Assembly (NCBI GenBank): GCA_021149145.1 | Contig: GCA_021149145.1_4322.1 | Reading direction: 5' to 3' (one strand) | From: a phage | DNA: 34,803 nucleotides | Shown: positions 1 through 34,803 of the stretch, one piece after another | How positions within the stretch are numbered: position 1 is the first letter of the stretch | Layout: every line of letters begins with the position of its first letter | The notes under the pieces: generated by a model | Databases searched by the model: none | Told to the model about the DNA's origin: nothing | The model's input: only the letters and a program-made list of their open reading frames with translations | Position numbers and translations under genes: made by a program

Positions 1-184
1 CTTGCTTATCAGCCAGCAGGGTCGAAGCTGAGCTGGTAAATAGCAGGTAATCACCTTTTTTAATATCAGCAGTGCTGGACAAAGTTAAAACAGGAGTAAC
101 AGCATTGGAAATTGCAGTTACGTTAATAGTATTTCCCCTGGAGCCTTCTACGAAGACCCGAGTGCCATTACTAAGATGGGCCAT
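1..184 (-). CDS. 5' part of probable major tail protein (runs off the left edge)
   Basis: ATG at 184-182 (MAHLSNGTRVFVEGSRGNTINV...) stays open to the window edge. It lies directly downstream of the tail-terminator-like gene in the morphogenesis operon. Function is from synteny only. Confidence 0.4.
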   Translation of the reverse strand, partial: MAHLSNGTRVFVEGSRGNTINVTAISNAVTPVLTLSSTADIKKGDYLLFTSSASTLLADKQ

Positions 185-195
185 ATATTTTCCTT

Positions 196-594
196 TTAGT
201 CAAGACGAACATAGAAACGAACTGGAATAAACCAGCCAGATTTTGACTTCACTACTGGGTGAACCACGCCGCCCTCATAAATGTAGCCTGTGTCAAGCAT
301 TGTACCATCAGTCATGGATTCTGCCAATTGATTAGCAACCCTCCTTGCACTGTCGACACCATCACCTGGTGAGAAAAAGACGGATACCTGGACCATGCCA
401 ACATAGTACTTACACTTGCGACTCAGGCTGTAGGTTACGGTATCTGCCTCTGTGTAATCGTATTTCAGCCACATACCACCATTATTGGGAGGAGAGAAGG
501 CTACGTTTTCATAGGAAATTGGATACCTGACTGGAAACGTTTTAACCAAATCAGTCACAAACCTCCTTGCTGCTAAGGATAGCTCATACTGCAT
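196..594 (-). CDS. tail terminator / tail completion-like protein
   Basis: 132-aa ORF whose start overlaps the upstream stop (TAATG). It is the last neck gene before the major tail gene. The call rests on size and position. Confidence 0.45.
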   Translation of the reverse strand: MQYELSLAARRFVTDLVKTFPVRYPISYENVAFSPPNNGGMWLKYDYTEADTVTYSLSRKCKYYVGMVQVSVFFSPGDGVDSARRVANQLAESMTDGTMLDTGYIYEGGVVHPVVKSKSGWFIPVRFYVRLD

Positions 595-1031
595 TATCTT
601 TTACTCCTTGCTTCGGCAACTGCCTCTTCGAAGTATCTTCCTAACCTGGTATTCACAACGCCAAGGACACCTGCTGGAGCTTGTCGTGACGCTCCATACT
701 CAAGGTCAGAGGCGTAATCAAGCCTGTTAGTTATGTAGATAACCTTTGTCGCTGGTGAATTAGCCACAGCTCGAGCTTGCCTTGCCAGATACCTTTTTGT
801 ATCTCCACCTGTTTTGTCGTAATCATTCAGAGACTGAGCGGCTGGGGAGTTCGCTGTAATCTGCCAGTTAGCCTTAAACCTACCAGTATCAACAGGCGAT
901 AAATCAACGATGGCGTTAGCAGCCTTAATTACAGTGCCAGAAACAATATCAGAGAAGTTATCATCAGCTCTATCAATCCAATCAGCAATACTATTCGTAA
1001 ATGTAGCCAACCCACCAATATTTCTAGCCAT
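594..1031 (-). CDS. HK97 gp10-like neck/tail-attachment protein
   Basis: Contains SPVDTGRFKANW and DYASDLEYG, which resemble the HK97 gp10 family. AAGGAGG lies upstream of the ATG at 1031; the track start at 1040 is a TTG immediately after the SD. Confidence 0.55.
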   Translation of the reverse strand: MARNIGGLATFTNSIADWIDRADDNFSDIVSGTVIKAANAIVDLSPVDTGRFKANWQITANSPAAQSLNDYDKTGGDTKRYLARQARAVANSPATKVIYITNRLDYASDLEYGASRQAPAGVLGVVNTRLGRYFEEAVAEARSKR

Positions 1032-1395
1032 AGGTAGCAACCCTCCTTAGAATTGGTCTGTAAGCCACTATAGTTCCTGTTGGTTTGACTGGCCCCGGGT
1101 CGACTACAGTGTAAGTTTCATCGCCAACTATAATCCTGTAGCCCTGCAAGATTGGGACTTCAGAAGTGAAAATTCCACGCTTGTCACCAAACTGGATATA
1201 TTCGCCATCAATATCTCTGGTTTTAATCTCCCTCACCAGCCCCTTGATTAATACAGTGCCGCCAGCTACAGGAACCTCAACGCCGTCAACAATTTCGACA
1301 CCACCTTTACCAGTATTCATCGTGAATGTACCATCGCCATCACTAAAGATATTGATGCCCGTGCGCATTAATGATTCTACTTGGGAGTAATTCAT
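1024..1395 (-). CDS. head closure / head-tail joining protein
   Basis: The ATG at 1395 overlaps the upstream stop (ATGA). The small beta-rich protein ends YRIIVGDETYTVVD..., typical of head-closure proteins. Position supports the call. Confidence 0.45.
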   Translation of the reverse strand: MNYSQVESLMRTGINIFSDGDGTFTMNTGKGGVEIVDGVEVPVAGGTVLIKGLVREIKTRDIDGEYIQFGDKRGIFTSEVPILQGYRIIVGDETYTVVDPGPVKPTGTIVAYRPILRRVATYG

Positions 1396-1787
1396 TGGCA
1401 ACCGCACTCACGCCCAGCGGACGCAATCAAACCAAATCCGCCGCCTTTCTTGCGCAGGAGATTCCAGTAAAGTCGGCCCCACGGCGTAGCTGTCAATGAT
1501 GATTGAGTTTGCGAGGTGGATTCATAGCTGATAGAAAATTCACCGCTCAGGGAGTAACTTGCCACCTTCTTGCCATAATCATCCAGCGACTCATTCTGCT
1601 TAAGCGCGCCATCAAGAAAGGCAATGTGCAGAGTGTATAGCGACAGCGCTTTATAAGCATCATCACCAAACTTACTGGTGCAGATGTATAGCTTAGCTAA
1701 CTCAAGCCATACGTCCAGCGTTTCATCTGGAATATTCTTAAGAGCAGGAACCAGCGACTTCATAAAGGCTAATGCTTGTTCGTTCAT
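1392..1787 (-). CDS. head-tail connector (DUF4054/gp6-like) protein
   Basis: GGAGG lies 4 nt before the ATG at 1787 (MNEQALAF...), so the track start at 1802 sits inside the SD. The gene follows the capsid gene, as connector genes do. Confidence 0.45.
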   Translation of the reverse strand: MNEQALAFMKSLVPALKNIPDETLDVWLELAKLYICTSKFGDDAYKALSLYTLHIAFLDGALKQNESLDDYGKKVASYSLSGEFSISYESTSQTQSSLTATPWGRLYWNLLRKKGGGFGLIASAGRECGCQ

Positions 1788-1828
1788 AAAACCTCCATAC
1801 AAAAACGGACGCCTAAGCGCCCATTTGG

Positions 1829-2074
1829 TTATTTATACTCCTGACCAGTCTGAGCTTCGTCAATGGTCTTCGGTTTTTTGCGCTTAGATTTTGATTTAAC
1901 CTCTGCGATAATCTCTTTGGTTGCCTTCGCGTCTCCATCAACCTGCAAGCGACCTTCTGCAATGAGGCTTTTAAGTCCAGCGTTGATTTCCTCAACCTCA
2001 ATGAATTCACCTGGCATGTAATTCACTCCACGAAAGGTAATCATGCACGCGCCAGTGTGTTCTAAACGAATCAT
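1829..2074 (-). CDS. hypothetical protein, lysine-rich C-terminus
   Basis: 81-aa ORF with AAGGAGAG upstream, between the major capsid terminator and the connector gene. Confidence 0.4.
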   Translation of the reverse strand: MIRLEHTGACMITFRGVNYMPGEFIEVEEINAGLKSLIAEGRLQVDGDAKATKEIIAEVKSKSKRKKPKTIDEAQTGQEYK

Positions 2075-2138
2075 TTATTGCTCTCCTTTTATTAATTGAT
2101 GATTGATTATAACCCATCATATAATTTTGGTACAGGCG

Positions 2139-2161
2139 AAAAAAAGCCCTCCGTAGAGGGC
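2139..2161 (-). terminator. rho-independent terminator after the major capsid gene
   Basis: Minus strand reads GCCCTC-TACG-GAGGGC followed by TTTTTTT, 7 nt after the capsid stop. Confidence 0.75.
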
Positions 2162-2167
2162 GATTTA

Positions 2168-3112
2168 TTAGGGGTAGGTAATGCCCTTCAGTACTGATAC
2201 AGTTAGCGGCCTATAGATGATCAAGCCCGTCGCTTTAGAGGTTACCGGGTACTTGAAATGCAAATCCTTCGGCTGGCCAGGTAGCACGTTCGTCACTTCC
2301 GGAATCTCAATACTCAGGTTGAGCGGATTTTTTTCAAATGCCAGTGCAGCTTTGTTATTAGCACCGTCGTAGTTATCCAGGCATTGCAGATAACGCAGAG
2401 TGATGCCGGAGTTATTGGTTGCAAACAACTGCGCGTAGCTGATAGAGGTGTTCGGCACCAGTTCTTGCATCAGGCGGCGAGCGGAAGCAGGCAGCAGGAT
2501 ATCAGTCGCGGTGTGAGCACCATTGGTAGCTGTTTCGATAGCATCGATAAGCGCTGTGATATCAGTCATAGCAGTAGCCGCGGAGCCCCAAACATCAGTA
2601 GCAACAACCTGGTTAACGTTCGGCGCATCGAATACGCTAGGAATGCCGTGCGGTGCAGAGCCAGACCATACCAGTTTATCGAGCAGGTTGTCATGAGCTT
2701 CAAAAGCCAAAGCCTGTTTACGAGCTGACAGTGACTGACCAGTTGCTGCGCCAGCTTTGATTTCGTCGGTGGAAATAAGGAACGCGTTACCAAAACGGAA
2801 AACTTTGCCTTGCTTCTCGGTCATGAACGCATCAACCAGCGGAAGGTCATCAGAGTAATCAGCGATAATCTGTGCGATTGCCGTTCCGTCAAACTCAGGG
2901 TACTCAAAATACTTTGCATGGGCCGGGATTTCGTTAGTTACTGGGAAGATATTAACTACGGAGTTTTCCGGATATTCTGCTTCGTACGCACGCGCCAGGT
3001 TGGCGGTCAACTGCTTGACGGTCCAGATACCAGCAGCATCAGCTTTATCTACACCCATTTGCTCAAGGTGAGCGGTGATTTTTGCTTGTTCTGCATCAAA
3101 TTTAATGGCCAT
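2168..3112 (-). CDS. major capsid protein (HK97-fold, DUF2184-like)
   Basis: 314 aa, with its own strong promoter and terminator. It follows the scaffold and decoration genes. Sequence (MAIKFDAEQAK...IIYRPLTVSVL) resembles T1-group capsid proteins. Confidence 0.75.
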   Translation of the reverse strand: MAIKFDAEQAKITAHLEQMGVDKADAAGIWTVKQLTANLARAYEAEYPENSVVNIFPVTNEIPAHAKYFEYPEFDGTAIAQIIADYSDDLPLVDAFMTEKQGKVFRFGNAFLISTDEIKAGAATGQSLSARKQALAFEAHDNLLDKLVWSGSAPHGIPSVFDAPNVNQVVATDVWGSAATAMTDITALIDAIETATNGAHTATDILLPASARRLMQELVPNTSISYAQLFATNNSGITLRYLQCLDNYDGANNKAALAFEKNPLNLSIEIPEVTNVLPGQPKDLHFKYPVTSKATGLIIYRPLTVSVLKGITYP

Positions 3113-3150
3113 TCTTGTTTATTCCTTTTCGGTTAGGTATGTACGAGTCA

Positions 3151-3178
3151 ATTATACACGAGTTTATGGCTGTTACAA
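3151..3178 (-). promoter_or_regulatory. sigma70-type promoter for the capsid gene
   Basis: Minus strand reads TTGTAA, a 16-nt spacer, then TATAAT (preceded by TG), about 40 nt upstream of the capsid ATG. Confidence 0.55.
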
Positions 3179-3220
3179 TAACATCATACATGAGGCTTAA
3201 ATCTGCCTGGCAAAATACAC

Positions 3221-3243
3221 AAAAAAAACCTCCCGAAGGAGGC
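3221..3243 (-). terminator. rho-independent terminator
   Basis: Minus strand reads CCTCC-TTCG-GGAGG followed by TTTTTTTT, downstream of the decoration-like gene. Confidence 0.75.
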
Positions 3244-3263
3244 TTGTTTAATTAATGATAATC

Positions 3264-3758
3264 TTACTTCTGCTTAACCTGAACTTCTACCAGAGGACCA
3301 TCAACGCCACCATCTTGAGCTGACATTGCGCCAACTGCGGTTGCTTTGGGAATGAATCCGCCAGCGAATGTCCAGCCAGTTGCCACGCCGCCAGCTGCGG
3401 CTGCAACAACTACGCCAGTTGAATTCACAAAAACGGCGTCACCGAAGCTTGGCGCTGCTTCAAGGTTAGTGCGCATCCAGATTCGGCCAGCGGTCATTAC
3501 GTTAACAGCCTCTTTCACTTTAGCGGTGCCACCTGGAGTCTCGTAATGAGAACGAACAACTACGCCACAAGCCGAGTTTGCAGTAATACCAGTTGCAACA
3601 ACGGTTTTGTGACCATCAGATAACAATTCTGGCGTAGATACTCTAACAGCTACACCAACAGGAATTTCAGTGGCACCGCCAACTACACACGCGCCATCGA
3701 TATTATACAGGGAGGTATCAGATACCATACCAGCCAGAGCTACAGAACGAATTGCCAT
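3264..3758 (-). CDS. head decoration / cement-like protein
   Basis: 164-aa Gly/Ala/Val-rich beta protein between the scaffold-protease and the capsid gene. The call is mainly from position. Confidence 0.4.
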   Translation of the reverse strand: MAIRSVALAGMVSDTSLYNIDGACVVGGATEIPVGVAVRVSTPELLSDGHKTVVATGITANSACGVVVRSHYETPGGTAKVKEAVNVMTAGRIWMRTNLEAAPSFGDAVFVNSTGVVVAAAAGGVATGWTFAGGFIPKATAVGAMSAQDGGVDGPLVEVQVKQK

Positions 3759-3769
3759 TATCTATCTCC

Positions 3770-4891
3770 TTACTTTTTAATTTTTGCTAAACGAGCGCGC
3801 GGGTCTAATTTCTTAGGTGAGTCGGCAGCATCAGATTTGTCGGAAGCTGCGGTTGCCTTGCGAACTTCAGCCATTTTATCAGAATCTTTGGCAATGTCGA
3901 ACGCTGCATCGATGTATGCGTCGGACTTCTCGGAAACATCAAGGCCGGAAACTTCTTTAACGTATAATACCTTAATGCCTTTAGCATCCAGGCCATCAGT
4001 CTTAACACCAGCTTCAGTGGCTACAGTAACCAGAGCGGCAAGTGCTTCAGCGTCAGCTTTGGCAGCTTTGACTGCTTTCTCGATTTCAGCTGGCATTGCG
4101 TCTACTTTGGCTTTCAGTGCGTCACGCTCAGCTTCGATGGAATCAACCTTAGCTTTCTGTGCTTCAACAGCGGAGTTAATTTTGGAGATGTGGTCTGCAA
4201 CCTCTTTAGACACCTCAACTTCAACAGAGTCAATCTTAATCTTAACTGTCATTTTGTTTTCCTTAGTATTTAAATCAACGTTGTCAGTATACGGGTTTTC
4301 TTGCTGCCCGTCCATATTTAGCTTAGCAATTCCAGCCCTACCCCTGAAGACCATAGCTAAATGGTTTACCTTAATGTCTCTCTGGATTGCGTCGAACTCT
4401 TGCCAGTCAGGGGGTATATCCAAACCCTGCGTGTTGTCAGTCCTAAGAATGTACTTACCAGTTGCCGGGTCGCCCCAACCTGGAGTTTCATCAAGAACTG
4501 CCGAGTAACCTACAGATAATTCCTTAGCGTTACCTGAGCGAGCCTCGTCAATAGCCTCTTGAGAGTATACGACAATTGGCGCAATTACCGTACTTCCTAA
4601 AGCCTCAGCTTTACCAGTTACCGAGCCGACCACTACGTCTTTAGCGTTATCGGAGTTTACAAAGACGTGGTCAAGAGTCATTGGCTTACCCTGGTAACTG
4701 GCTAGCGACTCCTCTTTGAAGACTTCTTCTGCTGGCCTGAACTCTCGAACAGTCGAACCGTCCTCTGTGAAATAAACCTGCACACCAACCCTTGCTACTA
4801 CTGGCGTATCGACGAGAAAACCATTCTCGTCAATGGTGGCTTTGAATGTTGCTGTATCAAAGCGATTCTTATACACCCCAATTCTCCTCAC
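3770..4891 (-). CDS. prohead protease/scaffold fusion (DUF2213-like N-domain plus coiled-coil scaffold)
   Basis: N-terminal region has RVGVQVY, FRPAEEVF and GKPMTLDH. The C-terminal 170 aa are A/E/K-rich coiled coil. A more likely start is the GTG at 4876, 7 nt after GAGGAG. Confidence 0.65.
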   Translation of the reverse strand: MRRIGVYKNRFDTATFKATIDENGFLVDTPVVARVGVQVYFTEDGSTVREFRPAEEVFKEESLASYQGKPMTLDHVFVNSDNAKDVVVGSVTGKAEALGSTVIAPIVVYSQEAIDEARSGNAKELSVGYSAVLDETPGWGDPATGKYILRTDNTQGLDIPPDWQEFDAIQRDIKVNHLAMVFRGRAGIAKLNMDGQQENPYTDNVDLNTKENKMTVKIKIDSVEVEVSKEVADHISKINSAVEAQKAKVDSIEAERDALKAKVDAMPAEIEKAVKAAKADAEALAALVTVATEAGVKTDGLDAKGIKVLYVKEVSGLDVSEKSDAYIDAAFDIAKDSDKMAEVRKATAASDKSDAADSPKKLDPRARLAKIKK

Positions 4892-4924
4892 TAAAATCCA
4901 TCGAATTCATCTTTCATCCTCATG

Positions 4925-5653
4925 TTATGACTCCCAATCCGGCACAGCCCAACAACGACAGCCGTATTCCTGACCAGGGAAGAGATCGTTACCGCCCAAC
5001 CTGAAGCTTAGGCCCTCTTTCTTGAAATGGGTCATTCGCTCCCTTTCATCAAGCATGCCGTGCCAAATGTAATGGGTAACACCAGCATCCTCTAGCCTCC
5101 TGCGCATGAACGTAGAGTTAATACTGGACGTGATGCCTGAGGCTATATTAGCAGTTCTCTTGCGGTAAATCTTGTACCTTTCGTTAATCTTAAGGTAGTC
5201 ACCACTCTGTATGATTGATGCAGACTGAATAAAGTCGTCCTTGATATTGTTGAGTAACTTTTCAACGGACTTATTTGATGTGTAAAGCCACTGGTTTAAA
5301 TCCGGCTGATACCAATCTTCATCTCCATTTATACCGTTAAGTCTCAAGTCCATAACTGACTGGACCGAGCCGCCACCGGTCTTGATTGCCAGCACAAGAA
5401 ACTGCGATGAATTATACCTGTATATTGACGCTCCAATTGCCGGAAGTGTAGCTACAACAGAAGCTATAAGCGCTGCTATGATTGCGTCGAGGTAATTATC
5501 TTCCTGCTCTAGCTCCTCGGCAGTGTCAATCTTAAGCCGCGTAGCTGATTCTTTCATTGCAGATATTAGCTCAGTTACCGCAACGCTAAGGTTGCGGTTT
5601 ACCTGATTCTCAATTGTCTGCGGGTACTTCCAGCGGGTCTTCACTGGTTTCAT
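4925..5653 (-). CDS. head morphogenesis protein, SPP1 gp7 / Mu F family
   Basis: C-terminal signature HYIWHGMLDERERMTHF...FPGQEYGCRCWAVP. The gene follows the portal. Confidence 0.75.
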   Translation of the reverse strand: MKPVKTRWKYPQTIENQVNRNLSVAVTELISAMKESATRLKIDTAEELEQEDNYLDAIIAALIASVVATLPAIGASIYRYNSSQFLVLAIKTGGGSVQSVMDLRLNGINGDEDWYQPDLNQWLYTSNKSVEKLLNNIKDDFIQSASIIQSGDYLKINERYKIYRKRTANIASGITSSINSTFMRRRLEDAGVTHYIWHGMLDERERMTHFKKEGLSFRLGGNDLFPGQEYGCRCWAVPDWES

Positions 5654-6887
5654 TGATTGTTACCTCTGTCTCAATTGAACCTTCACCAATCTTAACCTCA
5701 GGGGCTAATGCGCGCAAGGTATCTCGTGCTTCGTCTGCATCCATCACGCCGTTAGTGATAAGAGCAGTAATTGAATCAACGTTATTCTTCAGTGTTTCAG
5801 CGCGGTCTTTCTTCGATTCCTGAGCTAGAGGGTTAAACTCAACTGACCATTCTTGCTTGGTTGTGATGAACGGGATTAAGAACCCAAGAACTGGAAGTAG
5901 CTCTTCGTTACGCTTGCGGTCAACCAACTTATGGAATGTCTCTAGCGCTGTGTTTTGGCTAGATGATAACCCGCCAACGTTACGACCTTTGAGAATGACT
6001 TCATGGATACCACTCAGAGCAACAATTCTGTCGAACTTCTTATCGAGGAATCCATCAATCCCACCAATATCCGAGTTAAGAACGCTGTACTCTTCAGCTT
6101 CAGCGTCGATACCAATCGCGCGACCAACGCCAGAGTTATCATCAACCTGGGCAAGCCTCAACCTGGCCGCACCAAAACCTTCCGCGTCGTCACACAGTTC
6201 AGCAAGGCCTTTAGCCTTCCACACCGCCTGCTGCTTGCGGCGCAATAACTGAGTTGCCAGTTTCTCACACGTCTGATAATCCCTGATTGATTCAAGCAGG
6301 TCAGGAACCAGAACGCTAGCACCCCACCCGTCATTACCGCGACGCAATGAACTAGGAATCTTCTCGCCATCCATAATGTGAATTCGCGAGTAGTGCACAT
6401 CATAAAACATGGCGCCACCTTCTGGCGTGATGCGGTACGTTAATGGCTTACCGAATCGCACATTGCGAGGGTTTTCCTCCCTAGTCTGAACTCTTACCTG
6501 GCTACGCTCATAAACGCGAAGTGATTCAAGTTCCGCACCTTCACGTACCGGGCTAGTTAGCGCACGATTGTCCTTAACGATAGCCACAATTGCAGAGCCG
6601 CCAAATAACCTCGACCATGACCATGCGTCAGAGATTGACTCGTTAACCCTCAGGTAATCCCACCTGGACCAGAATTCACCTTCGTCATCAATACCATCGA
6701 TATGGAAACCTGCAGCGATTGCTGTCTCCGGTATGGTGTCGACGATGCGGCGTACAATTGAGTTTGATGCGTACAGTGAATCAGCGAAAGGAGGTGTAAG
6801 ATACGTGTTGCCAAAGTGCCCGTAAATCTCGCTACCATCACTGGGGCCACCAAGAAATTGCGTGGCGTATGAATCTGCTTTTACCAT
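5610..6887 (-). CDS. portal protein
   Basis: 425 aa, the first structural gene after the terminase and moron. Acidic C-terminus; size and position fit a portal (DUF1073-like). Confidence 0.75.
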   Translation of the reverse strand: MVKADSYATQFLGGPSDGSEIYGHFGNTYLTPPFADSLYASNSIVRRIVDTIPETAIAAGFHIDGIDDEGEFWSRWDYLRVNESISDAWSWSRLFGGSAIVAIVKDNRALTSPVREGAELESLRVYERSQVRVQTREENPRNVRFGKPLTYRITPEGGAMFYDVHYSRIHIMDGEKIPSSLRRGNDGWGASVLVPDLLESIRDYQTCEKLATQLLRRKQQAVWKAKGLAELCDDAEGFGAARLRLAQVDDNSGVGRAIGIDAEAEEYSVLNSDIGGIDGFLDKKFDRIVALSGIHEVILKGRNVGGLSSSQNTALETFHKLVDRKRNEELLPVLGFLIPFITTKQEWSVEFNPLAQESKKDRAETLKNNVDSITALITNGVMDADEARDTLRALAPEVKIGEGSIETEVTINETSEDPLEVPADN

Positions 6888-6902
6888 TTTATTTGCTCCA
6901 AT

Positions 6903-6923
6903 AAAAAAGCCCCATTTAGGGGC
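6903..6923 (-). terminator. rho-independent terminator closing the moron
   Basis: Minus strand reads GCCCC-TAAAT-GGGGC followed by TTTTTT. It lies 15 nt upstream of the portal ATG. Confidence 0.7.
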
Positions 6924-6946
6924 TTAGTTTAGCATAGCTTTTATGG

Positions 6947-7300
6947 TTACTCGAATTTTACTTCGAACTCGATTGATGATGTTTTCACTCCATTAAGTGT
7001 TAACTGGCGAACCTCCCTTCTGACTTCATAAAATACCTCTTTAGTTACTATGTCTTTGTTGATGAAGTATTTAATCCCAGCCTTTTCAACTTTAAAATTA
7101 TCACCTTTAACGACAAAATCGGTAGGCTCTATAACTTCGAAATCATAAACACTAAGATTAATTACGCCCAAATAGCCTTTATCATCCTTAACTTTGACGT
7201 ATTCATTATTACTTCCAGGCGTTCTTGATAAGTCATAAATCTTACCAACGGTAAAATCAAAATAACCAGCTTTTTTATACCCTTTAAATACTGCTTTCAT
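6947..7300 (-). CDS. hypothetical protein (moron between TerL and portal)
   Basis: 117-aa K/V/F-rich ORF in a visibly AT-rich segment, with its own cassette promoter upstream and its own terminator downstream. Confidence 0.6.
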   Translation of the reverse strand: MKAVFKGYKKAGYFDFTVGKIYDLSRTPGSNNEYVKVKDDKGYLGVINLSVYDFEVIEPTDFVVKGDNFKVEKAGIKYFINKDIVTKEVFYEVRREVRQLTLNGVKTSSIEFEVKFE

Positions 7301-7375
7301 TTTTTACTCCTCTCGTTTGCGTGAAGTAACTATAAGCCACCCTTGGCGGCGCGTCTTTAGCAAAACGTGCTATTT
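7301..7375 (-). promoter_or_regulatory. promoter-leader cassette copy
   Basis: Minus strand reads AATAGCACGTTTTGCTAAAGACG, 17 nt, TATAGT, then TACTTCACGCAAACGAGAGGAG and the ATG. The TAG inside the box is the TerL stop codon. Confidence 0.6.
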
Positions 7376-8989
7376 GATGCCAGCGAGGCGCATCATCCTC
7401 GATTTAGGGTCTTCTGCAATGTTCAGTACCAGGTTGACAGCCATTGTCAAACAGTCTATCTGGTCATCGTGAACATGTGAATCATCTGCCGTGAATGCCG
7501 CAATCTCCGTTAGCAAGCCATTAAGCCAAGTAGCAGACTCCGGAAGGATTACGTTACCAGCTTTAATCTGCGGCAATGCACTCATTACGCGAGTCAGCTT
7601 ATCGTTATCCGGAACGTACGGCTCGATAGGCGTTCGCATAACCCTTCCGGCTGATTGAATCAGGCCAATACCAGAGGCTTTCTTCTCGATGATGATTTTA
7701 CGAAGGATGCCATCTATCTGATTGGATGCCCTAGCCATCTTCTCGAAATCCAATAACTCAGCCTCGAGCTCAGGAGCTTCAAATTTACCGCGCCGCTGGT
7801 CAAGAAGATAAATCTTCCCATCCTTATAACCCCATAGCTGCATGACGCTAAAGTCGCTGTAACTTTTGGTTGTCATCGCAGTATCAAGGACCATAAACCT
7901 GTAATCGTACTTAGCTGGCGGTCGCAGAGTGTCGCTAATGCGTTGAAGCCAGTCTACGTTAATCAGGTTGCCGCCAAGTGCTACTGGTTCTTGCTGATAC
8001 TGGCTAAGGAATGTATAGCTATCAGAATCCCACATTGCAACCAGGTCGTGAACAGACTCCTTGCCAGGGAAATAGCTATAGTACCTAACACCATCACGCT
8101 CAATATATTCGCTTGATAGAACGTCATCAATGAATTGCTGCTTAATCCAGTCAGGAAGCGTGTCGACGTAATCCTCAGTTACGAGCGCCGGTATCTTAAT
8201 CAAGTCGAAGCTAATACCCATACCGCCATTCATCATGAACCACGTACTATCGTTCACATGAAGGCGCTGTTGGATAGAGATAATCGGCGTCGCCTTTCCT
8301 TTTACGGAGCTCGCCCTACGAGAGCGTATTGTATTCTTTAGCATCATGTGATTGTTAGCGCGAAAAACAGCAGAAAGCATGTCGGCTGGTTTGTCAAAAT
8401 CATCTAACAGTACCGCACCACTATACGAATCGGTTATATATCCACCCCTCGCGCCTGTAATTTGGCCGCCAGTGGCTTTAGAGATTGACTCAAACCTGAC
8501 CTTGCCATAGTCATCCAGGACCTGTAGCTCATCATCCTTACACGTACCAAACTTACATGGGAACAACTCCTGGAACTCAACAGACTTAATTAAGTCGCGC
8601 ACACGCTTGGAGTTACGCTTAACCAGTGAGTCAGCATACGATATATTCAGGTTCCTTACCTTTCTCAACTTAACCATTGAGTAGGCTGGGAAGTGAATTG
8701 AGGCAATCTCTGTTTTTCCGCTACCAGGTGCTATGTTGATGATGGTATCTTTACGCTCACCCGCAATAATCTCATCAATGATTCTGCAAAGGTATTTATG
8801 ATGCCAGTTTGGGATGTACCGCTCTCCCTGAGTTATCTGGAACCACACTCGCAAGAATCCCTCGAAGCTATGAGTGGATATCGCCTTAACCGCCATCTTT
8901 TCTGCTGGCGTCATTTCCTCCCAAACTAAATTAGCCATAATTTCACCAATCCAACCATCACGCCAATTAAGAATCCAGTTGTGAAGCAT
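7370..8989 (-). CDS. terL: terminase large subunit
   Basis: Walker A NIAPGSGKTE, an ATPase/nuclease two-domain size of 539 aa, and a position downstream of TerS. An alternative start is the ATG at 8938 (MANLVWEEM). Confidence 0.85.
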   Translation of the reverse strand: MLHNWILNWRDGWIGEIMANLVWEEMTPAEKMAVKAISTHSFEGFLRVWFQITQGERYIPNWHHKYLCRIIDEIIAGERKDTIINIAPGSGKTEIASIHFPAYSMVKLRKVRNLNISYADSLVKRNSKRVRDLIKSVEFQELFPCKFGTCKDDELQVLDDYGKVRFESISKATGGQITGARGGYITDSYSGAVLLDDFDKPADMLSAVFRANNHMMLKNTIRSRRASSVKGKATPIISIQQRLHVNDSTWFMMNGGMGISFDLIKIPALVTEDYVDTLPDWIKQQFIDDVLSSEYIERDGVRYYSYFPGKESVHDLVAMWDSDSYTFLSQYQQEPVALGGNLINVDWLQRISDTLRPPAKYDYRFMVLDTAMTTKSYSDFSVMQLWGYKDGKIYLLDQRRGKFEAPELEAELLDFEKMARASNQIDGILRKIIIEKKASGIGLIQSAGRVMRTPIEPYVPDNDKLTRVMSALPQIKAGNVILPESATWLNGLLTEIAAFTADDSHVHDDQIDCLTMAVNLVLNIAEDPKSRMMRLAGIK

Positions 8990-9056
8990 GTAGCTGCTAT
9001 CATGTAATACGCCAATAATGCCTTAATCAATTATATCATACCAACCCGCCATGTTC

Positions 9057-9581
9057 TTACAGTTTGCTAATCACAGACTCCAGGGCTTCCTTCATCGTTT
9101 CGACGTCGTTAGCAGAAGAGTTATTGCTTATAGTGATCTCCTGCGGTTTGTCGATTCCAAGCTCCTTGGAAATCATGCCAGGGTTAACAATGCCAGATGC
9201 TGCAAGCTGGTATTTCTGCTCGCGAATCACGGAATCAATGAATGCAATCACCTCATCATAACCAGCCGACTTCCTCCATTTCTCGATGGCGCCATGGGTG
9301 ACACCGCAGTAAAGGCAGAATCCGGTTAGCGTGAAGACTCTTGGTTTGTGCACCAGGCTCTCTTTTACCACACCCTGGAAGCTGGCTGTCTCGATTGCAT
9401 TGATTGCCTGGTCCTCAGCCCATGAGAAGTATTTCACGGCGAATTCAAATAGCTGTTCGGGTGTCATGCTTCTGTTTTTGGCTAGCGTTGTAATGTCTGA
9501 GTACTTTTTATTGTACATGGCTTTAAAGTTGCCAGAGCGGACCTTTTCTTGCGCCTGACTGGTGAAGTTTTCGTCTTTCAT
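9057..9581 (-). CDS. terS: terminase small subunit
   Basis: 174 aa immediately upstream of TerL, with an HTH-like segment (FTLTGFCLYCGVTHGAIEKW). AGGAGG lies upstream of the ATG. Confidence 0.6.
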   Translation of the reverse strand: MKDENFTSQAQEKVRSGNFKAMYNKKYSDITTLAKNRSMTPEQLFEFAVKYFSWAEDQAINAIETASFQGVVKESLVHKPRVFTLTGFCLYCGVTHGAIEKWRKSAGYDEVIAFIDSVIREQKYQLAASGIVNPGMISKELGIDKPQEITISNNSSANDVETMKEALESVISKL

Positions 9582-9608
9582 TTTGTTACCTCCTTTGTTT
9601 AGAGATGC

Positions 9609-9617
9609 ATTATATCA
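9609..9617 (-). promoter_or_regulatory. extended -10 promoter candidate for the packaging operon
   Basis: Minus strand reads TGATATAAT just downstream of the terminator and about 30 nt upstream of the terS ATG. No good -35 is present. Confidence 0.35.
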
Positions 9618-9628
9618 TATAGCAAACG

Positions 9629-9651
9629 AAAAAAGCCCTCAAGAATAGGGC
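9629..9651 (-). terminator. rho-independent terminator
   Basis: Minus strand reads GCCCT-ATTCTTG-AGGGC followed by TTTTTT, after the 62-aa ORF. Confidence 0.65.
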
Positions 9652-9704
9652 GAAGTATCGAACAACAACGAGAGATATGAAACAAACAGAGAGTAGAACT
9701 TCTT

Positions 9705-9893
9705 TTACTTTCGCTCACGAACGTAAGCTACTAGGAATTTGTGGTAATCCGGGTCGGCACCGGACATTACCTTAACTTTCGCTACTGCTACCTCTGAGGA
9801 CTTAGCAGTAACCGACGCGATAAATTCTTGAGTGCAACTTTTGCAACTACGACCCATTAATCGGATTGAAAGCTTAACATCCCAGAGCTGCAT
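9705..9893 (-). CDS. hypothetical protein
   Basis: 62-aa ORF that overlaps the upstream ORF by 20 nt in the small-gene run. Confidence 0.4.
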   Translation of the reverse strand: MQLWDVKLSIRLMGRSCKSCTQEFIASVTAKSSEVAVAKVKVMSGADPDYHKFLVAYVRERK

Positions 9894-10086
9894 TTTTTAT
9901 CTTCCCGCTCTGATTGCTATAGTTTTGAGTTTCTCTTTCAAGCTCGAGATAACCTTTAATATCCGCGCTAACTGAAACCCCGCCAATCACACCCTTTAAG
10001 CATTTATGTTCACGGTCAAGTGTTGCGTTGAATTTTTGGGAAGTGCCGCTTTCAATATCTTTTACGATGATTGTTACTTTTTTCAT
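9874..10086 (-). CDS. hypothetical protein
   Basis: 70-aa ORF with GGGGGA upstream of the ATG, directly downstream of the tRNA. Confidence 0.45.
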   Translation of the reverse strand: MKKVTIIVKDIESGTSQKFNATLDREHKCLKGVIGGVSVSADIKGYLELERETQNYSNQSGKIKNAALGC

Positions 10087-10117
10087 TTAATCCCCCAGGA
10101 TTATTGGTTTCTTAATT

Positions 10118-10193
10118 TGGTGTTCCGCACTGGACTCGAACCAGTAACTAAGACTTAGGAGGTCTTTGCGTTATCCTGTTACGCCAGCAGAAC
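10118..10193 (-). tRNA. tRNA-Arg (anticodon CCU), CCA encoded
   Basis: Hand-folded 76-nt cloverleaf. Acceptor GTTCTGC/GCGGAAC has one G-U pair. D stem is GCGT/ACGC with GG in the loop. Anticodon stem is AAGAC/GTCTT with loop CT-CCT-AA. T arm is ACTGG-TTCGAGT-CCAGT, with discriminator A and CCA. Confidence 0.85.
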
Positions 10194-10202
10194 AAATCCT
10201 TG

Positions 10203-10220
10203 AGTAGCGATTGCGCTATT
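10203..10220 (-). promoter_or_regulatory. variant copy of the palindromic box, abutting the tRNA
   Basis: Minus strand reads AATAGCGCAATCGCTAC, one nt shorter than consensus. It ends 12 nt before tRNA position 1, and no cassette -10 or leader follows. Confidence 0.4.
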
Positions 10221-10381
10221 GAGGGATTGCTGGTTACGCTTCCAGCGTCGAGTTCCTCGACCGATTTCGCCATATACGCTGCTTAGTGAGTTATGGACTT
10301 TGTGTTGCACTCCGTGCGCCGTTGCCACTTGGTGGCCTCGTCTGTCTACAGTTGTTAATGTACCAGTCAGGGTTAGATGTG

Positions 10382-10579
10382 TCAACTTACTCTTTCGAAT
10401 TTCCCATAATTCTGGTCATACGGGTAGTCAATGCTCACCAATTCGCCATTATCGCTGTAGCAGAATGCGTGGCCAGTCTTCGATACCTTTTCGACCTGGT
10501 AATCGCATCCATCCATGAAGTCATCCGATGCCGCCTTTGTGCACTTGATAGCATCGCCTTTCTTAATAATCTTACTCAT
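10382..10579 (-). CDS. hypothetical protein
   Basis: 65-aa ORF whose start overlaps the upstream stop. Confidence 0.45.
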   Translation of the reverse strand: MSKIIKKGDAIKCTKAASDDFMDGCDYQVEKVSKTGHAFCYSDNGELVSIDYPYDQNYGKFERVS

Positions 10580-10770
10580 TAAAACTCCTCAGTGATAAGC
10601 ATCTTGCCACAATATTTGCACTCGTAGAACGCACATGTTTCACCTATTGATACACTTGGTTTTGTTGACTCGTGGTATGCAGAGCTTATCGCCTTAATGT
10701 CAAAATCGTGAATGATTGATGTGAACACGTAAATGTAATGATGTTTGTGATTATTGTCGTTATCACTCAT
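10579..10770 (-). CDS. hypothetical Cys-containing small protein
   Basis: The start ATGAGTGAT at 10770 (MSDNDNNHK...) lies inside a 29-bp repeat that also carries the start of the neighbouring mini-ORF. The C-terminus has a CxxC (CKYC). Confidence 0.45.
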   Translation of the reverse strand: MSDNDNNHKHHYIYVFTSIIHDFDIKAISSAYHESTKPSVSIGETCAFYECKYCGKMLITEEF

Positions 10771-10789
10771 AAAGGCTATTCCCATTCTC
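10761..10789. repeat. 29-bp perfect direct repeat, copy 1
   Basis: TATCACTCATAAAGGCTATTCCCATTCTC is identical to 10886-10914, and the flanking bases differ. Confidence 0.9.
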
Positions 10790-10793
10790 TAAC

Positions 10794-10895
10794 CTAATTC
10801 AATGTAAATATGAAGAAAATCATCCCAATTGCCGTAGCTATAGCCAATCCGATGGCGATCAGAGTTAGTACTAAATCAATGATAATATCACTCAT
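10794..10895 (-). CDS. 33-aa hydrophobic mini-protein (single predicted TM helix), absent from the ORF track
   Basis: Translation is MSDIIIDLVLTLIAIGLAIATAIGMIFFIFTLN. The ATG overlaps the upstream stop (ATGAGTGA). The ORF is bracketed by the 29-bp repeats. Confidence 0.5.
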   Translation of the reverse strand: MSDIIIDLVLTLIAIGLAIATAIGMIFFIFTLN

Positions 10896-10914
10896 AAAGG
10901 CTATTCCCATTCTC
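10886..10914. repeat. 29-bp perfect direct repeat, copy 2
   Basis: Identical to 10761-10789. Confidence 0.9.
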
Positions 10915-11124
10915 ATCATGACCCACACGCCCTCGACGATAGCCCGCTATCCACACAAACTTATCACGTGCGATTATCGTGGATACCGGCCCCCATATCT
11001 GAGTGATAAGCGCCGCAACAACCTTATCATCTTTCTTTTTTGCGCCCAATTTGCCGTATTCGTCATTCAGCTTGTCAGCCTGTCGCTTAACTGCGTTAAA
11101 GTATGCGTCGTCTAACCCGAACAT
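10888..11124 (-). CDS. hypothetical protein
   Basis: 78-aa ORF, the first gene after a cassette copy, with GAGAGG upstream of the ATG. Confidence 0.5.
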   Translation of the reverse strand: MFGLDDAYFNAVKRQADKLNDEYGKLGAKKKDDKVVAALITQIWGPVSTIIARDKFVWIAGYRRGRVGHDENGNSLYE

Positions 11125-11200
11125 TTTCTAACCTCTCGCTGTTTGATATATAAATTATATGGCATACATGCCTTTGGTGTTTAGCTATTCGTGCTGTTTA
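11125..11200 (-). promoter_or_regulatory. promoter-leader cassette copy
   Basis: Minus strand reads AACAGCACGAATAGCTAAACAC, 17 nt, TATAAT, then TTATATATCAAACAGCGAGAGG and the ATG. Confidence 0.6.
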
Positions 11201-11321
11201 TTTTATCTTCACGCTCCTTCCATAGATTCATCAGCTCGAAGTACATCATGGCAACCTCGCCAGTCTTAGCCTCATCCATCATCCGTTTAGCCCACTGGCT
11301 TGGTGTTTCGTAGTTATCCAT
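11181..11321 (-). CDS. 46-aa hypothetical protein (below the ORF-track cutoff)
   Basis: Translation is MDNYETPSQWAKRMMDEAKTGEVAMMYFELMNLWKEREDKINSTNS. The start shows TAATG coupling. The last 6 codons and the stop are the palindromic box. Confidence 0.45.
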   Translation of the reverse strand: MDNYETPSQWAKRMMDEAKTGEVAMMYFELMNLWKEREDKINSTNS

Positions 11322-11482
11322 TAGTAAACAAGAGCCTCGTGGTTTGCTATGTAAATCTCCTCATCGTGCTTGTTTTTAATGAAGTACCCATTGCCATCTT
11401 CGCTAGGCTCTGCATAGAATACGTCGCCATGCTTTAAGCGCGCCATATAATCATCCTCACCAATATATACGATCTTAATCAT
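11321..11482 (-). CDS. 53-aa hypothetical protein (below the ORF-track cutoff)
   Basis: Translation is MIKIVYIGEDDYMARLKHGDVFYAEPSEDGNGYFIKNKHDEEIYIANHEALVY. GTGAGGTGA lies upstream of the ATG. Confidence 0.45.
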   Translation of the reverse strand: MIKIVYIGEDDYMARLKHGDVFYAEPSEDGNGYFIKNKHDEEIYIANHEALVY

Positions 11483-11500
11483 GCAATCACCTCACTTAAA

Positions 11501-11635
11501 TTATAGTTCGTTAGAATCGCTTTTAGCGTCATCTACGGCTGCTGAAATCATGTAAATAATTATGAAGCCCAATAACCAGAGTAACCATGGCAATGCTTCA
11601 ACCAGAACTTCATCCATCATTAACCCAGTATTCAT
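11501..11635 (-). CDS. 44-aa membrane mini-protein
   Basis: GAGGA lies 7 nt before the ATG at 11635. The protein MNTGLMMDEVLVEALPWLLWLLGFIIIYMISAAV... has one hydrophobic helix. The track start at 11689 would overlap the HNH gene. Confidence 0.45.
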   Translation of the reverse strand: MNTGLMMDEVLVEALPWLLWLLGFIIIYMISAAVDDAKSDSNEL

Positions 11636-11645
11636 TTCTCTATCC

Positions 11646-12068
11646 TCAGATTTTGTTAATTTGCTCAAACTTCTCAAACCAGAAAACAACTGGAGCCTCC
11701 ACTATGGAGATGAGGCCGAACCGCTCTGCCGTGCGAAAATTCATGCTGCTCTTACGCCCGCGAGCTACTTGAAGAGACACCTGTTCCCTGAACATTTCAA
11801 GGGAATAGCAATTTTTCATGAGGTTGCATGGAGCACATGCAGGGTAAAGGTTTTCCATTCGATCAGCTTGTGGTCGATTAAACTCACCTGTCGCCTTCAG
11901 CTTGAAAGTTCCTTTCTCCGCTGCCTTCATGCATACCTCAGATTTACGTAGCACCGGTTCAACATGGTCAGCATGCCAGCCTTTCTCAGGTAGTTCACAC
12001 CCACAATAAGCGCAGCGACCACCGAACTTGCCCTTCAACTCTTCCCTTTGAGATTTGCTTAATTTCAT
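11646..12068 (-). CDS. HNH endonuclease
   Basis: Contains CAYCGCEL...WHADHVEPV...NLYPACAPCNLMKN, i.e. two Cys pairs plus the H-N-H core. Confidence 0.8.
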   Translation of the reverse strand: MKLSKSQREELKGKFGGRCAYCGCELPEKGWHADHVEPVLRKSEVCMKAAEKGTFKLKATGEFNRPQADRMENLYPACAPCNLMKNCYSLEMFREQVSLQVARGRKSSMNFRTAERFGLISIVEAPVVFWFEKFEQINKI

Positions 12069-12078
12069 TTTATAAACC

Positions 12079-12258
12079 TTAAATTTTATTCAATTGATCA
12101 AGAATCTCGAAAGCCAGTTCTCGAGCTTGCTCTTCATTTAAGTGGATAGTATGAACCTTAGGTTCATCATGCAAACCGAAAGCCTGGGCGATGATAAATG
12201 TTGTGTAACCATCGAAGTTGTTAGCCTGGAGCTTAGGGTTACTTTGCTGGAATTTCAT
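12079..12258 (-). CDS. 59-aa hypothetical protein (below the ORF-track cutoff)
   Basis: Translation is MKFQQSNPKLQANNFDGYTTFIIAQAFGLHDEPKVHTIHLNEEQARELAFEILDQLNKI. The ATG overlaps the upstream stop (ATGA). Confidence 0.45.
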   Translation of the reverse strand: MKFQQSNPKLQANNFDGYTTFIIAQAFGLHDEPKVHTIHLNEEQARELAFEILDQLNKI

Positions 12259-12446
12259 TCTTCGACCACCTTGTACTCGCCTTCTTCAAAACTAACCATC
12301 TGTCCTATTGATACAAACTCAGTATCACGAATCGCTAGAGCTGATAAGCTACCGCACCTGTACCGACCGGTTACTTCTAATACGTCACCAACCTTAAACC
12401 CGCATTCTTCAAGTGTCAGAACGCCTTCTTCTGGTATGTAGTTCAC
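12255..12446 (-). CDS. hypothetical protein (start uncertain)
   Basis: 63-aa ORF that starts at a GTG without a clear SD. It is the first ORF after a cassette copy. Confidence 0.35.
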   Translation of the reverse strand: MNYIPEEGVLTLEECGFKVGDVLEVTGRYRCGSLSALAIRDTEFVSIGQMVSFEEGEYKVVEE

Positions 12447-12544
12447 GTCGATAATTTTAATTTTCGTCTCTATACTCCATCTCGTTGTTGGTGTGGTAAT
12501 TATGCCATCCTTGGCGTCATATCGTTAGGCAAAAAGTGCCATTT
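12447..12544 (-). promoter_or_regulatory. promoter-leader cassette copy (box variant)
   Basis: Minus strand reads AATGGCACTTTTTGCCTAACGATATGACGCCAAGGATGG, CATAAT, then TACCACACCAACAACGAGATGGAG. Confidence 0.5.
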
Positions 12545-12618
12545 CCCACTCAGTAGTAATTTAGCTTTCCGATATAAATCCATAGCCACCTCAACCTCAT
12601 CCTCACTGTACCGCGGAT

Positions 12619-12642
12619 GGTATGGTAGTAGACTACCATACC
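12619..12642 (-). promoter_or_regulatory. perfect 11-bp inverted repeat (hairpin or protein-binding palindrome)
   Basis: GGTATGGTAGT-AG-ACTACCATACC lies 1 nt after the stop of the 173-aa gene. No U-tract follows. Confidence 0.5.
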
Positions 12643-12643
12643 A

Positions 12644-13165
12644 CTATTTAGCCTCCTTAATCATTTCTTGGTATGCGTTAATCATTGATACTGCACCCTT
12701 AAGTTCATCACCTTCAAGACCAGCGACGCTTGGTGATAGTTTCAACAATCGAGCCTTGAACCTTTCAATGGTAGCCGCCTCCTTCTCTTGCTCTGCTTTG
12801 CTTCTTGAGCCGGATTTTACAGCGCCAGGAACCAGGCTAAGTGATGCGCAGTATGTCTCACTCTCGCCATCAAAGTCGGTAAAACTAAGTGAGAACCTTG
12901 AGCGCACGTCAGCCGCCTTAATCTCAGGCATTCGGCTTACGGTGTTTGAAACGTATGACGCTTTTAGTTTTGGCATGTGGTATTCACCACCAGGTAGAAC
13001 CTCCTGACCACTTAGCGATACGAACGTCTCACGACTCATGCCGAAGTATTGACGAGCAATCATGGTCACAGGGACTGTGCACACTTTGTCTTCTGACTTG
13101 AGCGCCTGACTCGCCATGTATCGAATGATTTCACCCAAACTTACTGCTTCTTTATGTTCTGACAT
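12644..13165 (-). CDS. hypothetical protein, first gene of the leftward early operon (possible DNA-binding protein)
   Basis: 173 aa with CAGGAG upstream. An HTH-like stretch (VTMIARQYFGMSRETFVSLSG) is a weak, eye-only call. Confidence 0.5.
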   Translation of the reverse strand: MSEHKEAVSLGEIIRYMASQALKSEDKVCTVPVTMIARQYFGMSRETFVSLSGQEVLPGGEYHMPKLKASYVSNTVSRMPEIKAADVRSRFSLSFTDFDGESETYCASLSLVPGAVKSGSRSKAEQEKEAATIERFKARLLKLSPSVAGLEGDELKGAVSMINAYQEMIKEAK

Positions 13166-13210
13166 ATTCGTTACTCCTGATTGGTTGCCCTTCGTTAAGA
13201 TGAAACCATG

Positions 13211-13530
13211 GTATCATGAATATACGCGTTATCAAGTGTTATGTTGTGTTTATATCTGCATTGGTTACGCTTTTTGACCTCTCAGCCCAGCTATAGCTGG
13301 TGTAATTACCCTGTGTAAGATTTTACGCGGATTCGCCGGGGGTATGCATATGTATCTATATAGATAAAATTAGTAGTTTTCATAGAAAAACTATCGACCC
13401 ATCCATACGACCAATCTACACCATATACATACATATATACAATAATAATAATAATATAGTAAAAGGTTGATATATATAGATATTATTATGTAACCATTGC
13501 GTAATCTAGCGTGGTAGGCGTATATGATTC
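13211..13530. repeat. AT-rich switch-region module, copy A
   Basis: Collinear with 32981-33327. Shared blocks are TATACGCGT, CATTGG..TTACG, AGCTATAGCT, (AAT)5 at 13441-13455 and a 29-bp identical core at 13458-13486. Iterons TGCGTA, AGCGTG and GGCGTA sit at 13498, 13508 and 13518. Confidence 0.8.
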
Positions 13531-13650
13531 TTCGGAAGCGCACCTCATATACACACCATAACTTCGATAACGTGTATATCCAAATTGGCTCAGCAAGAAT
13601 CAAAATCAACTTGTATGGTAGTTCATCCACCATTCATTCACCCCACATCA

Positions 13651-13750
13651 ATCATTGCAAATCCCGCAACAATCAAAAACATCATTGCATTCGATGCAAT
13701 ATTGTTATATGTGCAATAGTAAGATTAATCATTGCAATATCTGCAACAAT
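13651..13750 (+). promoter_or_regulatory. array of three ATCATTGCAA-type operator-like repeats
   Basis: The repeats are ATCATTGCAAATCCCGCAACAATC (13651), ATCATTGCATTCGATGCAATATTG (13681, containing the palindrome ATTGCAT-TCG-ATGCAAT) and ATCATTGCAATATCTGCAACAAT (13728). An extra TGCAATAGT lies at 13712. Confidence 0.55.
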
Positions 13751-13764
13751 AAATAAATCCAACT

Positions 13765-13837
13765 AATAGCACTTTTTGCTAAAGACATTTAGGTATTGCG
13801 GAGTTATGGTTCACTCATCAACAACGAGGAGAGAGAT
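13765..13837 (+). promoter_or_regulatory. promoter-leader cassette copy (rightward early operon)
   Basis: Reads AATAGCACTTTTTGCTAAAGACA, 17 nt, TATGGT, then TCACTCATCAACAACGAGGAGAGAG and the ATG. Confidence 0.6.
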
Positions 13838-14023
13838 ATGAAACTTAAAGACGAAGCATTTGAGCAATTAAAGCAGGAATGTGCGCTGATTGGATTGAAC
13901 AGTGACTATACTGATATGGTTTTACGCGGACGCATCAATATCGACCTTGCTAAGCAATTCCAGTCAGATGATGAATATATGTGCTGCGATGGCCTCGGCT
14001 GCGACGAATGTTTACCATGGTAA
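13838..14023 (+). CDS. hypothetical early protein (Cys-rich C-terminus)
   Basis: The ATG at 13838 follows GAGGAGAGAG. The 61-aa protein ends YMCCDGLGCDECLPW. The track start at 13796 lies inside the leader. Confidence 0.5.
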   Translation: MKLKDEAFEQLKQECALIGLNSDYTDMVLRGRINIDLAKQFQSDDEYMCCDGLGCDECLPW

Positions 14024-14034
14024 GGAGCCGAATA

Positions 14035-14226
14035 ATGAAAGTTAAGTGCTTAAATAATCTTAATGATGGAACCTGGGAATTCAGTAGTTGAAAGCATTAC
14101 AGTTATGATGAAATTTATGGTTACGTAGTTGGTGATAACTTCAAGCCAGTTTACTGCTACATTGAAAATGGCCTTGTTATTGCCGCTGTTAAGCGTCGAT
14201 TGATTTTTGAAATTTTAGAGGATTAA
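14035..14226 (+). pseudogene. small ORF interrupted by an in-frame TGA at 14089-14091
   Basis: The ATG follows AAGGAG. Translation is MKVKCLNNLNDGTWEFSS-TGA-KHYSYDEIYGYVVGDNFKPVYCYIENGLVIAAVKRRLIFEILED, in a single frame. The distal part has no start codon. The gene ends 1 nt before the next gene. Confidence 0.45.
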
Positions 14227-14227
14227 C

Positions 14228-14431
14228 ATGAAACTTCTTTGCACTAACATAATTGAAGACTTTAACGACGCCTTCAATAAGGGCTCTGAATACAACGCTA
14301 CCGAGTTTAAAAATGATATGTGCCTTGTTACCGGCGAACGTCCACACAAGCATCACGACACGTTCCAGGCGCTTAAATGCCTTGATTACGTAATCATCCA
14401 CGGCATCGCAACTTTTAAGGTGATTGAATAA
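14228..14431 (+). CDS. hypothetical early protein
   Basis: 67 aa with AGAGGA upstream. The stop overlaps the next start (TAATG). Confidence 0.5.
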   Translation: MKLLCTNIIEDFNDAFNKGSEYNATEFKNDMCLVTGERPHKHHDTFQALKCLDYVIIHGIATFKVIE

Positions 14432-14595
14432 TGCTTTTACCATCTGAGATAAACTATTTCGATCTGGAAATTATTAGTGCTTACAGCGGAAAGGGTTGGC
14501 CTTGCGGGGGCTGGTTTAACGAGGACCTGCTTGAGTCTCACGAGATTATGTTGAAGGCAATTGAGAAGGCCAGAAGAAATAGCACTAATTGCTAA
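14431..14595 (+). CDS. 54-aa hypothetical protein (below the ORF-track cutoff)
   Basis: Translation is MLLPSEINYFDLEIISAYSGKGWPCGGWFNEDLLESHEIMLKAIEKARRNSTNC. The last codons and the stop are the palindromic box. Confidence 0.45.
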   Translation: MLLPSEINYFDLEIISAYSGKGWPCGGWFNEDLLESHEIMLKAIEKARRNSTNC

Positions 14596-14654
14596 AACTC
14601 ACCGCCACGGATGGCGTATATTTACTCCATCGAAACGAAAGAGAGCAAGAGATC
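14578..14654 (+). promoter_or_regulatory. promoter-leader cassette copy
   Basis: Reads AATAGCACTAATTGCTAAAACT, 17 nt (containing CGCCACGGATGGCG), TATATT, then TACTCCATCGAAACGAAAGAGAGCAAGAG and the ATG. Confidence 0.6.
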
Positions 14655-14816
14655 ATGTTCGACAACTTTTATGACGCGATGGAAGAGGCGGTTTTCAGGG
14701 CGTCGATAGATGGTAAGATTTACGGTTTAGTTCAGAAGTTTGATAAGATTGTTGTGCGTATTGTGCGCAAATCAGTACCAAACAAATTCATGTGGACAAC
14801 TAAGAGATTAAAATAA
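14655..14816 (+). CDS. hypothetical protein
   Basis: The ATG at 14655 (MFDNFYDAMEE...) follows the cassette leader. The track start at 14589 is a TTG inside the promoter box. Confidence 0.5.
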   Translation: MFDNFYDAMEEAVFRASIDGKIYGLVQKFDKIVVRIVRKSVPNKFMWTTKRLK

Positions 14817-15205
14817 TGACTACTACGATAACCAAAAATTTCATTAGCAACGACAACAAGCTATTTAAAGCTCGCGTTAAAAAGATTCACCAGTGGGTTA
14901 ACGGTGTCGCTGAGGAAGTTGAATTTGAGCAAATCAAAAAAGACGGCAAATGGATCAACCTGGAAGAACGTGGAAAATACATTAAAACCAAAACTCTTTA
15001 CTGCACAAAGGTTAACCATAAGTCTGGCGTTAAGAAAGACTTCAAAGAAGGTAAGCGATACCAGGTCAACATGCATAGCGGACTTTGTCAGTCAACTGGA
15101 TACATTTACGATGAAGATGGCAACGCCTGGCAGCTATATCGCAGCGAAGATGTTGGCTTTTATACGTTGTGTGAAACTTACCACTTTGAGGCTCAATACA
15201 AATGA
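14816..15205 (+). CDS. hypothetical protein
   Basis: 129 aa, with TAATG coupling to the upstream gene. Confidence 0.5.
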   Translation: MTTTITKNFISNDNKLFKARVKKIHQWVNGVAEEVEFEQIKKDGKWINLEERGKYIKTKTLYCTKVNHKSGVKKDFKEGKRYQVNMHSGLCQSTGYIYDEDGNAWQLYRSEDVGFYTLCETYHFEAQYK

Positions 15206-15372
15206 AATTATACATTGTAAGTGGTTGCACACACTATGATGGAAGCGAAGTGATTGCCGCTTTCGATGAAGAATTCAAAGCACAGGAGTTTAAATATAAC
15301 AAAGAAATATCTTCAGAAAATCACTTTGACTACTACAAGATAGATTGCATCTTACTAAATAGCACTAATTGA
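15202..15372 (+). CDS. 56-aa hypothetical protein (below the ORF-track cutoff)
   Basis: Translation is MKLYIVSGCTHYDGSEVIAAFDEEFKAQEFKYNKEISSENHFDYYKIDCILLNSTN. It shows ATGA coupling, and its C-terminus is encoded by the palindromic box. Confidence 0.45.
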   Translation: MKLYIVSGCTHYDGSEVIAAFDEEFKAQEFKYNKEISSENHFDYYKIDCILLNSTN

Positions 15373-15431
15373 TAATGCATTATAAGCGGCTATTGATATA
15401 ATGGCCGCTCAGAACAACACGGAGAGAAGTA
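15358..15431 (+). promoter_or_regulatory. promoter-leader cassette copy
   Basis: Reads AATAGCACTAATTGATAATGC..., TATAAT (flanked by GCGGC/GCCGC), then CAGAACAACACGGAGAGAAG and the ATG. Confidence 0.6.
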
Positions 15432-17015
15432 ATGTTTGATTTCAACGAAGATAAACTATCTGTTGAGCAGGTTATGGCAATCGCTGCCAATGACAACCTA
15501 CCACCGCTTCGCGTGGCTATTAATGCCAATGGCTATCGACAGTCTCAATCGTTCTGGAAAGCACCTGTCGAGATTGATACAGGTAATGATAAGTATCCAG
15601 TAATCTCACTCGGTAATGATATTGATGTTGTTGGTAAGCTATCGGCTAATATCGCTCGCTCGGTTCAGTTCCCTGAGTCGTCAGCTTACATGCACTTTCT
15701 TGGTTGTGTTTCTGCTGCAATGCTTGGGCGTTTTACTGTCGAGTATCATGGAACCCAACAGCCAACATCTTTGTACGTGGTAACAAGTCAGCCGCCTTCA
15801 ACTGGTAAATCAGCCATTAACTCGCTATCAATTGCGCCGATGATTGCTGAGACTGCGCGGTTGAATGAAGTACGTAAACGTGATCGAAAAAAGATTATGG
15901 CTAAACTGTCCGCTCTGGCTAAAGAGATGAAGCAGGAAAAATCACCTTCTGAAATGGCTTCACTTTTTGAGGAGAAGGAGGATTTAGAGGAGAAGCTCGA
16001 GAAGCTATGCGATATAGTATTCCCTGTCTCCGATACTACTCCGGAAGGTCTTGCGCGAATCAACAATCGCCAGGGTAGTTTTGCGGTAATCTCTGATGAG
16101 GCTACTAGCGTCAACTCACTGTTAGGCATGACTTACGGTGATGGCTCGAAGAAAACGAACAGCGAGCTCGTGCTGAAAGCATGGGATGCAGGTAATGTGT
16201 CAATTGCCCGTGCGAACGCAGAAAATAACATGAGCTTTGTGGCTATGGGATGCATCTCCGTAATTGCTCAGGATGAAACAATCAATGCCATTATGAATGC
16301 TGGTGCGCGTGGTATTGGTGTATCTGAGCGTTTCCTTCTGGTGCGTGAAAAATCATTTCTTGGCGACCGTGTATTTGTTGATGAAAATGGTGATTCAACC
16401 TATGAGGCTATTGATGGCGGCCTGAAAGCAGACTATTTCCGTCTTGTTCATGAGATTATGAATGAAGTTGAAGTGAAACTTACTGTAAGCGCGTCATCAA
16501 TGCGTTACCTTAACCGCGCTCGTCAAGAGATGGAGCCTCATCTTGGTGATGGTGGCAAGTATTCTCACACAATGTTGCGCGGTGCTCTTGGTAAGTTTGA
16601 TAAGCAAGCAATCCGCATCGCTTCTGTTCTGCACGTAATTCGTAACTGGTTCTCACCAGCCGGATCCAGCCCTCAAAAGTCAAGAGAGATTGAACTGGAT
16701 ACAATGCAGGAAGCGATTATGATTTTCAACGAACTAAGCAAGACTTATTTATCATCCGCTAGTGCTGCTGGTCATGCTGGTGACAATGCCGAGATGAACA
16801 AGCTGGTTGATATCCTGATTAAGCAGGGCAAGAATGGTAAAGGTGTTGTTGGTGTTCGCTCGTTGTATGAGGCTGCACGCAAGGTTAAACCTTTTGAAGG
16901 TCAGGCTGGAATTATGACTCGCATTAAGGACCACTTGATTCCTATGCTTGATGAGAAAAACTACACATGCCTGATTGGTGATAAAATTTACATTAATCCA
17001 CGATTGCTGGGGTAA
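15432..17015 (+). CDS. DUF3987/YfjI-like P-loop ATPase, putative replication protein
   Basis: 527 aa with Walker A SQPPSTGKSA and a Walker-B-like AVISDEA. It sits in the replication/early operon. Confidence 0.5.
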   Translation: MFDFNEDKLSVEQVMAIAANDNLPPLRVAINANGYRQSQSFWKAPVEIDTGNDKYPVISLGNDIDVVGKLSANIARSVQFPESSAYMHFLGCVSAAMLGRFTVEYHGTQQPTSLYVVTSQPPSTGKSAINSLSIAPMIAETARLNEVRKRDRKKIMAKLSALAKEMKQEKSPSEMASLFEEKEDLEEKLEKLCDIVFPVSDTTPEGLARINNRQGSFAVISDEATSVNSLLGMTYGDGSKKTNSELVLKAWDAGNVSIARANAENNMSFVAMGCISVIAQDETINAIMNAGARGIGVSERFLLVREKSFLGDRVFVDENGDSTYEAIDGGLKADYFRLVHEIMNEVEVKLTVSASSMRYLNRARQEMEPHLGDGGKYSHTMLRGALGKFDKQAIRIASVLHVIRNWFSPAGSSPQKSREIELDTMQEAIMIFNELSKTYLSSASAAGHAGDNAEMNKLVDILIKQGKNGKGVVGVRSLYEAARKVKPFEGQAGIMTRIKDHLIPMLDEKNYTCLIGDKIYINPRLLG

Positions 17016-17018
17016 TTT

Positions 17019-17360
17019 ATGTACCTGCTCGACCTGTATAATTTCTGCGAAGGATACAAGAACTTCAACCGCCAGCACCTGGCAAGATTCATCTATAAGC
17101 ACAAGGATTGCGCAAGGATGGCCAAGGCTGCCGGGGTTGATGAAAGGTATTTTGCCTCAAGTTGCTCGAAGGAGTTTATAGCGAGAATGCTTACGGCTGG
17201 GTATCTTGATGGGGTTAATGGAGTGTACTGGTGTAAGGGTTCAATTAAGCGACCATTTCAGTTTGAATTCATGAGCCTTGAAGGTAGGTCCAGTGATTAC
17301 GTCAGTGAGATGATGAACATAGCCAACATGAGTGATGACGAATTGTTTGCACAAAAATAG
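17019..17360 (+). CDS. hypothetical protein
   Basis: 113 aa, starting 1 nt after the upstream stop (TAA 17013-17015) and ending at the shared terminator. Confidence 0.5.
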   Translation: MYLLDLYNFCEGYKNFNRQHLARFIYKHKDCARMAKAAGVDERYFASSCSKEFIARMLTAGYLDGVNGVYWCKGSIKRPFQFEFMSLEGRSSDYVSEMMNIANMSDDELFAQK

Positions 17361-17381
17361 CCCCATTACGGGGCTTTTTTG
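17356..17381. terminator. terminator shared by convergent operons
   Basis: GCCCC-ATTAC-GGGGC followed by TTTTTT on the plus strand. The spanin stop codon (17366-17368) lies in the loop. Confidence 0.7.
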
Positions 17382-17752
17382 TTTTTCCTGAATATCATTA
17401 AGAGCAGAATGATGATGACGCAAAACATGATTCCACTCCCAATCCACGGGATTGCAGACGAATCATTGTTGGTGATTTCAATCTTCTCAGCCGTGATTGT
17501 TGATGCCTTGATTGAGTTATCAGAAGTCTTTTTACCGCTTGAACTATCAAGAGTGTCAACCTTAGAGTTCTTCACTTCAGCCTTTGCGCTGGAACTTGAA
17601 TCAACCTTATTAGTTAGCCCTACTCCAACCTTGTTATTCTCCGCACCTGCTTGAGCGCTAATCTCTGGCTTACTACCAATCAACCCGGCCAGCGCAGATG
17701 TTGCCGAGCAACCAGAAAGCAGAATTACCGCAGCAATTAATACAGCCTTCAT
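17366..17752 (-). CDS. unimolecular spanin (T1 gp11-type)
   Basis: N-terminal lipobox LLSGC, a Ser/Lys-rich periplasmic body and a C-terminal TM helix (GIMFCVIIILLLMIF). It is the last gene of the lysis cassette and overlaps the endolysin stop. Confidence 0.75.
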   Translation of the reverse strand: MKAVLIAAVILLSGCSATSALAGLIGSKPEISAQAGAENNKVGVGLTNKVDSSSSAKAEVKNSKVDTLDSSSGKKTSDNSIKASTITAEKIEITNNDSSAIPWIGSGIMFCVIIILLLMIFRKNKKAP

Positions 17753-18234
17753 TTACCCACCCCACTTAAGCATAATTTAATCTCCTCGTTGCGCCTGTTA
17801 ACGAGGCCTTTAACAACTTTTAGCTTGCCATTTACTCGAGCTTTATTCCAGGAGGCGAGAGCATTACAACCCTCTTCAATCTTGCCCTGATTAATCAGCT
17901 TAACAGCTGTTGACTTCCTCATTGCAGAACCGCCAACGTTGTAGCTAAAGCTGATTAACGCAGCCCTTGTTTCTGCAGCAATTGGATATGTAACTGCATC
18001 CTGCACATACTTGCCATGAATCTGAATGTGCTTCTCCAGTAAGTTCCTGCACTCCCTTGCACTGTACTTTTTACCCCACACTACATCAGGACCAGTGATA
18101 CCTGAACAAACCGTAGGAATGCCTGAAATGTCCATGTAAGGCCTGTATTCCACACCTTCTACTAGCTCAATAATCGGCGCTGCGATGTATATTGCCACAG
18201 CCGTCGCTGCACTAATTAACAACTTCCGCTTCAT
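17749..18234 (-). CDS. SAR endolysin (GH24 lysozyme-like)
   Basis: N-terminal weakly hydrophobic signal-anchor LLISAATAVAIYIAAPII, then an E-x8-D-x5-T catalytic spacing (EGVEYRPYMDISGIPT). Confidence 0.75.
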   Translation of the reverse strand: MKRKLLISAATAVAIYIAAPIIELVEGVEYRPYMDISGIPTVCSGITGPDVVWGKKYSARECRNLLEKHIQIHGKYVQDAVTYPIAAETRAALISFSYNVGGSAMRKSTAVKLINQGKIEEGCNALASWNKARVNGKLKVVKGLVNRRNEEIKLCLSGVGK

Positions 18235-18449
18235 TGCTTACTCCTGATATTGATAGCTGTCTTTAAATCACCCGACTCTAGAGCCTTCCTGATTGCCTGA
18301 CTGTCCTTAAACCTCCAATATGCTTCCCACAGCCAGAAAACAACAAAAGCCACAGTGCTGATTATTGCTATAGTCATTTGACCAGTTGCGGCACCAGTTA
18401 CAGCGGCCCCGCAGGTTGATGCCGTGGCGGCGTTAATTACTTCCCTCAT
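18231..18449 (-). CDS. holin
   Basis: The ATG at 18449 follows AAAGGTGA. The 72-aa protein has the hydrophobic helix MTIAIISTVAFVVFWLW and a charged C-terminus. It overlaps the endolysin start. Confidence 0.65.
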   Translation of the reverse strand: MREVINAATASTCGAAVTGAATGQMTIAIISTVAFVVFWLWEAYWRFKDSQAIRKALESGDLKTAINIRSKQ

Positions 18450-18525
18450 GTGATCACCTTTAAATCCTAATTTGTCAATACATAGTGCAAATATCATATA
18501 TTAGCACTTTCTGAATTGTAAGCAC

Positions 18526-18549
18526 AAAAAAAGGGAGCCAAAGGCCCCC
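18526..18549 (-). terminator. rho-independent terminator
   Basis: Minus strand reads GGGGGCC-TTT-GGCTCCC (one G-U pair) followed by TTTTTTT. It lies between the 57-aa ORF and the holin. Confidence 0.6.
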
Positions 18550-18576
18550 TGCTTGCAAATCTATGTTTTGTATATT

Positions 18577-18750
18577 CTATTCTGCGATAATAAATTCCAC
18601 CAAAGAGCCATCAATTGGCGCCAGGATGTGAGTCATATCGTCTCCGTAAATCTTGTAGTAACCATCTCCAAGCGACTCTCCGCTATAAGGTTGGCTCTCG
18701 GTAAAAGGCAGTGTCTTGGAGTTGTTTTTAACGCAGTATAATTTAGTCAT
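18577..18750 (-). CDS. 57-aa hypothetical protein (below the ORF-track cutoff)
   Basis: Translation is MTKLYCVKNNSKTLPFTESQPYSGESLGDGYYKIYGDDMTHILAPIDGSLVEFIIAE. It is a single gene between a cassette copy and a terminator. Confidence 0.5.
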   Translation of the reverse strand: MTKLYCVKNNSKTLPFTESQPYSGESLGDGYYKIYGDDMTHILAPIDGSLVEFIIAE

Positions 18751-18827
18751 TTTCGAACCCTCTGTTGTTTTCGATGTTGTGATTATGCCGCATCTCTACG
18801 GCGATTGTTTAGCAATTCGTGCTATTG
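18751..18827 (-). promoter_or_regulatory. promoter-leader cassette copy
   Basis: Minus strand reads AATAGCACGAATTGCTAAACAA..., CATAAT, then CACAACATCGAAAACAACAGAGGG and the ATG. Confidence 0.6.
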
Positions 18828-19363
18828 ATCACATCAATTACTATTTCTGTGGTTCTTTTAATATCACCTTCAATAACATCAATATCAATCTCCCTGGCGC
18901 AGACACCACTAAGATACGACCTACTATCTCCTTCGAAAGTGTATCCATGTCGATGAAGTCTAATTAATGTAACTTCAACACCTTCATCAATTAGTGGCTT
19001 AATCTCACTCGCGAACCCACCATCAGAACAAATGTAGCATCCATCACCAAGTGATTGCGCGAGCCTTTTACCAAAAACATCATCGCCAAAAACTGGCTTC
19101 ATCACTGATTCGCTAATCCAAATCATAAATTCACGAACAGTCATTCCACCAAGAAATTCGTGTGGTGATTCTTTGTACCCTCGGTCATCGTAATTATTAA
19201 TAAATCCATCAAACTCATCGCTTGATAGTATTCCTTTTGCAACATTAAACATTGGTGACTTGAATGAAACCTTATCCTTGCAAATTCCAAGATTAACAAT
19301 GATATCTGCAACTGTATCTTTTCCAGCACCAGGGGGTGCATTAATGATGATTAACTTTTTCAT
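18809..19363 (-). CDS. P-loop kinase, dNMP-kinase-like
   Basis: The start MKKLIIINAPPGAGKDT at 19363 has an N-terminal Walker A with the GKDT ending seen in T4/T5 dNMP kinases. The C-terminus INSTNC is encoded by the box. Confidence 0.55.
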   Translation of the reverse strand: MKKLIIINAPPGAGKDTVADIIVNLGICKDKVSFKSPMFNVAKGILSSDEFDGFINNYDDRGYKESPHEFLGGMTVREFMIWISESVMKPVFGDDVFGKRLAQSLGDGCYICSDGGFASEIKPLIDEGVEVTLIRLHRHGYTFEGDSRSYLSGVCAREIDIDVIEGDIKRTTEIVIDVINSTNC

Positions 19364-19364
19364 T

Positions 19365-19827
19365 TTATTCTCTGTGAGATTCGCAGTCTTTTGGTAATTC
19401 TTTATATTCACAAACTGACATTACAGTATATCCGCAATTCCTTAGGTGACTGATAACATTAGGATTATCCTCAAAGATTATCACACTTGCTTTGTCACCA
19501 TTACACAAATCATTTAGCCACATCTCTTTAATGATATAGTCATTTCTGTTATCCAATCTACTCCTCATATATATTCCATCATAATTAATATTATTATACT
19601 GAAGCCATTCAAGCGTCATACATTCGACTTCGTCACTTCTTGAAGTCATGATGTAAACTGGCGATAACTCAGCTAACGCATTCATCATGTATTATAGGTG
19701 AATCTCCAGAACAGGCTCTATTGTAATCACCCCAACTTGAAGTCAAGTGAAGGTCACTAGATGGTAAGAGGTAGCTTCTATGTTCATTGTTAGCAATAGT
19801 TCCATCAATATCAAACACGTAAATCAT
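19365..19827 (-). pseudogene. HAD-family phosphatase (Pnkp 3'-phosphatase-like) split by a 1-nt frameshift
   Basis: Fragment 19827-19669 reads MIYVFDIDGTIANNEHR... (HAD motif I) and stops. The ORF 19688-19365 in the next frame carries motifs II (IMTSR), III (K in IIKEMW) and IV (FEDNPN). The frames switch within CATGATGAATG. Confidence 0.6.
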
Positions 19828-19904
19828 TACAACTCCTCATCTCGTTATCGTTTATTCATTTTGCCTCAATCCTTTGAGGCTTTATTAACAAAAAAGTGCT
19901 ACTT
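19828..19904 (-). promoter_or_regulatory. promoter-leader cassette copy (variant)
   Basis: Minus strand reads AGTAGCACTTTTTTGTTAATAAA, the hairpin GCCTCAA-AGGA-TTGAGGC, ATGAAT, then AAACGATAACGAGATGAGGAG and the ATG. Confidence 0.5.
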
Positions 19905-21036
19905 AGAACATCTCAGGGCGACAAATAAATCGACCAACCTCACCAAAACGCTTATGGTAAACGATTACCGCTGCTTGACGCATTGAGCGCCATCCTCCAT
20001 TAGCTGAGTAGGCATCTGGCGCGCCAAGCTGACCATGAACTTCATCGATACCCAGGTTTGTTTCTGTAATTTTCTGACTATGCCAGTGGCCCGAGTGTGT
20101 ATAGACATATTTGCTGTTACCGAATAGTTTACGAAAGTCTGTAGCCATTACTGTAAGTCGAGTTTCAGCTTTTCGCATCTGGTGACCATGAGTATAACCA
20201 ATCAATGTTGAGCCGAAGCTTGTCATCAGCATTGCTGCTGGGCTTACGTCGACAGTAACTCGCTCCTCGTCTTCATAGAATGCCGCCAATGCTGCACGCA
20301 ACCAAACCATCCCAGCTTCGTCGTGATTTCCACTTATTACTTTAATATCAATGATTTGGTGCTTCTCAAGCATCCTTGAAACCGCACGACGCACTGAGCG
20401 GATTGCTACGTAAACCAATTTAGCATAGCGACTGTCGCTGTCTAAGATATGTCCTGATGCTGGTGTTTTAGCCTCTAGAGAGTCGTAATGCAGAAAATCA
20501 CCCCCCAAAACTAATGTCGCATTTCTTGATTTAGGAGCCTTATCTACAGCATAATCAAAGAAGCCATTCATTACCTTCTCTGCTGTTGCAGTGTCGTAGT
20601 TTTCACCGCACTCATGCTTATGAGCCATTGCGCCAATGTGAAGGTCGAAAACAGGATACATAGCCATAGTGTCATCGTCAAAATCAATGTCTGGGCACTC
20701 GCTGGCAATTGCCTTTGGTAAATCAGAACAGAAGGCTTCACGCGCTTGCTCAAGCAGAATCTCAAGGCGTTCATTATCAACGCTTGTCTTAACCCACCGG
20801 ATTTTCTCATTCCCTTCCGCATCAATCATGGTAGAAGTGCCTTTTACCATGTATCCATCTGGCACTAGCTTCTTGATACCTTCATTACCATGCCCAACAC
20901 CACTCTTGGCTAACTTGCTGCGACGAAGCTCAACGTTGCGAATGTTCATGCCGTACTTCTCTGCAATTGCCTTGTTAGTCAGGCCATTCTTCAATTCTTC
21001 AGTTAACTGTTCATTTGTAATCTTTGCTACTGCCAT
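19903..21036 (-). CDS. HTH domain fused to a calcineurin-like metallophosphoesterase
   Basis: The N-terminus has LTNKAIAEKYGMNIRNVELRRSKL. The remainder has the phosphoesterase motifs DLHIG, GGDFLH, GNHD and GHxH (THGH, HSGHWH). Confidence 0.65.
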   Translation of the reverse strand: MAVAKITNEQLTEELKNGLTNKAIAEKYGMNIRNVELRRSKLAKSGVGHGNEGIKKLVPDGYMVKGTSTMIDAEGNEKIRWVKTSVDNERLEILLEQAREAFCSDLPKAIASECPDIDFDDDTMAMYPVFDLHIGAMAHKHECGENYDTATAEKVMNGFFDYAVDKAPKSRNATLVLGGDFLHYDSLEAKTPASGHILDSDSRYAKLVYVAIRSVRRAVSRMLEKHQIIDIKVISGNHDEAGMVWLRAALAAFYEDEERVTVDVSPAAMLMTSFGSTLIGYTHGHQMRKAETRLTVMATDFRKLFGNSKYVYTHSGHWHSQKITETNLGIDEVHGQLGAPDAYSANGGWRSMRQAAVIVYHKRFGEVGRFICRPEMF

Positions 21037-21085
21037 TTTTAAGTCCTTAGTTCATCACGATAAAATATAAGATAGTAAAGCTAAA

Positions 21086-21104
21086 CAGTGGCACTAATGC
21101 TACT
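21086..21104. promoter_or_regulatory. degenerate copy of the palindromic box
   Basis: CAGTGGCACTAATGCTACT lies in the 81-nt gap upstream of the phosphoesterase gene. On the minus strand it is followed by TTTAGC...TATATT. Confidence 0.35.
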
Positions 21105-21117
21105 GGGGCGGCGTACT

Positions 21118-21369
21118 TCATACAACCTCTTTCAGCCAGTAATCAATTAAATCAGCACTAATTGCTAATTTTTGGTCCAGGTCTGTCATGCACAGATTAC
21201 CGCACGCTGGAGAGTAGTAAATCTGTACCCATTTACCGTCCTTCGTCTTCGCGTTAACATCCACATAGTCAGGTGGAAACCAGTCATCAATAGGTATCGC
21301 TCTAAACTTCTTCCCACTATCACTATGCACTAAATTATAATGCTCAGGCTGAAAATCTAATCCCAACAT
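21118..21369 (-). CDS. hypothetical protein
   Basis: 83-aa ORF. Confidence 0.45.
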   Translation of the reverse strand: MLGLDFQPEHYNLVHSDSGKKFRAIPIDDWFPPDYVDVNAKTKDGKWVQIYYSPACGNLCMTDLDQKLAISADLIDYWLKEVV

Positions 21370-21371
21370 AA

Positions 21372-21614
21372 CTAAACCTTCGTTATCTTAAATTTGAATC
21401 CCTTCTCTTTCAGGAACTCATTCGTGTTTATCGTGACGCCAGGTTTAACCCTGACATACTTGCGCGGCCTTTCATCCATGTACGTAAACTTACCGTTGAA
21501 GATGACACTGATATCTTTTATATCGAAGTACTTAGATATCATCTTAATGTCGTCCTGAATGCCAGCATCTGCGCAGTGGGCCCAGACTGCGGCCCGTCCT
21601 GTTTCAACTATCAT
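21372..21614 (-). CDS. hypothetical protein
   Basis: 80-aa ORF whose ATG overlaps the upstream stop (ATGA). Confidence 0.45.
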   Translation of the reverse strand: MIVETGRAAVWAHCADAGIQDDIKMISKYFDIKDISVIFNGKFTYMDERPRKYVRVKPGVTINTNEFLKEKGFKFKITKV

Positions 21615-21736
21615 AAGCCGTATGCCATTTTCAGGTATTCTTTAGCACACATCCATGACCATTCTGATTTATTCTTAACAGCATCAATAGCGTAAACCTG
21701 TGCAATATCGAGCATCTCTTTATCTACAATTTTCAT
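21611..21736 (-). CDS. 41-aa hypothetical protein (below the ORF-track cutoff)
   Basis: Translation is MKIVDKEMLDIAQVYAIDAVKNKSEWSWMCAKEYLKMAYGL, with ATGA coupling at both ends. Confidence 0.4.
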   Translation of the reverse strand: MKIVDKEMLDIAQVYAIDAVKNKSEWSWMCAKEYLKMAYGL

Positions 21737-21903
21737 CAGTTCAATACCTCACATTCAAAACTAAAAACAATCATATCGTCATAATCAGTTAAGTAGAAAG
21801 CTGTGCCATCAAAGCTCTTCTCAGCCTCAAGCACGGTTTTACCGCCATTGCTTTTAATCCAGTTCGATAATGCCATCGTTGGGTTTGTTATTACGATTTT
21901 CAT
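21736..21903 (-). CDS. 55-aa hypothetical protein (below the ORF-track cutoff)
   Basis: Translation is MKIVITNPTMALSNWIKSNGGKTVLEAEKSFDGTAFYLTDYDDMIVFSFECEVLN, with TAATG coupling upstream. Confidence 0.4.
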   Translation of the reverse strand: MKIVITNPTMALSNWIKSNGGKTVLEAEKSFDGTAFYLTDYDDMIVFSFECEVLN

Positions 21904-22124
21904 TATTCAAAATCCCCCTTGCAATCTTTCTTCATCTCTGCAATATCTGCAACCATGCGGTCGCGCCACGTCTCGATATCAGTTCGCAAGTAATCTTCTT
22001 CAAAACTGTAATCAAGGCACCGGGCCAAATCCCAAACATCACCTTTATATCCAGCCTTGTGTAATTCCTGGGCCGCCATCGCCTGAAAGAGTTCCCATTG
22101 CTTGTCAAAAGTTAAAATTGCCAT
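21903..22124 (-). CDS. hypothetical protein
   Basis: 73-aa ORF. Confidence 0.45.
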   Translation of the reverse strand: MAILTFDKQWELFQAMAAQELHKAGYKGDVWDLARCLDYSFEEDYLRTDIETWRDRMVADIAEMKKDCKGDFE

Positions 22125-22129
22125 TACTC

Positions 22130-22324
22130 CTATACCTCATCAAATTTTTCGCCGAATTCGTTTTTAACAGTTTCCAGATCATGTTTGTAAGTTGGGCTAA
22201 CTTCGAATGCATATGTGCAGTCTTCAATGTCAACCAAAACATAACCATCTTCAGTTACTTGCATCTCGTAGATGTAGCCAGTCTTGCGTGATTCGTAGAA
22301 TTTACCAGTATAGATAGTAGCCAT
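22130..22324 (-). CDS. hypothetical protein
   Basis: 64-aa ORF, the first gene after a cassette copy. Confidence 0.5.
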   Translation of the reverse strand: MATIYTGKFYESRKTGYIYEMQVTEDGYVLVDIEDCTYAFEVSPTYKHDLETVKNEFGEKFDEV

Positions 22325-22409
22325 TTTCTTTCTCTCTTTGTGTGTTTCGTTTCGATGAGTTGATAATACACCAACTCACCAGTTCGTCTTTGGAAATTCG
22401 TGCTATTTT
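22325..22409 (-). promoter_or_regulatory. promoter-leader cassette copy
   Basis: Minus strand reads AATAGCACGAATTTCCAAAGACG, 16 nt, TATTAT, then CAACTCATCGAAACGAAACACACAAAGAGAG and the ATG. The TAG in the box is the VRR-NUC stop. Confidence 0.6.
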
Positions 22410-22822
22410 CTTATCATCTCTGCGAATGCCGCAAGAAAACCCTCTCTTCCATAAGCCACCGCTGCGAAACCGCCTGATTCACTTACGCTTTTTAGGAATG
22501 ACTTTTGCTCATTGCTAACTGGGCTTGCTTGCGTTTTACCAGCCCTCTTTAACTCTATGGCGCCAAATGGATAACCGCCACGCAATGACTCAGGTATCAG
22601 AAATAAGCAGTCTGACACACCTTTGAGAAGCCCCTTGGCTTGGTCTTTTCTTGCTTGACCAATGCTCTTTTTATTTTCGTTAATCGTGTGCCAGTAAACA
22701 ATCTGCGGATAGTTGTATTTCACCCAATCAGAGCAGAAGATTTGTTCATCGTCTTCCTTTGGGCATGACTTCACCGGTCCGCCATAGAACTCGAGGTAAT
22801 CACCTTTGTCTGTGATTTTCAT
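22403..22822 (-). CDS. VRR-NUC domain nuclease
   Basis: PD-(D/E)xK core: GVSDCLF...GAIELKR...SNEQKSF. Confidence 0.65.
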   Translation of the reverse strand: MKITDKGDYLEFYGGPVKSCPKEDDEQIFCSDWVKYNYPQIVYWHTINENKKSIGQARKDQAKGLLKGVSDCLFLIPESLRGGYPFGAIELKRAGKTQASPVSNEQKSFLKSVSESGGFAAVAYGREGFLAAFAEMIRK

Positions 22823-22823
22823 A

Positions 22824-24533
22824 TCAATCCTCCATCGTAAATGATTTGTTGGCGATAATATCTTGAGACTTCTGGTTTTTACGGTGTGTGATTCTCAATG
22901 GGGCACGGAATAGATGTGCATTTGTCATAATCATTCTAGCATTACGCAATCTGCCAATTCTGAATGCCTCATTCCTGTTATCGATGTGTGTTGAGCAGAA
23001 AGCCTTCCATTTAACAGAGCAAACGCGATGGTCTGATTCAGGGAAGAATGTTTCATAAGCTCGGAATCTGTCACCACTGTGAGCCATAACCTCATATGAA
23101 GCAATAATCCCTGACTGGTTCTTTGTTAACCCAATCTTGAAGTCATAAACTCGCAACCAGTCCCCCTTACGATACATTTTTCCTGATAACTTAGCATTCG
23201 GGTCTATGAGCATCTCACCACAGCATCTGCAATTCTTAGCTGCAATATCATTCTTCTCACCGCATCCTTTCTTGATGATAGCTTTGGTCTGTGGGTCCGC
23301 CATATCTTCACACAGTATAAACTGAAAGAAGTGCTCGCAACGCTTACCGTCAATTACATTATTACAACGCCGTGCGAACGGAGAGTTCTCATAAGAACAT
23401 GCCGGGCATACCCTAGGTTCATCACCTCCTTTCCTTGATGACTTAAACTTCTGGTCCTGAACTTCTTCTATAATTGGGTCAAAGTAAAGCTCTGCCATAT
23501 CGTCAAGCGTTCCGGCGAAATCGAGAACAACATGGTCTTCTTTTACCATCCCTGAATCCTTGTGTTTTTTCTTAAGAATTCGCATACCACGACCAAGCAA
23601 CTGAATGAGTAGAGTAATGCTACCAACCTTCCTCAGGATAATGCTTGTATCCCACGGGGGGCAGTTTACGCCAGTTGTGAGGCAACCAATCTGAAATATG
23701 AACTTATATTCTCCGTTGGCTGCCTTCTCAAGTATCTCTCTACGCTTCTTCTCACCAGTGGAGTTGGTAACTATCGCCCAAGTAACACCTTCTGGAAGTG
23801 CGGCTGCCGCCTCCTCGCAATGCCGTTTGCCAGCGCAAGTTACCAATGCAGCATTCCTTGTTTCCATAAACTTAGCAGCAAATCTCATTATCTTTTGTGT
23901 CATCGTTTGGTTTTCGTGAATCTTTGCAGCCATCGCATCCATTTCTTTCTTGCTGAAGTCCTTAACCCCATCACTTCCATCAGGAGTGAACTCACTAAGG
24001 TCGTAGCCCAAATCACCAACTTCACCGTAGACAGTAGGAACAACGAACCCCAAGTCAACAAGGTAGCTGGTTGGCACTTGCATTACAGTTTTGCGCCAGA
24101 ATCCACGGACATTTGGGTTACTAACTACAATGTGGTCGTTGTTACGGTACGGGCTACCAGTTAACCCAAAGATACGAAGTTCGCGACCGTACTTCTCCCT
24201 GCATCGACGCTTCATTTCGGTAATGATTAACGTGTATTGCGCGCGACCAGTGCCAAGAAGCCCGGTATTCACACCATCCTTAAAGACCATCTCACCATTC
24301 TTCGTGCTCATCTGCTCGAATGTTTCCTCATTCTCTTCAGCTTCTACGATATCCATATGGTCCACCATGTGGCAATTATGTGCCACGACCCCGTCAGCAA
24401 TGAAATTATGGTGCTCAGGCATCTCTATATCCCAAACAAGTTCCTTGCCAATTGGTGAGATGTCTTTAATTTTGCTTGATTTTGTATTCCACGCCATTTT
24501 CCATGTGCTTACTAATTCTCTTAAAAAACTCAT
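22824..24533 (-). CDS. intein C-terminal splicing segment plus helicase C-extein (SF2 motifs III-VI, Zn ribbons)
   Basis: Residues 31-53 (ELVWDIEMPEHHNFIADGVVAHN) are intein blocks F/G, followed by Cys54-HMVD. Later motifs are GLTGSP, LTTGVN, QLLGRGMR and the CxxC clusters CPACS...CNNV, CGEK...CRCCGE. The frame is closed upstream by a stop at 24552-24554. Confidence 0.75.
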   Translation of the reverse strand: MSFLRELVSTWKMAWNTKSSKIKDISPIGKELVWDIEMPEHHNFIADGVVAHNCHMVDHMDIVEAEENEETFEQMSTKNGEMVFKDGVNTGLLGTGRAQYTLIITEMKRRCREKYGRELRIFGLTGSPYRNNDHIVVSNPNVRGFWRKTVMQVPTSYLVDLGFVVPTVYGEVGDLGYDLSEFTPDGSDGVKDFSKKEMDAMAAKIHENQTMTQKIMRFAAKFMETRNAALVTCAGKRHCEEAAAALPEGVTWAIVTNSTGEKKRREILEKAANGEYKFIFQIGCLTTGVNCPPWDTSIILRKVGSITLLIQLLGRGMRILKKKHKDSGMVKEDHVVLDFAGTLDDMAELYFDPIIEEVQDQKFKSSRKGGDEPRVCPACSYENSPFARRCNNVIDGKRCEHFFQFILCEDMADPQTKAIIKKGCGEKNDIAAKNCRCCGEMLIDPNAKLSGKMYRKGDWLRVYDFKIGLTKNQSGIIASYEVMAHSGDRFRAYETFFPESDHRVCSVKWKAFCSTHIDNRNEAFRIGRLRNARMIMTNAHLFRAPLRITHRKNQKSQDIIANKSFTMED

Positions 24534-25514
24534 CTTGTGCCGACCTCGTTGTTATTGATACTGAGTAAAGCTCTCTCTTTTTCTTGCCGCCAATATAGCT
24601 TCTAACCTTAACTCCGTCATTAGCAATAAATGCTATTAGCGCATCAACTACTGATTGAACTTCACTCCTGCTAAATGATTCGGTGTGGATTTCTACAACC
24701 CTCTTCCCTGAGCTTACAGTGCAATGACCATCATCACCAAAGTAAGCAGCCCAACCAACTGGATCAAGCTCTCTGCATATCTTTCCAATATCGTAACCAT
24801 CCTTAGAATTTCCGTACTTATCAGCATATGAATCCAGAACTTTCGTACATGATGTTGATACGCAAAACCAGTTGTCGCCAAATCCAGGGTTTTTCTTCTC
24901 CCTGTATCTAGGGTTTAGTTTTGCAAACCTTTCAACCTTGCTTAGTGCGTGCTCCTTATTTCCAATATTCCAAGATAGCCTATGCGTTCCTTTTTCTGTA
25001 TTTTTAATCAAGCAACCATCACCAGCCATTGCCGCAAGAATGTTTTGATGTAAAAAGTCATCAACCTCCATTGATGGGTTGACGGTTGAATTATGATGCC
25101 CCGTTCTGTAATCCAAATAGAAATCGAAAGGGTTCTTAAGAAGTACGCCTAACCCCTTGCTTGAATGCGGCATAACTTTTTCACCACAGCCACACTTGCA
25201 CGCAGGAGCTTTTTCGTAAATTTGTCCTGCGAGCCGTCTAGCGACAGATTCATCCCAATACGAAGTTTTCCCGCTCCTACCCAGCAGCCGTTCGAATAAA
25301 GTTTGTGTGTACTCGTGCATTTTATTTCCTCTCCGCTTTCTAATTTAATTGATGATACATGTCTTACACCATTAGTAAAAACTCTTTTTGGCTTATGATA
25401 GAAGTAATCACCAGTGCTTTCGTTTATGCATTTTATTTTATGATTGATAAGGTCTTCGCTATCAATCCTCATCATCCCTGAATCGGTGGTTATCATCGTG
25501 TCTCCAGTTAAGCA
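24375..25514 (-). mobile_element. intein element in helicase motif II (1140 nt = 380 codons)
   Basis: Bounded by AIDE|CLTGDTMI (Cys codon 25514-25512) and VVAHN|CH (Cys codon 24374-24372). The two exteins are in the same frame. Confidence 0.8.
24466..25320 (-). CDS. double-motif LAGLIDADG homing endonuclease, separate ORF nested in the intein
   Basis: Carries LAAMAGDGCL and AAYFGDDGHC and ends ...VEYKIKQN. It has its own ATG 7 nt after GGAGAGGA. Its frame differs from both intein halves, and it is closed upstream by a stop at 25345-25347. Confidence 0.75.
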   Translation of the reverse strand: MHEYTQTLFERLLGRSGKTSYWDESVARRLAGQIYEKAPACKCGCGEKVMPHSSKGLGVLLKNPFDFYLDYRTGHHNSTVNPSMEVDDFLHQNILAAMAGDGCLIKNTEKGTHRLSWNIGNKEHALSKVERFAKLNPRYREKKNPGFGDNWFCVSTSCTKVLDSYADKYGNSKDGYDIGKICRELDPVGWAAYFGDDGHCTVSSGKRVVEIHTESFSRSEVQSVVDALIAFIANDGVKVRSYIGGKKKRELYSVSITTRSAQDEFFKRISKHMENGVEYKIKQN

Positions 25515-25958
25515 CTCATCTATCGCGATAACAGCAGGAGCATAGTCACCAAGCCCCTTAAACAAGCCGTTAGCAGCCGTTCCCTCACTAGCCACTATGG
25601 TTGGATAGTAAACTGATTTAACGTTAAGGCCAGCGCAATAGACGCTATTACGGATGCCGAAATTACGAAGTTCCTCTGCGTTCTGGCTGACAATCTCTGA
25701 CTGGCGAGATAGGACCATGTAAGGAAGGCCAAGCTGTTCCATTCGTTTCCCAATCATGGCGAGAATAATCGTCTTGCCAGCCGAAACCGATAGGTCTGCT
25801 ATGAATGGCGCTTCGTACTTGCCAATAGCCTTTCCGATTGCGTCAAATGTCACGCACTGGAATGGGTATGGTGTGATTTCTCCGAACTGATAATCATTTT
25901 GAATCTGCTTGATTTTATCTTGGTCAAAGTTTGCTACTAAGCGTTCTACTGGAAGCAT
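25149..25958 (-). CDS. helicase N-extein (motifs I-II) plus intein N-terminal splicing segment
   Basis: Walker A DLSVSAGKT, then AIDE followed at residue 149 by block A CLTGDTMI and block B CTSTHKL. It stops after 121 intein residues. Confidence 0.75.
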   Translation of the reverse strand: MLPVERLVANFDQDKIKQIQNDYQFGEITPYPFQCVTFDAIGKAIGKYEAPFIADLSVSAGKTIILAMIGKRMEQLGLPYMVLSRQSEIVSQNAEELRNFGIRNSVYCAGLNVKSVYYPTIVASEGTAANGLFKGLGDYAPAVIAIDECLTGDTMITTDSGMMRIDSEDLINHKIKCINESTGDYFYHKPKRVFTNGVRHVSSIKLESGEEIKCTSTHKLYSNGCWVGAGKLRIGMNLSLDGSQDKFTKKLLRASVAVVKKLCRIQARG

Positions 25959-26044
25959 TTTAAATATCCTGATAGTTCTTTAGTTCGTTGCATTGATGTA
26001 TAATAACAGCCATAGAACCCATTGTTTAACAAAAAGTGCTATTG
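25959..26044 (-). promoter_or_regulatory. promoter-leader cassette copy (helicase operon) in a divergent region
   Basis: Minus strand reads AATAGCACTTTTTGTTAAACAA, 16 nt, TATTAT, then ACATCAATGCAACGAAC... and the ATG. The box ends 10 nt before the ATG of the divergent HTH gene. Confidence 0.55.
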
Positions 26045-26054
26045 AGGTAATGAG

Positions 26055-26528
26055 ATGTGTAAAATTGACAAGCGAACTATTAACGGCAATAACGGGACCG
26101 TCCGCACGCAAGACAAGAAGCAACGCAAGCGACCTTCAGGCTACTACGTATTGAAAGATGAAGTAAAGGCTGGTCTACGCGCGCGTCTGGAAATGATTCT
26201 TGATTTCTACGGCACGAAAGCCAATATCGCCAAGCAGTTAAATGTATCTCACCAGACTGTAGAGCAATGGTTTAATCGCGGGATGATTTCGGCTCGAGGG
26301 GCTCAGAGAGCGCATAATGCGTACAAGCGAAATAAGGAAGGGTTCCGAGCTACATTCTGCCGACCAGACCTGCAATTCGACGGTAACGGAAAGCCGCTAA
26401 CACTTCGATGCAAGAAACGCCATATGCTTCGCGTAGTTACCGAGGCAGAACTAGCAATAAAACCACCCTGTCGACCGTGGCGCAAGAATAAGATTGCTAA
26501 CGAAGCAGCACGAAAAGCTAAAGGGTAA
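26055..26528 (+). CDS. HTH DNA-binding protein (Cro/YdaS-like), basic
   Basis: Contains GTKANIAKQLNVSHQTVEQWFNRGMIS. The N- and C-terminal regions are Arg/Lys-rich. Confidence 0.6.
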   Translation: MCKIDKRTINGNNGTVRTQDKKQRKRPSGYYVLKDEVKAGLRARLEMILDFYGTKANIAKQLNVSHQTVEQWFNRGMISARGAQRAHNAYKRNKEGFRATFCRPDLQFDGNGKPLTLRCKKRHMLRVVTEAELAIKPPCRPWRKNKIANEAARKAKG

Positions 26529-26579
26529 GTGATTGGATGTGCCATAATAGGCACATCCTTTTTTATTGGAGAGAAGAAA

Positions 26580-27059
26580 ATGAACTGGCATGATTATTTT
26601 TACTATGTAGATGGCAAATTGCATTGGAAGATTAGCACTGCAAGACGTGTTAAGGTTGGCGATGAGTGCAACTCACTATCTACATCTGGCTATTACAAAG
26701 TGTCTGTTAATGGCTTTAGGACTTATGTACATAGAGTTGTGTGGGAGATGTTTAATGGATAACTTCAAAATGGCGACTACATTGATCATATAAACCATAA
26801 CAAATTAGATAACAGAATAGAAAACCTAAGAGTAACAACAAATCAAGGTAACTCAAGAAATTGCAAGCTTAGCGTTTTATCAACAACTGGTTATTGTGGA
26901 GTGGCAAAGCTAAATCACGGAAAATTTAAGGCTCACATCACGGTTGACGGCAAGCAGCTACACCTTGGTAACTTCGATACTCCAGAACGGGCGTATAAAG
27001 TAAGAATTGAAGCAGAGAGAAAATACAACTTTCACGAAAATAACGGGTTAAGCAAATGA
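26580..27059 (+). pseudogene. HNH (HNH_3-type) plus AP2-domain homing endonuclease with an in-frame TAA at 26760-26762
   Basis: The ATG follows GGAGAGAAG. Translation is MNWHDYFYYVDGKLHWK...HRVVWEMFNG-TAA-LQNGDYIDHINHNKLDNRIENLRVTTNQGN...GVAKLNHGKFKAHITVDGKQLHLGNFDTPERAY, all in one frame. The stop overlaps the primase ATG (ATGA). Confidence 0.65.
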
Positions 27060-27979
27060 ATTACGATAAGAATGAAGTTATACCTAAGATGGCCGGATTG
27101 TGGAAATCATTTTATGTAAAGGAACTTGGTTGGAATGATAGACACATAAGTAAGAAGCACGGACCATGCCCATGCTGCTTTGGCACTGACAGATTCAGAT
27201 TTACCGACGAAATAGGCAGTGAAAAAGGAAATGGCGCGGCAGTTTGTTCGAAATGCGGAAGTGACTCCGGTATAGGATGGGTCATGAAGTGCACCGGATT
27301 GTCCTTCGCCGATTCAGTAAATTTGCTTGGTGACTGGCTGAACTTAACACCAATTGAGGTTATAGTTAAAGCAAACAAGCAAGCCTCGAGAACTAAGCGT
27401 TACAAAATGGGCGCTCAAGTCGACCATGAGAAAGTCCTGGAGGTTATGGAGAGAACTAAGAGAGTGGAATCGAGTCCACTCACGACATACGAGGGTATTT
27501 ATGACGCGTTTGGTTTTGATGTTGGTATAGCTAAAAATGGTTCAATGATTCACGCAATCCCTTGTTCGATGGTTTATGAAGATGGGCTTAGTGATGAGTT
27601 CTGTAACGTAATGTTTATCGATGAGGATTCAAATGTTAAGTTCCTTGCTGGTGATTACACTCGTGATTCTGTTTCCGTTATTGGTTCTAAGCAGGATGAT
27701 AGTTATACTTATGTTGTTGACAATTATATTGATGGCATGCGTGTTCACCTTGCTACTGGTGGGCGCGAAGTGTTTGTTGCTTTCTCCTGTTACAATATGG
27801 AGATGGTTATCCACCGCGACAAGTCAAGGAAGTTCAGAATTGCTTGCCGTGATTCTGATAGCGATATACTCGCCGTTGCTGACGATAGGGGTGTTGATGT
27901 TGTAGTTCCTAATGACGGTGAGTCATTTAAAACAGGCATACGAAAGAAAGTGTACAAAGCAAACGACTTGCTAAACTAG
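27056..27979 (+). CDS. DNA primase (primase-helicase-type zinc ribbon N-domain)
   Basis: Contains HGPCPCCFGTDRFRFTD...CSKCG and sits in the replication gene neighbourhood. Confidence 0.65.
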   Translation: MNYDKNEVIPKMAGLWKSFYVKELGWNDRHISKKHGPCPCCFGTDRFRFTDEIGSEKGNGAAVCSKCGSDSGIGWVMKCTGLSFADSVNLLGDWLNLTPIEVIVKANKQASRTKRYKMGAQVDHEKVLEVMERTKRVESSPLTTYEGIYDAFGFDVGIAKNGSMIHAIPCSMVYEDGLSDEFCNVMFIDEDSNVKFLAGDYTRDSVSVIGSKQDDSYTYVVDNYIDGMRVHLATGGREVFVAFSCYNMEMVIHRDKSRKFRIACRDSDSDILAVADDRGVDVVVPNDGESFKTGIRKKVYKANDLLN

Positions 27980-28000
27980 CCTCCTTCGGGAGGTTTTTTA
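27979..28000 (+). terminator. rho-independent terminator
   Basis: CCTCC-TTCG-GGAGG followed by TTTTTT, immediately after the primase stop. Confidence 0.75.
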
Positions 28001-28026
28001 TTGCCTGAAAGATGGTAGAATGAATT

Positions 28027-28046
28027 TTGGCAATTAGTGCTACTTT
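28027..28046. promoter_or_regulatory. palindromic box copy in reverse orientation, in the tailspike 5' region
   Basis: TTTGGCAATTAGTGCTACTT lies 19 nt upstream of the tailspike ATG. Read on the minus strand it matches AGTAGCACTAATTGCCAAA, but no minus-strand gene follows. TGGTAGAAT (extended -10) lies upstream on the plus strand. Confidence 0.45.
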
Positions 28047-28064
28047 ACAAATGGAGACTTTACA

Positions 28065-30518
28065 ATGGCAATTTATGACTTAGGAACAGCATCGCTAGCC
28101 TCAAATGGCGAGGTTACTGGCGTAGGTACTACATGGAAAGCACCTCTTACACTGATTCGTGTAGGTGCTACTATCATTTTCAAAACCAGCCCTCTGAAAA
28201 TTTACACCATCTCTGAAATCATCAGCGATACTCAGGTTAATGTTTATAATCCAAGTTCTGAAACTGTTCCCGCTGGTACTGGTTACGCAATTCTTGCTCA
28301 TGATGGAATTACTGTTCAGGGGTTGGCGCAGGATGTTGCGGAAACATTGCGTTACTACCAGTCAAAAGAGACTTCTATTGAAAGTCTACTGCAATTTATT
28401 GGTCAAGATACTTTTGATTGGCCTCGTCTTGAACAACTGGCAACTCAGTCAACTACCGGAGCTGCCGAGGCGCTTGCTAGTCAGATCTCTGCCGCTGAGA
28501 GTGCCTCTACAGCGGTAGGTGCTAGCAATAACGCACAAAATTCATATAACAGGACGGTTGCAGCAATAAATGCGGCTGGAAATACAGCGGCTGTTGCTTA
28601 CTTTGCTGATCACGGAATAGGTAGCACGACAACGCCATTTCTTACCTCTTTAGATTGGCAAACAATGCAATTTTGTTCCGGAGGTCGTTATCAGTGCACA
28701 CTTAGGGATATGTTAAACACCCCAAAAGAAATTAGTTCAATGTTTCCGGTTTCAACAACTCCTATTTGTATTGATGTTATTGCAACTAGGGGTGTTAATT
28801 CGGCTAGTGTATTAAGGTTATCTCCGTCTACTGGGTCAAACTCAAATTTTAGGATTGCAGATGTCACAATTTCTGGTGCGACTGGATCTAGGGTTTTTTA
28901 TGTAAGGGAAGCACTAAGCTTGCCTGGCGGTGATGCTGCAACTGGTGGAGCAAGCGCGTCAAGGGTTAGGGGGTTGCTTGATGTTTACTCAAAGGGTGAG
29001 GTGTTATCAATTTTAAATACAGATTCAAAAAAAAGCACATCAAGCTATGGCGGCTCAATATCTTCAGCAATAGAAACCGCTGGCGATGGCGGGTCGGTAG
29101 TTATAGGCCCGGGAACTTATGAGAGTAATAACTACTCCTTTGCTGGCAGGAACATATCAGGCTCTGGATATAATACCGTAATAAGTGTTAAACCTTTTGA
29201 AACCGGACTCACATCAACGCTATCGGTTCCGCACTGGAGGCAAAAGCATTTATCGGATTTGCAGTTTACAGGTACTGCAATACAAGGTAATAACGGCTTT
29301 CAATTCCCGGATGACCCTTATGCTGGAAGGGTTGTATTGGATAGGCTTTACTTCAATGACCTGGATGTTGGTATAAGGAAAAATGCTGGCAACATTGGAA
29401 ATACCTACAGAAACGTAAGTGTTAGAAATGCGAATTACGGGTATAGAGCAAAAGCTCATGACAAAATGCATATAGGATCGGACACTTTATACGGATACCA
29501 CTCAGATACAATCTCTCAATATTCAGTAATGCTAGATGCGACAAGCACAAGTAGCGCAACGAACCATGGCGCTGGAGGAATTGGTGGGTGGTGGATTAGG
29601 GATTCAATAATGGAGGACTCTGCTGGCGGCGGTATAAGGTTAAAGAATAAACCTGGAGATTGCCCAACATCACCTTGCGGATTGTCTAACGTATGGTTTG
29701 AAGCGATAGCAACTGGGGGAGCAGTTAACGTAGGTGAGGGAGCTGAACTCCCAAGGGTTTTGAAGCTCATCGATACGTCCGTTTTCTTTGCTGAGCATTC
29801 TTATATTAATAACATTGAGTTATCAAATTCAAACCTTGTAACTTATGGGTGCAGGTTTGATAACGCTGATGGGCGCCAAAGTTTCTCTCTTGATTCGAAC
29901 AGTATTATTTTTGCTAAGGATGCATACCTGAATGGATCTTCAACATCAAACGTTATAGTTGAGTCGCTGGTATCACAGACAGCCAAGATAACGGGTACAT
30001 CTGACTTATCTGTTAGAGGATATGTTACTAAAGGTCGAGTTTTTAATCCAGATTCCGGAACTGTTTTAGTCAGGAGGCCTTTTGGTACTGGTGGGAGCAA
30101 CTTTGGTGGAACAGCGTCGGCAAGTGAAGGTCCTGATACAAGGGGTATACACTCGCTATCATCTGGATACTACGAATTGCTTGGTGCGGCTCAGTACGAA
30201 TTGATAAATGGTGCCTTTAATATAACCGCTGGCAAATGGTATGTTTGGGGTATCTCTGCAAACAGAATTCAAGGTGGTGCTGATGGTGTTATCCGTATTT
30301 TTGGTAGAGCATCTTTAGGGCAGGTATTCACTGAGGGCGGTAAGTGGGTTCACACATTTGGAGTTGCTCAGGCTTCAGTCTCTGGCACTGCAAACCTGCA
30401 TATCAACCTTAATGGGCTACCTGGTATGGCATTAAGTCTTGCTGATTACTTCGTTGTAGAGTTCGATAACCAAAGAGACGCTTTAATATTTGCCAACTCA
30501 AGGATGGCGCTTCAATAA
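28065..30518 (+). CDS. tailspike / tail fibre with a probable parallel beta-helix (depolymerase-like) domain
   Basis: 817 aa. It has an N-terminal domain of about 110 aa (MAIYDLGTASLASNGEVTG...AILAHDGITVQGLAQDVAETLRYYQ), an Ala-rich linker, and Gly/Asn/Ser-rich repeats (GSVVIGPGTYESNNY, NISGSGYNTVIS) typical of pectate-lyase-fold spikes. Confidence 0.6.
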   Translation: MAIYDLGTASLASNGEVTGVGTTWKAPLTLIRVGATIIFKTSPLKIYTISEIISDTQVNVYNPSSETVPAGTGYAILAHDGITVQGLAQDVAETLRYYQSKETSIESLLQFIGQDTFDWPRLEQLATQSTTGAAEALASQISAAESASTAVGASNNAQNSYNRTVAAINAAGNTAAVAYFADHGIGSTTTPFLTSLDWQTMQFCSGGRYQCTLRDMLNTPKEISSMFPVSTTPICIDVIATRGVNSASVLRLSPSTGSNSNFRIADVTISGATGSRVFYVREALSLPGGDAATGGASASRVRGLLDVYSKGEVLSILNTDSKKSTSSYGGSISSAIETAGDGGSVVIGPGTYESNNYSFAGRNISGSGYNTVISVKPFETGLTSTLSVPHWRQKHLSDLQFTGTAIQGNNGFQFPDDPYAGRVVLDRLYFNDLDVGIRKNAGNIGNTYRNVSVRNANYGYRAKAHDKMHIGSDTLYGYHSDTISQYSVMLDATSTSSATNHGAGGIGGWWIRDSIMEDSAGGGIRLKNKPGDCPTSPCGLSNVWFEAIATGGAVNVGEGAELPRVLKLIDTSVFFAEHSYINNIELSNSNLVTYGCRFDNADGRQSFSLDSNSIIFAKDAYLNGSSTSNVIVESLVSQTAKITGTSDLSVRGYVTKGRVFNPDSGTVLVRRPFGTGGSNFGGTASASEGPDTRGIHSLSSGYYELLGAAQYELINGAFNITAGKWYVWGISANRIQGGADGVIRIFGRASLGQVFTEGGKWVHTFGVAQASVSGTANLHINLNGLPGMALSLADYFVVEFDNQRDALIFANSRMALQ

Positions 30519-30546
30519 AAAAAGCCCCGAAAGGGGCTTTATCTTT
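30519..30546. terminator. bidirectional terminator between the tailspike and SSB
   Basis: AAAAAA-GCCCC-GAAA-GGGGC-TTTATCTTTT. Confidence 0.7.
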
Positions 30547-30548
30547 TA

Positions 30549-30977
<429 letters not shown>

Positions 30978-31017
30978 TTTATTTCTCTCTTAATGCTGTG
31001 GCCGAAGCCCCGTTAAA

Positions 31018-31668
31018 TTAGAATGTATCGATTTCTTGAGATTGTACTTCAACTTTTTCTTCTTGAGCGGGCTTTTGTGCAACCTGCTTAGGTTTTGCTG
31101 GGTTAAAGCCGCTAGCTGCATTGGCCTGAATCTCTGCCTTGCGCTCGATAATGTGAGGCTCAAGCACTAACCAGCCGGCTGAATCAAGTGACTGCTTCGC
31201 CTCTTTGTAAACATTACGGAGGTCATCAAGAGTACTGCACTTAGCCAAGTCTTTCTTGAATGAGTTGATGCTTTTAACTGCTAACTGACCATCATCATCT
31301 GCCTGGCTTAAACCTAACGCCGCTGTGATTGCGTAACGGCGAGCGTATGTAAGTGATGACCCATAACCTTGAGCATCTTGCTTACTGATTGGGACTATGG
31401 TCAGGAAACTAACCCACTCTCCAGATTCTGCATGGTAAACTGTTGTTTCAACCTTAATACGAGTGCTTACATCATCATCAATCATCGACTGAAACATCAC
31501 CAGTCCGCTATCAGCCAAGCCTGGCTCTACAGCTGCTAAAACATCATCTAAAGTAGCGTACTTGTTCTTGAGGTGCGAGTTCTGCTTTGACTTTTCAGCC
31601 TTTGCAAACTTTGATTTAGCCTCGAATAACGCCTTCAATACTTGCTTGTTTTGCTCAGAAGTTTTCAT
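31018..31668 (-). CDS. erf: Erf-family single-strand annealing protein
   Basis: The ATG at 31668 (MKTSEQ...) follows the cassette leader. It contains KNKYATLDDVLAAVEPGL and GYGSSLTYARRYAITAALGL, comparable to the P22 Erf core. The track start at 31710 lies inside the promoter. Confidence 0.7.
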   Translation of the reverse strand: MKTSEQNKQVLKALFEAKSKFAKAEKSKQNSHLKNKYATLDDVLAAVEPGLADSGLVMFQSMIDDDVSTRIKVETTVYHAESGEWVSFLTIVPISKQDAQGYGSSLTYARRYAITAALGLSQADDDGQLAVKSINSFKKDLAKCSTLDDLRNVYKEAKQSLDSAGWLVLEPHIIERKAEIQANAASGFNPAKPKQVAQKPAQEEKVEVQSQEIDTF

Positions 31669-31744
31669 TCCCCATCTCTCTTTCGTTTCGATGGGGTAAT
31701 GATACCCCACCTGTTAATTTTGTCTTTAGCAATTAGTGCTATTT
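31669..31744 (-). promoter_or_regulatory. promoter-leader cassette copy (best consensus match)
   Basis: Minus strand reads AATAGCACTAATTGCTAAAGACA, 17 nt, TATCAT, then TACCCCATCGAAACGAAAGAGAGATGGGGA and the ATG. The TAG in the box is the exonuclease stop. Confidence 0.65.
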
Positions 31745-32710
31745 TAGAAGTTCTTGATACTGCTTACTTACCCACTCAGGAATCATCAAATCTTGCTCTG
31801 TAATTCCATTACTGTATCCAGGCCACTCATCAAGTTCCTTGCACTGCTTGTAAACAGCCAGAGCCTCTAAATATTGTAAGCGCCCAATGCGAAGCTGCTC
31901 ATCTGTAAGTGTGTAGCACATAGGTAAGTAGGGCTCTGTTTTCTCCTGAGCCAGAAGTCGAACCACAACCTTACGCTTTTCGTTGAATGCTTTAACAAAC
32001 AAATCGCGCTGAAGTGCCATCTTACACAGGTAACCATGGTCATAAGCTGACTTACCAAATCCTCTAGGGCTTGCGTCTGCTGTTGTTTTATAGTCAGTAA
32101 TGTAAACCACTCCATTAACAACATCCACGTGGTCAAGCCGAACCTTAACGCCGCAGCCGAGAATCTCACCAAAGATTGACAGCTCTTTCTGTGCTATTGG
32201 TGAATTAATTACCGCATCGTAAGCCGGAATATTGGTCAGAACTTCTCGCATTGCGATTACCTTGTCGTAATCTTTAGCACTAACCAGCTCCTTGCCACTA
32301 ATTAACGCCTCAGCGCTCTCCTGCTGCTCAATTAACCATTTAACCGGCCAATCCTCGCCAGACTTATACATCATCTCCACAAGCTCGTTATAACCCTTCC
32401 CTGACGTGCCGGAAACGCCAACTTTTTTAAGCGCTGCCGATAAAGCTGTTTTGCTAGTAATCAATCCTTCCACTTCGTCAAAGTCAGTAGCTCGCATGTA
32501 AGTGGAATCGAACACTTCACGTTCTAGCATCATCGTATGTCCCAAAGTGCCAAACTTTAGTGCTGCACTTGAGTTGCTGCGCTGCTTAAATTTCCATTTT
32601 GCTGGAGAAGTAGCAAGAATCTCAGCCAGCGAAGAGCCAGAGATATGGTCTTTCTCTTCGTGATAGGATTCATTTGTTAGCTCGTCGTTCGTATAAACTT
32701 TAAATGTCAT
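31739..32710 (-). CDS. RecE-like PD-(D/E)xK exonuclease
   Basis: Contains LDHVDVVNGVVYITDYKT (D...D-x-K core). It is paired with Erf and SSB downstream. Confidence 0.6.
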   Translation of the reverse strand: MTFKVYTNDELTNESYHEEKDHISGSSLAEILATSPAKWKFKQRSNSSAALKFGTLGHTMMLEREVFDSTYMRATDFDEVEGLITSKTALSAALKKVGVSGTSGKGYNELVEMMYKSGEDWPVKWLIEQQESAEALISGKELVSAKDYDKVIAMREVLTNIPAYDAVINSPIAQKELSIFGEILGCGVKVRLDHVDVVNGVVYITDYKTTADASPRGFGKSAYDHGYLCKMALQRDLFVKAFNEKRKVVVRLLAQEKTEPYLPMCYTLTDEQLRIGRLQYLEALAVYKQCKELDEWPGYSNGITEQDLMIPEWVSKQYQELLK

Positions 32711-32713
32711 GGC

Positions 32714-32908
32714 TCAATCCTTAATTTTAACAATCTTAACAGCTTTCAAATCTTCCTCAGTGAAATATCCGGTCAGAATAGATTTTGCCTCTTTCTTGCT
32801 ATCGAATCGGTCCGCTTCAGATTTGTGAACTGTATATCCAGCGGGGCCACCAAAGTAGCAATCGCCGAACAGTGCGTTGTTTTTCTCTTTAATAATGAAG
32901 TATGGCAT
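32714..32908 (-). CDS. hypothetical protein, first gene of the recombination operon
   Basis: 64-aa ORF with AGAGAGATAGAG upstream. Confidence 0.5.
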   Translation of the reverse strand: MPYFIIKEKNNALFGDCYFGGPAGYTVHKSEADRFDSKKEAKSILTGYFTEEDLKAVKIVKIKD

Positions 32909-32980
32909 TTCTCTATCTCTCTATTGTTGCGTGCTTTCGATTAGTTAATGATGCCGTACGCACAACGCATAGTCCAATTG

Positions 32981-33327
32981 GTATCACCTATTAATTAATC
33001 AAGTATACGCGTATAATTTTGTAACTACGTGTAGACATTGGCATGAGTTACGTTTTTAGCCACTTAAGCCAAGCTATAGCTCAATGTAAATAGTGAGTAT
33101 ACCGTGTATACCGATTTTAGCGGAGGGTGCATAGGTATAGGTGCTGCGCAATACTGTATAAAATCACATGGTATAAAAATTATAAGCGGAACACTCAAGA
33201 ACAGTAGTTACATGATATACAAGATATACATATATAATAATAATAATAAGAGTAAAAGGTTGATATATATAGATATTATAATGTAACTATGGCGTAAACT
33301 GGCGTAACTGGGCGTATACGATTTCCA
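32981..33327. repeat. AT-rich switch-region module, copy B
   Basis: Collinear with 13211-13530. It has the palindrome TATACGCGTATA (33004-33015), AGCTATAGCT (33072-33081), (AAT)4 at 33236-33247 and a 29-bp identical core at 33251-33279. GGCGTA iterons sit at 33291, 33301 and 33311. Confidence 0.8.
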
Positions 33328-33373
33328 GCGGATGCATATGGTATACATGGAGTTACATTGGTTACGCGTAAAC

Positions 33374-33449
33374 AATAGCACGAATAGCTAAAACTAATAC
33401 GCAAAACCCTGTATAGTTGGTCACACAAAAAACGAGAGAGGATTTCAAA
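33374..33449 (+). promoter_or_regulatory. promoter-leader cassette copy
   Basis: Reads AATAGCACGAATAGCTAAAACT, 16 nt, TATAGT, then TGGTCACACAAAAAACGAGAGAGG and the ATG. Confidence 0.6.
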
Positions 33450-34121
33450 ATGGTTATTTGGTCTTTATTTGATGGTTCAGGGCTGGCTGTGAAAGATTGG
33501 GCTGAGGCTTGTCACGAGTGCTACTGTTTCAACTTTGATGAGTCTGACCACGGTAGTTACGGGGATTTAAATGCAAAATTTGAACATGAGAACATCACCT
33601 ACGTTAATGCCTGGATAGATGGCAACTTCGACTTTGATGTGAAGCCTGATATCATTTTAGCGTTCCCGCCGTGTACGGATTTAGCCGTGAGCGGGTCAAG
33701 GCACTTTGAGCGAAAGCGACTGGTTAACCATAACTTCCAGATTGAAGCTGCGGAAACATGTAAAGTTGCTTTTAACTTGGCTAATAAGTACGAAGTCCCA
33801 TACATGATTGAGAATCCAATCAGCGTACTGTCATCACTCTGGAGAAAGCCTAATAAGACTTTCCACCCATATGAATACGGAGGCTATTTGCCGGAAGATG
33901 ATTTACACCCGTTTTTTAGCGACCTAATAAAGCCAAAAGACGCATATCCCAAGAAGACATGCATTTGGTATGGCAATGGGTTTAAATGGCCAGAGGCGAT
34001 TCCTGTGGACGTTAACGATGGATTCTCTGACCAATACAAGAAGCTTGGTGGGAAGAGTAAGAAGACAAAGGTAATTCGCAGTCTAACTCCTCGCGGTTTT
34101 GCAAAAGCAGTCTTCATAGCA

Positions 34122-34139
<18 letters not shown>
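33450..34139 (+). CDS. compact C5-cytosine DNA methyltransferase-like protein
   Basis: The ATG at 33450 follows the leader. Motif I is LFDGSGL, motif IV is FPPCTDLAVSG, motif VI is MIENP, and a motif-IX-like RSLTPRGFAKAVF is present. At only 229 aa, no obvious target-recognition domain is visible. Confidence 0.55.
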
Positions 34140-34437
<298 letters not shown>

Positions 34438-34438
<1 letters not shown>

Positions 34439-34803
34439 TGGCTCAGGGTATCTATATAGACCTTAATGACGGAAGGAATCCAATGACAATTACCTCAGGG
34501 ATGAGGGCGTTAAGCTTCGCTGGAAACTTTAACGTTAATAGTCGTGGCTTTAGTAAGACATTCTCAATTCAGGGAAATGAAGGTGCATCACGTTTTTTAA
34601 TTCCTAATAATGGTGCCTTCAGCTTCAGGCTTGACAGGGGTGTTGAGCTTTATTATATAAGTGGATTTTCATCAACACCTACATCTGGGACAATCTCAAT
34701 AGGTTCAGTGAATGGATATTCTAACAGGATCACGTCATTTTCAGGGACTGTTATTGAGGTCTTGGGGGCATCAAGCGGCCATGGCATATACGTTGCTGAT
34801 AGT
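34438..34803 (+). CDS. hypothetical protein (runs off the right edge)
   Basis: The ATG overlaps the upstream stop (TAATG). MAQGIYIDLNDGRNPMTITSG... stays open to the window end. Confidence 0.45.

Follow-up and report, generated by a model that had tools for sequence, protein, structure and literature searches.

The stretch of phage DNA analyzed here (the window; 34,803 nt, to whose positions all coordinates below refer) is that of a T1-like coliphage of the Braunvirinae (Drexlerviridae). Its genes diverge at three junctions, and two of the three hold a copy of the same noncoding module, which is roughly 365 bp long. The two copies (A and B) are 19.8 kb apart. The first-pass annotation placed both copies exactly where transcription diverges; this is correct for the two junctions concerned, but the third divergent junction (25958-26055) carries no module. 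Variable genes lie directly beside the modules (cor, DNA methyltransferase, and Rha/Roi-like). Elsewhere, the window encodes a DUF3987 protein (15432-17015), which is an AAA+ helicase resembling MCM that carries a winged helix at its C-terminus (its match to the MCM fold is weak, with a TM of about 0.35), a Cro/YdaS-like HTH protein (26055-26528), a Zn-ribbon primase (27056-27979) of the family to which P4 alpha belongs (PF08273), and a small terminase of the P22 gp3 type. Neither the DUF3987 protein nor the HTH regulator had a significant match in a sequence search of the PDB. Short ORFs run across the gaps (13391-13633 on the minus strand, 13524-13766 and 33104-33286 on the plus strand), and small CDSs are annotated in the gaps of some relatives.

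Two diverged copies of one module

Copies A (13211-13582) and B (32981-33374) are collinear, in the same orientation, and 72.3% identical (73.9% over the span given in the first-pass annotation), with an alignment score far above that of shuffled sequences (z = 26.8). They are real, diverged paralogues and, as had been proposed, neither an assembly duplicate nor a terminal redundancy. The shared segment is indeed collinear, but the earlier length of about 320 bp was too short, the right ends lying further out at about 13582 (A) and 33374 (B). Gene conversion between A and B was considered and rejected: A resembles B about as closely inside one genome as across genomes (core identity of 0.89 and 0.85, respectively; equal elsewhere), and the copies are therefore old paralogues that are not being homogenized. 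The features of module A are as follows.

13217-13253, no strand: left inverted arm (TGAATATACGCGTTATCAAGTGTTATGTTGTGTTTAT), 29 of whose 37 positions pair with 13547-13582
13235 to 13208, minus strand: candidate leftward promoter, TTGATA-16-TGaTACCAT, with the same arrangement in Rtp
13287-13332, plus strand: palindrome CCAGCTATAGCTGG, then the left repeat array (GTGTAAT..CCTGTGTAAGATTTTACGCGGA)
13415-13455, plus strand: conserved block TCTACA..TATACA, then (AAT)5 at 13441-13455
13458-13486, plus strand: 29-bp core, identical to 33251-33279
13489-13538, plus strand: right array, with TGTAAC, three GCGT(A) at 13499/13509/13518, then GATTCTTCGGAAG
13547-13582, no strand: right inverted arm (ATATACACACCATAACTTCGATAACGTGTATATCCA), which pairs with the left arm

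Module B is built from the same parts.

33003-33036, no strand: left inverted arm (GTATACGCGTATAATTTTGTAACTACGTGTAGAC), 24 of whose 34 positions pair with 33341-33374
33071-33124, plus strand: palindrome AGCTATAGCT, then the left array (AATGTAAATAGTGAGTATACCGTGTATACCGATTTTAGCGGA)
33204-33249, plus strand: GTAGTTACATGATATACA, then the (AAT)n tract at 33235-33249
33251-33279, plus strand: 29-bp core, with an IHF consensus on the minus strand at 33253-33265
33282-33332, plus strand: right array, with TGTAAC, GGCGTA at 33291/33301/33311 (10+10 bp), then GATTTCCAGCGGA
33341-33374, no strand: right inverted arm (GTATACATGGAGTTACATTGGTTACGCGTAAAC)

The 29-bp core (AGTAAAAGGTTGATATATATAGATATTAT) occurs exactly twice in the window, each time on the plus strand (0 occurrences expected), which bears out the identity claimed for it. 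In copy A its minus strand reads TATCAACCTTTTA at 13460-13472; this agrees with the IHF consensus WATCAANNNNTTR at every position and has AT-rich DNA on its 5' side. The (AAT)5 run was also correctly placed, and TRF picks up the tracts of both copies; they are the only period-3 tandem repeats outside coding sequence, the other array of period-3 type being a CTGTTG/CAG run at 30573-30646. Two further landmarks described as shared are intact only in copy A: of the palindrome CCAGCTATAGCTGG (13287-13300), copy B keeps just the inner AGCTATAGCT, and at the place collinear with CATTGGTTACGC it reads CATGAGTTACGT. The exact motif ACATTGGTTACGCG is found in the right arm of B (33355-33368). The three GCGTA-like hexamers, said to lie exactly one helical turn apart, are spaced 10+10 bp in B; in A the spacing is 10+9 bp because GGCGTA begins at 13517 and not at 13518. 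Each copy holds one match to the pattern GCGT-N5-7-GCGT-N5-8-GCGT and the rest of the 34.8 kb none (0.03 expected), and TRF reports a period-10 array in copy B at 33290-33316.

Two components had been overlooked. Inverted arms of about 35 bp bound each module, and a second, weaker repeat array lies left of the AT tract. In both modules the left array repeats the right one directly, in A in weaker form, in B with one repeat fewer and 197-208 bp upstream. The arm pair of A is visible on direct reading of Rtp copy A, and the arrangement of palindrome and left array in B recurs in Rtp copy B. The left arm of A holds the -35-like TTGATA of the candidate leftward promoter, and in the same module a -35-like TATACA lies 16-17 bp from AATAAT.

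Gap A was rightly called unusually long, but its length is not attributable to the module; the gap is long because it also holds a separate pac region, which is absent from copy B. The following features lie outside the module.

13600-13760, minus strand: pac region, with relatives' termini at about 13600-13620
13647-13679 and 13724-13756: highly conserved repeats ATCATTGCA-N6-GCAACAAT, flanking a palindrome at 13678-13706
13764-13810, plus strand: T1-type 21-nt repeat (ATAGCACTTTTTGCTAAAGAC), with TATGGT 21 nt downstream

The PhageTerm terminus of MSK (position 36,862) (PMC8421802) maps to 13618, and position 1 of the SU57 record (PMC7718038) maps to 13600; both points are to the right of module A, not inside it. 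The T1 and Rtp records also start within the pac region. Packaging runs leftward, so that module A is the first DNA packaged. The best-conserved part unique to gap A (13630-13760) is a candidate that could suffice as pac alone. The 21-nt repeat at 13764-13810 is likely the promoter of the rightward operon that begins at 13838. At least 13 copies of this repeat occur, each just upstream of a gene, with one to the right of each module (13764 and 33375); at B it directly follows the arm (33375-33392) and is itself followed by TATAGT at 33412-33417. The repeat family of T1-like phages, of unknown function, was described for TLS (PMC11447400). Like the modules, it is a conserved noncoding element of T1-like phages, but it differs from them in sequence, in its many copies, and in lying outside the shared unit.

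Duplex instability and conservation

Among 60-bp segments of the window, duplex stability is lowest at 13429-13489 (z = 5.0) and second lowest at 33222-33282 (z = 4.85), the next segment having a z of 3.3. The conserved blocks that end in the (AAT)n tracts (13415-13455 and 33204-33249) belong to the first and the second of these, respectively. In the complete genomes of T1, Rtp, and AHP42, the same two gaps take the top two places (z of 5.0-5.8; next, at most 3.75). The first-pass description of an easily melted AT tract beside phased repeats holds, and the arrangement is conserved across at least three subfamilies.

For a finer comparison, 20 copies were taken from relatives (Braunvirinae, Rogunavirinae, and Nouzillyvirus). 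The GCGT repeats are at +44/45, +54/55, and +63-65 from the end of the (AAT)n tract in 16 of the 20, with variable spacers, and TATACA stands at a set distance from the core, nearly without gaps. Mismatches to the IHF consensus number zero in 13 copies, one in three, and two in four. It should be noted that over the whole window this consensus occurs about as often as expected (three matches vs. 2.4) and that the match in the core was noticed post hoc; nevertheless, the invariant core is best described as a putative IHF-consensus site. The right-array block of B is almost invariant in 11 relatives. In T1 copy B, the AT tract is present and the GCGTA triplet absent.

Both copies are kept in relatives, at the same two divergent junctions: about 130 GenBank phage records match each gap, and among these matches we saw none lacking a copy. 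Conserved blocks are parted by single-nucleotide indels and variable spacers, with no codon pattern. In Veterinaerplatzvirus the gap DNA is 76% identical, compared with 38% for the adjacent DUF7174 protein. By this measure the noncoding DNA of the module appears to be under selection, its conservation exceeding that of the neighboring protein. GenBank phage records were used for these comparisons in place of two other searches. An exact 25-mer of the core found only three contigs in IMG/VR (exact matching is too strict), and searches for related loci by a single protein found five loci for DUF7174 and none for RecE. The core module had no BLAST match in 5,426 E. coli genomes and 72,556 plasmids, and thus no satellite, prophage, or plasmid carrying it was found there. 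A literature search found no paper describing the paired modules.

Two distant phages whose DUF3987 protein is 36%-40% identical have a similar element right beside that gene, composed of a trinucleotide tract, (AAC)12 in one locus (L031) or (TAG)4 in another (L032), together with AT-rich DNA and lineage-specific short repeats. In L031, the 13-mer CCTGTGTAAGATT from the left array region of A recurs identically, and the heptamer repeats overlap TTGACT-17-TATTAT, in our reading a good sigma-70 promoter upstream of the replication operon. An 82-aa ORF beside the L031 module showed no similarity to the HTH regulator of the window and belonged to no Pfam family. The L032 element lies in a nondivergent gap, between two co-directional rightward genes.

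Possible replication origins or early control regions

We tentatively read the modules as a pair of replication origins, each with iterons and an unwinding element and possibly coupled to transcription, and would give this reading somewhat less than an even chance. Each module would be a cis-acting site for the assembly of proteins on DNA, with a central 150 bp that resembles an iteron-type origin. The unwinding element would comprise the (AAT)n tract and the TA-rich core, with an IHF bending site inside it, three GCGTA repeats on one face of the helix directly beside it, and the weaker copy of the repeat array about 200 bp away on its other side. A phage DNA-binding protein would occupy the phased repeats, IHF would bend the AT tract, the tract would melt, and the DUF3987 helicase and the Zn-ribbon primase would then be loaded. 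The phage would have two such origins, separated by 19.8 kb. The inverted arms may carry or control outward-facing promoters, and firing may therefore be coupled to early transcription, as at T7 and T4 origins. Candidates for binding the repeats are the DUF3987 helicase, with its winged helix, and the HTH regulator.

Both copies hold two features expected of such an origin, at least three direct repeats in helical phase and, adjacent to them, exceptionally unstable AT-rich DNA. The origin reading is also favored by the signs of selection on the noncoding DNA, by the IHF consensus present without mismatch in both cores, and by the position of the similar element beside the DUF3987 gene in distant phages. 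Nor do the obvious promoters seem to depend on the central unit, since the likely 21-nt-repeat promoter of the rightward genes lies outside it and the leftward candidate of copy A is in the left arm. In addition, the phage has its own primase and MCM-like helicase, yet no origin has been found in T1-like phages (PMC11447400; PMC7718038). Against it, both copies are located where promoters must exist; TATACA at 16-17 bp from AATAAT has the look of an early promoter starting at the core; the L031 heptamer, as we read it, overlaps its promoter in the manner of an operator; T1 copy B is without the GCGTA triplet; the IHF match was noticed post hoc; and the fold match of DUF3987 to MCM is weak. The DnaA box TTWTNCACA is absent from both gaps (its one match in the window is at 26056). 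GC and AT skew, computed by segment, follow only the coding strand and the direction of transcription and therefore give no origin signal.

Nearly as likely as an origin pair is a purely transcriptional role, in which the modules would be paralogous early control regions that switch the four flanking early operons together. Rightward transcription by host RNA polymerase would begin at the core (TATACA-16/17-AATAAT) and leftward transcription at the left arm, the GCGTA/GTTACA motifs would be bound by IHF and a phage regulator (the HTH protein being the candidate), and the AT richness would be that of promoter and UP-element DNA rather than of an unwinding element. The occurrence of modules at two of three divergent junctions suits this role, as do the promoter-like hexamers, conserved in position in nearly all copies, the HTH regulator encoded by the phage, and the overlap of repeats and promoter in L031. 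The variable flanking genes follow the pattern of insertions beside strong promoters. Immediate-early promoters must exist somewhere, and no sigma-70 match of at least 10/12 was found in or near the gaps. However, the best matches in the gaps reach only 9/12 and are no commoner than in shuffled sequence, and an IHF site at +2 to +15 with repeats at +40 to +65 would be unusual for activation. Moreover, the (AAC)12 and (TAG)4 tracts that occupy the same position in distant phages cannot act as a -10 element, the approximately 13 other promoters (of the 21-nt-repeat type) show no such AT extreme, and the L032 element is flanked by co-directional genes. For copy B we found no convincing leftward promoter, and a literature search yielded no T1-like phage transcriptome. 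The two functions that the first-pass annotation put forward, an origin and a nucleoprotein hub for regulation, are still the readings that fit best, and the sequence by itself does not decide between them.

Other explanations are much less likely in our estimation. That the modules are accessory packaging sites, recognized by the small terminase or with the help of IHF, copy B being a secondary or vestigial pac, is very improbable. Module A does end about 20-40 bp from the mapped termini of relatives, at the DNA packaged first, the small terminase is of the P22 gp3 type, and lambda cosB likewise combines an IHF site with short repeats on either side; but copy B has no counterpart of the cleavage region or of its conserved CATTGCA/GCAACAAT repeats, the 13630-13760 element would be sufficient without the module, and MSK has a single PhageTerm terminus (PMC8421802). 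It is still less probable that a mobile unit with terminal inverted repeats was inserted twice in an ancestor and persists as a relic with no function of its own. The paired arms at both copies and the intergenic position of the two would fit, but no target-site duplication is visible at the module ends, the copies number only two, with none in E. coli genomes or plasmids, and a relic would hardly show fixed spacing, block-wise conservation above that of the neighboring protein, and retention in the matching records. We consider it the least probable of all that the modules represent a structured RNA, a 5' leader, or a small gene or protein. The short ORFs across the gaps and the CDSs annotated in relatives point that way, whereas the indels and variable spacers between blocks do not. 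Rfam gave nothing at gathering thresholds (window) or at E ≤ 1 (the two gaps of Rtp) beyond a tRNA elsewhere and a chance snoRNA match, and RNAalifold on the 20 copies found no structure in either orientation (energies of about 0 to -2.4 kcal/mol).

Known systems and meaning for T1-like phages

In SPP1, a pac-type headful siphovirus of Bacillus, oriL and oriR are two separated origin units. They resemble the modules in being two copies with short repeated initiator boxes beside an AT-rich region; however, the SPP1 boxes are bound by G38P and oriL lies inside the initiator gene, whereas here both units are intergenic, show no sequence similarity to those of SPP1, and have candidate initiators only. 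The ori and crr of P4 are two distant cis sites with the same short repeats, bound by the winged-helix domain of the primase-helicase. The repeat sites are paired in both cases, and the T1-type primase belongs to the Zn-ribbon family of P4 alpha, but alpha is a single polypeptide with an SF3 helicase, the primase and DUF3987 helicase here are separate genes, and the P4 repeat is TGTTCACC as opposed to GCGTA and GTTACA. The pSC101 and lambda origins combine an AT-rich unwinding region with three or four helically phased, adjacent direct repeats, and pSC101 has an IHF site; the modules recall this plan, their own IHF site being putative. Their iterons are 18-22 bp and in or near the initiator gene, in contrast to the 5-7 bp at 10-bp spacing found here, and pSC101 needs a DnaA box, of which the gaps have none.

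At the primary origin of T7 and at T4 oriF and oriG, an AT-rich unwinding element lies downstream of a promoter. Such sites act as promoter and origin at once, which would reconcile the two leading readings here. The T7 origin (with promoters for its own RNA polymerase) and those of T4 (with MotA-dependent middle promoters) differ from the modules in that they are not known to have phased iterons or an IHF site. In lambda cosB and SPP1 pacL, an IHF or bent-DNA site is flanked by terminase-binding repeats beside the cleavage site; module A is similar in that it abuts mapped pac termini, but no cleavage or pac element adjoins copy B.

The bacterial DnaA-trio is a run of one trinucleotide (3'-G/AAT-5') beside initiator sites; single-stranded DNA is contacted there by an AAA+ initiator. 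The (AAT)n tract conforms to the motif when read as TAA, and (TAG)4 of L032 is its consensus; on the other hand, the gaps have no DnaA boxes, (AAC)12 of L031 is a misfit, and the likeness is in layout only. Any role for the trinucleotide period in the module is speculation. One specific proposal, which we regard as unlikely, is that the winged helix of the DUF3987 helicase recognizes sites in the array or arms and that the helicase loads at the strand exposed at the trinucleotide tract, as in a viral counterpart of the DnaA-trio, with two origins that fire along with the early promoters. The tract in question is (AAT)n here and (AAC)n or (TAG)n in the distant relatives.

T1 belongs to the seven classical T phages and is notorious for contaminating laboratories and fermenters. 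To our knowledge, its replication origin and the control of its early transcription have never been located. The analysis narrows the search to two precisely placed and conserved candidates, each about 150 bp long, with defined subelements and candidate binding proteins, and sets the pac region apart from the shared module. Should the modules prove to be origins, they would be of use in the engineering of T1-like phages and in phage-dependent vectors, and the recurring trinucleotide tract would merit mechanistic study.

Two collinear modules at divergent junctions

The first-pass annotation had described two AT-rich modules with phased short repeats, and the pairwise alignment that it proposed confirms that they run collinearly in the same direction. 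They are 73.9% identical across the span originally outlined and 72.3% identical across 13211-13582 versus 32981-33374 (z = 26.8 against shuffles). The features are as follows.

13166-13837: gap A, between a leftward DUF7174 gene and a rightward small-gene operon
13211-13582: module A (copy A)
13217-13253 with 13547-13582: inverted arms of module A (29 of 37 positions pair)
13458-13486: core, copy A
32909-33449: gap B, between a leftward RecE/Erf/SSB operon and a rightward gene
32981-33374: module B (copy B)
33003-33036 with 33341-33374: inverted arms of module B (24 of 34 positions pair)
33251-33279: core, copy B

The 29-bp core occurs exactly twice (0 expected), and in non-coding DNA TRF reports period-3 tandem repeats only at the two (AAT)5 tracts. 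The phased GCGT triplet has exactly two matches in the window, one per copy, where 0.03 are expected, but the exact one-turn phasing claimed for it fails in copy A: GGCGTA starts at 13517, so that the spacing is 10 + 9 bp there and 10 + 10 bp in copy B. The other shared landmarks are present, although only copy A has exact forms of CATTGGTTACGC and of the 14-bp palindrome in full. GCGTA/TACGC is about six-fold enriched, with 14 of 63 sites within the two gaps (3.5% of the sequence).

The modules hold more than was first described. On its minus strand the core contains TATCAACCTTTTA, which matches the IHF consensus WATCAANNNNTTR perfectly and has AT-rich DNA on its 5' side; the window has only three perfect matches, two of which are the cores. 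Inverted arms of about 35 bp bound each module, and the same arms are found in phage Rtp. A second, weaker array (TGTAA – repeats – GATTT..GCGGA) is a direct copy of the right array (TGTAAC and the GCGT repeats) and lies 197-208 bp to its left, across the AT tract. Among 60-bp segments of the window, the AT tract and core of copy A have the lowest duplex stability (z 5.0) and those of copy B the second lowest (z 4.85; next 3.3), which, with the GCGT triplets, upholds the earlier description of an easily melted tract beside phased repeats. In the complete T1, Rtp and AHP42 genomes, the equivalent two gaps are likewise the two least stable segments.

Gene surroundings and conservation

Megablast places the region among T1-like siphophages (Drexlerviridae, Braunvirinae), with 96-97% identity to Escherichia phages ES and AN_ECEAS and about 78% to Rtp, and the gene context was fixed via annotated Rtp and T1 records. 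The DUF7174 gene (12644-13165, leftward) leads into the small and large terminase genes, and the small-gene operon across gap A ends with a DUF3987 helicase gene (15432-17015). The rightward gene beside gap B is usually the cor lipoprotein (Rtp, T1, Rogue1), with Roi/Rha-like genes in BEK6 and ESCO41 and a DNA methyltransferase in the window (phrog_757, 33450-34139, +). In these records, the module is retained although its immediate gene neighbours vary. The module is absent from a third divergent junction (25958-26055).

Elsewhere in the window, a tRNA gene lies at 10121-10193 (-) (Rfam RF00005, 58.9 bits; tRNA-Arg is annotated there in relatives), and the region of small genes that lies upstream of the terminases holds an exact 29-bp direct repeat, TATCACTCATAAAGGCTATTCCCATTCTC, with copies at 10761-10789 and 10886-10914, at a distance of 125 bp. 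The SNF2-type helicase gene at 22824-25958 (-), a T1 gp22 homologue, appears to be split by an intein that carries a LAGLIDADG endonuclease (Intein_splicing matches at both ends; LAGLIDADG_2 in the middle ORF, 24466-25320). A CTGTTG/CTG array (30573-30646, about 12 copies of the 6-mer) within a 142-aa ORF (30549-30977, -) would encode a Gln-rich run of an SSB-like protein.

As for whether relatives keep both copies, about 130 phage records match each of the gaps, with 74-80% identity. Twenty copies, 9 of A and 11 of B, were taken from Braunvirinae, Rogunavirinae and Nouzillyvirus and aligned, which gives the consensus TACA..aTATACA – ATATAT(AAT)n – TAAA.GGTTGATATATATAGATATT – TGTAAC – GCGTA – N5 – GCGT – N6 – GCGTATA – ATTT..CGCGGA – GTATACA..GTTACA..GTTACGCGTA. 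In 16 of these copies the three repeats lie at the fixed positions +44/45, +54/55 and +63-65, counted from where the trinucleotide tract ends, whereas the bases between them vary, a pattern that would be the signature of protein-binding sites; the IHF consensus is perfect in 13. Almost no gaps fall between TATACA and the core, so the (AAT) tract changes length by substitution rather than slippage, and the spacing is therefore under selection. In Veterinaerplatzvirus the non-coding DNA is 76% identical, versus 38% for the neighbouring protein. A and B from one genome are as similar as A and B taken from different genomes, which makes them old paralogues and not recent conversion products. In T1 (Tunavirinae), each of the two corresponding gaps has GTTACA-type motifs as well as an AT-rich tract; T1 has two GGCGTAA repeats 10 bp apart in its copy A only.

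A probable pac region and a repeated promoter-like element

The unusual length of gap A, noted in the first-pass annotation, is real, but the extra part is not shared module. No other non-coding stretch is as well conserved as about 13600-13800, which has no counterpart in B; the element at 13600-13760 also surpasses the flanking genes in conservation. Within it, ATCATTGCA-N6-GCAACAAT repeats (13647-13679 and 13724-13756) flank a palindrome (13678-13706). The T1 record, with terminal redundancy annotated from position 1, starts inside the 13600-13760 element, as does the Rtp record; the PhageTerm terminus of phage MSK (position 36,862, forward; PMC8421802) corresponds to 13618, and the PhageTerm-derived start of SU57 (PMC7718038) to 13600. 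Thus, 13600-13760 is probably the pac region, and gap A would comprise module A, this region and a promoter of the 21-nt-repeat type. The direction of packaging is leftward, through module A. The pac site is distinct from the shared module.

The 21-nt repeat is known from TLS and T1, with no function assigned (PMC11447400).

21-nt repeat ATAGCACnnnTTGnTAAAgac: 7373(-), 11197(-), 13766(+), 14579(+), 15359(+), 18825(-), 19902(-), 22406(-), 26042(-), 31742(-), 33375(+), 34123(+)

At 11 of the 12 sites (the exception is 19902(-)), a -10-like TATNNT or TAATNA lies 19-21 nt after ...TAAA, often followed by a short hairpin and CGAAACGAAA ahead of a ribosome-binding site, a layout that suggests an activator-dependent phage promoter.

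Replication, transcription and other readings

No replication origin is known for T1-like phages (PMC11447400, PMC7718038). This phage encodes its own primase (PF08273) and the DUF3987 protein (15432-17015, +), annotated as "DNA helicase" in relatives. In a confident AlphaFold model of the latter (pLDDT 89), the chain finishes with a winged helix at residues 451-521 (helix-strand-helix-helix-strand-strand), and every top PDB fold match is an MCM2-7 or archaeal MCM protein (E 1e-5 to 1e-3, TM about 0.35). Gaps A and B contain no DnaA boxes, and the whole window has one match versus 4.5 expected; GC skew gave no origin information. That sole match, TTTTACACA (26056-26064, -), lies at the third divergent junction, beside an HTH regulator gene.

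A replication origin is only slightly more likely to explain the modules than an early-control hub with a purely transcriptional role. The location of the modules at divergent junctions fits a transcriptional role, as do a position-conserved, -35-like TATACA 16-17 bp from AATAAT, which would set the start at the core, and a leftward TTGATA-16-TGnTACCAT that copy A carries in its left arm and that Rtp has too; no better sigma-70 matches were found near the modules. However, the hexamers match weakly and occur no more often than chance predicts, the many other promoters of the phage lack such an AT extreme, and the rightward genes beside both modules already have the 21-nt repeat with TATNNT 19-21 nt downstream (the leftward genes beside both lack the repeat).

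Two metagenomic phage contigs with DUF3987 at 36-40% identity bear on this choice. In L031, a DUF3987-primase-helicase operon is directly preceded by a 560-bp gap (6202-6760) with an (AAC)12 tract and a CCCTTTATTTATAAGGG palindrome (CCCTT..AAGGG) that resembles the core of Rogunavirinae. At 13311-13323 the window has the same 13-mer, CCTGTGTAAGATT, as this gap; the gap also accounts for 10 of the 13 CTTACAY heptamers in the locus. A good promoter, TTGACT-17-TATTAT, is overlapped by two of the heptamers in the manner of operators, so the GTTACA-type motif may be regulatory. In L032, the gap (6542-7077) immediately follows the DUF3987 terminator and is flanked by two rightward genes; it has (TAG)4 within the locus's least stable 60-mer (z 4.05) and ACCCCAG repeats on its flanks. 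A trinucleotide tract in an AT-rich setting, accompanied by short repeats that differ between lineages, thus recurs beside the helicase gene. Since neither (AAC)n nor (TAG)n can serve as a -10 element, an origin is a better fit to this layout than a promoter.

Packaging accessory, mobile relic and RNA readings are, even together, unlikely. The inverted arms recall a simple mobile element, but we saw no target duplication and no empty sites among records matching the gaps, and no module copies in E. coli genomes or plasmids. Rfam and RNAalifold returned nothing for an RNA element, and the conservation pattern is not codon-like. The remaining probability we assign to functions beyond those considered.

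The modules are almost certainly real, ancient, selected cis-elements. Their closest precedents, with no membership claimed, are the origins of SPP1 (oriL/oriR) and P4 (ori/crr) for two separated copies, those of pSC101 and lambda for the iteron layout, and those of T7 and T4 for promoter plus unwinding element. Our tentative preference is for the central unit as a replication origin, so that each genome would have two, with possible coupling to early transcription in the arms. This would rest on the textbook combination of unwinding element, candidate IHF site, phased repeats and a second array across the AT tract, and would be backed by the phage's own primase and DUF3987 helicase in a family without a known origin.

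Follow-up and report, generated by a model that had tools for sequence, protein, structure and literature searches.

The DNA comes from a virulent T1/Rtp-like coliphage, a siphovirus of the Drexlerviridae, and the window analyzed here, the whole stretch of 34,803 nucleotides, leaves ~13 kb of the phage genome outside it. Over a 1-kb stretch around the element of interest, an array of short palindromic repeats, the closest sequences were Escherichia phages ES and AN_ECEAS at 94.6% identity, followed at ~70–80% identity by Rtp, IME542, JulesPiccard, and more than 100 others, all of them Drexlerviridae coliphages. The array sits in a 672-bp non-coding gap (13166–13837) from which two gene blocks diverge. 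The left-hand block, on the minus strand, includes a DUF7174 gene (12644–13165), small early genes, the small terminase gene (9057–9581), the large terminase gene, and the head genes. The plus-strand block to the right starts with small open reading frames at 13838, which are followed by a DUF3987 helicase gene (15432–17015). The DUF7174 gene is served by a leftward sigma-70-type promoter (13208–13235, minus strand; TTGATA-16-TACCAT with TG), which is conserved in relatives and lies 420 bp from the array. An AT-rich (ATA)n block with GCGTA direct repeats occupies 13440–13525, and within it is the sole regional match to the IHF consensus, TATCAACCTTTTA (13460–13472, minus strand); no IHF site was found inside the array.

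This gap, switch region A, has a paralog elsewhere in the window. Switch region B (32909–33416) aligns with 13226–13580, the two having in common a 64-nt core that is 92% identical, the IHF-consensus match, and the GCGTA repeats; the AT-rich block is duplicated at 33234–33297. The A/B alignment also delimits an insert of ~180 bp specific to region A (13583–13764), which holds a degenerate remnant of a promoter box and −10 element (13588–13619), a G-free tract (13622–13656), and the array. An earlier reading of the sequence, the first-pass annotation, had stated that no equivalent array exists at the other switch region, and this is correct: region B runs straight into its box promoter. The array thereby falls within the sole stretch of region A without a counterpart in region B and, as judged from the alignments, far exceeds the rest of that unique segment in conservation and structure.

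Reading the array directly confirmed the three repeat units that had been described, at 13651 (ATCATTGCAAATCCCGCAACAATC), 13681 (ATCATTGCATTCGATGCAATATTG), and 13728 (ATCATTGCAATATCTGCAACAAT), as well as the further TGCAAT at 13712, which proved to be the right half of a fourth palindrome. The 9-mer ATCATTGCA occurs three times in the 34.8 kb, at 13651, 13681, and 13728 and all within 86 bp, against a chance expectation of ~0.27 exact copies for a given 9-mer in 2 × 34.8 kb. A repeat search returned the same three copies, with spacings of 30 and 47, and a 33-nt repeat (13647–13679 and 13724–13756). At the core of every unit is a 15-bp palindrome, TTGCA-N5-TGCAA. Unit U1 (13651–13675) contains the palindrome TTGCAAATCCCGCAA (13655–13669), with 9 of 10 half-site positions matching and flanks of ATCA and CAATCA. 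U2 (13681–13704) contains the perfect palindrome TTGCATTCGATGCAA (13685–13699, 10/10), and U3 (13728–13751) a second perfect one, TTGCAATATCTGCAA (13732–13746, 10/10). The fourth site, U2b (13702–13716), is the degenerate palindrome TTGTTATATGTGCAA (8/10), which in most relatives reads TTGCT...TGCAA (9/10). The palindrome centers are 30, 17, and 30 bp apart, so that one 47-bp module occurs twice in tandem, as U1–U2 and as U2b–U3. Within the window, perfect palindromes are confined to the array, and palindromes with at most one mismatch numbered 10 against 2.9 expected, a count reached in none of 100 shuffles. The array contains no GATC sites; in T1 and TLS, GATC clusters lie just beyond the homologous array or position. 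A scan of 5,426 E. coli genomes for copies of the array, such as satellites or prophages borrowing a packaging signal might carry, yielded no match.

Alignments were made with nine relatives and then with 19 distinct sequences from Braunvirinae, Rogunavirinae, and Nouzillyvirus; as the 19 were retrieved by a promoter-box pattern, the set is biased toward conservation of the box, though not of the array. Conservation in related phages had been set earlier as the check on which the array would stand or fall, and it was found: mean pairwise identity among the 19 was 82.5% for the array against 44% for the promoter spacer, with 90% for U3, 87% for the AT spacer, and 62–66% just left of the array and in the rest of the insert. 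The near-invariant half-sites are U1-right (xGCAAC, retained in 19/19 relatives), U2-left (TTGCA in 18/19), both halves of U2b, and both halves of U3, while U1-left and U2-right drift. Spacers within the palindromes vary, and several stretches between sites, such as CAATCAAAAACATCA, are conserved equally with the half-sites. Such a pattern is better matched by a complex of several proteins than by independent operators set in a simple row. The array is a real, selected, family-level cis element.

To see how far the element extends, we surveyed 46 loci around helicase homologs together with the complete genomes of T1, TLS, and JulesPiccard. A two-palindrome module, its centers ~30 bp apart, is present in four groups. 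Relative to the promoter box, palindromes stand at −113, −83, −66, and −36 in the Rtp-like group; at −109 and −78 in a metagenomic group; at −152 and −123 in a third group of viral contigs, with a helicase ~65% identical and the form GTTGCA-N5-TGAAAC; and at about −133 and −103 in T1. In the same survey, palindromes were missing from the TLS-like phages and from survey loci L041, L044/75, L048, L054–56, and L070. At the same place, TLS carries two copies of AGACCAATCGGTCT, and the other palindrome-less lineages have sets of ATTCC/GGAAT or G-free AATCA runs; T1 also carries ATTCC/GGAAT sets at the promoter-proximal position. The distal, older module varies between lineages in its distance to the promoter (−78 to −152) and keeps a steady distance of about 210–233 bp to the AT-rich block; it is old, though not universal. 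The proximal module (U2b–U3) is the part with the highest conservation and keeps its spacing to the promoter box constant, which suggests a link to transcription.

The rightward promoter beside the array has a box, AATAGCACTTTTTGCTAAAGA (13765–13785, plus strand), that belongs to a family-wide 21-nt repeat. A −10-like hexamer, TATGGT (13804–13809), follows 19 nt past the 20-mer box, and after it come the leader, also conserved, and the start codon (13838); in relatives, the position of the hexamer is conserved as TATAGT, TATAAT, and similar sequences. The gap between array and box is 14 nt (13750 to 13765), and the 15 nt given previously was essentially right. With an inferred start site at ~13816, the palindrome centers lie near −77, −107, −124, and −154. 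The array as a whole is 52–165 nt upstream of the −10 and overlaps neither the −35, the −10, nor any other core promoter element.

We then compared the position of the array with the recorded genome ends of relatives. T1 is a pac-type headful packager. Its record has a 2.8-kb terminal repeat annotated from position 1, and positions 1–17 are a perfect palindrome, GTTGCATGGTGTGCAAC, the counterpart of which is U2; a second site follows at 32–46. The record start is the sole perfect palindrome in the complete T1 genome, where four one-mismatch copies are scattered elsewhere, and JulesPiccard likewise has its sole perfect palindrome in its array, with scattered one-mismatch copies elsewhere. The records of Rtp, Rogue1, and IMM-001 begin at the homologous spot, window 13701–13709, between the two modules. 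That of ESCO41 starts flush with the right edge of U3 (window 13746), and that of CEB_EC3a at window ~13583. Phage SU57 was opened at a PhageTerm end coinciding with an abrupt change in read depth (PMC7718038); this end maps to window ~13601, 50 bp to the left of U1 and outside the array. The TLS pac site was placed by restriction mapping (PMC11447400), and the mapped interval is homologous to the position of the array. All the mapped record termini (13583, 13601, 13701–13709, and 13746) fall inside the insert at 13583–13764. Some of the record starts probably copy the T1 convention; the SU57 end and the TLS pac position do not. In T1 and the records that follow it, position 1 may have been placed at an eye-catching palindrome by convention and may not be a mapped cut. 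In the TLS paper, pac is assigned on the basis of similarity to P22 (PMC11447400), and the SU57 paper states that the packaging site was not identified (PMC7718038). In the literature searched, we found no description of the array or of a T1 pac sequence, and no definition of the packaging-start sequence of T1-like phages.

Because the array lies where T1-like genomes have their packaging start, a pac site has to be weighed as a rival to the operator that had been proposed for it. We consider this reading at least as good as an operator, and a packaging-start signal to be more likely than a lambda-style repressor operator. Our leading explanation, held tentatively and at less than even confidence, is that the array is the small-terminase recognition element of the pac site, where headful packaging would start. 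At its core is an argument from position and not from binding: a signal for packaging has to be unique, and the array dominates the sole unique segment of the region. Within the window, ~13 kb short of the full genome, the array is unique, and a place at the first cut or a fixed genome end is indicated by way of the relatives T1, SU57, and TLS. Further support comes from the distal module, which is not phase-locked to the promoter, its palindromes standing at −83/−113, −78/−109, −123/−152, and about −103/−133 in the four lineages.

We infer a scheme in which the small terminase, of the P22 gp3 type (9057–9581), would assemble on the four TTGCA-N5-TGCAA sites of the two 47-bp modules. The large terminase would then make the first cut inside the ~180-bp insert (13583–13764) or beside it, a position in the source phage that is itself predicted, and packaging would proceed leftward in window coordinates, via 13165 toward the small terminase and structural genes, for a few headfuls. 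As the proximal module directly precedes the rightward promoter at constant spacing, protein bound there would probably also dampen that promoter late in infection.

The candidate binder, encoded on the minus strand, belongs to the P22 gp3 family (phrog_606; PF16677; PDB 3p9a, E = 5e-13) and is a true homolog of P22 gp3. Its N-terminal 85 residues are 57–62% identical between T1 and Rtp-like phages, against 45–52% for the rest, a weak signal from a comparison without two key lineages. The small terminase of TLS, a lineage without palindromes, is 47% identical to that of the window in the N-terminal part and 51% in the rest, and one palindrome-less group shows a similar offset when compared with the window (51% N-terminal against 41% C-terminal). 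No accessory protein offers itself instead. None of 20 neighboring phage proteins, the small early proteins included, tracks the palindromes in presence or absence, from which it follows that the binder would be a universal protein with shifting specificity or else a host factor. The C-terminal domain of the helicase was rejected as the binder, showing no co-variation with the palindromes and being nearer to the window in TLS than in T1.

Several observations count against a pac site. Sites of 15 bp that combine dyad symmetry with a variable spacer classically point to a dimeric regulator; several lineages have a homologous small terminase and no palindromes; the proximal module is both fixed to the promoter and best conserved; and the sole coverage-based terminus, that of SU57, is 50 bp outside the array. 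P22 pac, moreover, is a single asymmetric sequence of ~22 bp inside the small terminase gene (gene 3), whereas the array has multiple sites and is intergenic, ~4 kb upstream of the small terminase gene. Closer parallels exist in P1 pac and in pacL-pacC-pacR of SPP1, where repeated recognition elements surround the first cut. Like these, the array has several short repeats over ~100 bp at or near a putative first headful cut, is unique in the genome so far as the window covers it, and lies in a region that also carries promoters. Unlike them, its motif is a 15-bp palindrome and not a hexamer or A-tract box, and the array is known from sequence alone, with both binder and cut position predicted. 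T1 can reportedly begin packaging on lambda between genes P and Q, an observation attributed to Drexler in 1984. The lambda genome has no good TTGCA-N5-TGCAA site; its densest TTGCA/TGCAA cluster (41612–41711, in ninC, with AAGCAACAACCA where T1 has AAGCAACAATCA) falls within the P–Q interval and was set aside as support, being too weak. Phages of the T1 type often contaminate laboratories, are candidates for therapy, and act as generalized transducers. A defined 100-bp candidate for their packaging start would permit consistent annotation of genome ends and the engineering of packaging or transduction vectors, and would give a way to test how a small terminase of the P22 type recognizes a signal made up of several sites.

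The first-pass annotation had likened the array to a tripartite operator, such as an OR1–3 set for a dimeric repressor. Part of this stands, since the array is real, unique to switch region A, dyad-symmetric, and directly upstream of the rightward promoter, and it offers at least three dyad-symmetric sites suited to a dimeric repressor. As in lambda OR1–OR3 and OL1–OL3, three to four such sites of 15–17 bp cluster in a divergent promoter region. The analogy breaks down on position and on gene context. The lambda operators lie over the −35 and −10 of PR and PRM, 23–24 bp apart and between cI and cro, whereas the phage sites are 30, 17, and 30 bp apart and end 14 nt upstream of the box, leaving the −35 and −10 untouched; because the palindromes do not touch the core promoter, occlusion of the OR1–3 type is a misfit. 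Nor is there a repressor or Cro gene adjacent to the array. The flanking genes (DUF7174, phrog_9053, and the neighboring small open reading frames) had no HTH match in Pfam or PHROGs, and the sole recognizable HTH regulator in the window is encoded 12 kb away (26055–26528, plus strand). This candidate binder, a 157-aa protein with a Cro/CI-like HTH at residues 42–80, is conserved across the family, including T1 (ST23) and TLS (gp57).

A modified form of the operator is the main rival to the pac site, and we rate it second, as somewhat less likely. A dimeric phage regulator would bind the four palindromes cooperatively and modulate the rightward promoter from upstream, most likely by interfering with or helping the alpha-CTD of RNA polymerase and a box-bound activator rather than by occluding the core promoter. 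The 157-aa HTH protein is the obvious candidate for this role, and an unrecognized small early protein the alternative. Such a regulator would suit the two perfect and two imperfect 15-bp palindromes, with their conserved half-sites, variable spacers, and 30/17/30 spacing, and also a proximal module that is best conserved (U3, 90%; AT spacer, 87%) at its fixed distance from the box. In lineages without TTGCA sites, the same place near the promoter is taken by other palindromes or repeats, and the HTH regulator is without a known target and has a recognition helix that varies between lineages, reading S/T-x-Q in every TTGCA-site lineage, NLK in TLS, and SNS in L041. Against this, S/T-x-Q is also found in palindrome-less lineages (L044/75 and L055/56), and phages whose arrays are nearly identical differ in the residue preceding Q (P, R, or H). 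None of the sites reaches a core promoter element, the gene for the regulator is 12 kb off with no TTGCA palindrome in its own upstream region, the distal module lies at different distances from the promoter in different lineages, and the clustering of recorded genome ends would be left unexplained. Were the array nonetheless an operator, it would be the first operator candidate for a phage family about whose gene regulation almost nothing is known. As the spacing between proximal module and promoter is fixed, the pac site that we favor and an operator are not mutually exclusive.

Binding by CytR, the cytidine repressor of the E. coli host, seems improbable. Here the array would consist of TGCAAC-N13-ATTGCA pairs acting independently of CRP and tying the operon to the host nucleoside pool. 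The CytR motif has been described as TGCAA/TTGCA pentamers, as the palindrome TTGCAA, or as AYGTGCAAC-N10–13-GTTRCATT, and natural CytR operators work with flanking CRP sites (PMC3454398). Two pairs in the array, U1-right with U2-left and U2b-right with U3-left, resemble the CRP-independent optimum: they have the pentamers and an octamer like GTTGCATT, an inverted arrangement with a 13-nt gap between octamers that is inside the SELEX-derived range (PMC3454398), and apparent matches at 13–14 of 17 positions, the best being ATGTGCAAT-N13-ATTGCAAT (13709–13738), which fits the AYGTGCAAC-N10–13-GTTRCATT form at 14/17. These four half-sites rank among the best kept (14–18 of the 19 relatives) while U1-left and U2-right drift, and the 15-nt gap between pentamers is kept in T1 as well. 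Unlike CytR operators, however, the array has no flanking CRP sites (no TGTGA-N6-TCACA match with ≤3 mismatches in 13328–13900), and it stands in a virulent phage and not at a nucleoside-catabolism promoter. The motif is one of low information, the CytR consensus itself being weak; the sequences between half-sites are equally conserved; and many family members are without the motif.

We likewise see little chance that the palindromes are origin iterons that bind an initiator while the AT-rich block to their left melts. The lambda origin has four dyad-symmetric iterons that bind the O protein, and the array resembles these in its four imperfectly palindromic sites repeated in one direction. Its setting, a long conserved non-coding region that also has an (ATA)n block and an IHF-consensus match, would suit an origin, as would the primase and DUF3987 helicase that the phage encodes, with no polymerase among the window genes. 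Unlike the lambda origin, the array is not inside an initiator gene and no O-like initiator was identified; the AT-rich block stands ~170–200 bp away from the array and has a second copy in region B, where there is no array. A search of the region for DnaA boxes returned none, the variable C-terminus of the helicase does not track the palindromes, and the GCGTA(A) direct repeats common to regions A and B and T1 are the better iteron candidate. A protein-coding role and a known RNA family can both be dismissed: the 80-aa open reading frame at 13524–13766 is spurious because no frame stays open across the array in the 19 relatives, and Rfam gave no match over 12900–14100 at E ≤ 1.

The box at the rightward promoter is one of about a dozen copies in the window, each oriented with transcription, and at box promoters a −10-like hexamer lies 17–19 nt downstream of the 20-mer, followed by a conserved leader and start codon. 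The repeat, aaATAGCACnnnTTGnTAAAA, has been described for TLS, with its function listed as an open question (PMC11447400). Its sequence matches the consensus of the host MarA/SoxS/Rob marbox, published as AYnGCACnnWnnRYYAAAY (PMC3709825) and gcannwwntgnnaaa (PMC12052159). The 15-mer had 7 perfect matches in the window against 0.70 expected, and the 20-mer 10 matches at ≥13/15 positions against 0.55 expected, 9 of the 10 being box promoters. By sequence and geometry, the family box thus appears to fit a class II marbox, although an activator encoded by the phage could equally use such a predicted marbox-like box. The literature searched held no report linking marboxes with T1-like phages. The array units themselves were rejected as marboxes; U3 is one mismatch from the 15-mer but matches the 20-mer at just 10/15 positions. 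A joint arrangement, in which the array would be a set of CRP-independent CytR operators upstream of a class II MarA/SoxS/Rob marbox promoter, is in our view very improbable. If true, it would mean that the early operon of a virulent phage is wired to two host regulators, with stress regulators activating it and repression being relieved once the breakdown of host nucleic acids lets nucleosides build up. The boxes, read in forward orientation, overlap the −35 position and are centered near −41 from inferred start sites, and the class II micF site, which reads CACT-7X-AAA, occupies the same position.

The 21-nt box that recurs at promoters across this phage family matches, in forward orientation, the E. 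coli MarA/SoxS/Rob marbox consensus. Matches to this consensus are found in the window at 13765–13785 on the plus strand, at 7354–7373, 11178–11197, 12523–12542, 18806–18825, 26023–26042, and 31723–31742 on the minus strand, and also at 14579–14598 and 33375–33394. Perfect matches to the marbox 15-mer number 7 in the window against 0.70 expected, and strong matches to the 20-mer number 10 against 0.55 expected. A −10-like hexamer follows the marbox-like boxes at 17–19 nt, which corresponds to class II geometry with the centre near −41. The role of the 21-nt box was given as an open question in a 2024 paper on TLS (PMC11447400), and we found no connection between the marbox and T1-like phages in the literature searched. 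This match, in class II geometry, suggests that most promoters of T1-like phages would be driven through host Rob, MarA, or SoxS, or through a phage mimic of these regulators.

Most box promoters in the window also hold a short G+C-rich inverted repeat between box and −10, with the 3′ arm touching or overlapping the −10. Examples include GCCA-AGGG-TGGC, CGCCA-CGGA-TGGCG, GGCAT-GT-ATGCC, and TGGGGTA-TCA-TTACCCCA, and such repeats lie, for instance, at 7333–7352, 12505–12520, 11158–11175, and 31700–31720 on the minus strand and at 14602–14618. The spacer of the rightward promoter at 13765 is without a G+C-rich inverted repeat.

To the left of the array of four TTGCA-N5-TGCAA palindromes, the segment 13588–13619 (CTCAGCAAGAATCAAAATCAACTTGTATGGT) can be aligned with the box promoter of switch region B (ATAGCACGAATAGCTAAAAC...TATAGT), relative to which its spacer has shrunk to only a few nt. 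The Rtp-like group preserves this stretch well, and the end of the SU57 record maps inside it. It resembles a relic of an ancestral box promoter that insertion of the array-bearing segment would have displaced. Directly adjoining the array, at 13622–13656, the top strand is G-free and C/A-rich, with repeated (C/A)ATCA pentamers. This tract is the sole feature of the interval common to all lineages compared (including TLS, L012/L013, as well as L041 and L054–L056), even those lacking the palindromes, and in TLS about 70 G-free nucleotides run across the assigned pac position. The tract may belong to the packaging signal, or it could be Rho-utilisation-like, if transcription runs rightward through it.

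The promoter-proximal slot, filled in this phage by the last two palindromes (U2b and U3), holds lineage-specific repeats elsewhere, as seen in T1 (L018/L011, 48745–48800), TLS (49770–49800), L041, L044, L048, L057, L064, L070, and L075. T1 and many metagenomic relatives carry two copies each of ATTCC(A) and GGAAT(A), L041 has three to four copies of GGAATAAT, and TLS has the palindrome AGACCAATCGGTCT in two tandem copies. GATC clusters occur in this slot in T1 and TLS, both of which encode a Dam methylase. In lambda, the TTGCA/TGCAA cluster is densest at 41590–41700, within ninC, and includes AAGCAACAACCA, which may be compared with AAGCAACAATCA of T1. The interval between lambda genes P and Q can reportedly serve T1 as a starting point for packaging; as a clue to that start, the ninC cluster is only a lead.

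The divergent switch regions themselves form two paralogous copies in the window (13226–13580 and 33009–33375). Each contains the palindrome CAGCTATAGCT, an (ATA)n AT-rich block, three GCGTA(A) direct repeats spaced ~10–11 bp, and an identical IHF-consensus match, TATCAACCTTTTA, on the minus strand (13460–13472 and 33253–33265). The equivalent region of T1 carries GGCGTAATTTGGCGTAA. As this phage has a P4-alpha-like primase and a DUF3987 helicase, the pair recalls the P4 ori/crr arrangement and may constitute one or more replication origins. Finally, the AT-rich centre of region A is flanked by a 21-bp element, ATACGCGTTATCAAGTGTTAT (13222–13242), and its inverted copy, ATAACTTCGATAACGTGTAT (13558–13578), 332 nt apart. 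Both are kept in relatives, with the left one overlapping the −35 of the leftward sigma-70 promoter.

Follow-up and report, generated by a model that had tools for sequence, protein, structure and literature searches.

A private 11-nt deletion most likely inactivates a stand-alone Pnkp-type phosphatase gene next to an intact dNMP kinase gene in a T1-like phage

The window, by which we mean the whole stretch of DNA that was analyzed (34,803 nt, that is 34.8 kb out of a genome of about 46-48 kb), falls by megablast among the T1-like coliphages (Drexlerviridae, Braunvirinae). Between positions 18,809 and 19,827 it carries a HAD phosphatase gene followed by a P-loop kinase gene, which together with their neighbours lie on the minus strand. 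From its sequence and that of its relatives, the phosphatase gene here is most likely a recent strain-specific pseudogene. A joint explanation, which we hold with good confidence, is that a private 11-nt deletion has made a pseudogene of the phosphatase gene, that the kinase gene is intact, and that the pair serves nucleotide salvage in relatives in which both genes are intact. The phosphatase-kinase pair is already a known and routinely annotated module of the Drexlerviridae. The features of the locus are as follows (HAD residue numbers are those of the intact 157-aa protein):

19903..21036, minus strand: metallophosphoesterase with an N-terminal HTH, 377 aa, labelled 'DNA repair exonuclease' (phrog_704, E 5e-151; weak Pfam matches to Metallophos and HTH_24)
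19863..19880, minus strand: conserved hairpin GCCUCAA-AGGA-UUGAGGC in the interval from the exonuclease gene to the HAD gene (RNA fold z-score -2.75)
19669..19827, minus strand: N-terminal fragment of the probable HAD_PNKP pseudogene (motif I, D6-I-D8-G-T10, within 45 residues of native sequence; 7 residues from the wrong frame follow before TGA)
19690..19691, minus strand: junction of the 11-nt deletion (alignments with ES, AN_ECEAS, SU57, OzMSK, FP, L008 and L009)
19365..19688, minus strand: C-terminal fragment of the probable HAD_PNKP pseudogene (motif II T65 in IMTSR; R92, D96, R98, D100 and K104; motif IV E123-D124)
19370..19373, minus strand: putative Shine-Dalgarno (SD) sequence of the kinase gene, AGAG here and GGAG in relatives (comparison with L008 and L009; alignments A1 and A6)
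18809..19363, minus strand: intact P-loop kinase gene, 184 aa, putatively of the T4 gp1 dNMP-kinase type
18577..18750, minus strand: DUF7244 gene, 57 aa, conserved, following the kinase gene and last before the terminator (phrog_4788; Pfam PF23896 on homologous genes)
18532..18550, minus strand: strong intrinsic-terminator-like hairpin (8-bp stem with 6 GC pairs, then TTTTTTT)

The first HAD ORF (19827-19669, 52 aa) opens with MIYVFDIDGTIANNEHR. The second (19688-19365, 107 aa) contains IMTSR, RLDNRNDYIIKEMW and FEDNPN and is shifted into the +1 frame with respect to the first, and the HAD motifs are thus not all on one polypeptide in the window. The P-loop ORF (184 aa) opens with MKKLIIINAPPGAGKDT and runs from an ATG at 19363 to a stop ending at 18809. 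An earlier sequence-only reading of this DNA had given the ORF coordinates, the HAD motifs and the frame offset, all of which were reproduced, and had the kinase start adjoining the phosphatase stop, as it does: the ATG is one base past the TAA at 19367-19365. The same reading had described the region as AT-rich, in agreement with a GC content of 36.3%, against 43.5 +/- 2.6% in equal-size windows, of which it is in the lowest 0.3%. The module looks AT-rich and accessory. The further claim that it is framed by two cassette promoters fails, since a sigma-70 consensus scan finds sites at chance level (11 against 7.8 +/- 2.5 expected, with none in the intergenic interval 19828-19902) and a direct-repeat search finds no repeated promoter-like family framing the module.

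The nearest deposited genomes are ES and AN_ECEAS, with 93.5% identity across the locus, followed by SU57, OzMSK/Msk and FP at about 77% (megablast). All five have the same gene order, in which the 377-aa metallophosphoesterase gene precedes a 157-aa phosphatase gene, the 184-aa P-loop gene, the 57-aa gene and the genes for holin, endolysin and spanin. In these relatives the 157-aa gene is labelled 'polynucleotide kinase/phosphatase' or 'acid phosphatase', and the 184-aa gene 'ATPase' or 'P-loop NTPase'. The 'DNA repair exonuclease' gene (19903..21036) is the upstream gene of the string and serves here as context, being outside the lesion. The intergenic DNA around the hairpin at 19863..19880 is nearly unchanged in relatives that are about 77% identical in coding DNA (alignment A6), and the hairpin has a terminator-like score when read on the plus strand. 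The terminator-like hairpin at 18550-18532 closes the gene string ahead of the holin gene.

Alignment with the five relatives accounts for the two ORFs. The window lacks 11 nt, CCCAATGATAA, that are present in all five (ES, AN_ECEAS, SU57, OzMSK and FP); in the two closest contigs the missing 11 nt read TCCAATGATAA. The site lies between window positions 19691 and 19690, directly 5' of CATGATGAATG. Loss of 11 nt is a +1 shift and therefore explains the frame offset between the ORFs. The earlier description of a frameshifted phosphatase gene is thus right in that the ORFs are one frame apart, and wrong in placing a 1-nt shift inside CATGATGAATG, as the lesion is really the 11-nt deletion 5' of it. 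About four codons are lost through the deletion, in the IPMIN region, in addition to the shift of frame. The lost codons include that of the invariant I49, which starts helix 46-56 of the predicted structure. How the deletion arose is less evident: the flanks share an imperfect ATAA only and the junction cannot be shifted, so that a search for microhomology-mediated slippage found no clear repeat-mediated mechanism.

The comparison with relatives that had been proposed yields an intact single 157-aa phosphatase, also in contigs with 99.3-99.4% identity to the window. An exact look-up of the window's kinase found two contigs with the intact 157-aa phosphatase, DAFIFY010000039.1 (NCBI) and DRR314303_226 (Logan). 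These two closest contigs (L008 and L009) match window positions 15810-22353 at the 99.3-99.4% just mentioned, and their phosphatase gene differs from that of the window in two respects only, the 11-nt indel and a G to A change at 19373. In these 6.5 kb the window and L008 differ otherwise by 25 substitutions and two indels, both single-T differences in intergenic T-runs. In the HAD gene the G to A change puts an Arg codon in place of that for Gly156, which is invariant in alignments A3 and A5, and at the same time it turns the GGAG of the kinase SD, found in all relatives of A1 and A6, into AGAG, which we infer to be a weakened Shine-Dalgarno sequence for the kinase gene. Since one substitution fits the background divergence, little weight is given to this change.

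The verdict of a pseudogene follows from where the catalytic motifs are placed. The nucleophile motif DxDGT is left on a peptide of 52 aa, and the 107-aa ORF with motifs II-IV, in the +1 frame, lacks a ribosome-binding site: the nearest GGAG is 15 nt upstream of its ATG, and no SD there is usable. It would be scarcely credible that the gene is functionally split, so that a programmed +1 frameshift joins the ORFs in translation or the two products associate into a working HAD enzyme. No catalytic residue has been lost from the coding sequence (D6 and D8 are on the first piece; T65, K104 and D124 are on the second), and the second ORF, which opens with ATGATG, shares 20 nt with the first. However, the overlap (19688-19669) contains neither a slippery heptamer nor a homopolymer, the second ATG has no SD in range, and even a frameshifted product would remain about four residues short, with I49 at the start of its helix among them. 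The two-frame arrangement is also absent from relatives, having been found neither in the five aligned genomes nor in L008/L009, the protein database or the IMG/VR loci. Because the deletion is shared by no relative and a slippery site is missing, a pseudogene is most likely, and not recoding or a natural split. Both the recoding site and the two-piece enzyme were accordingly rejected.

The presence of one intact 157-aa gene in all close relatives indicates inactivation, or an assembly error, and not recoding. The choice among inactivation, error and recoding, which the sequence-only reading had left open, is thereby largely settled in favour of inactivation (or assembly error) by a deletion private to the window sequence. 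We regard it as improbable that the 11 nt were lost only in sequencing or assembly and that the phage itself carries an intact phosphatase gene of 157 aa. The deletion allele is on record nowhere else, as exact-sequence look-ups of the 52-aa, 107-aa and 106-aa fragment products returned no record of it, and the nearest relatives are identical in the phosphatase gene but for the indel and one base, as an artefact would have it. On the other hand, non-repetitive DNA surrounds the gap, whose 11 nt are no homopolymer slip and are atypical for assembly or consensus errors; the sole other indels relative to L008 are the single-T differences noted above, and the rest of the divergence from L008/L009 is ordinary. 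An independent broken allele in another lineage, discussed below, shows moreover that natural loss occurs. With the gene read as a pseudogene, positions 19365-19827 are best annotated as one pseudogene and not as two hypothetical genes.

The identity of the intact protein can be assigned from several comparisons. The intact relatives score well above the cut-off of 27.6 bits on Pfam HAD_PNKP (PF25109), with 56.0 bits for AN_ECEAS and 59.6 bits for SU57; of the window's fragments, the C-terminal one is above the cut-off (35.8 bits) and the N-terminal one below it (15.9 bits). The phosphatase belongs to phrog_415, with a further match to phrog_505, the family of T4-like Pnkp, in its C-terminal half. 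Neither phosphatase nor kinase had a significant match when its single sequence was searched against those of the PDB, and the kinase family profile gave only Walker-A-level matches; the fold search and hhalign were needed. The phosphatase family profile matches Pnkp1 (4xrp, E 1e-9) and T4 Pnkp (5uj0, 1ltq) among PDB sequences and aligns by hhalign with T4 Pnkp residues 162-298 at a probability of 95%, and the fold is nearest to solved Pnkp phosphatase domains. True T4 gp1 and T4 Pnkp sequences were used for the profile comparisons.

The residues agree with this assignment. In T4 Pnkp, D165 is the nucleophile and D167 the acid-base, and S211, K258 and the Mg ligand D278 also belong to the active site (Das and Shuman, PMC3592404). 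D6, D8, T65, K104 and D124 of the Drexlerviridae protein align with T4 D165, D167, S211, K258 and D278, and D6-I-D8-G-T10, T65, K104 and E123-D124 are invariant in alignments A3 and A5. The R-x-D-x-R-x-D...K block, whose likeness to the T4 Pnkp phosphatase had been remarked on, aligns with T4 R246, D250, R252, D254 and K258. Placement of the HAD protein in the Pnkp 3'-phosphatase family is thus upheld by the HAD_PNKP score, the PDB profile matches and hhalign, and the intact 157-aa protein, judged by its Pfam score, by profile comparison and by its fold, is a predicted stand-alone Pnkp-type HAD 3'-phosphatase. Since it has the phosphatase domain only, 'polynucleotide kinase' is a misnomer, and the intact gene should not carry that name.

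The neighbouring protein resembles a T4 gp1-type dNMP kinase in PHROG family, fold and profile alignment. It matches phrog_139, 'deoxynucleoside monophosphate kinase', over residues 1-163 (E 3.4e-43), and has a P-loop of the form G-x-x-G-K-D-T and an NMP-kinase fold nearest to 1DEK in the fold search. In hhalign the match of its family profile to T4 gp1 spans 137 columns (E 1.2e-5) and that to T4 Pnkp a Walker A stretch of 27 residues only, which argues for a gp1-type dNMP kinase and not for the kinase half of Pnkp. The kinase profile alignment revealed no homologue of the N-terminal 5'-kinase domain of Pnkp, either fused or as a neighbour. The earlier view of the neighbour as a P-loop protein of the dNMP-kinase type is therefore well founded in phrog_139, the gp1 profile and the fold, and the protein is better treated as a dNMP kinase than as a missing half of Pnkp. 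Against the kinase assignment it may be noted that there is no match above a curated Pfam or NCBIfam cut-off, the sub-threshold ones being AAA_18 (15.1 bits, cut-off 29.4) and adenylate kinase (12.5 bits, cut-off 195).

The association of the two genes was surveyed in 80 IMG/VR loci carrying a homologue of the kinase. Phosphatase before kinase is a common order in Drexlerviridae: 70 of the 80 loci have the phosphatase gene ahead of the kinase gene on the same strand, each time as a single ORF spanning the whole profile. It had been suggested that relatives might encode the phosphatase naturally as two genes, which would speak against a broken gene; no such relative was seen, and all 70 loci with a phosphatase have the single full-length ORF. 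The pair is directly adjacent in 44 loci (gap of -9 to 109 nt) and 0.5-2 kb apart in 26 of the 70, and a fused phosphatase-kinase is found in none of the 70. By tblastn, 1444 phage records contain the kinase and 1171 the phosphatase. Among Drexlerviridae that have no SH3 protein, PNK and dNMP kinase are the commonest genes right after the DNA repair exonuclease (2026 T1-like phage paper, PMC13164509). The two have been proposed to extend the replication module through a better nucleotide supply (PMC13164509).

Full-length phosphatase homologues in a database of 5.8 billion proteins are 156-158 aa long, and every relative examined but a single short contig encodes one intact phosphatase. This exception, the second broken copy, is a Logan contig of FP-like lineage, ERR2241898_113442 (L096; product P0102, 88 aa), in which the phosphatase gene has TCA to TAA at Ser30, GGA to TGA at Gly136 and R67K, and is followed by an intact 184-aa kinase gene. 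Two other candidates were rejected. A 106-aa product (P0100), considered as a second split copy, is ended by the contig edge, and the phosphatase of ES, annotated as a CDS of 192 nt only, is a poor gene call, since the ES DNA equals that of the intact AN_ECEAS at every aligned position of the phosphatase gene.

The kinase gene occurs with no HAD gene within 5 kb in 10 of the 80 IMG/VR loci. Because the phosphatase is missing from some lineages and has two independent broken alleles, the phosphatase step appears to be dispensable. The loss might even be recurrent and adaptive, the broken alleles being escape mutants, which we think highly unlikely. In keeping with such a reading, there are two independent knock-outs, the deletion in the window and the allele of ERR2241898_113442, both with the dNMP kinase intact, and some lineages have no phosphatase gene. 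If adaptive loss were true, the phosphatase would be conditionally harmful, for example because it or its product is sensed by a host defence, or because it wastes nucleotides in some hosts. Papers on the defence systems retron Eco2 and PUA-Cal-HAD were considered and have no bearing on the phosphatase or kinase genes.

By analogy with characterized homologues, the role of the intact pair is most likely nucleotide salvage from degraded DNA. In intact relatives, the exonuclease, 3'-phosphatase and dNMP kinase would together recycle degraded DNA, yielding dNDPs. The kinase would supply phage DNA synthesis by phosphorylating 5'-dNMPs to dNDPs, and the phosphatase would strip the 3'-phosphates carried by DNA ends, by oligonucleotides or by 3'-dNMPs. 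T4 Pnkp is efficient on 3'-dNMPs and hydrolyses 3'-dTMP at 24 per second (PMC3592404). The sequence-only reading had offered dNMP metabolism as its alternative reading, and of its two readings this is the better supported, given the gp1-type kinase and the nucleotide-supply hypothesis in the literature. The substrates considered (3'-P DNA ends, 3'-dNMP and RNA ends) are those suggested by distant homologues of 17-25% identity. Against a salvage pathway, adjacency could be conserved synteny, and the genes are 0.5-2 kb apart in the 26 loci mentioned above.

Other roles have to be weighed against salvage. The first proposal for the pair was a split T4-Pnkp-like end-healing system, made up of a 5'-kinase and a 3'-phosphatase, that would mend tRNA cleaved by anticodon nucleases of the host. 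The phosphatase is indeed a member of the Pnkp family, Pnkp1, its closest relative in the PDB, is part of a complex for RNA repair in bacteria, and the P-loop kinase is translationally adjacent in 44 of the 80 loci. The proposal nevertheless does not fare well, because the phosphatase and kinase are never fused in 70 loci, the likeness of the gp1-type kinase to the T4 Pnkp kinase domain is confined to the Walker A loop, and OzMSK has no annotated ligase, for RNA or for DNA, that could do the sealing step of a heal-and-seal pathway; tRNA end healing is thus very improbable. In the curated complete genome of OzMSK no polymerase is annotated either. It is less far-fetched, if still doubtful, that the phosphatase heals DNA ends by clearing 3'-phosphates at phage nicks for host polymerase and LigA, its link to the kinase being syntenic only. 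DNA 3'-phosphates are among the substrates of T4 Pnkp; the Drexlerviridae phosphatase has the fold and residues of the Pnkp family, and its gene adjoins the 'DNA repair exonuclease' gene in the replication/recombination region. The tight translational coupling to the dNMP kinase gene in 44 of the 80 loci points instead to nucleotide metabolism, as does the situation in the T4-like phage JSE, where a stand-alone homologue of the phosphatase (42% identical) overlaps the nrdB stop, with denA downstream. Healing of DNA ends would be compatible with the pseudogene verdict for the window. None of these readings (tRNA end healing, DNA-nick healing, assembly artefact or functional split) is favoured over a pseudogene within a salvage module.

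There is little new biology in a known gene pair with a private deletion. As a putative natural phosphatase knock-out, the phage would form with its 99.3-99.4%-identical relatives a near-isogenic pair for probing the stand-alone Pnkp-type phosphatase in T1-like phages.

The locus may be compared with several known systems. T4 Pnkp (pseT; 1LTQ, 5UJ0; PF25109) shares its phosphatase domain with the Drexlerviridae protein at about 18-25% identity. The latter is a stand-alone protein of 157 aa with no fused kinase domain and a predicted activity, the order of the two functions is reversed, with the phosphatase first, and in the window the phosphatase gene is broken. Pnkp1 of Capnocytophaga gingivalis (4XRP) is a 312-aa kinase-phosphatase fusion that acts with RNA ligase and Hen1 in the Pnkp1-Rnl-Hen1 complex; OzMSK, the curated relative, has no annotation for either of these partners. 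According to the annotators of OzMSK, its orthologue has whole-length BLASTp likeness (E 4e-17) to Pap of phage P1, a putative acid phosphatase. We know of no established substrate of P1 Pap. On the side of the kinase, T4 gp1 (1DEK) has 241 aa and the Drexlerviridae protein 184 aa, with identity of about 17-21%; the shorter protein lacks the T4 insertion. The closest system is the Drexlerviridae pair itself (SU57_00064/00065, XES82154/XES82155 of AN_ECEAS, and OzMSK_059/060), which has the same position, order and strand as in the window, after the exonuclease gene and before the lysis cassette, in DNA that is 77-94% identical. The window differs from it in the 11-nt deletion, which leaves ORFs of 52 aa and 107 aa in place of one phosphatase gene, and in the kinase SD, which is AGAG and not GGAG.

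The junction between the phosphatase (HAD) gene and the dNMP kinase gene downstream of it marks a mosaic boundary. The kinase gene has ~87% DNA identity between the window and phages of the TR1, TR2, TR3, CY1 and Rao1 types (megablast matches H9-H13), and these matches end at window position 19369, precisely at the stop codon of the HAD gene. In the same phages the HAD gene is replaced by another HAD_PNKP variant with 41% protein identity, a pattern consistent with exchange of the phosphatase as a cassette. In the locus of one such relative (L006) the variant is placed as follows:

3403-3951, HAD_PNKP variant of 182 aa

A single substitution near this junction affects both genes. Position 19373 of the window is A where all relatives have G. 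In the phosphatase this puts Arg in place of the invariant Gly156, and the kinase gene is left with a weaker Shine-Dalgarno sequence, AGAG instead of GGAG. Judged from the sequence, translational coupling to the kinase gene would also be abolished by the premature stop upstream in the window; with a weaker Shine-Dalgarno sequence and coupling lost, kinase expression in the window phage may be reduced.

The same phosphatase gene is broken again, independently of the window, in a contig of FP-like lineage (Logan ERR2241898_113442, 370-921; FP is a relative ~77% identical). Its lesions are two nonsense changes, at Ser30 (TCA to TAA) and Gly136 (GGA to TGA), and R67K at an otherwise invariant Arg; the 184-aa kinase gene 3' of it is still intact. 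Together with the window allele, this allele hints that phosphatase loss is recurrent. Disruption was also considered for Escherichia phage ES (OR466728.1, 3852-4325), whose record annotates just a 192-nt CDS for the HAD gene and names a 57-aa neighbour 'tail tip protein'. It was rejected, since the DNA agrees with the intact gene of the close relative AN_ECEAS at every aligned position of the gene; the short CDS and the neighbour's label are errors of annotation in the public record.

The exonuclease-HAD intergenic region (window 19828-19902) is almost invariant among phages with only ~77% identical coding DNA, and contains a stable hairpin. Read in the mRNA sense, the hairpin lacks a U-run; its appearance on the + strand is terminator-like. 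The window also carries a tRNA-Arg gene, and a tRNA-Arg is annotated in the curated relative OzMSK too.

19863-19880, hairpin GCCUCAA-AGGA-UUGAGGC (mRNA sense), z-score -2.75
10118-10193, minus strand, tRNA-Arg gene, anticodon CCT

A stand-alone phosphatase is also found in the T4-like Krischvirus JSE (NC_012740.1, 3001-3477), as a 158-aa homologue with 42% identity. Its start overlaps the nrdB stop, with denA and rnlA downstream, and it is labelled 'polynucleotide kinase', yet has the phosphatase domain only.

Follow-up and report, generated by a model that had tools for sequence, protein, structure and literature searches.

A probable split class-1 intein with a nested LAGLIDADG endonuclease gene in the DExH box of a phage helicase

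Gene layout at the helicase locus

The locus lies on the minus strand of a T1-like (Drexlerviridae) coliphage and consists of three overlapping ORFs, designated N-ORF, HEG ORF and C-ORF. Coordinates refer to the window, the whole 34,803-nt phage stretch (contig GCA_021149145.1_4322.1). The N-ORF and C-ORF share a common reading frame, and the HEG ORF lies in the +2/-1 frame because 25958-25320 = 638 = 2 mod 3. The features are as follows:

25958-25149, minus strand: N-ORF, 269 aa (148 extein plus 121 intein residues)
25515..25958, minus strand: N-extein, N-part of a RadD/YejH-like SF2 helicase, 148 codons, carrying Walker A SVSAGKT and running to the DE of the DExH box
24375..25514, minus strand: whole putative mobile element, 1140 nt = 380 codons
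25230..25514, minus strand: canonical IntN, residues 1-95, with Cys1, block A CLTGDTMI and block B CTSTHKL, to ...NLSLDGS
25149..25229, minus strand: IntN run-on tail, residues 96-121, QDKFTKKLLRASVAVVKKLCRIQARG, including the TAG stop 25151-25149
25327..25334, minus strand: Shine-Dalgarno-like GGAGAGGA, 6 nt upstream of the HEG ATG, reading S-G-E-E in the intein frame
25320-24466, minus strand: HEG ORF, 284 aa, double-LAGLIDADG homing endonuclease
25149..25320, minus strand: overlap 1 (N-ORF/HEG), 172 nt, read in frame 0 for IntN residues 66-121 and in frame +2 for endonuclease residues 1-57
25183..25200, minus strand: CKCGCG motif of zinc-ribbon type in the N-terminal domain of the endonuclease; GHHN comes next, H75 lying at 25098-25096
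25009..25041, minus strand: first LAGLIDADG motif ILAAMAGDGCL, G100-D101-G102, invariant columns in alignment A1
24724..24753, minus strand: second LAGLIDADG motif WAAYFGDDGH, G195-D196-D197-G198, invariant columns in alignment A1
24544..24547, minus strand: GAGG, 10 nt upstream of the C-ORF ATG 24533-24531
24533-22824, minus strand: C-ORF, 569 aa, IntC plus helicase C-part
24466..24533, minus strand: overlap 2 (HEG/C-ORF), 68 nt, endonuclease C-terminus (...FFKRISKHMENGVEYKIKQN, then stop) and start of the IntC ORF
24375..24533, minus strand: IntC, 53 aa from the first ATG, its first ~20 aa overprinted on the endonuclease C-terminus
22824..24374, minus strand: C-extein, 516 codons plus stop, with Cys+1, the DExH H, motifs III, V and VI and a C-terminal zinc-ribbon region

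The ORF bounds, the frame shared by N-ORF and C-ORF, the codons of Cys1 (25514-25512) and Cys+1 (24374-24372) and the 1140-nt element of the original prediction were all reproduced, and the motifs it quoted were found (CLTGDTMI, CTSTHKL, VWDIEMPEHHNFIADGVVAHN, GLTGSP, LTTGVN, QLLGRGMR). It had named two stop codons closing the helicase frame between the halves; the frame is closed, by ten.

The exteins together correspond to a RadD-like helicase. N-ORF residues 39-149 match positions 12-117 of the NCBIfam RadD model, and the C-extein matches positions 126-569 as well as Pfam Helicase_C; the PHROG assignment of the N-extein is DNA helicase. Precise removal of the element yields a 664-aa helicase with the predicted DE-CH junction, which aligns without gaps to the intein-free TR1 helicase at 84%, with DECH in the window vs DEAH in TR1. 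We assume that the phage needs this helicase. A decaying pseudogene, broken by a selfish element and dispensable to the phage, might be suspected from public records, in which the intact helicase is not annotated and the ES record labels its pieces 'minor tail protein' and 'putative single-stranded DNA binding protein'. However, purifying selection on both exteins is strong, with 44 synonymous and 7 non-synonymous changes between window and ES in the N-extein, 83 and 24 in the C-extein, and dN/dS of 0.02-0.25 in other pairs. No stops or indels occur within either extein in any of the 10 lineages, and viable phages in culture, from two host genera, keep the arrangement, making decay extremely improbable.

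Intein halves and overprinted endonuclease

Both intein halves exceed the curated NCBIfam cut-offs, IntN with 33.3 bits against TIGR01445 (intein_Nterm, cut-off 24.5) and IntC with 27.0 bits against TIGR01443 (intein_Cterm, cut-off 15.6). The canonical part of IntC is its last 34 aa (24476-24375), carrying blocks F/G VWDIEMPEHHNFIADGVVAHN, and the canonical IntN is kept in 10 lineages. When IntN(1-95) and these 34 residues are joined, they align over the full length of the Spl DnaX mini-intein (7cfv, E 1e-15), showing at the level of alignment that the HINT fold is complete once the halves are joined. The residues critical for splicing (C1, TxxH, HN and C+1), which had been described as intact, are present and invariant across all lineages, and dN/dS in the intein halves is mostly 0.04-0.17. 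Charge complementarity between the halves is weak (IntN core ~+1, IntC ~-1).

The length of 121 residues originally given for IntN is correct as a count, but the last ~26 are a run-on through the region encoding the zinc motif at the endonuclease N-terminus. Codon-phase analysis reveals that this tail, although read in the helicase frame, has its sequence dictated by the endonuclease frame, with 16, 10 and 28 changes at endonuclease codon positions 1, 2 and 3, respectively. Read in the HEG frame, close pairs differ by 5-8 synonymous vs 1-2 non-synonymous codon changes; read in the helicase frame, the numbers are 1-2 synonymous vs 5-7 non-synonymous. The first ~96 nt of overlap 1, which measures 166-184 nt in other lineages, are under mixed, dual constraint by the same analysis, and ATGGCNTGGAATACAAAA in overlap 2 is near-invariant at the DNA level. 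Two features are out of the ordinary and may modulate splicing or make it slower, namely the 26-residue basic IntN tail and the ~20-residue IntC extension.

The HEG ORF product scores 29.8 bits against Pfam LAGLIDADG_2 (cut-off 25) and corresponds to PHROG 11023. Its AF2 model (pLDDT 85.3) matches I-WcaI and I-SceI in Foldseek (E 4.5e-10). Both acidic LAGLIDADG motifs are invariant, the core evolves with dN/dS of 0.06-0.13, and the C-x-CGCG motif is kept in all full-length family members (alignment A1) and in the distant relatives P0035-P0044, P0066 and P0067.

Both downstream ORFs carry conserved initiation signals, in line with the claim of a self-initiating LAGLIDADG ORF in another frame. 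The HEG start ATG-CAC is made from the block B codons aaA-TGC-ACg and is kept in all lineages, as is its Shine-Dalgarno position, occupied by GGAGAGG, GGGGAGG, GGTGAGG or GGAGAT; the measured spacing of 6 nt in the window corrects an earlier value of 7 nt. For the C-ORF, a GAGG or AGGA motif and two Met codons are kept across lineages, the second ATG (MAWNTK) lying at 24497-24495.

Conservation across lineages and signs of movement between phages

The split reading survives a search for compensating indels. The closest relatives, ES and AN_ECEAS, differ from the window by 162 substitutions and zero indels, with identical stops. Five Pectobacterium phages and several metagenome contigs contain the same three overlapping ORFs, with the same frames, start codons and ribosome-binding sites, at 41-85% HEG identity to the window (41% for the Pectobacterium HEG). 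In these phages and in contigs L006, L007 and L009-L012, which share the layout and relative frames, the HEG ATG lies in block B and the helicase frame contains 9-13 stops. Each of the five coding modules is under purifying selection in its own frame.

These data bear on whether the locus is an ordinary contiguous 380-aa LAGLIDADG intein in which two single-base indel errors, from sequencing or assembly, shifted the endonuclease domain. Homopolymer runs (AAAAA, TTTTTT) do occur in both overlap zones, and the three modules abut almost exactly, as in a contiguous intein. Against such an artefact stand the independent sequencing of ES and AN_ECEAS, seven further diverged lineages with the same frames, stops and starts, and the distinct selection pattern of each frame. 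In addition, a set of 1.84 billion representative proteins yielded no in-frame version among the closer endonuclease relatives (E below about 1e-20), every one of which is a separate short ORF. The artefact reading is effectively refuted by the indel-free relatives and the conserved frames.

Two programmed ribosomal frameshifts (-1 in overlap 1, +1 in overlap 2) would produce a contiguous precursor that includes the endonuclease domain in frame and would then cis-splice. This would fit the common frame of the halves, element lengths that are always multiples of three (1140, 1143, 1149 and 1155 nt) and a GGGAAAA heptamer in overlap 1 of the window, ES, L009, L010 and L006. The heptamer is absent, however, from L012, the Pectobacterium phages, L007 and L011, and no slippery site common to all lineages was found. 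Where present, it precedes the codons for IntN residues 84-95, and a slip at that point would therefore remove part of the HINT fold. The module boundary has no slippery sequence. The endonuclease and IntC ORFs each possess a conserved ATG and Shine-Dalgarno motif, two frameshifts in series would supply a replication protein in very small amounts, and the lengths are accounted for by in-frame indels inside the HEG, held between two dual-coding overlaps. Paired frameshifting is thus highly improbable. A search for intron-like RNA at the locus found none.

The original prediction regarded such a locus as an evolutionary intermediate between a bifunctional and a split intein. Descent of this kind is compatible with the modules, which are colinear with an intein of another helicase in which LAGLIDADG_2 is in frame (L014, E 4e-30); a transient state is not. 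By these sequence comparisons, the three-ORF arrangement is old and stable, is maintained by purifying selection, and recurs in other helicase families.

The element itself appears to have a different recent history from its surroundings. Window and ES differ at 4 positions over its 1140 nt (0.35% divergence, 99.6% identity), despite 11.5% divergence in the N-extein. The tract of 99-100% identity shared with ES spans about 25,520 to 23,700; a second high-identity tract covers the next gene. Comparison with L009 is likewise incongruent, with exteins 49-54% and intein 71-82% identical. The near-identity of the element and the conflict between intein and extein therefore indicate, as read from sequence divergence, recent horizontal movement of the element, although the near-identical tract could instead stem from ordinary mosaic recombination.

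Proposed mechanism and relation to known systems

The proposed mechanism begins with a single transcript on which three ribosome-binding sites, each with its own ATG, would direct the synthesis of three proteins: the N-terminal helicase part (residues 1-148) carrying IntN, the endonuclease, and IntC joined to helicase residues 149-664. IntN and IntC would associate and ligate the helicase parts by protein trans-splicing, using Cys1, the block B Thr-x-x-His, the terminal His-Asn and Cys+1, to give the 664-aa DECH helicase. The endonuclease would cut intein-free DEAH helicase alleles of co-infecting phages, and repair would copy the whole 1140-nt element with flanking extein sequence.

The halves might instead serve only as association domains of a non-covalent two-subunit helicase, with no peptide ligation. 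A precedent is the fragmented Aeh1 NrdA, an HEG-split phage gene product that is reportedly reassembled by interaction domains without splicing (PMC3045599); trans-splicing at the present locus is something we infer. Yet Cys1, the block B Thr and His, the penultimate His, the terminal Asn and Cys+1 serve splicing chemistry only and are invariant, across lineages whose inteins are down to about 52-56% identical. The +1 position is Ala in intein-free alleles and Cys in every intein-bearing allele. Moreover, the split falls within the DExH catalytic motif, and a bulky HINT domain left there unspliced would probably disturb the ATPase site. Non-covalent assembly is consequently unlikely.

The candidate natural split intein of the original prediction, with in-frame halves and intact splice residues, stops between them and the HEG out of frame, is upheld. 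We consider it quite probable that the DExH box of the SF2 helicase at this locus holds a naturally split class-1 intein, with a nested, overlapping LAGLIDADG HEG and trans-splicing halves, forming a mobile element. The layout is common to distant phages, making a working natural split intein very probable.

The three modules follow the order of canonical bifunctional LAGLIDADG inteins (PI-SceI, PI-PfuI, PI-MtuI), with HINT-N, an endonuclease at the canonical insertion point and HINT-C, and the joined halves resemble the Spl DnaX mini-intein in full-length alignment. Unlike in the bifunctional inteins, the endonuclease lies in another frame with its own start, the intein frame has ten stops, and the enzyme bears an N-terminal CxCGCG zinc motif and is a better match to the I-SceI/I-WcaI type (Pfam LAGLIDADG_2) than to that of inteins (LAGLIDADG_3). 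As in Ssp/Npu DnaE, a class-1 intein is divided at the point where an endonuclease is inserted, giving an IntN (about 100-120 aa) and an IntC (about 35-50 aa) that are each fused to half a replication protein. The cyanobacterial DnaE halves, however, lie at separate loci without an endonuclease gene, whereas here they are adjacent and co-oriented around an apparently active HEG.

Gosselin, Arsenault and Gogarten (bioRxiv 10.1101/2025.01.02.630785) described actinobacteriophage inteins with out-of-frame or antisense homing endonucleases. Both cases share an endonuclease inside the intein region, in a frame other than that of the extein and splicing domain, and signs of continuing phage-to-phage transfer. 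The arrangements they show have an open intein frame, hence a contiguous intein, and an out-of-frame enzyme resembling endonuclease VII; here a sense-strand LAGLIDADG enzyme is present and the intein frame is closed, and therefore the intein is split.

A further close parallel is the "fractured gene" arrangement of Dassa et al. (2009), of which the locus is, judged from its sequence, a variant. In both, the intein interrupts a conserved phage-derived gene for an enzyme of DNA metabolism, with IntN in frame after the N-part, IntC in frame with the C-part and a separate same-strand endonuclease gene whose 3' end overlaps the IntC ORF start (68 nt here, 6-69 bp there). Differences concern the host gene, here an SF2 DExH (RadD-like) helicase and there gp41, NrdA/J, IMPDH, DnaE, ligase or terminase, and the source, there metagenome reads and here also cultured coliphages and Pectobacterium phages. 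Ahead of the endonuclease gene, the earlier loci have a 27-51-nt non-coding spacer, in place of which a 172-nt dual-coding overlap is found here, with the start codon in intein block B. Their endonucleases are GIY-YIG or Vsr-like, in agreement with the different endonuclease family given in the original prediction, and the word LAGLIDADG is absent from that paper. Relative to those loci, the distinguishing features are the LAGLIDADG endonuclease and the dual-coding overlaps at both ends.

Reading frames and splicing domain of the fractured helicase gene

The helicase gene is divided between two ORFs that share a reading frame, with a LAGLIDADG endonuclease ORF encoded between their intein portions. 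All parts of the layout set out in the original prediction are present on the minus strand as described:

25958-25149, minus strand: N-terminal ORF, 269 aa; helicase N-part with Walker A (SVSAGKT), continuing to ...AIDE, then intein block A (CLTGDTMI) and block B (CTSTHKL)
25514-24375, minus strand: intein element, 1140 nt, between the helicase exteins
25320-24466, minus strand: endonuclease ORF, 284 aa, in the +2/-1 frame
24533-22824, minus strand: C-terminal ORF, 569 aa, in the frame of the N-terminal ORF; intein blocks F/G (VWDIEMPEHHNFIADGVVAHN), then Cys-His-Met-Val-Asp and helicase motifs III, V and VI

Profile searches bear out the assignment of the intein pieces and the endonuclease at curated cut-offs. 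The NCBIfam model intein_Nterm (TIGR01445) scores 33.3 bits (cut-off 24.5) over residues 149-221 of the N-terminal ORF, whose intein portion (IntN) comprises 121 residues followed by a stop codon (TAG). Its counterpart intein_Cterm (TIGR01443) scores 27.0 bits (cut-off 15.6) over residues 34-54 of the C-terminal ORF, which begins with IntC, and Pfam LAGLIDADG_2 reaches 29.8 bits in the endonuclease ORF (gathering score 25). Taken singly, the two halves score 21.1 and 23.9 bits with Pfam Intein_splicing, both below its gathering score of 35.8. Joined, IntN residues 1-95 and the last 34 residues of IntC align end to end with the Spl DnaX (clamp-loader) mini-intein (7cfv, E 1e-15), the nearest solved relative of the helicase intein. 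Because this alignment is full-length, the joined halves constitute a complete class-1 HINT domain, and the point at which it is split is, by sequence alignment, the canonical endonuclease insertion site. Completeness was judged from the alignment to 7cfv rather than from an AF2 model of the artificial IntN95+IntC34 fusion, which, predicted from a single sequence without an alignment, has a pLDDT of 38.8. C1, Thr-x-x-His, His-Asn and Cys+1 (AHN/C) are invariant across all lineages, and blocks A (CLTGD...) and B (CTSTH) are kept in 10 lineages.

The flanking exteins form one helicase. They match the NCBIfam RadD/YejH helicase model colinearly (positions 12-117 and 126-569), and, once the 1140 nt are removed, the resulting 664-aa product can be aligned gap-free with the helicase of phage TR1, which lacks the intein (84% identity). 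The DExH box reads DECH in the window and DEAH in TR1; the candidate target site in an intein-free allele (TR1 or Rtp) is ...GCAATAGATGAG/GCACACATGGTGGAC....

Between the intein halves, the helicase frame is closed by ten stop codons, of which the original prediction named two. The endonuclease is readable only in frame +2, and no single ORF in the window runs from HINT-N through the endonuclease to HINT-C, as it would in a contiguous bifunctional intein. The parts are instead separate translation units: IntN ends at its TAG, the endonuclease ORF, on the same strand between the halves, carries its own Shine-Dalgarno motif and ATG, and the IntC ORF opens with a conserved ATG, itself preceded by a conserved GAGG motif. 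The Shine-Dalgarno-like GGAGAGGA lies 6 nt upstream of the endonuclease ATG, not 7 nt as first reported. IntN and the endonuclease share a 172-nt coding overlap, and the 3′ end of the endonuclease gene overlaps the start of the IntC ORF by 68 nt.

This geometry is conserved across lineages, with an IntN of 118-125 aa, an IntN/endonuclease gene overlap of 166-184 nt and 9-13 helicase-frame stops between the halves (counted in four representative lineages). In every lineage the endonuclease ATG-CAC is formed by the block B codons xxA-TGC-ACx, and a GGAGAGG-like Shine-Dalgarno motif, read as S-G-E in the intein frame, precedes it. Since this start is built from the catalytic Cys-Thr codons of block B, constraint on the intein would also protect the start of the endonuclease. 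The head of the IntC ORF likewise has two conserved Met codons in every lineage, with GAGG or AGGA before the first and MAWNTK at the second. A promoter and terminator scan gave no signal above chance (7 promoter-like sites against 8.1 in shuffled sequence; 6 terminator-like sites against 3.3 +/- 1.8).

Double programmed frameshifting, which would produce a contiguous precursor, is unlikely. No slippery heptamer is common to all lineages or lies at a module boundary; the sole candidate, GGGAAAA, is missing from half of the lineages, and a slip there would remove the last strands of IntN. The endonuclease and IntC ORFs also both retain start signals of their own. Element lengths in multiples of three were considered as a sign of contiguous translation and set aside, because the frames are held fixed by the two dual-coding overlaps, and the indels are located within the endonuclease gene. 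A group I or group II intron carrying a LAGLIDADG ORF was also rejected: an Rfam search of 22700-26100 gave no match with E <= 1 and no intron-like RNA, and the flanks are intein blocks in frame with the exons.

Conservation, selection and mobility

The fractured state recurs in independently sequenced phages. ES (OR466728) and AN_ECEAS (PP944860) do not differ from each other across the 3135 nt of the three ORFs and are separated from the window by 162 substitutions without a single indel, with the same stops and ORFs. A tblastn search with the endonuclease found a 41% identical protein in the helicase gene of five Pectobacterium phages (Amona, Ymer, Koroua, Abuela and Sabo), and the two records inspected, Amona and Ymer, contain three overlapping ORFs in the same relative frames as the window. 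Metagenome contigs with this layout span a range of endonuclease identities (L012/L013 ∼84-85%, L009 76%, L010 65%, L006 54%, L007/L011 44%), and on the longer ones the fractured gene adjoins a divergently transcribed primase. A tblastn search of phage records recovered relatives missed by a protein search with the 121-aa IntN alone, which returned no homologue and a single candidate with shared words, a result attributed to the word index rather than to absence. When 1.84 billion representative proteins were searched exhaustively with HMMER, only 75 relatives of the endonuclease emerged, 18 of which start Met-His; the 34 closest are all <=304 aa and hence separate ORFs. Sequencing errors that broke the frames of a truly contiguous intein, the artefact against which the original prediction had advised a check, are excluded by the absence of indels relative to ES and AN_ECEAS, the matching layout of the relatives and these 34 separate ORFs.

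Substitution patterns indicate that every part is maintained. Relative to ES, the overwhelming majority of changes in the exteins are synonymous and at third positions (N-part, 44 synonymous against 7 non-synonymous; C-part, 83 against 24); in other pairs the exteins have dN/dS of 0.02-0.25. Values are similarly low for the intein halves (mostly 0.04-0.17) and for the endonuclease core outside the overlaps, read in its own frame (0.06-0.13). That the helicase is a pseudogene is contradicted by this selection on both exteins.

The distal ∼70 nt of the first overlap follow the endonuclease frame in their evolution. Changes by endonuclease codon position 1/2/3 number 16/10/28, the wobble pattern of that frame, and in close pairs the endonuclease frame has 5-8 codon changes that are synonymous and 1-2 that are not, with the reverse in the helicase frame. 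This stretch encodes the invariant CKCGCG motif of the endonuclease and reads ...LLRASVAVV... in the helicase frame. Given both the frame of evolution and the motif encoded there, the last ∼26 residues of IntN are a run-on tail. The proximal ∼96 nt (block B to ...SLDGS) have a mixed pattern, consistent with dual-frame constraint, and in the second overlap ATGGCNTGGAATACAAAA is near-invariant at the DNA level in all lineages.

Taken together, the in-frame intein halves, intact splice residues, intervening stops and separate LAGLIDADG ORF support the interpretation first proposed, and the locus probably encodes a split intein that is functional in trans-splicing, with an active homing endonuclease nested in it. 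Trans-splicing is inferred from the conserved catalytic residues together with selection on both exteins. Under this model, three proteins would each be separately initiated, the helicase would be rebuilt from its two parts by protein trans-splicing, and the endonuclease would drive homing of the whole element into DEAH alleles. Non-covalent assembly of the helicase halves without ligation is improbable: it leaves unexplained both the invariance of residues needed only for splicing and the difference at +1 between empty (Ala) and occupied (Cys) alleles.

Identity profiles are in line with the homing step of the trans-splicing model. Only 4 of the 1140 element positions distinguish the window from ES, against 11.5% divergence in the N-extein and 6.9% in the C-extein, and identity rises from 85-91% upstream to 99-100% between the intein start and ∼0.8 kb into the C-extein before falling to 84-88%. 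This profile is suggestive of, although not decisive for, homing with asymmetric co-conversion, as these phages are mosaic elsewhere too. At greater distances, intein and extein identities conflict in both directions: the window and L009 share 49-54% identity in the exteins and 71-82% in the intein parts, whereas L010 and L006 share 75-80% and 58-65%, respectively. This conflict indicates that IntN, endonuclease and IntC have moved horizontally more than once, as one unit and already fractured.

The ORF at 22403-22822 (minus strand), which starts 2 nt past the helicase stop, is assigned in related loci to a VRR_NUC-type nuclease family. It shares 97-100% identity with ES, next to a helicase C-terminus of only 84-88%, and by this pattern forms another mosaic tract that does not depend on the intein. 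Between the regulator and primase genes lies a free-standing HNH homing endonuclease gene (26580-27059, plus strand). Its product shares 96% identity with the HNH endonuclease of TR1 and is interrupted by one in-frame stop at codon 61 (26760-26762); the annotations of ES and AN_ECEAS have no HNH gene here, and this interval does not align with ES.

Endonuclease relatives and graded arrangements

Structurally, the endonuclease is a double-motif enzyme. Both LAGLIDADG motifs are invariant (GDG, D101; GDDGH, D196/D197), and its AF2 model (pLDDT 85.3, pTM 0.76) has the monomeric double-motif enzymes I-WcaI and I-SceI as nearest Foldseek matches.

Related loci fall into graded arrangements: in frame throughout; in frame but for one stop ahead of IntC; IntN fused to the endonuclease, with IntC in its own ORF; and three ORFs in three frames.

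Table. Loci and proteins related to the fractured helicase intein.
P0056, P0081, P0089 (proteins): fully contiguous LAGLIDADG_2 inteins
L014, 3001-5538: one frame for the SF2 helicase N-part, IntN, CxCGCG zinc motif and LAGLIDADG, closed by a lone TAA
L018, 2501-5261: DnaX clamp-loader gene, intein at Walker-B DE/C; IntN, two CxCGCG motifs and LAGLIDADG fused in frame
L016, 2034-4693: fractured SF2 helicase, non-overlapping; IntN ORF, 67-nt spacer, zinc-motif LAGLIDADG gene and IntC ORF in frames 0, 1 and 2
L017: 29%-identical endonuclease in a different helicase intein, its start again the block B ATG-CAC

In L014, the TAA is followed by 12 nt that include a ribosome-binding site and ATG, then by IntC in the unchanged frame, and the 547-aa IntN-endonuclease protein is present on 14 contigs. 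Two readings fit this locus: the intein may be split, with its endonuclease joined to IntN, or the stop codon may be read through. In L018, IntC and the C-extein are encoded by a separate ORF in the +1 frame, with 8 nt shared between it and the first ORF. The L016 spacer contains an inverted repeat, CTTTACAAG...CTTGTAAAA, similar to hairpins noted by Dassa et al.

A virtual in-frame version of the window intein (IntN 1-95, endonuclease 30-284, last 34 residues of IntC) aligns with the L014 intein colinearly in one segment (E 4e-30). Because of this colinearity, the window modules abut exactly as in a bifunctional intein, which supports the proposal that the LAGLIDADG ORF occupies the ancestral endonuclease position. 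The nearest outgroups of the endonuclease are short proteins that share its zinc motif. Invasion of a mini-intein by such a free-standing gene was rejected as a simple origin, as P0035 lies in a fractured helicase and P0066 and P0067 are in frame with IntN; for the same reason, evolution may have run in either direction. Related LAGLIDADG_2 inteins are located at the Walker-B DE motif of DnaX, PhoH and helicases (P0056 and P0067 compared), and this shared motif suggests an intein lineage hopping between P-loop NTPase genes.

Relation to known fractured genes

Fractured genes were defined by Dassa et al. (2009) from 26 metagenomic loci with GIY-YIG or Vsr-like endonucleases, so the original prediction was right to ascribe another endonuclease family to them; the paper does not mention LAGLIDADG. 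As in those loci, the window has a free-standing endonuclease gene on the same strand between split-intein halves, and its 68-nt endonuclease/IntC overlap lies within their range of 6-69 bp. Unlike those loci, which have a 27-51-nt spacer 5′ of the endonuclease gene, the window has a 172-nt coding overlap at this boundary (the distant L016 has a 67-nt spacer), and its endonuclease is of the LAGLIDADG_2 family. The dual-coding overlaps and the endonuclease start embedded in block B go beyond the fractured genes of 2009. Out-of-frame or antisense endonucleases within inteins of actinobacteriophages were described by Gosselin et al. (bioRxiv 10.1101/2025.01.02.630785), but in the arrangements shown there the intein is contiguous, its frame being open, and the out-of-frame enzyme is endonuclease VII-like.

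Public annotation of the fractured helicase is misleading, with its ORFs recorded as unrelated proteins. In ES (OR466728, 3001-6135), the N-terminal ORF is labelled ‘minor tail protein’ and a truncated C-terminal ORF ‘putative single-stranded DNA binding protein’, and no feature is labelled intein in the annotation tables of ES, AN_ECEAS (PP944860), Amona or Ymer. The Ymer-genus paper does not mention inteins, and a 2024 paper (PMC11162368) states that none have been reported in E. coli or coliphages. Literature searches, whose incomplete coverage leaves room for an earlier description, found neither a LAGLIDADG fractured gene nor this helicase intein. The architecture is conserved and apparently undescribed, although not a new principle. 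On balance, we lean slightly toward placing the window in a widespread class of LAGLIDADG split inteins at the Walker-B/DExH motif of phage SF2 helicases, with the endonuclease dual-coded with both halves.

Natural split inteins are rare and are the starting material of protein-ligation tools; those known come mostly from cyanobacterial DnaE or from metagenome reads of uncultured phages. If the reading proposed here is correct, this would be the first natural, experimentally tractable split intein from cultured coliphages. Since the host phages of E. coli and Pectobacterium are cultured and easily grown, crosses and mutants would give direct measurements of trans-splicing, of homing and of what a fractured replication gene costs in fitness. 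The in-frame, single-stop, fused and three-ORF loci provide a data set on how endonucleases enter inteins and how split inteins originate, and, if they are related states, the family would record interconversion between bifunctional and split inteins. The dual-coding overlaps, in turn, would represent a selfish gene whose start codon is anchored in the catalytic motif of its host element.

Follow-up and report, generated by a model that had tools for sequence, protein, structure and literature searches.

Anatomy of the helicase locus

Three overlapping open reading frames (ORFs) follow one another on the minus strand of the window, by which we mean the whole 34,803-nt stretch of phage DNA analysed here. 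An N-half ORF of 269 aa (25958-25149, stop codon TAG at 25151-25149) is followed by the ORF of a LAGLIDADG homing endonuclease (HE) of 284 aa (25320-24466, stop codon TAA at 24468-24466) and by a C-half ORF of 569 aa (24533-22824). The N-half and the C-half are in the same frame, and the HE ORF lies at -1 relative to both. The N-half and HE ORFs share exactly 172 nt (25320-25149), and the HE and C-half ORFs exactly 68 nt (24533-24466). Coordinates and quoted peptides for the three ORFs, as given in an earlier note on this DNA, all proved right upon re-translation of the window.

The outer ORFs encode the two parts of a phage SF2 (DEAH/DECH) helicase. The N-extein (25515-25958) is its N-terminal part and ends in ...VIAIDE, and the C-extein (22824-24374, including the stop codon) starts from Cys+1 (CHMVDH...) and matches Pfam Helicase_C at 1.7e-9. 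On the PHROG profile phrog_16 (DNA helicase), the N-half covers positions 253-385 and the C-half positions 392-761, i.e., adjacent parts of one helicase profile. The intein splits the helicase at motif II, where the empty allele reads AIDE directly joined to AHMVDH. As in a fractured gene, the helicase halves are separate, adjacent ORFs on one strand with one intein half each. Both exteins are under purifying selection, with 44 synonymous to 7 non-synonymous differences in the N-extein and 79 to 28 in the C-extein between the window and phage ES.

The N-terminal intein half, IntN (25149-25514), comprises 121 aa plus the TAG stop, and its residues 2-88 match the Spl DnaX mini-intein (7cfv). Its Cys1 is residue 149 of the N-half (TGC, 25514-25512). 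Block A, CLTGDT, begins at 25514 directly after the helicase residues ...AIDE, and its nucleophilic Cys is invariant in 10 lineages. Block B, TSTHKL (with the preceding Cys, CTSTHKL, at 25319-25299), has the T-x-x-H pattern with T215 and H218 invariant across lineages, and is followed by block N4, WVGAGKLRIGMNLSL, and a 31-aa tail, DGSQDKFTKKLLRASVAVVKKLCRIQARG. The C-terminal half, IntC (24375-24533), consists of 53 aa, namely a head of about 16-20 aa and then blocks F and G, which match 7cfv positions 100-137 and end in ...VWDIEMPEHHNFIADGVVAHN followed by C, that is, in His-Asn and the +1 nucleophile. The intein thus ends with Asn53 (24377-24375), Cys+1 lies at 24374-24372, and H52, N53, and C54 are invariant. 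When the two halves were joined, they matched 7cfv with E = 4.9e-15, and DnaB inteins were also matched. The single halves score 21.1 and 23.9 bits against Pfam PF14890, below the cutoff of 35.8, as expected for halves. AlphaFold2 (AF2) modeling of joined IntN and IntC without an alignment reached a pLDDT of 36, and the helices predicted in the IntN tail and IntC head of that model are untrustworthy. IntN and IntC represent a new candidate split-intein pair.

The HE belongs to the LAGLIDADG family, with 29.8 bits against Pfam PF03161 (LAGLIDADG_2, curated cutoff 25) and a match to PHROG 11023 at 3.5e-8. A sequence search of the HE against the PDB gave no match and a fold search was needed: with the AF2 model (pLDDT 86.6, pTM 0.80), the best Foldseek matches were I-WcaI (6x1j) and I-SceI (probability 1.0, E = 6e-10). 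There are two LAGLIDADG helices with a conserved acidic residue in each, and their motifs are ILAAMAGDGC (25012-25041; G100, D101, and G102 invariant) and WAAYFGDDGH (24724-24753; G195, D196, D197, and G198 invariant). In the AF2 model the LAGLIDADG core begins only at about residue 88. Changes in the core within the clade, 138 synonymous to 81 non-synonymous, indicate purifying selection. The N-terminal domain contains the motif CKCGCG (residues 41-46, 25183-25200), which is invariant in all lineages and also found in dnaX-type relatives; the frame of the IntN tail reads (R)ASVAVV from the same bases.

Both internal start codons are embedded in the codons of the preceding gene. The ATG of the HE is composed of the last A of Lys213 and the TG of the block-B Cys214, and a Shine-Dalgarno (SD)-like GGAGAGG (25328-25334) lies 7 nt upstream within the codons for SGEE. 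In overlap 1 (25149-25320), HE residues 1-57 share their bases with block B, block N4, and the IntN tail. The C-half start is preceded by an SD-like GAGG (24544-24547) inside HE codons, including an Arg AGG codon, and in overlap 2 (24466-24533) the HE tail, FFKRISKHMENGVEYKIKQN followed by the stop, shares its bases with the C-half head, MSFLRELVSTWKMAWNTKSSKI.

Recurrence of the layout and of its start signals

Among the lineages sampled, at least 10 diverged ones share this three-ORF layout at HE identities down to 34%, including cultured Pectobacterium phages, the E. coli phages ES and AN_ECEAS, in which the layout is identical to that of the window, and metagenomic loci. A neighbor-joining tree of the endonucleases, midpoint-rooted and unbootstrapped, served as a rough guide only. 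In at least 10 lineages the HE ATG arises from block-B codons of the form xxA-TGC-ACn, and the C-half ATG lies 68-92 nt ahead of the HE stop. The N-half stop follows 163-187 nt after the HE ATG in 10 lineages, and both overlaps are open. All lineages have a purine-rich GG motif 7-10 nt upstream of the HE ATG and a GAGG, AGGA, or AGGGG 7-10 nt upstream of the C-half ATG. The latter motif is often an Arg AGG codon of the HE frame; AGG is a rare codon in E. coli. GenBank labels for the genes are inconsistent in ES and AN_ECEAS ('minor tail protein', 'hypothetical protein'), and present phage annotations mislabel the helicase-half and endonuclease genes.

From this recurrence we conclude that the layout is not an error or a recent frameshift and that the overlaps are more than chance. 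The -1 frame relation is common to the whole split clade and to contiguous dnaX-type relatives and is therefore not recent. A decaying pseudogene, in which frameshift mutations or assembly errors disrupted a canonical intein and left overlaps without function, is a highly improbable explanation. The inconsistent annotations and the premature stop in the neighboring HNH gene of the window would fit such decay, but the layout is also present in independently sequenced cultured phages and metagenomes at HE identities as low as those given above, and the exteins, the intein blocks, and the endonuclease are all under purifying selection.

Alternative start codons, that of the C-half already indicated in the earlier note, do exist downstream of the embedded ones and are used by GenBank gene callers: Met50 of the HE (25171-25173, i.e., starting at 25173) in the annotation of ES, and Met13 of the C-half (24495-24497, starting at 24497) in that of AN_ECEAS. 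If these were the real starts in an otherwise unchanged layout, the products would lack HE residues 1-49 and C-half residues 1-12, the overlaps would shrink to 25 nt and 32 nt, and the 25-nt overlap would make coupling of the N-half and the HE by termination and reinitiation plausible. Besides the choice of the gene callers in ES, AN_ECEAS, and the source record, a GGTG 8 nt upstream of Met50 and the late beginning of the LAGLIDADG core agree with this option, and in the window Met50 and Met13 could serve even though they are not conserved. We nevertheless regard it as unlikely. Other lineages have Phe, Gln, or Ile in place of Met50, and four of them (L010, L016, L018, L021) have Lys, Gln, or Thr in place of Met13, whereas every lineage has the upstream ATGs together with their SD-like motifs. 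Furthermore, the invariant CKCGCG is encoded upstream of Met50, and HE residues 1-27 as well as the C-half head are conserved past the expectation for a by-product.

The conserved internal starts and SD-like motifs support translation of three products, N-half, HE, and C-half, as had been proposed. The accompanying suggestion of translational coupling in this order finds no support in the geometry, which is not of the stop-start type: the HE ORF begins 172 nt ahead of the N-half stop and the C-half ORF 68 nt ahead of the HE stop, and 616 nt separate the N-half stop from the C-half start. Both starts are instead preceded by conserved SD-like motifs of their own. For the window and three relatives, RNA folding of 81-nt segments at both internal starts was no better than for shuffled sequences (z -0.7 to +1.1), and a scan of 22700-26200 for promoters and terminators found no more sites than in shuffles.

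Across the endonuclease, the helicase/intein frame contains 10 stops in the window against 12.4 expected by neutral recoding, so the host frame is not kept open there. This density bears on the option that a single precursor is made via two programmed frameshifts, one of -1 in overlap 1 and one of +1 in overlap 2, to yield a cis-splicing canonical intein with an in-frame endonuclease domain. Two such compensating shifts would indeed restore a canonical intein, given the common frame of the halves and the -1 position of the endonuclease, and overlap 1 of the window contains a G GGA AAA heptamer (25272-25266) as well as G AAA AAG sites. However, a search found no slippery heptamer conserved across lineages, the G GGA AAA heptamer occurs only in the coli-like clade, and a shift at it would skip block N4. 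No stimulatory RNA structure was apparent in the 81-nt windows folded at the two start codons, the host-frame stops occur at neutral density, and both internal ATGs with their SD-like motifs are conserved. At locus L012, on a metagenomic contig that may not represent a viable phage, most of the endonuclease is lost, and the N-half and C-half ORFs are intact but in different frames, so that a single read-through product is impossible at this locus. The C-half start signal, i.e., the ATG with its SD-like motif, is kept there despite the deletion. Taken together, we consider production by frameshifting extremely unlikely and favor separate translation of the three genes.

Selection on both frames of the overlaps

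Suppression of synonymous change at wobble positions across homologous loci, for which the earlier note had suggested looking, and excess conservation of the second frame agree with the proposal that both overlaps are real dual-coding regions. Wobble identity in the HE frame was 0.65 in overlap 1 and 0.67 in overlap 2 versus 0.37 in the core (Mann-Whitney p = 6e-13 and 4e-6), and wobble identity in the C-half frame was 0.68 in the overlap versus 0.40 (p = 1.5e-4); the lineages are related and these p-values overstate their independence, but controls still show little or no excess. In overlap 2, identity is at least 0.63 at all three codon positions of both frames, and variable sites within the clade are rarer there (0.052 per nt) than elsewhere (0.124 per nt; Fisher p = 0.0012). 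Synonymous recoding of the HE predicts about 1.6 host-frame stops per lineage in overlap 1 and about 0.8 in overlap 2, and essentially none were seen. Part of the wobble conservation could stem from constraints on translation initiation and not from a second peptide.

The amino acid sequences argue against the further suggestion that one frame of each overlap is a by-product. Second-frame amino acid identity per overlap segment was 0.43-0.63 versus 0.19-0.32 expected, and in the recoding test this excess over what the protein of the other frame accounts for reached z = 15-25, with little or no excess in controls. Conservation of the C-half head (consensus TW..AWNTK) equals or exceeds that of the HE tail, and only in the stretch from block B to N4 does one frame, that of the intein, clearly dominate. 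On this comparative evidence both frames are under purifying selection in the overlaps; the 172 nt and 68 nt are dual-coding since every ORF has to place a start or stop of its own within a neighboring one. The locus thereby offers a well-replicated natural case of two overlaps with selection on both frames.

Probable split-intein mobility and comparison with known systems

The locus is likely a fractured helicase gene in the sense of Dassa et al. (2009), with a split intein and an HE gene, that gives rise to three polypeptides. Briefly, a mobile element consisting of a split intein and a LAGLIDADG HE gene would have broken a phage SF2 helicase gene at motif II, with the HE gene placed between the intein halves in frame -1 and overlapping both. 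The N-extein-IntN product would be translated from its own start, the endonuclease from the ATG within block B, and the IntC-C-extein product from the ATG within the endonuclease tail. Association of IntN with IntC, followed by trans-splicing, would yield the DECH helicase, while the endonuclease might cut intein-less alleles of co-infecting phages, into which the element would be copied whole. Separate translation, trans-splicing, and endonuclease activity are what we infer from the sequences. Homing is predicted from a mobility signature of two parts. Firstly, the window and phage ES differ at only 11 of 1959 nt (0.56%) in 25539-23581 and at 56 of 457 nt and 100 of 715 nt (12-14%) in the flanks; this horizontal-transfer mosaic is observed, as are the anatomy, its conservation, and the two-frame selection. 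Secondly, intein-less alleles occur in close relatives, e.g., TR1.

The IntN tail (...KLLRASVAVVKKLCRIQARG) owes its existence, as does the IntC head (MSFLRELVSTWKMAWNTKSS), solely to ORF overlap with the endonuclease gene, and neither has an equivalent in the closest solved mini-intein. It is tempting, though rather speculative, to propose that tail and head form a functional pair, e.g., two helices that aid association of the halves for trans-splicing. If so, new protein segments would have been born by overprinting and then recruited, and the locus would be a living intermediate between contiguous dnaX-type inteins and natural split inteins, in phages that can be grown on E. coli.

For protein ligation, natural split inteins are valuable tools, and their origin is still argued from few metagenomic loci. 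The fractured gene is now available in cultured, genetically tractable phages, namely the coliphages ES and AN_ECEAS and the Pectobacterium phages Ymer, Abuela, and Amona. Homology of the splicing domains and of the endonucleases, together with the shared -1 relation, also ties the split form to contiguous relatives, the dnaX intein and helicases of large phages. Phillips et al. (2026, bioRxiv 10.64898/2026.09.14.751524) reported having found no relative of this kind for the dnaX endonuclease.

The layout is a combination of two rare arrangements, each already known separately. The first are fractured genes in which a split intein is accompanied by an intervening free-standing homing endonuclease gene (Dassa et al. 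2009, PMC2677866). As in these loci, a phage-type gene of DNA metabolism is broken at an intein site, and its halves, adjacent on the same strand, flank the endonuclease gene. The 3' end of the endonuclease gene likewise overlaps the 5' end of the IntC gene, by 68 nt in the window and 68-92 nt in its relatives; Dassa et al. (2009, PMC2677866) reported overlaps of 6-69 bp at 15 loci and argued that the invading element provides the downstream start codon. Endonuclease-deleted derivatives are known in both, as gp41-7 in their set and as L012 in the present clade. Differing from those loci, the endonuclease in the window is of the LAGLIDADG type and not Vsr-like or GIY-YIG, and it lacks a 5' UTR and a hairpin sequestering the ribosome-binding site, its start being located 172 nt inside IntN in block B. 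The host gene is an SF2 DEAH helicase gene of cultured enterobacterial siphophages, whereas theirs were known from marine metagenomic reads.

The second arrangement is that of an intein with an endonuclease outside its reading frame. For the cyanobacterial dnaX intein, an out-of-frame LAGLIDADG endonuclease was reportedly noted by Gorbalenya in 1998. This out-of-frame endonuclease was also described by Phillips et al. (2026, bioRxiv 10.64898/2026.09.14.751524). The splicing domains are homologous, with the Spl DnaX mini-intein 7cfv as the best solved match (E = 4.9e-15), and so are the endonucleases, with 25-31% identity, the CKCGCG motif, and a (M/V)(E/D)YK tail. In both systems the endonuclease frame is shifted by -1 against that of the intein, the overlap takes in the N-terminal splicing domain as well as the sequence ahead of block F, and the insertion sites match at 19 of 27 nt around ...GAYGAG followed by TGYCACATG. 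The dnaX intein frame, however, is open across the endonuclease (0 stops, about 6 expected), in line with one cis-splicing precursor, and contiguous dnaX-type relatives have 0 host-frame stops versus 6-11 expected. In the window 10 stops interrupt the host frame, and the N-half and C-half come with a stop and a start of their own, respectively.

A more distant relative (L039/P0060) also has a CxCGCG-type LAGLIDADG endonuclease between the intein halves of a ResIII-type helicase, with a stop right after the YK(L/I) tail. Unlike in the window, helicase, IntN, and endonuclease are in one frame, and after a single TAA the ATG and IntC follow in the same frame, so that the endonuclease is in frame with both halves; the overlaps, the MH... 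N-terminus, and the TW..AWNTK head are absent. Because of this in-frame endonuclease, frame changes must have occurred in the family, and the frames may or may not have been uncoupled secondarily, as the earlier note suggested. A word-based search for close in-frame HE relatives returned only proteins of 167-294 aa, and in an exhaustive profile search all 21 matches at E <= 1e-30 were 124-304 aa long; in-frame forms appeared only at E of about 1e-15 (P0060, P0059, P0076).

Non-canonical inteins with endonucleases in a separate reading frame have also been described from actinobacteriophages (Gosselin et al. 2025, bioRxiv 10.1101/2025.01.02.630785). Their origin was proposed to be a free-standing endonuclease invading an intein, with splitting as one outcome, and extein switching via shared nucleotide-binding motifs was proposed as well (Gosselin et al. 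2025, bioRxiv 10.1101/2025.01.02.630785). The window shares with these cases a phage intein whose endonuclease lies outside the intein frame. However, the actinobacteriophage LAGLIDADG endonucleases are antisense to contiguous inteins, whereas the window has the endonuclease on the strand of the intein, a split intein, and overprinting at both ends.

Three overlapping reading frames in one helicase locus

Translation of the window yields three minus-strand ORFs within 22824-25958, just as the earlier note had claimed. The N-half (25958-25149, 269 aa) encodes a helicase N-terminus ending in ...VIAIDE and then an intein N-domain (IntN) with Cys1 (25514-25512), block B (CTSTHKL), N4 (WVGAGKLRIGMNLSL) and a 31-aa tail after N4. 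The homing endonuclease (HE) ORF (25320-24466, 284 aa) lies in the -1 frame and overlaps the N-half by 172 nt (overlap 1, 25320-25149); its ATG consists of the last A of Lys213 and the TG of block-B Cys214, with GGAGAGG 7 nt upstream, and its product would begin MHEYTQ.... The C-half (24533-22824, 569 aa) is again in the N-half frame, starts MSFLRELVSTWKMAWNTKSSKIKDIS...VWDIEMPEHHNFIADGVVAHN/CHMVDH with the intein C-domain (IntC), and shares 68 nt with the HE ORF (overlap 2, 24533-24466); initiation at its ATG would give a protein beginning MSFLRE.... Both outer ORFs match Pfam Intein_splicing fragments and helicase domains, and the middle ORF matches Pfam LAGLIDADG_2 above threshold. As the N-half and C-half match profile positions 253-385 and 392-761, respectively, of PHROG phrog_16 (DNA helicase), they are adjoining pieces of one helicase. 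The predicted HE structure (pLDDT 86.6) resembles the single-chain LAGLIDADG enzymes I-WcaI/I-SceI, with an additional N-terminal region of about 85 aa. The HE evolves under purifying selection, with 138 synonymous and 81 non-synonymous changes within the clade.

The HE recovered Pectobacterium phages Amona, Ymer, Koroua, Abuela, and Sabo by tblastn (41-42% identity), and the three inspected (Amona, Ymer, and Abuela) share this layout, their overlaps measuring 166 nt and 71 nt. Further lineages at 84, 76, 69, 54, 43, 37, 36, and 34% HE identity were obtained by scanning viral, metagenome, and genome collections and by looking up protein matches. In every lineage, the HE ATG falls on xxA-TGC-ACn of block B, 7-10 nt downstream of a purine-rich GG motif, and the N-half stop follows 163-187 nt later. 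The C-half ATG is positioned 68-92 nt ahead of the HE stop, likewise in every lineage, and is preceded at 7-10 nt by GAGG or AGGA, which often coincides with the HE-frame Arg codon AGG. Retention of this layout down to 34% HE identity rules out an artefact or a recent frameshift. The shorter starts preferred by gene callers, HE Met50 (25173) and C-half Met13 (24497), are not conserved across lineages, and Met50 is located downstream of the invariant CKCGCG motif.

The element also occurs in a bacterial genome assembly, that of Pantoea eucrina (NZ_JAOBTT010000004.1, HE 68% identical), where the scaffold that carries it is 11 kb long and presumably of phage or prophage origin. None of the public records examined mentions an intein, nor does the published description of phages Ymer and Abuela. 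The ES record (OR466728) mislabels the N-half as "minor tail protein" and the C-half as "putative single-stranded DNA binding protein", and the endonuclease is wholly unannotated in the AN_ECEAS record (PP944860).

Constraint on both frames of the overlaps

Dual coding, as previously proposed from the window, was borne out by synonymous-site suppression in codon alignments of 10 lineages, although all p and z values reported here overstate independence because the lineages are related. Wobble identity in the HE frame is 0.37 in the single-coding region (0.27-0.43 over sliding 20-codon windows) versus 0.65 in overlap 1 (p = 6e-13) and 0.67 in overlap 2 (p = 4e-6). It rises from 0.40 to 0.68 in the C-half frame of overlap 2 (p = 1.5e-4), and from 0.45 in the N-half frame to 0.54 between block B and N4 (p = 0.03) and 0.59 in the tail (p = 0.014). 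Within-clade variable sites amount to 0.124 per nt in single-coding parts, 0.052 in overlap 2 (Fisher p = 0.0012), and 0.091 in overlap 1 (p = 0.037). When the protein of one frame was held fixed and its synonymous codons were redrawn, the amino acid identity expected in the second frame was 0.19-0.32 for the four segments of the two overlaps, as compared to an observed 0.43-0.63 (z = 15-25). Three non-overlapping controls gave observed and expected values of 0.25 and 0.23, 0.30 and 0.22, and 0.31 and 0.31. The wobble, variable-site, and recoding results therefore indicate that each overlap is constrained in both of its frames. From block B to N4 the intein frame is dominant, around CKCGCG the HE frame, and in overlap 2 neither. 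The conservation data lend no support to the idea that each overlap pairs a coding frame with a by-product. Part of the dual-coding signal could derive from selection on the initiation regions.

Probable separate products and the history of the frames

Between the two halves, the helicase/intein (host) frame of the window contains 10 stops versus 12.4 expected by neutral recoding, and the other lineages with this split layout are alike in this respect. One metagenomic virus (IMGVR_UViG_3300033155_001591, L012:3001-3400) carries a natural HE deletion; it is near-identical to its relative L011 up to CKCGCGEKTFP, just past which most of the HE is gone, to about 70 codons short of the HE end. Its N-half and C-half ORFs are intact with tail, head, SD, and ATG, and are now in different frames. 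For a single continuous product, the window does offer a canonical -1 slippery heptamer in overlap 1 (G GGA AAA, 25272-25266, N-half frame), which is restricted to the coli-like clade and for which no stimulatory structure was found in 81-nt windows folded around the two internal start codons; at the corresponding offset, locus L021 reads A AAA AAC. None of the slippery heptamers is conserved across lineages, and RNA folding revealed nothing notable at the HE and C-half starts. To judge from the sequences, the locus probably encodes three polypeptides rather than one. Translational coupling in the order N-half, HE, C-half, as the earlier note had suggested, gets no support from the geometry: the HE ATG precedes the N-half stop by 172 nt, the C-half ATG precedes the HE stop by 68 nt, and an SD-like motif of its own accompanies each of these two starts.

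Related HEs (25-31% identical to the window HE), with CxCGCG motifs and a (M/V)(E/D)YK tail, are encoded within contiguous inteins, likewise in the -1 frame; the host genes of these inteins are dnaX in cyanobacteria (L030-L033, L026, L023) and helicase genes on large contigs of viral or metagenome origin (L013, L024, L025, L027). In L024, L025, and L027 the HE ATG is again on the block-B K/I-C-T codons. The host frame of these contiguous relatives is open over the whole HE, with 0 stops in 315-351 codons versus 6-11 expected, a count reached in 0/500 recodings. The solved structure nearest to the joined IntN and IntC is the Spl DnaX mini-intein, to which all but the 31-aa IntN tail and the IntC head of about 16 aa aligned. 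In P0060 (L039:2501-5038), helicase, IntN, and HE form one in-frame ORF up to a single TAA, and an ATG-IntC-helicase ORF follows a few bases on in the unchanged frame; it is as if one stop codon had split a canonical intein. In an exhaustive profile search, 21/21 matches at E <= 1e-30 were of stand-alone protein size. A rough neighbour-joining HE tree recovered the split clade as monophyletic, with the in-frame P0060 nested among out-of-frame forms and canonical in-frame inteins outside. Secondary uncoupling of the frames, which the earlier note had proposed, would, if it happened, have come before the split clade as a whole diverged.

Insertion site, probable transfer and comparison with known systems

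The window derives from an Rtp/T1-like E. coli phage (Drexlerviridae, Braunvirinae). ES and AN_ECEAS, whose alignment to it is free of gaps, share its three-ORF layout exactly, yet differ from it unevenly on the minus strand: at 56/457 nt in 25996-25540 and 100/715 nt in 23580-22866 (12-14%), but at only 11/1959 nt (0.56%) in 25539-23581, which covers the intein, the HE, and about 800 nt of the 3' extein. A mosaic of this type is what homing leaves behind, and would be expected if the element was transferred recently and its flanks were co-converted. The low-divergence tract is asymmetric, extending about 30 nt in the 5' direction and about 800 nt in the 3' direction, and extein differences are largely synonymous (44:7 on the N side, 79:28 on the C side). 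A second homing-endonuclease gene, of the HNH-AP2 type, is located at 26580-27059 on the plus strand between regulator and primase genes. It has an in-frame TAA at 26760-26762 in place of GAA in phage TR1 (...VVWEMFNG*LQNGDYIDHINH...) and is therefore probably a pseudogene; ES and AN_ECEAS apparently lack it, since their annotation places its two neighbours about 60 nt from each other.

Many related phages have an uninterrupted helicase gene with AIDEAHMVDH at the site, e.g., TR1 (L003 residues 145-150), whose empty site reads GCAATAGATGAG and GCACACATGGTGGAC on either side of the insertion point. The element was therefore inserted into helicase motif II and supplies its own +1 Cys (codon 24374-24372), the occupied allele reading DE-[intein]-CH versus DEAH in the empty one. 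Splicing would convert DEAH into DECH through this Cys, and the extein junction of the spliced helicase would read ...VIAIDECHMVDH.... The predicted masses are about 30 kDa for the N-half, about 64 kDa for the C-half, and about 75 kDa for the spliced helicase. The insertion site in the helicase gene (window 25520-25512 plus 24374-24360) matches that in dnaX (L030 around 2076) at 19/27 nt (ATHGAYGAG/TGYCACATG). Both sites lie at a Walker-B/DExH nucleotide-binding motif, through which the element could pass from one host gene to an unrelated one.

We found no description in the literature of a LAGLIDADG fractured gene with the HE overprinted on both intein halves. Dassa et al. 2009 (PMC2677866) described fractured genes, in which a split intein surrounds a free-standing HE gene of the Vsr-like or GIY-YIG type; this HE gene overlaps the IntC gene by 6-69 bp at its 3' end and has hairpins in its 5' UTR. 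The window HE, in contrast, is of the LAGLIDADG family. The HE of the dnaX intein was placed in an alternative ORF by Gorbalenya 1998, as cited in two preprints, and this intein and its HE were studied in detail by Phillips et al. 2026 (bioRxiv 10.64898/2026.09.14.751524), who did not find the origin of the HE. The window locus is homologous to this non-canonical intein with its out-of-frame HE. Gosselin et al. 2025 (bioRxiv 10.1101/2025.01.02.630785) reported actinophage inteins with HEs in separate frames and predicted splitting as a frequent outcome of such HE invasions. Comparison with these three systems therefore identifies the window locus as a combination of known kinds.

Follow-up and report, generated by a model that had tools for sequence, protein, structure and literature searches.

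The lateral tail fibre locus of a T1-like coliphage: a modular fibre gene with a conserved inverted family repeat at its predicted transcript start

The LTF gene and its surroundings

The window, a stretch of 34,803 nucleotides of phage DNA, contains an ORF on the plus strand (28065-30518; stop codon 30516-30518) that codes for a protein of 817 residues. This ORF is the lateral tail fibre (LTF, distal subunit) or tailspike gene of a T1-like coliphage of the Drexlerviridae (Braunvirinae). Its product is 91% identical to its counterpart in phage ES, and the DNA of the region is about 89% identical to those of ES and AN_ECEAS. As in the original prediction, LTF is located between the genes coding for the primase (27056-27979, stop codon 27977-27979) and SSB (30549-30977, minus strand), the latter being part of the convergent SSB, Erf and exonuclease VIII genes (30549-32710). 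An identical order was found in AN_ECEAS, JeanPiccard and T1. The gap of 30 nt between the LTF stop codon and the SSB gene houses a bidirectional hairpin.

This position is the usual one for the phage family, and the gene itself is ordinary and already described. The LTF loci of T1 (gp26/ST26) and of the BASEL phages Bas01-13 (Maffei et al. 2021, PMC8594841) have the same position, strand relationship and flanking terminators. The T1 annotation and PMC8594841 (S1C Fig) already cover both the siting of LTF between primase and recombination genes and its modular exchange, and PMC8594841 describes the locus with conservation confined to the 5' end of the gene. The stand-alone, terminator-flanked layout and the modular fibre are thus the published organisation of the family and no peculiarity of the window phage. 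The neighborhood is not strictly invariant, however, because in Weberviruses, unlike in the window, the recombination genes sit between the primase gene and LTF.

Two further points of the original prediction did not hold, namely that the window has no other receptor-binding-type gene and that the morphogenesis operon is more than 20 kb away from LTF. Next to the J-like tail-tip gene lies the 'bona fide RBP locus', a position taken in the window by a lipoprotein gene (34208-34438) and a truncated ORF (34438-34803). The J-like gene of AN_ECEAS and JeanPiccard is found about 4.7-5.8 kb past the LTF stop codon. The apparent distance is an artefact, because the cut of the contig places the J-like gene just past the right end of the window.

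Modules of the fibre and their exchange

Three segments were distinguished in the protein. Residues 1-100 (28065-28364, plus strand) represent the predicted virion-attachment module, in which a small beta domain (residues 1-78) leads into a helical neck. Residues 101-324 (28365-29036, plus strand), common to a subset of relatives only, comprise the neck and an intermediate domain. Residues 325-817 (29037-30518, plus strand) make up the exchangeable module, a beta-helix followed by a C-terminal beta-sandwich, which probably recognises the receptor and is predicted to cleave glycans.

The first segment is the part that the family shares. In an alignment of 38 homologues all invariant columns fall within residues 1-99, and 942 phage records match the LTF N-terminus, mostly over residues 1 to about 111-131 only. 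PHROG tail-fibre families match residues 1-175, and phrog_24092 matches residues 1-322. The Webervirus (Klebsiella) capsule depolymerases DpK2 (PDB 7LZJ) and Depo32 (PDB 7VYV), which come from the same phage family as the window, have a homologous anchor and neck (residues 1-172, E 2e-32). AF2 modeled residues 1-78 with a pLDDT of about 85-90, followed by a long helix to about residue 182, presumably a trimeric coiled-coil neck, and by an intermediate beta domain at about 190-290. These data agree with the proposal that the N-terminal 110 residues or so form an attachment domain, and the fibre would be attached to the virion via this anchor.

The remainder had been described as a beta-helix enzyme-type domain, which structure prediction and structural searches supported. 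A right-handed parallel beta-helix of the pectin-lyase fold spans residues ~344-654 (AF2 monomer model, pLDDT 90.1; Foldseek E 7e-9), and the C-terminal beta-sandwich (~664-800) resembles carbohydrate-binding modules. Pfam and NCBIfam searches with the beta-helix yielded no match. The invariant residues D513, E517, E546, D599 and D610 (full-length numbering) are candidate catalytic residues. Assignment to a depolymerase family, as suggested along with the original prediction, succeeded at the level of the fold, a pectin-lyase-type beta-helix, but did not extend to a catalytic family or a substrate, since hydrolases, lyases and epimerases are found among the structural neighbours at similar Z, with 8-15% identity. 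The K2 capsule is the substrate of DpK2 and Depo32, but their beta-helix is only ~10% identical to that of the window LTF, for which this substrate is not inferable. LTF probably binds a surface polysaccharide, most likely the O-antigen, as primary receptor and perhaps cleaves it. According to PMC8594841, such a role of Drexlerviridae side fibres with the O-antigen "has never been directly demonstrated."

Relatives of the C-terminal module are found elsewhere. Residues 325-817 share 45% identity with podovirus tailspikes, and the last 480 residues are 35-49% identical to tailspikes of P22-like, T7-like (Kayfunavirus) and G7C-like podoviruses, which carry P22 head-binding (PF09008), PF18668 or T7-tail (PF03906) N-termini. 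The window LTF therefore joins a podovirus-type module to a siphovirus (Drexlerviridae) anchor through the neck and intermediate domain. This module is a particular allele, found at full length in two phage records only.

Comparisons with relatives located the joints. At the DNA level, homology ends at 28363-28381 in many relatives, with secondary breaks at 28516-28525 and 28993-29001, which correspond to codons ~100, ~152 and ~311, and it restarts at 30509-30519, exactly at the stop codon. At the protein level, similarity ends within residues 100-199 in 111 of 126 homologues, and it reaches residues 300-319 in six of the 126. Seven different Pfam types are represented among the C-termini of the homologues. 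These breaks indicate that everything from codon ~100 to the stop codon has been swapped repeatedly by recombination. The prediction of a replaceable host-range cassette with swapping after about residue 110 was thus borne out at both levels. An invariant location and gene had been named as the finding that would speak against it: the location is indeed family-wide, yet the gene shows clear modular exchange. LTF adds another allele to a well-described host-range cassette and is of use chiefly for the prediction or engineering of host range, and the exact break points (codon ~100 and the stop codon/terminator) represent graft sites for new receptor-binding modules on a T1-like chassis.

Terminators, promoter and the inverted repeat copy

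LTF is a one-gene transcription unit with its own predicted extended -10 promoter. Its elements are, in order, the primase terminator, the extended -10 without a -35, a copy of a 21-nt repeat, the Shine-Dalgarno sequence, the ORF and a bidirectional terminator. Terminators had been predicted on both sides, and at each of the two gene ends a GC-rich hairpin with a U-run behind it was indeed found. To the left of the LTF promoter region is the intrinsic terminator of the regulator-primase unit (27978-27999, plus strand), with a stem at 27980-27993, a UUCG loop and a T-run at 27994-27999. In the terminator scan it overlapped the primase stop codon (27977-27979), and the hairpin CCTCC-TTCG-GGAGG with its T-run has a predicted energy of -11.8 kcal/mol. 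Relatives retain a hairpin and T-run at the end of the primase gene, with stems that differ (CCTCC/GGAGG, CCCGC/GCGGG, CCCTC/GAGGG or CCGCC/GGCGG). The bidirectional terminator (30521-30540, both strands) is common to LTF and the convergent SSB-Erf-exonuclease operon, its predicted energies being -15.0 kcal/mol on one strand (z-score -4.4) and -15.6 kcal/mol on the other (z-score -4.0). It coincides with the right-hand boundary of the exchangeable segment, and the T1 annotation has paired terminators at the equivalent site.

The extended -10 element TGGTAGAAT, predicted ahead of the gene, is present at 28013-28021 (plus strand), one base off the position first noted, with a predicted start near 28028. 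It consists of a TG motif and a hexamer that matches the consensus at 5 of 6 positions, without a usable -35 hexamer; the promoter consensus scan gives no score to sites of this kind. The pattern TGnTAnnnT is found at the equivalent place in 34 of 35 relatives that have the repeat copy described below and in all Weberviruses. In the window, the same layout of terminator plus extended -10 also precedes the small terminase (TerS) and holin genes. LTF is therefore probably expressed late, because its promoter is of the class that also serves the small terminase and lysis genes. The Shine-Dalgarno sequence GGAG (28053-28056, plus strand) is 8 nt before the ATG and is kept in the alignment of relatives.

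Between these two signals lies a copy of a repeat with the consensus aaATAGCACnnnTTGnTAAAA, which is the known T1/TLS 21-nt repeat. Kropinski and co-workers (2024, PMC11447400) described this direct repeat in TLS, T1, Rtp and Rogue1, published the TLS consensus and listed its function as an open question. With at most 2 mismatches, 13 copies occur in the window, versus 0.15 expected. They represent the same element, and most of them face the same way as a gene whose start codon is ~55-85 nt further on. A gene starts at that distance downstream of 15 of 17 copies, the exceptions being the LTF copy and a weak copy with 3 mismatches at 21151. In four genomes, a -10 hexamer begins 19-21 nt downstream of the repeat in 61 of 69 copies, which sets the center of the box near -42, and in 48 of 63 cases the -35 consensus is matched at just 2-3 of 6 positions. 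This usual location, centered at about -42 of -35-poor promoters, would suit an activator.

The LTF copy fits the repeat by its sequence but not the standard cassette. It reads TTTGGCAATTAGTGCTACTTT on the plus strand at 28026-28046 and AAAGTAGCACTAATTGCCAAA on the minus strand, with a partial dyad centered at 28035; the reverse complement AGTAGCACTAATTGCCAAA (minus strand, 28026-28044) has 2 mismatches in the 15 specified positions of the repeat. It had been placed some 19 nt before the ATG in the opposite orientation, and the measured distance is 18-20 nt, with the copy indeed anti-oriented. It starts 5 nt after the extended -10, has its center near +8 and spans about -2 to +17 of the predicted transcript. 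The norm for the T1/TLS repeat is an orientation along the direction of transcription at ~76 nt before the start codon, whereas the LTF copy is inverted, close to the ATG and downstream of a -10, and there is no -10 at 19-21 nt on its own side.

Of 69 distinct relatives, 35 have a box 33-43 nt ahead of the LTF ATG, inverted in every case. This layout is conserved in several subfamilies. The T-run, the motif TGnTAnAAT, the box and the Shine-Dalgarno sequence form conserved blocks with diverged spacers between them, and 5, 6 or 11 nt separate the -10 from the box. The new detail of this locus is a conserved inverted family repeat at the predicted start of the LTF transcript.

The inverted box might be an inherited remnant, for instance of a former divergent promoter, with no function at LTF, which would be expressed simply from the extended -10. 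One ancestral event could account for all inverted copies, and TLS-like phages and Weberviruses have kept the repeat system and the regulator described below with no box at their LTF promoters. Fibre expression can therefore do without the box, a point that also counts against the regulatory reading given below. On the other side, the box has stayed almost intact in lineages whose LTF anchor is only ~50% identical to that of the window, while the flanking spacers diverged and the distance to the -10 changed. From the T-run to the Shine-Dalgarno sequence, only the -10 and the box are conserved. We thus regard a remnant as rather unlikely.

Because the box points leftward, it had also been proposed to drive an antisense transcript into the 3' end of the primase gene, and some relatives have a sequence resembling CATAAA or TATAAA beside the terminator T-run. 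This reading did not hold up. In the window, JeanPiccard and T1, the LTF copy has no -10 hexamer at the 19-21 nt that 61 of 69 copies observe; the closest -10-like hexamer, at 22-23 nt, lacks the T at -7 and is absent from the window (GGCAAT) and T1. The conserved leader of the cassettes is missing as well, making an antisense promoter very improbable.

A third possibility is that the conserved half of the box, GTGCTA(T/C)TT, is not a protein-binding site but the extended -10 of a second LTF promoter. The variants TGCTATTTT and TGCTACTTT both fit TGnTAnnnT, and at the T1 major head gene an inverted box lies 16 nt after TTGACG, with TGcTATTAT in the -10 position. In the L019-type clade, however, the box abuts the Shine-Dalgarno sequence (GTGCTATTTAGGAGG), so that a start 7 nt past such a -10 would remove the ribosome-binding site. 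The hexamer of the window, TACTTT, matches at 3 of 6 positions only, and a second promoter, which we consider improbable, would leave the conservation of the distal half of the box unexplained.

The partial dyad TGGCA-N5-TGCTA could also form a 5-bp stem, i.e., a small hairpin in the 5' UTR affecting translation or stability. The predicted energy of -3.9 kcal/mol (z -0.12) is no better than that of shuffled sequence, the variants TATCA/TGCTA and TAACA/TGCTA break pairs without compensation, and an Rfam search with the element gave no match. At most sites the box is upstream of the transcription start. An action at the RNA level appears very improbable.

A candidate regulator and a possible switch

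Judged by its placement, the box at LTF is of the repressor type, making repression or delay plausible, and it may be a switch that holds LTF back. A factor that recognises the repeat would obstruct RNA polymerase at LTF because the box is inverted there and centered near +8 rather than at about -42, and fibre synthesis would be damped or delayed as a result. The foremost candidate for such a factor is a helix-turn-helix protein of 157 residues (26055-26528, plus strand) encoded two genes upstream of LTF, by the first gene of the regulator-primase-LTF strand block. This protein matches phrog_2856, 'transcriptional regulator' (E 4e-81), and has weak Cro/CI/HTH Pfam matches under the curated thresholds; no homology to CI, Mor or C was found. 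It was detected in every lineage examined, including Webervirus. A repeat copy that serves the leftward helicase promoter (26025-26043, minus strand) ends 11 nt before the ATG of the regulator gene and provides a second case of a box placed between a possible promoter and a gene read rightward. A box similarly abuts the regulator ATG in T1 (36443), JeanPiccard (29628) and NJR15 (35948), i.e., in all four genomes. The conserved protein, whose own start codon is next to a box, would supply the predicted factor.

We assign a probability of about 0.6 to the joint reading, namely a T1-like LTF locus with a modular fibre, a late promoter and a predicted box-bound factor that damps or delays fibre synthesis. 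The regulatory step is the weakest link of this best explanation. The searchable literature holds no transcription start, repeat-binding protein or expression timing for any T1-like phage, and no transcription programme is known for this group.

More tentatively, the 21-nt repeat might be the binding site of the helix-turn-helix protein throughout, constituting a temporal switch of T1-like phages operated by a single protein. When bound at about -42, the protein would activate some 15-20 promoters without a -35 that serve replication, recombination and small accessory genes. From sites downstream of a -10, the protein would silence its own gene and restrain LTF, and in T1 also the TerS, J and other late promoters. 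The late genes would be freed once replicating genomes titrate the protein. If so, no 'negative' site of the circuit would be conserved more widely than the inverted LTF box. The -42 geometry at most sites, the inverted LTF box and the box abutting the regulator gene together make the function of the repeat directly testable, with obvious positive and negative control sites.

Such a circuit would resemble known ones. Lambda CI at OR is a phage regulator that acts from dual positions, and the Mor and C activators of Mu are centered near -43.5 of promoters without a -35. The likeness lies in one type of site near -42 of -35-poor promoters, with the same site downstream of a -10 elsewhere, including beside the gene of the regulator itself. 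If the box represses at its usual position too, LTF would be co-regulated with the other genes rather than counter-regulated. Both orientations are seen in T1 among boxes that follow a -10, and the inversion itself may be irrelevant, because those of TerS and J are co-oriented with their genes.

Genomic setting of the tail fiber gene

The open reading frame at 28065-30518 (+), coding for a protein of 817 aa, was confirmed in the sequence. The surrounding DNA matches T1-like coliphages of the Drexlerviridae, subfamily Braunvirinae, and is 89% identical to AN_ECEAS and ES and ~77% identical to JeanPiccard (Bas02). The sole record of an identical protein comes from the window itself, deposited as part of an E. 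coli assembly with the product called hypothetical. Relatives with annotation have the regulator first, then primase and "lateral tail fiber protein" (LTF), and then convergent SSB, recombinase, and exonuclease VIII. The genes of the window follow the same order, with an HTH "transcriptional regulator" (26055-26528; phrog_2856), the primase (27056-27979), LTF, SSB (30549-30977), an Erf-like annealing protein (31018-31710), and exonuclease VIII (31739-32710). In the T1 reference annotation, too, the tail fiber gene (ST26) has the primase on one side and an SSB-like gene on the other, and paired terminators are marked at its 3′ end. In the BASEL collection, the LTF locus lies between conserved recombination and primase/helicase genes in all 13 Drexlerviridae, and conservation of the gene is limited to its far 5′ end, read as the virion attachment site (PMC8594841). 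Location and cassette character are thus features of the family rather than peculiarities of this phage: the locus has the normal, published organization of T1-like phages, and the 817-aa protein represents a new allele of a modular fiber that was already known.

The original prediction had described the gene as flanked by terminators, which proved correct. A hairpin, CCTCC-UUCG-GGAGG, and a T-run (-11.8 kcal/mol) come after the stop codon of the primase (27977-27979), and the 30-nt gap between the LTF and SSB stop codons contains a perfect bidirectional terminator (30521-30540; -15.0 kcal/mol on one strand and -15.6 kcal/mol on the other). Two other claims did not hold. LTF was thought to be the only receptor-binding-type gene in the window, but a truncated gene (34438-34803) and the lipoprotein gene preceding it occupy the position of the "bona fide RBP locus" next to the J-like tail-tip gene, so that LTF is not the sole receptor-related gene. 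Its separation from the morphogenesis operon by 20 kb is due to the point at which the contig ends, as in relatives the J-like gene is found ~4.7 to 5.8 kb past the LTF stop codon, beyond the end of the window. The lipoprotein gene (34208-34438; phrog_4281) and a phrog_1265 gene, of which only the beginning is present (to 34803), correspond by position to a superinfection-exclusion gene and the terminal receptor-binding protein locus beside the J-like gene.

In the Webervirus NJR15, a Klebsiella phage, the recombination genes are placed between primase and LTF, and LTF therefore directly faces the J gene. There, regulator, primase, exonuclease, Erf, SSB, and LTF are on one strand (28967-35936), with LTF convergent on J; the Webervirus recombination module is inverted or relocated relative to T1. 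Other differences from relatives were seen in the window. The replicative helicase gene (22824-25958, minus strand), a single 1995-bp gene in JeanPiccard, is interrupted: an ORF resembling LAGLIDADG homing endonucleases (24466-25320; phrog_11023) lies between an N-terminal part (25149-25958) and a C-terminal one (22824-24533), the latter having a separate cassette of the 21-nt repeat (box) described below, at 24619-24637. Between regulator and primase (26530-27055), an insertion of ~470 bp relative to AN_ECEAS and JeanPiccard carries an HNH-endonuclease-like fragment (ORF 26529-26762; phrog_99). The window also contains a tRNA-Arg gene (10118-10193, minus strand) with anticodon CCT; the JeanPiccard tRNA-Arg of the corresponding region is annotated as reading AGA.

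A conserved anchor joined to an exchangeable beta-helix module

PHROG profiles divide LTF into residues 1 to ~175, matched by many tail fiber families, residues 1 to 322, matched by one family, and residues 325 to 816, matched by another; Pfam and NCBIfam searches gave no matches. A search of 50,697 phage records gave 942 matches to LTF, of which only 2 span its full length and most are confined to the stretch from residue 1 to about 111-131. When 38 homologues were aligned, the invariant residues all fell within positions 1 to 99. Residues 1 to 172 are homologous to the N termini of DpK2 (7LZJ) and Depo32 (7VYV), solved Drexlerviridae depolymerases (E = 2e-32). An AF2 model of residues 1 to 330, moderately confident overall (pLDDT 70), has a small beta domain at 1 to 78 (pLDDT about 85 to 90), a long helix up to about residue 182 that presumably forms a trimeric neck, and a second beta domain at about 190 to 290. 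A fold search with this model returned no significant structural neighbor (best E = 0.04).

The model of residues 325 to 817 is confident (pLDDT 90.1) and consists of a right-handed parallel beta-helix with a beta-sandwich C-terminal to it. Its Foldseek neighbors include the tailspikes K2-2 TSP and Sf6 TSP, and the last ~150 residues match CBM22/CBM4 modules. Structure prediction thus supported the beta-helix but did not yield a depolymerase family: hydrolases, lyases, and epimerases score equally as neighbors, at 8 to 15% identity, and the enzyme class is therefore not assignable. The invariant acidic residues D513, E517, E546, D599, and D610 are no more than candidate catalytic residues.

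Both parts of the protein occur in other combinations. The C-terminal module is found at 42 to 49% identity behind three other adaptors, PF09008 (P22-type head-binding), PF18668, and PF03906 (T7 tail fiber), and is also present in a Kayfunavirus and in phage Bp4. Conversely, the N-terminal anchor (residues 1 to ~100) is fused to at least seven other C-terminal types, including S74 chaperone fibers, pectate-lyase-like and GDPD domains, PF25670, and PF21882. Similarity to LTF ends at residues 100 to 199 in 111 of the 126 proteins sharing the anchor, and the C-terminal module starts at residues 330 to 339 in 37 of 51. At the DNA level, homology with relatives is continuous from the primase through the predicted LTF promoter, breaks at 28363-28381 (codon ~100 to 105), 28516-28525 (codon ~152), or 28993-29001 (codon ~311), and returns right at the stop codon and terminator (30509-30519). 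Alignments, AF2 model, and break points together uphold the initial structural interpretation of a conserved attachment N terminus and a beta-helix remainder that is exchanged as a module, with swapping after the anchor evident across relatives. A compositional sign of recent transfer was sought and dismissed, as GC content is flat (0.41 to 0.46) over the gene and its flanks.

Geometry of the 21-nt repeat

The TLS genome paper described a 21-nt repeat, consensus aaATAGCACnnnTTGnTAAAA, of which TLS has 21 copies that are co-oriented with transcription and precede start codons by about 76 nt; the repeat is present also in T1, Rtp, and Rogue1. Its function was left among the open questions, with stoperators, enhancer sites, or UP-like elements suggested (PMC11447400). 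The window has 13 copies of this box with at most 2 mismatches to AATAGCACNNNTTGNTAAA, versus 0.15 expected by chance. Fifteen of 17 window copies face a gene start about 55 to 85 nt downstream; the LTF copy faces the opposite way.

Spacing relative to promoter elements was then analyzed for 69 copies (up to 2 mismatches) from the window, T1, JeanPiccard, and NJR15. A -10-like hexamer starts 19 to 21 nt after the box in 61 of 69, at exactly 20 nt in 50 of these 61, and the best -35 match is only 2 or 3 of 6 positions in 48 of 63. With this spacing, a partial dyad, TAGCAC-N3-TTGnTA, falls near -42. The rule has six exceptions, of which three are at LTF, one each in the window, JeanPiccard, and T1. 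The leftward antisense promoter proposed for the LTF box was rejected because it fails this spacing rule.

The terminator hairpin of the upstream gene is often packed between box and -10, so that each such intergenic spacer is a terminator nested inside a promoter. Nested spacers were seen at 26504-26565 and in other cassettes of the window, as well as in T1 at 38952-39001 and 41955-42007. At 26535-26558, a CATAAT hexamer lies within the hairpin loop; elsewhere, the T-tail doubles as the -10.

T1 also has boxes, in both orientations, between the -10 and the start codons of the genes for small terminase (TerS; 8340-8396), major head protein (15060-15140), ST40 (18833-18872), and J (25000-25043), which suggests that position, not orientation, may be what matters. 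JeanPiccard and the window lack boxes between -10 and start at these genes. A second anti-oriented, box-like sequence in the window (21151-21169; 3 mismatches) was discarded; it lies inside ORF 21118-21369, is absent from JeanPiccard, and is probably a chance occurrence or a decayed copy.

The inverted repeat at the predicted LTF promoter

Upstream of LTF, a predicted extended -10, TGGTAGAAT (28013-28021), is followed by the inverted box, TTTGGCAATTAGTGCTACTTT (28026-28046), a GGAG Shine-Dalgarno (SD) motif (28053-28056), and the ATG at 28065. The layout of terminator, T-run, and extended -10 occurs three times in the window, before the small terminase, holin, and LTF genes, which suggests that the three share one promoter class, probably a late one. 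The lysis cassette promoter (18497-18540, minus strand) consists of a terminator, TGCTTACAAT, and then AAAGTGCTAATAT; this layout includes GTGCTA, resembling half a box, directly downstream of the -10.

With TAGAAT at -12 to -7, LTF transcription is predicted to start near 28028, and the box would then span about -2 to +17, centered at +8. Binding of a protein at this position would presumably obstruct RNA polymerase. Repression by the LTF box is plausible, with an estimated probability of roughly 35 to 45%. A literature search on T1-like phages found no transcriptomes, start-site maps, or binding or timing data.

We retrieved 80 loci encoding the anchor and compared their 69 distinct upstream regions. 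All 80 have a terminator hairpin before LTF, with varied stem sequences, and then a predicted promoter. The box is present 33 to 43 nt before the ATG in 35 of the 69 regions, always inverted relative to LTF. Its distance from the extended -10 (TGnTAnAAT) is 5 nt in Braunvirinae, 6 nt in the T1 group, and 11 nt in another clade. This inverted, promoter-proximal repeat is a small, apparently undescribed regularity, and it bears on the open question of gene regulation in T1-like phages. The box could possibly be a functionless relic, as two lineages manage without it: LTF promoters of Weberviruses have the extended -10 only, and those of TLS-like phages are of the form TTGCAT-17-CATAAT, both groups having the repeat elsewhere and the regulator gene. 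However, where the box occurs, T-run, extended -10, box, and SD form conserved alignment blocks amid diverged spacers, which argues against a relic.

Other readings of the region were tried and set aside. An RNA element in the 5′ UTR folds no better than shuffled sequences, matches no Rfam family, and shows no compensatory changes; taking GTGCTATTT as an additional promoter would deprive the transcripts of one clade of their SD. By inspection, a sigma-54 site has a GG-to-GC spacing 2 nt too short, and the IHF consensus is unmatched.

For repression at the LTF box, the candidate binding protein would be the 157-aa HTH regulator, a protein found conserved throughout the family, its HTH region and a C-terminal motif being invariant. 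Its counterparts are Bas02_0036 and T1 gp23. Regulator and box system are both found in every lineage, including Webervirus, so their co-occurrence carries no information on a link between them. In all four genomes examined, a box abuts the regulator start codon, an arrangement typical of autoregulated regulators. In the window, this copy (26025-26043) belongs to the helicase promoter, which points leftward, and its end is 11 nt upstream of the regulator ATG. Overlapping back-to-back -10 hexamers, TATAAT rightward (25999-26004) and TATTAT leftward (26005-26000), are found in this region (25999-26043), the box being 19 nt farther right; competition for one stretch of DNA would be expected between the helicase promoter and a possible promoter of the regulator.
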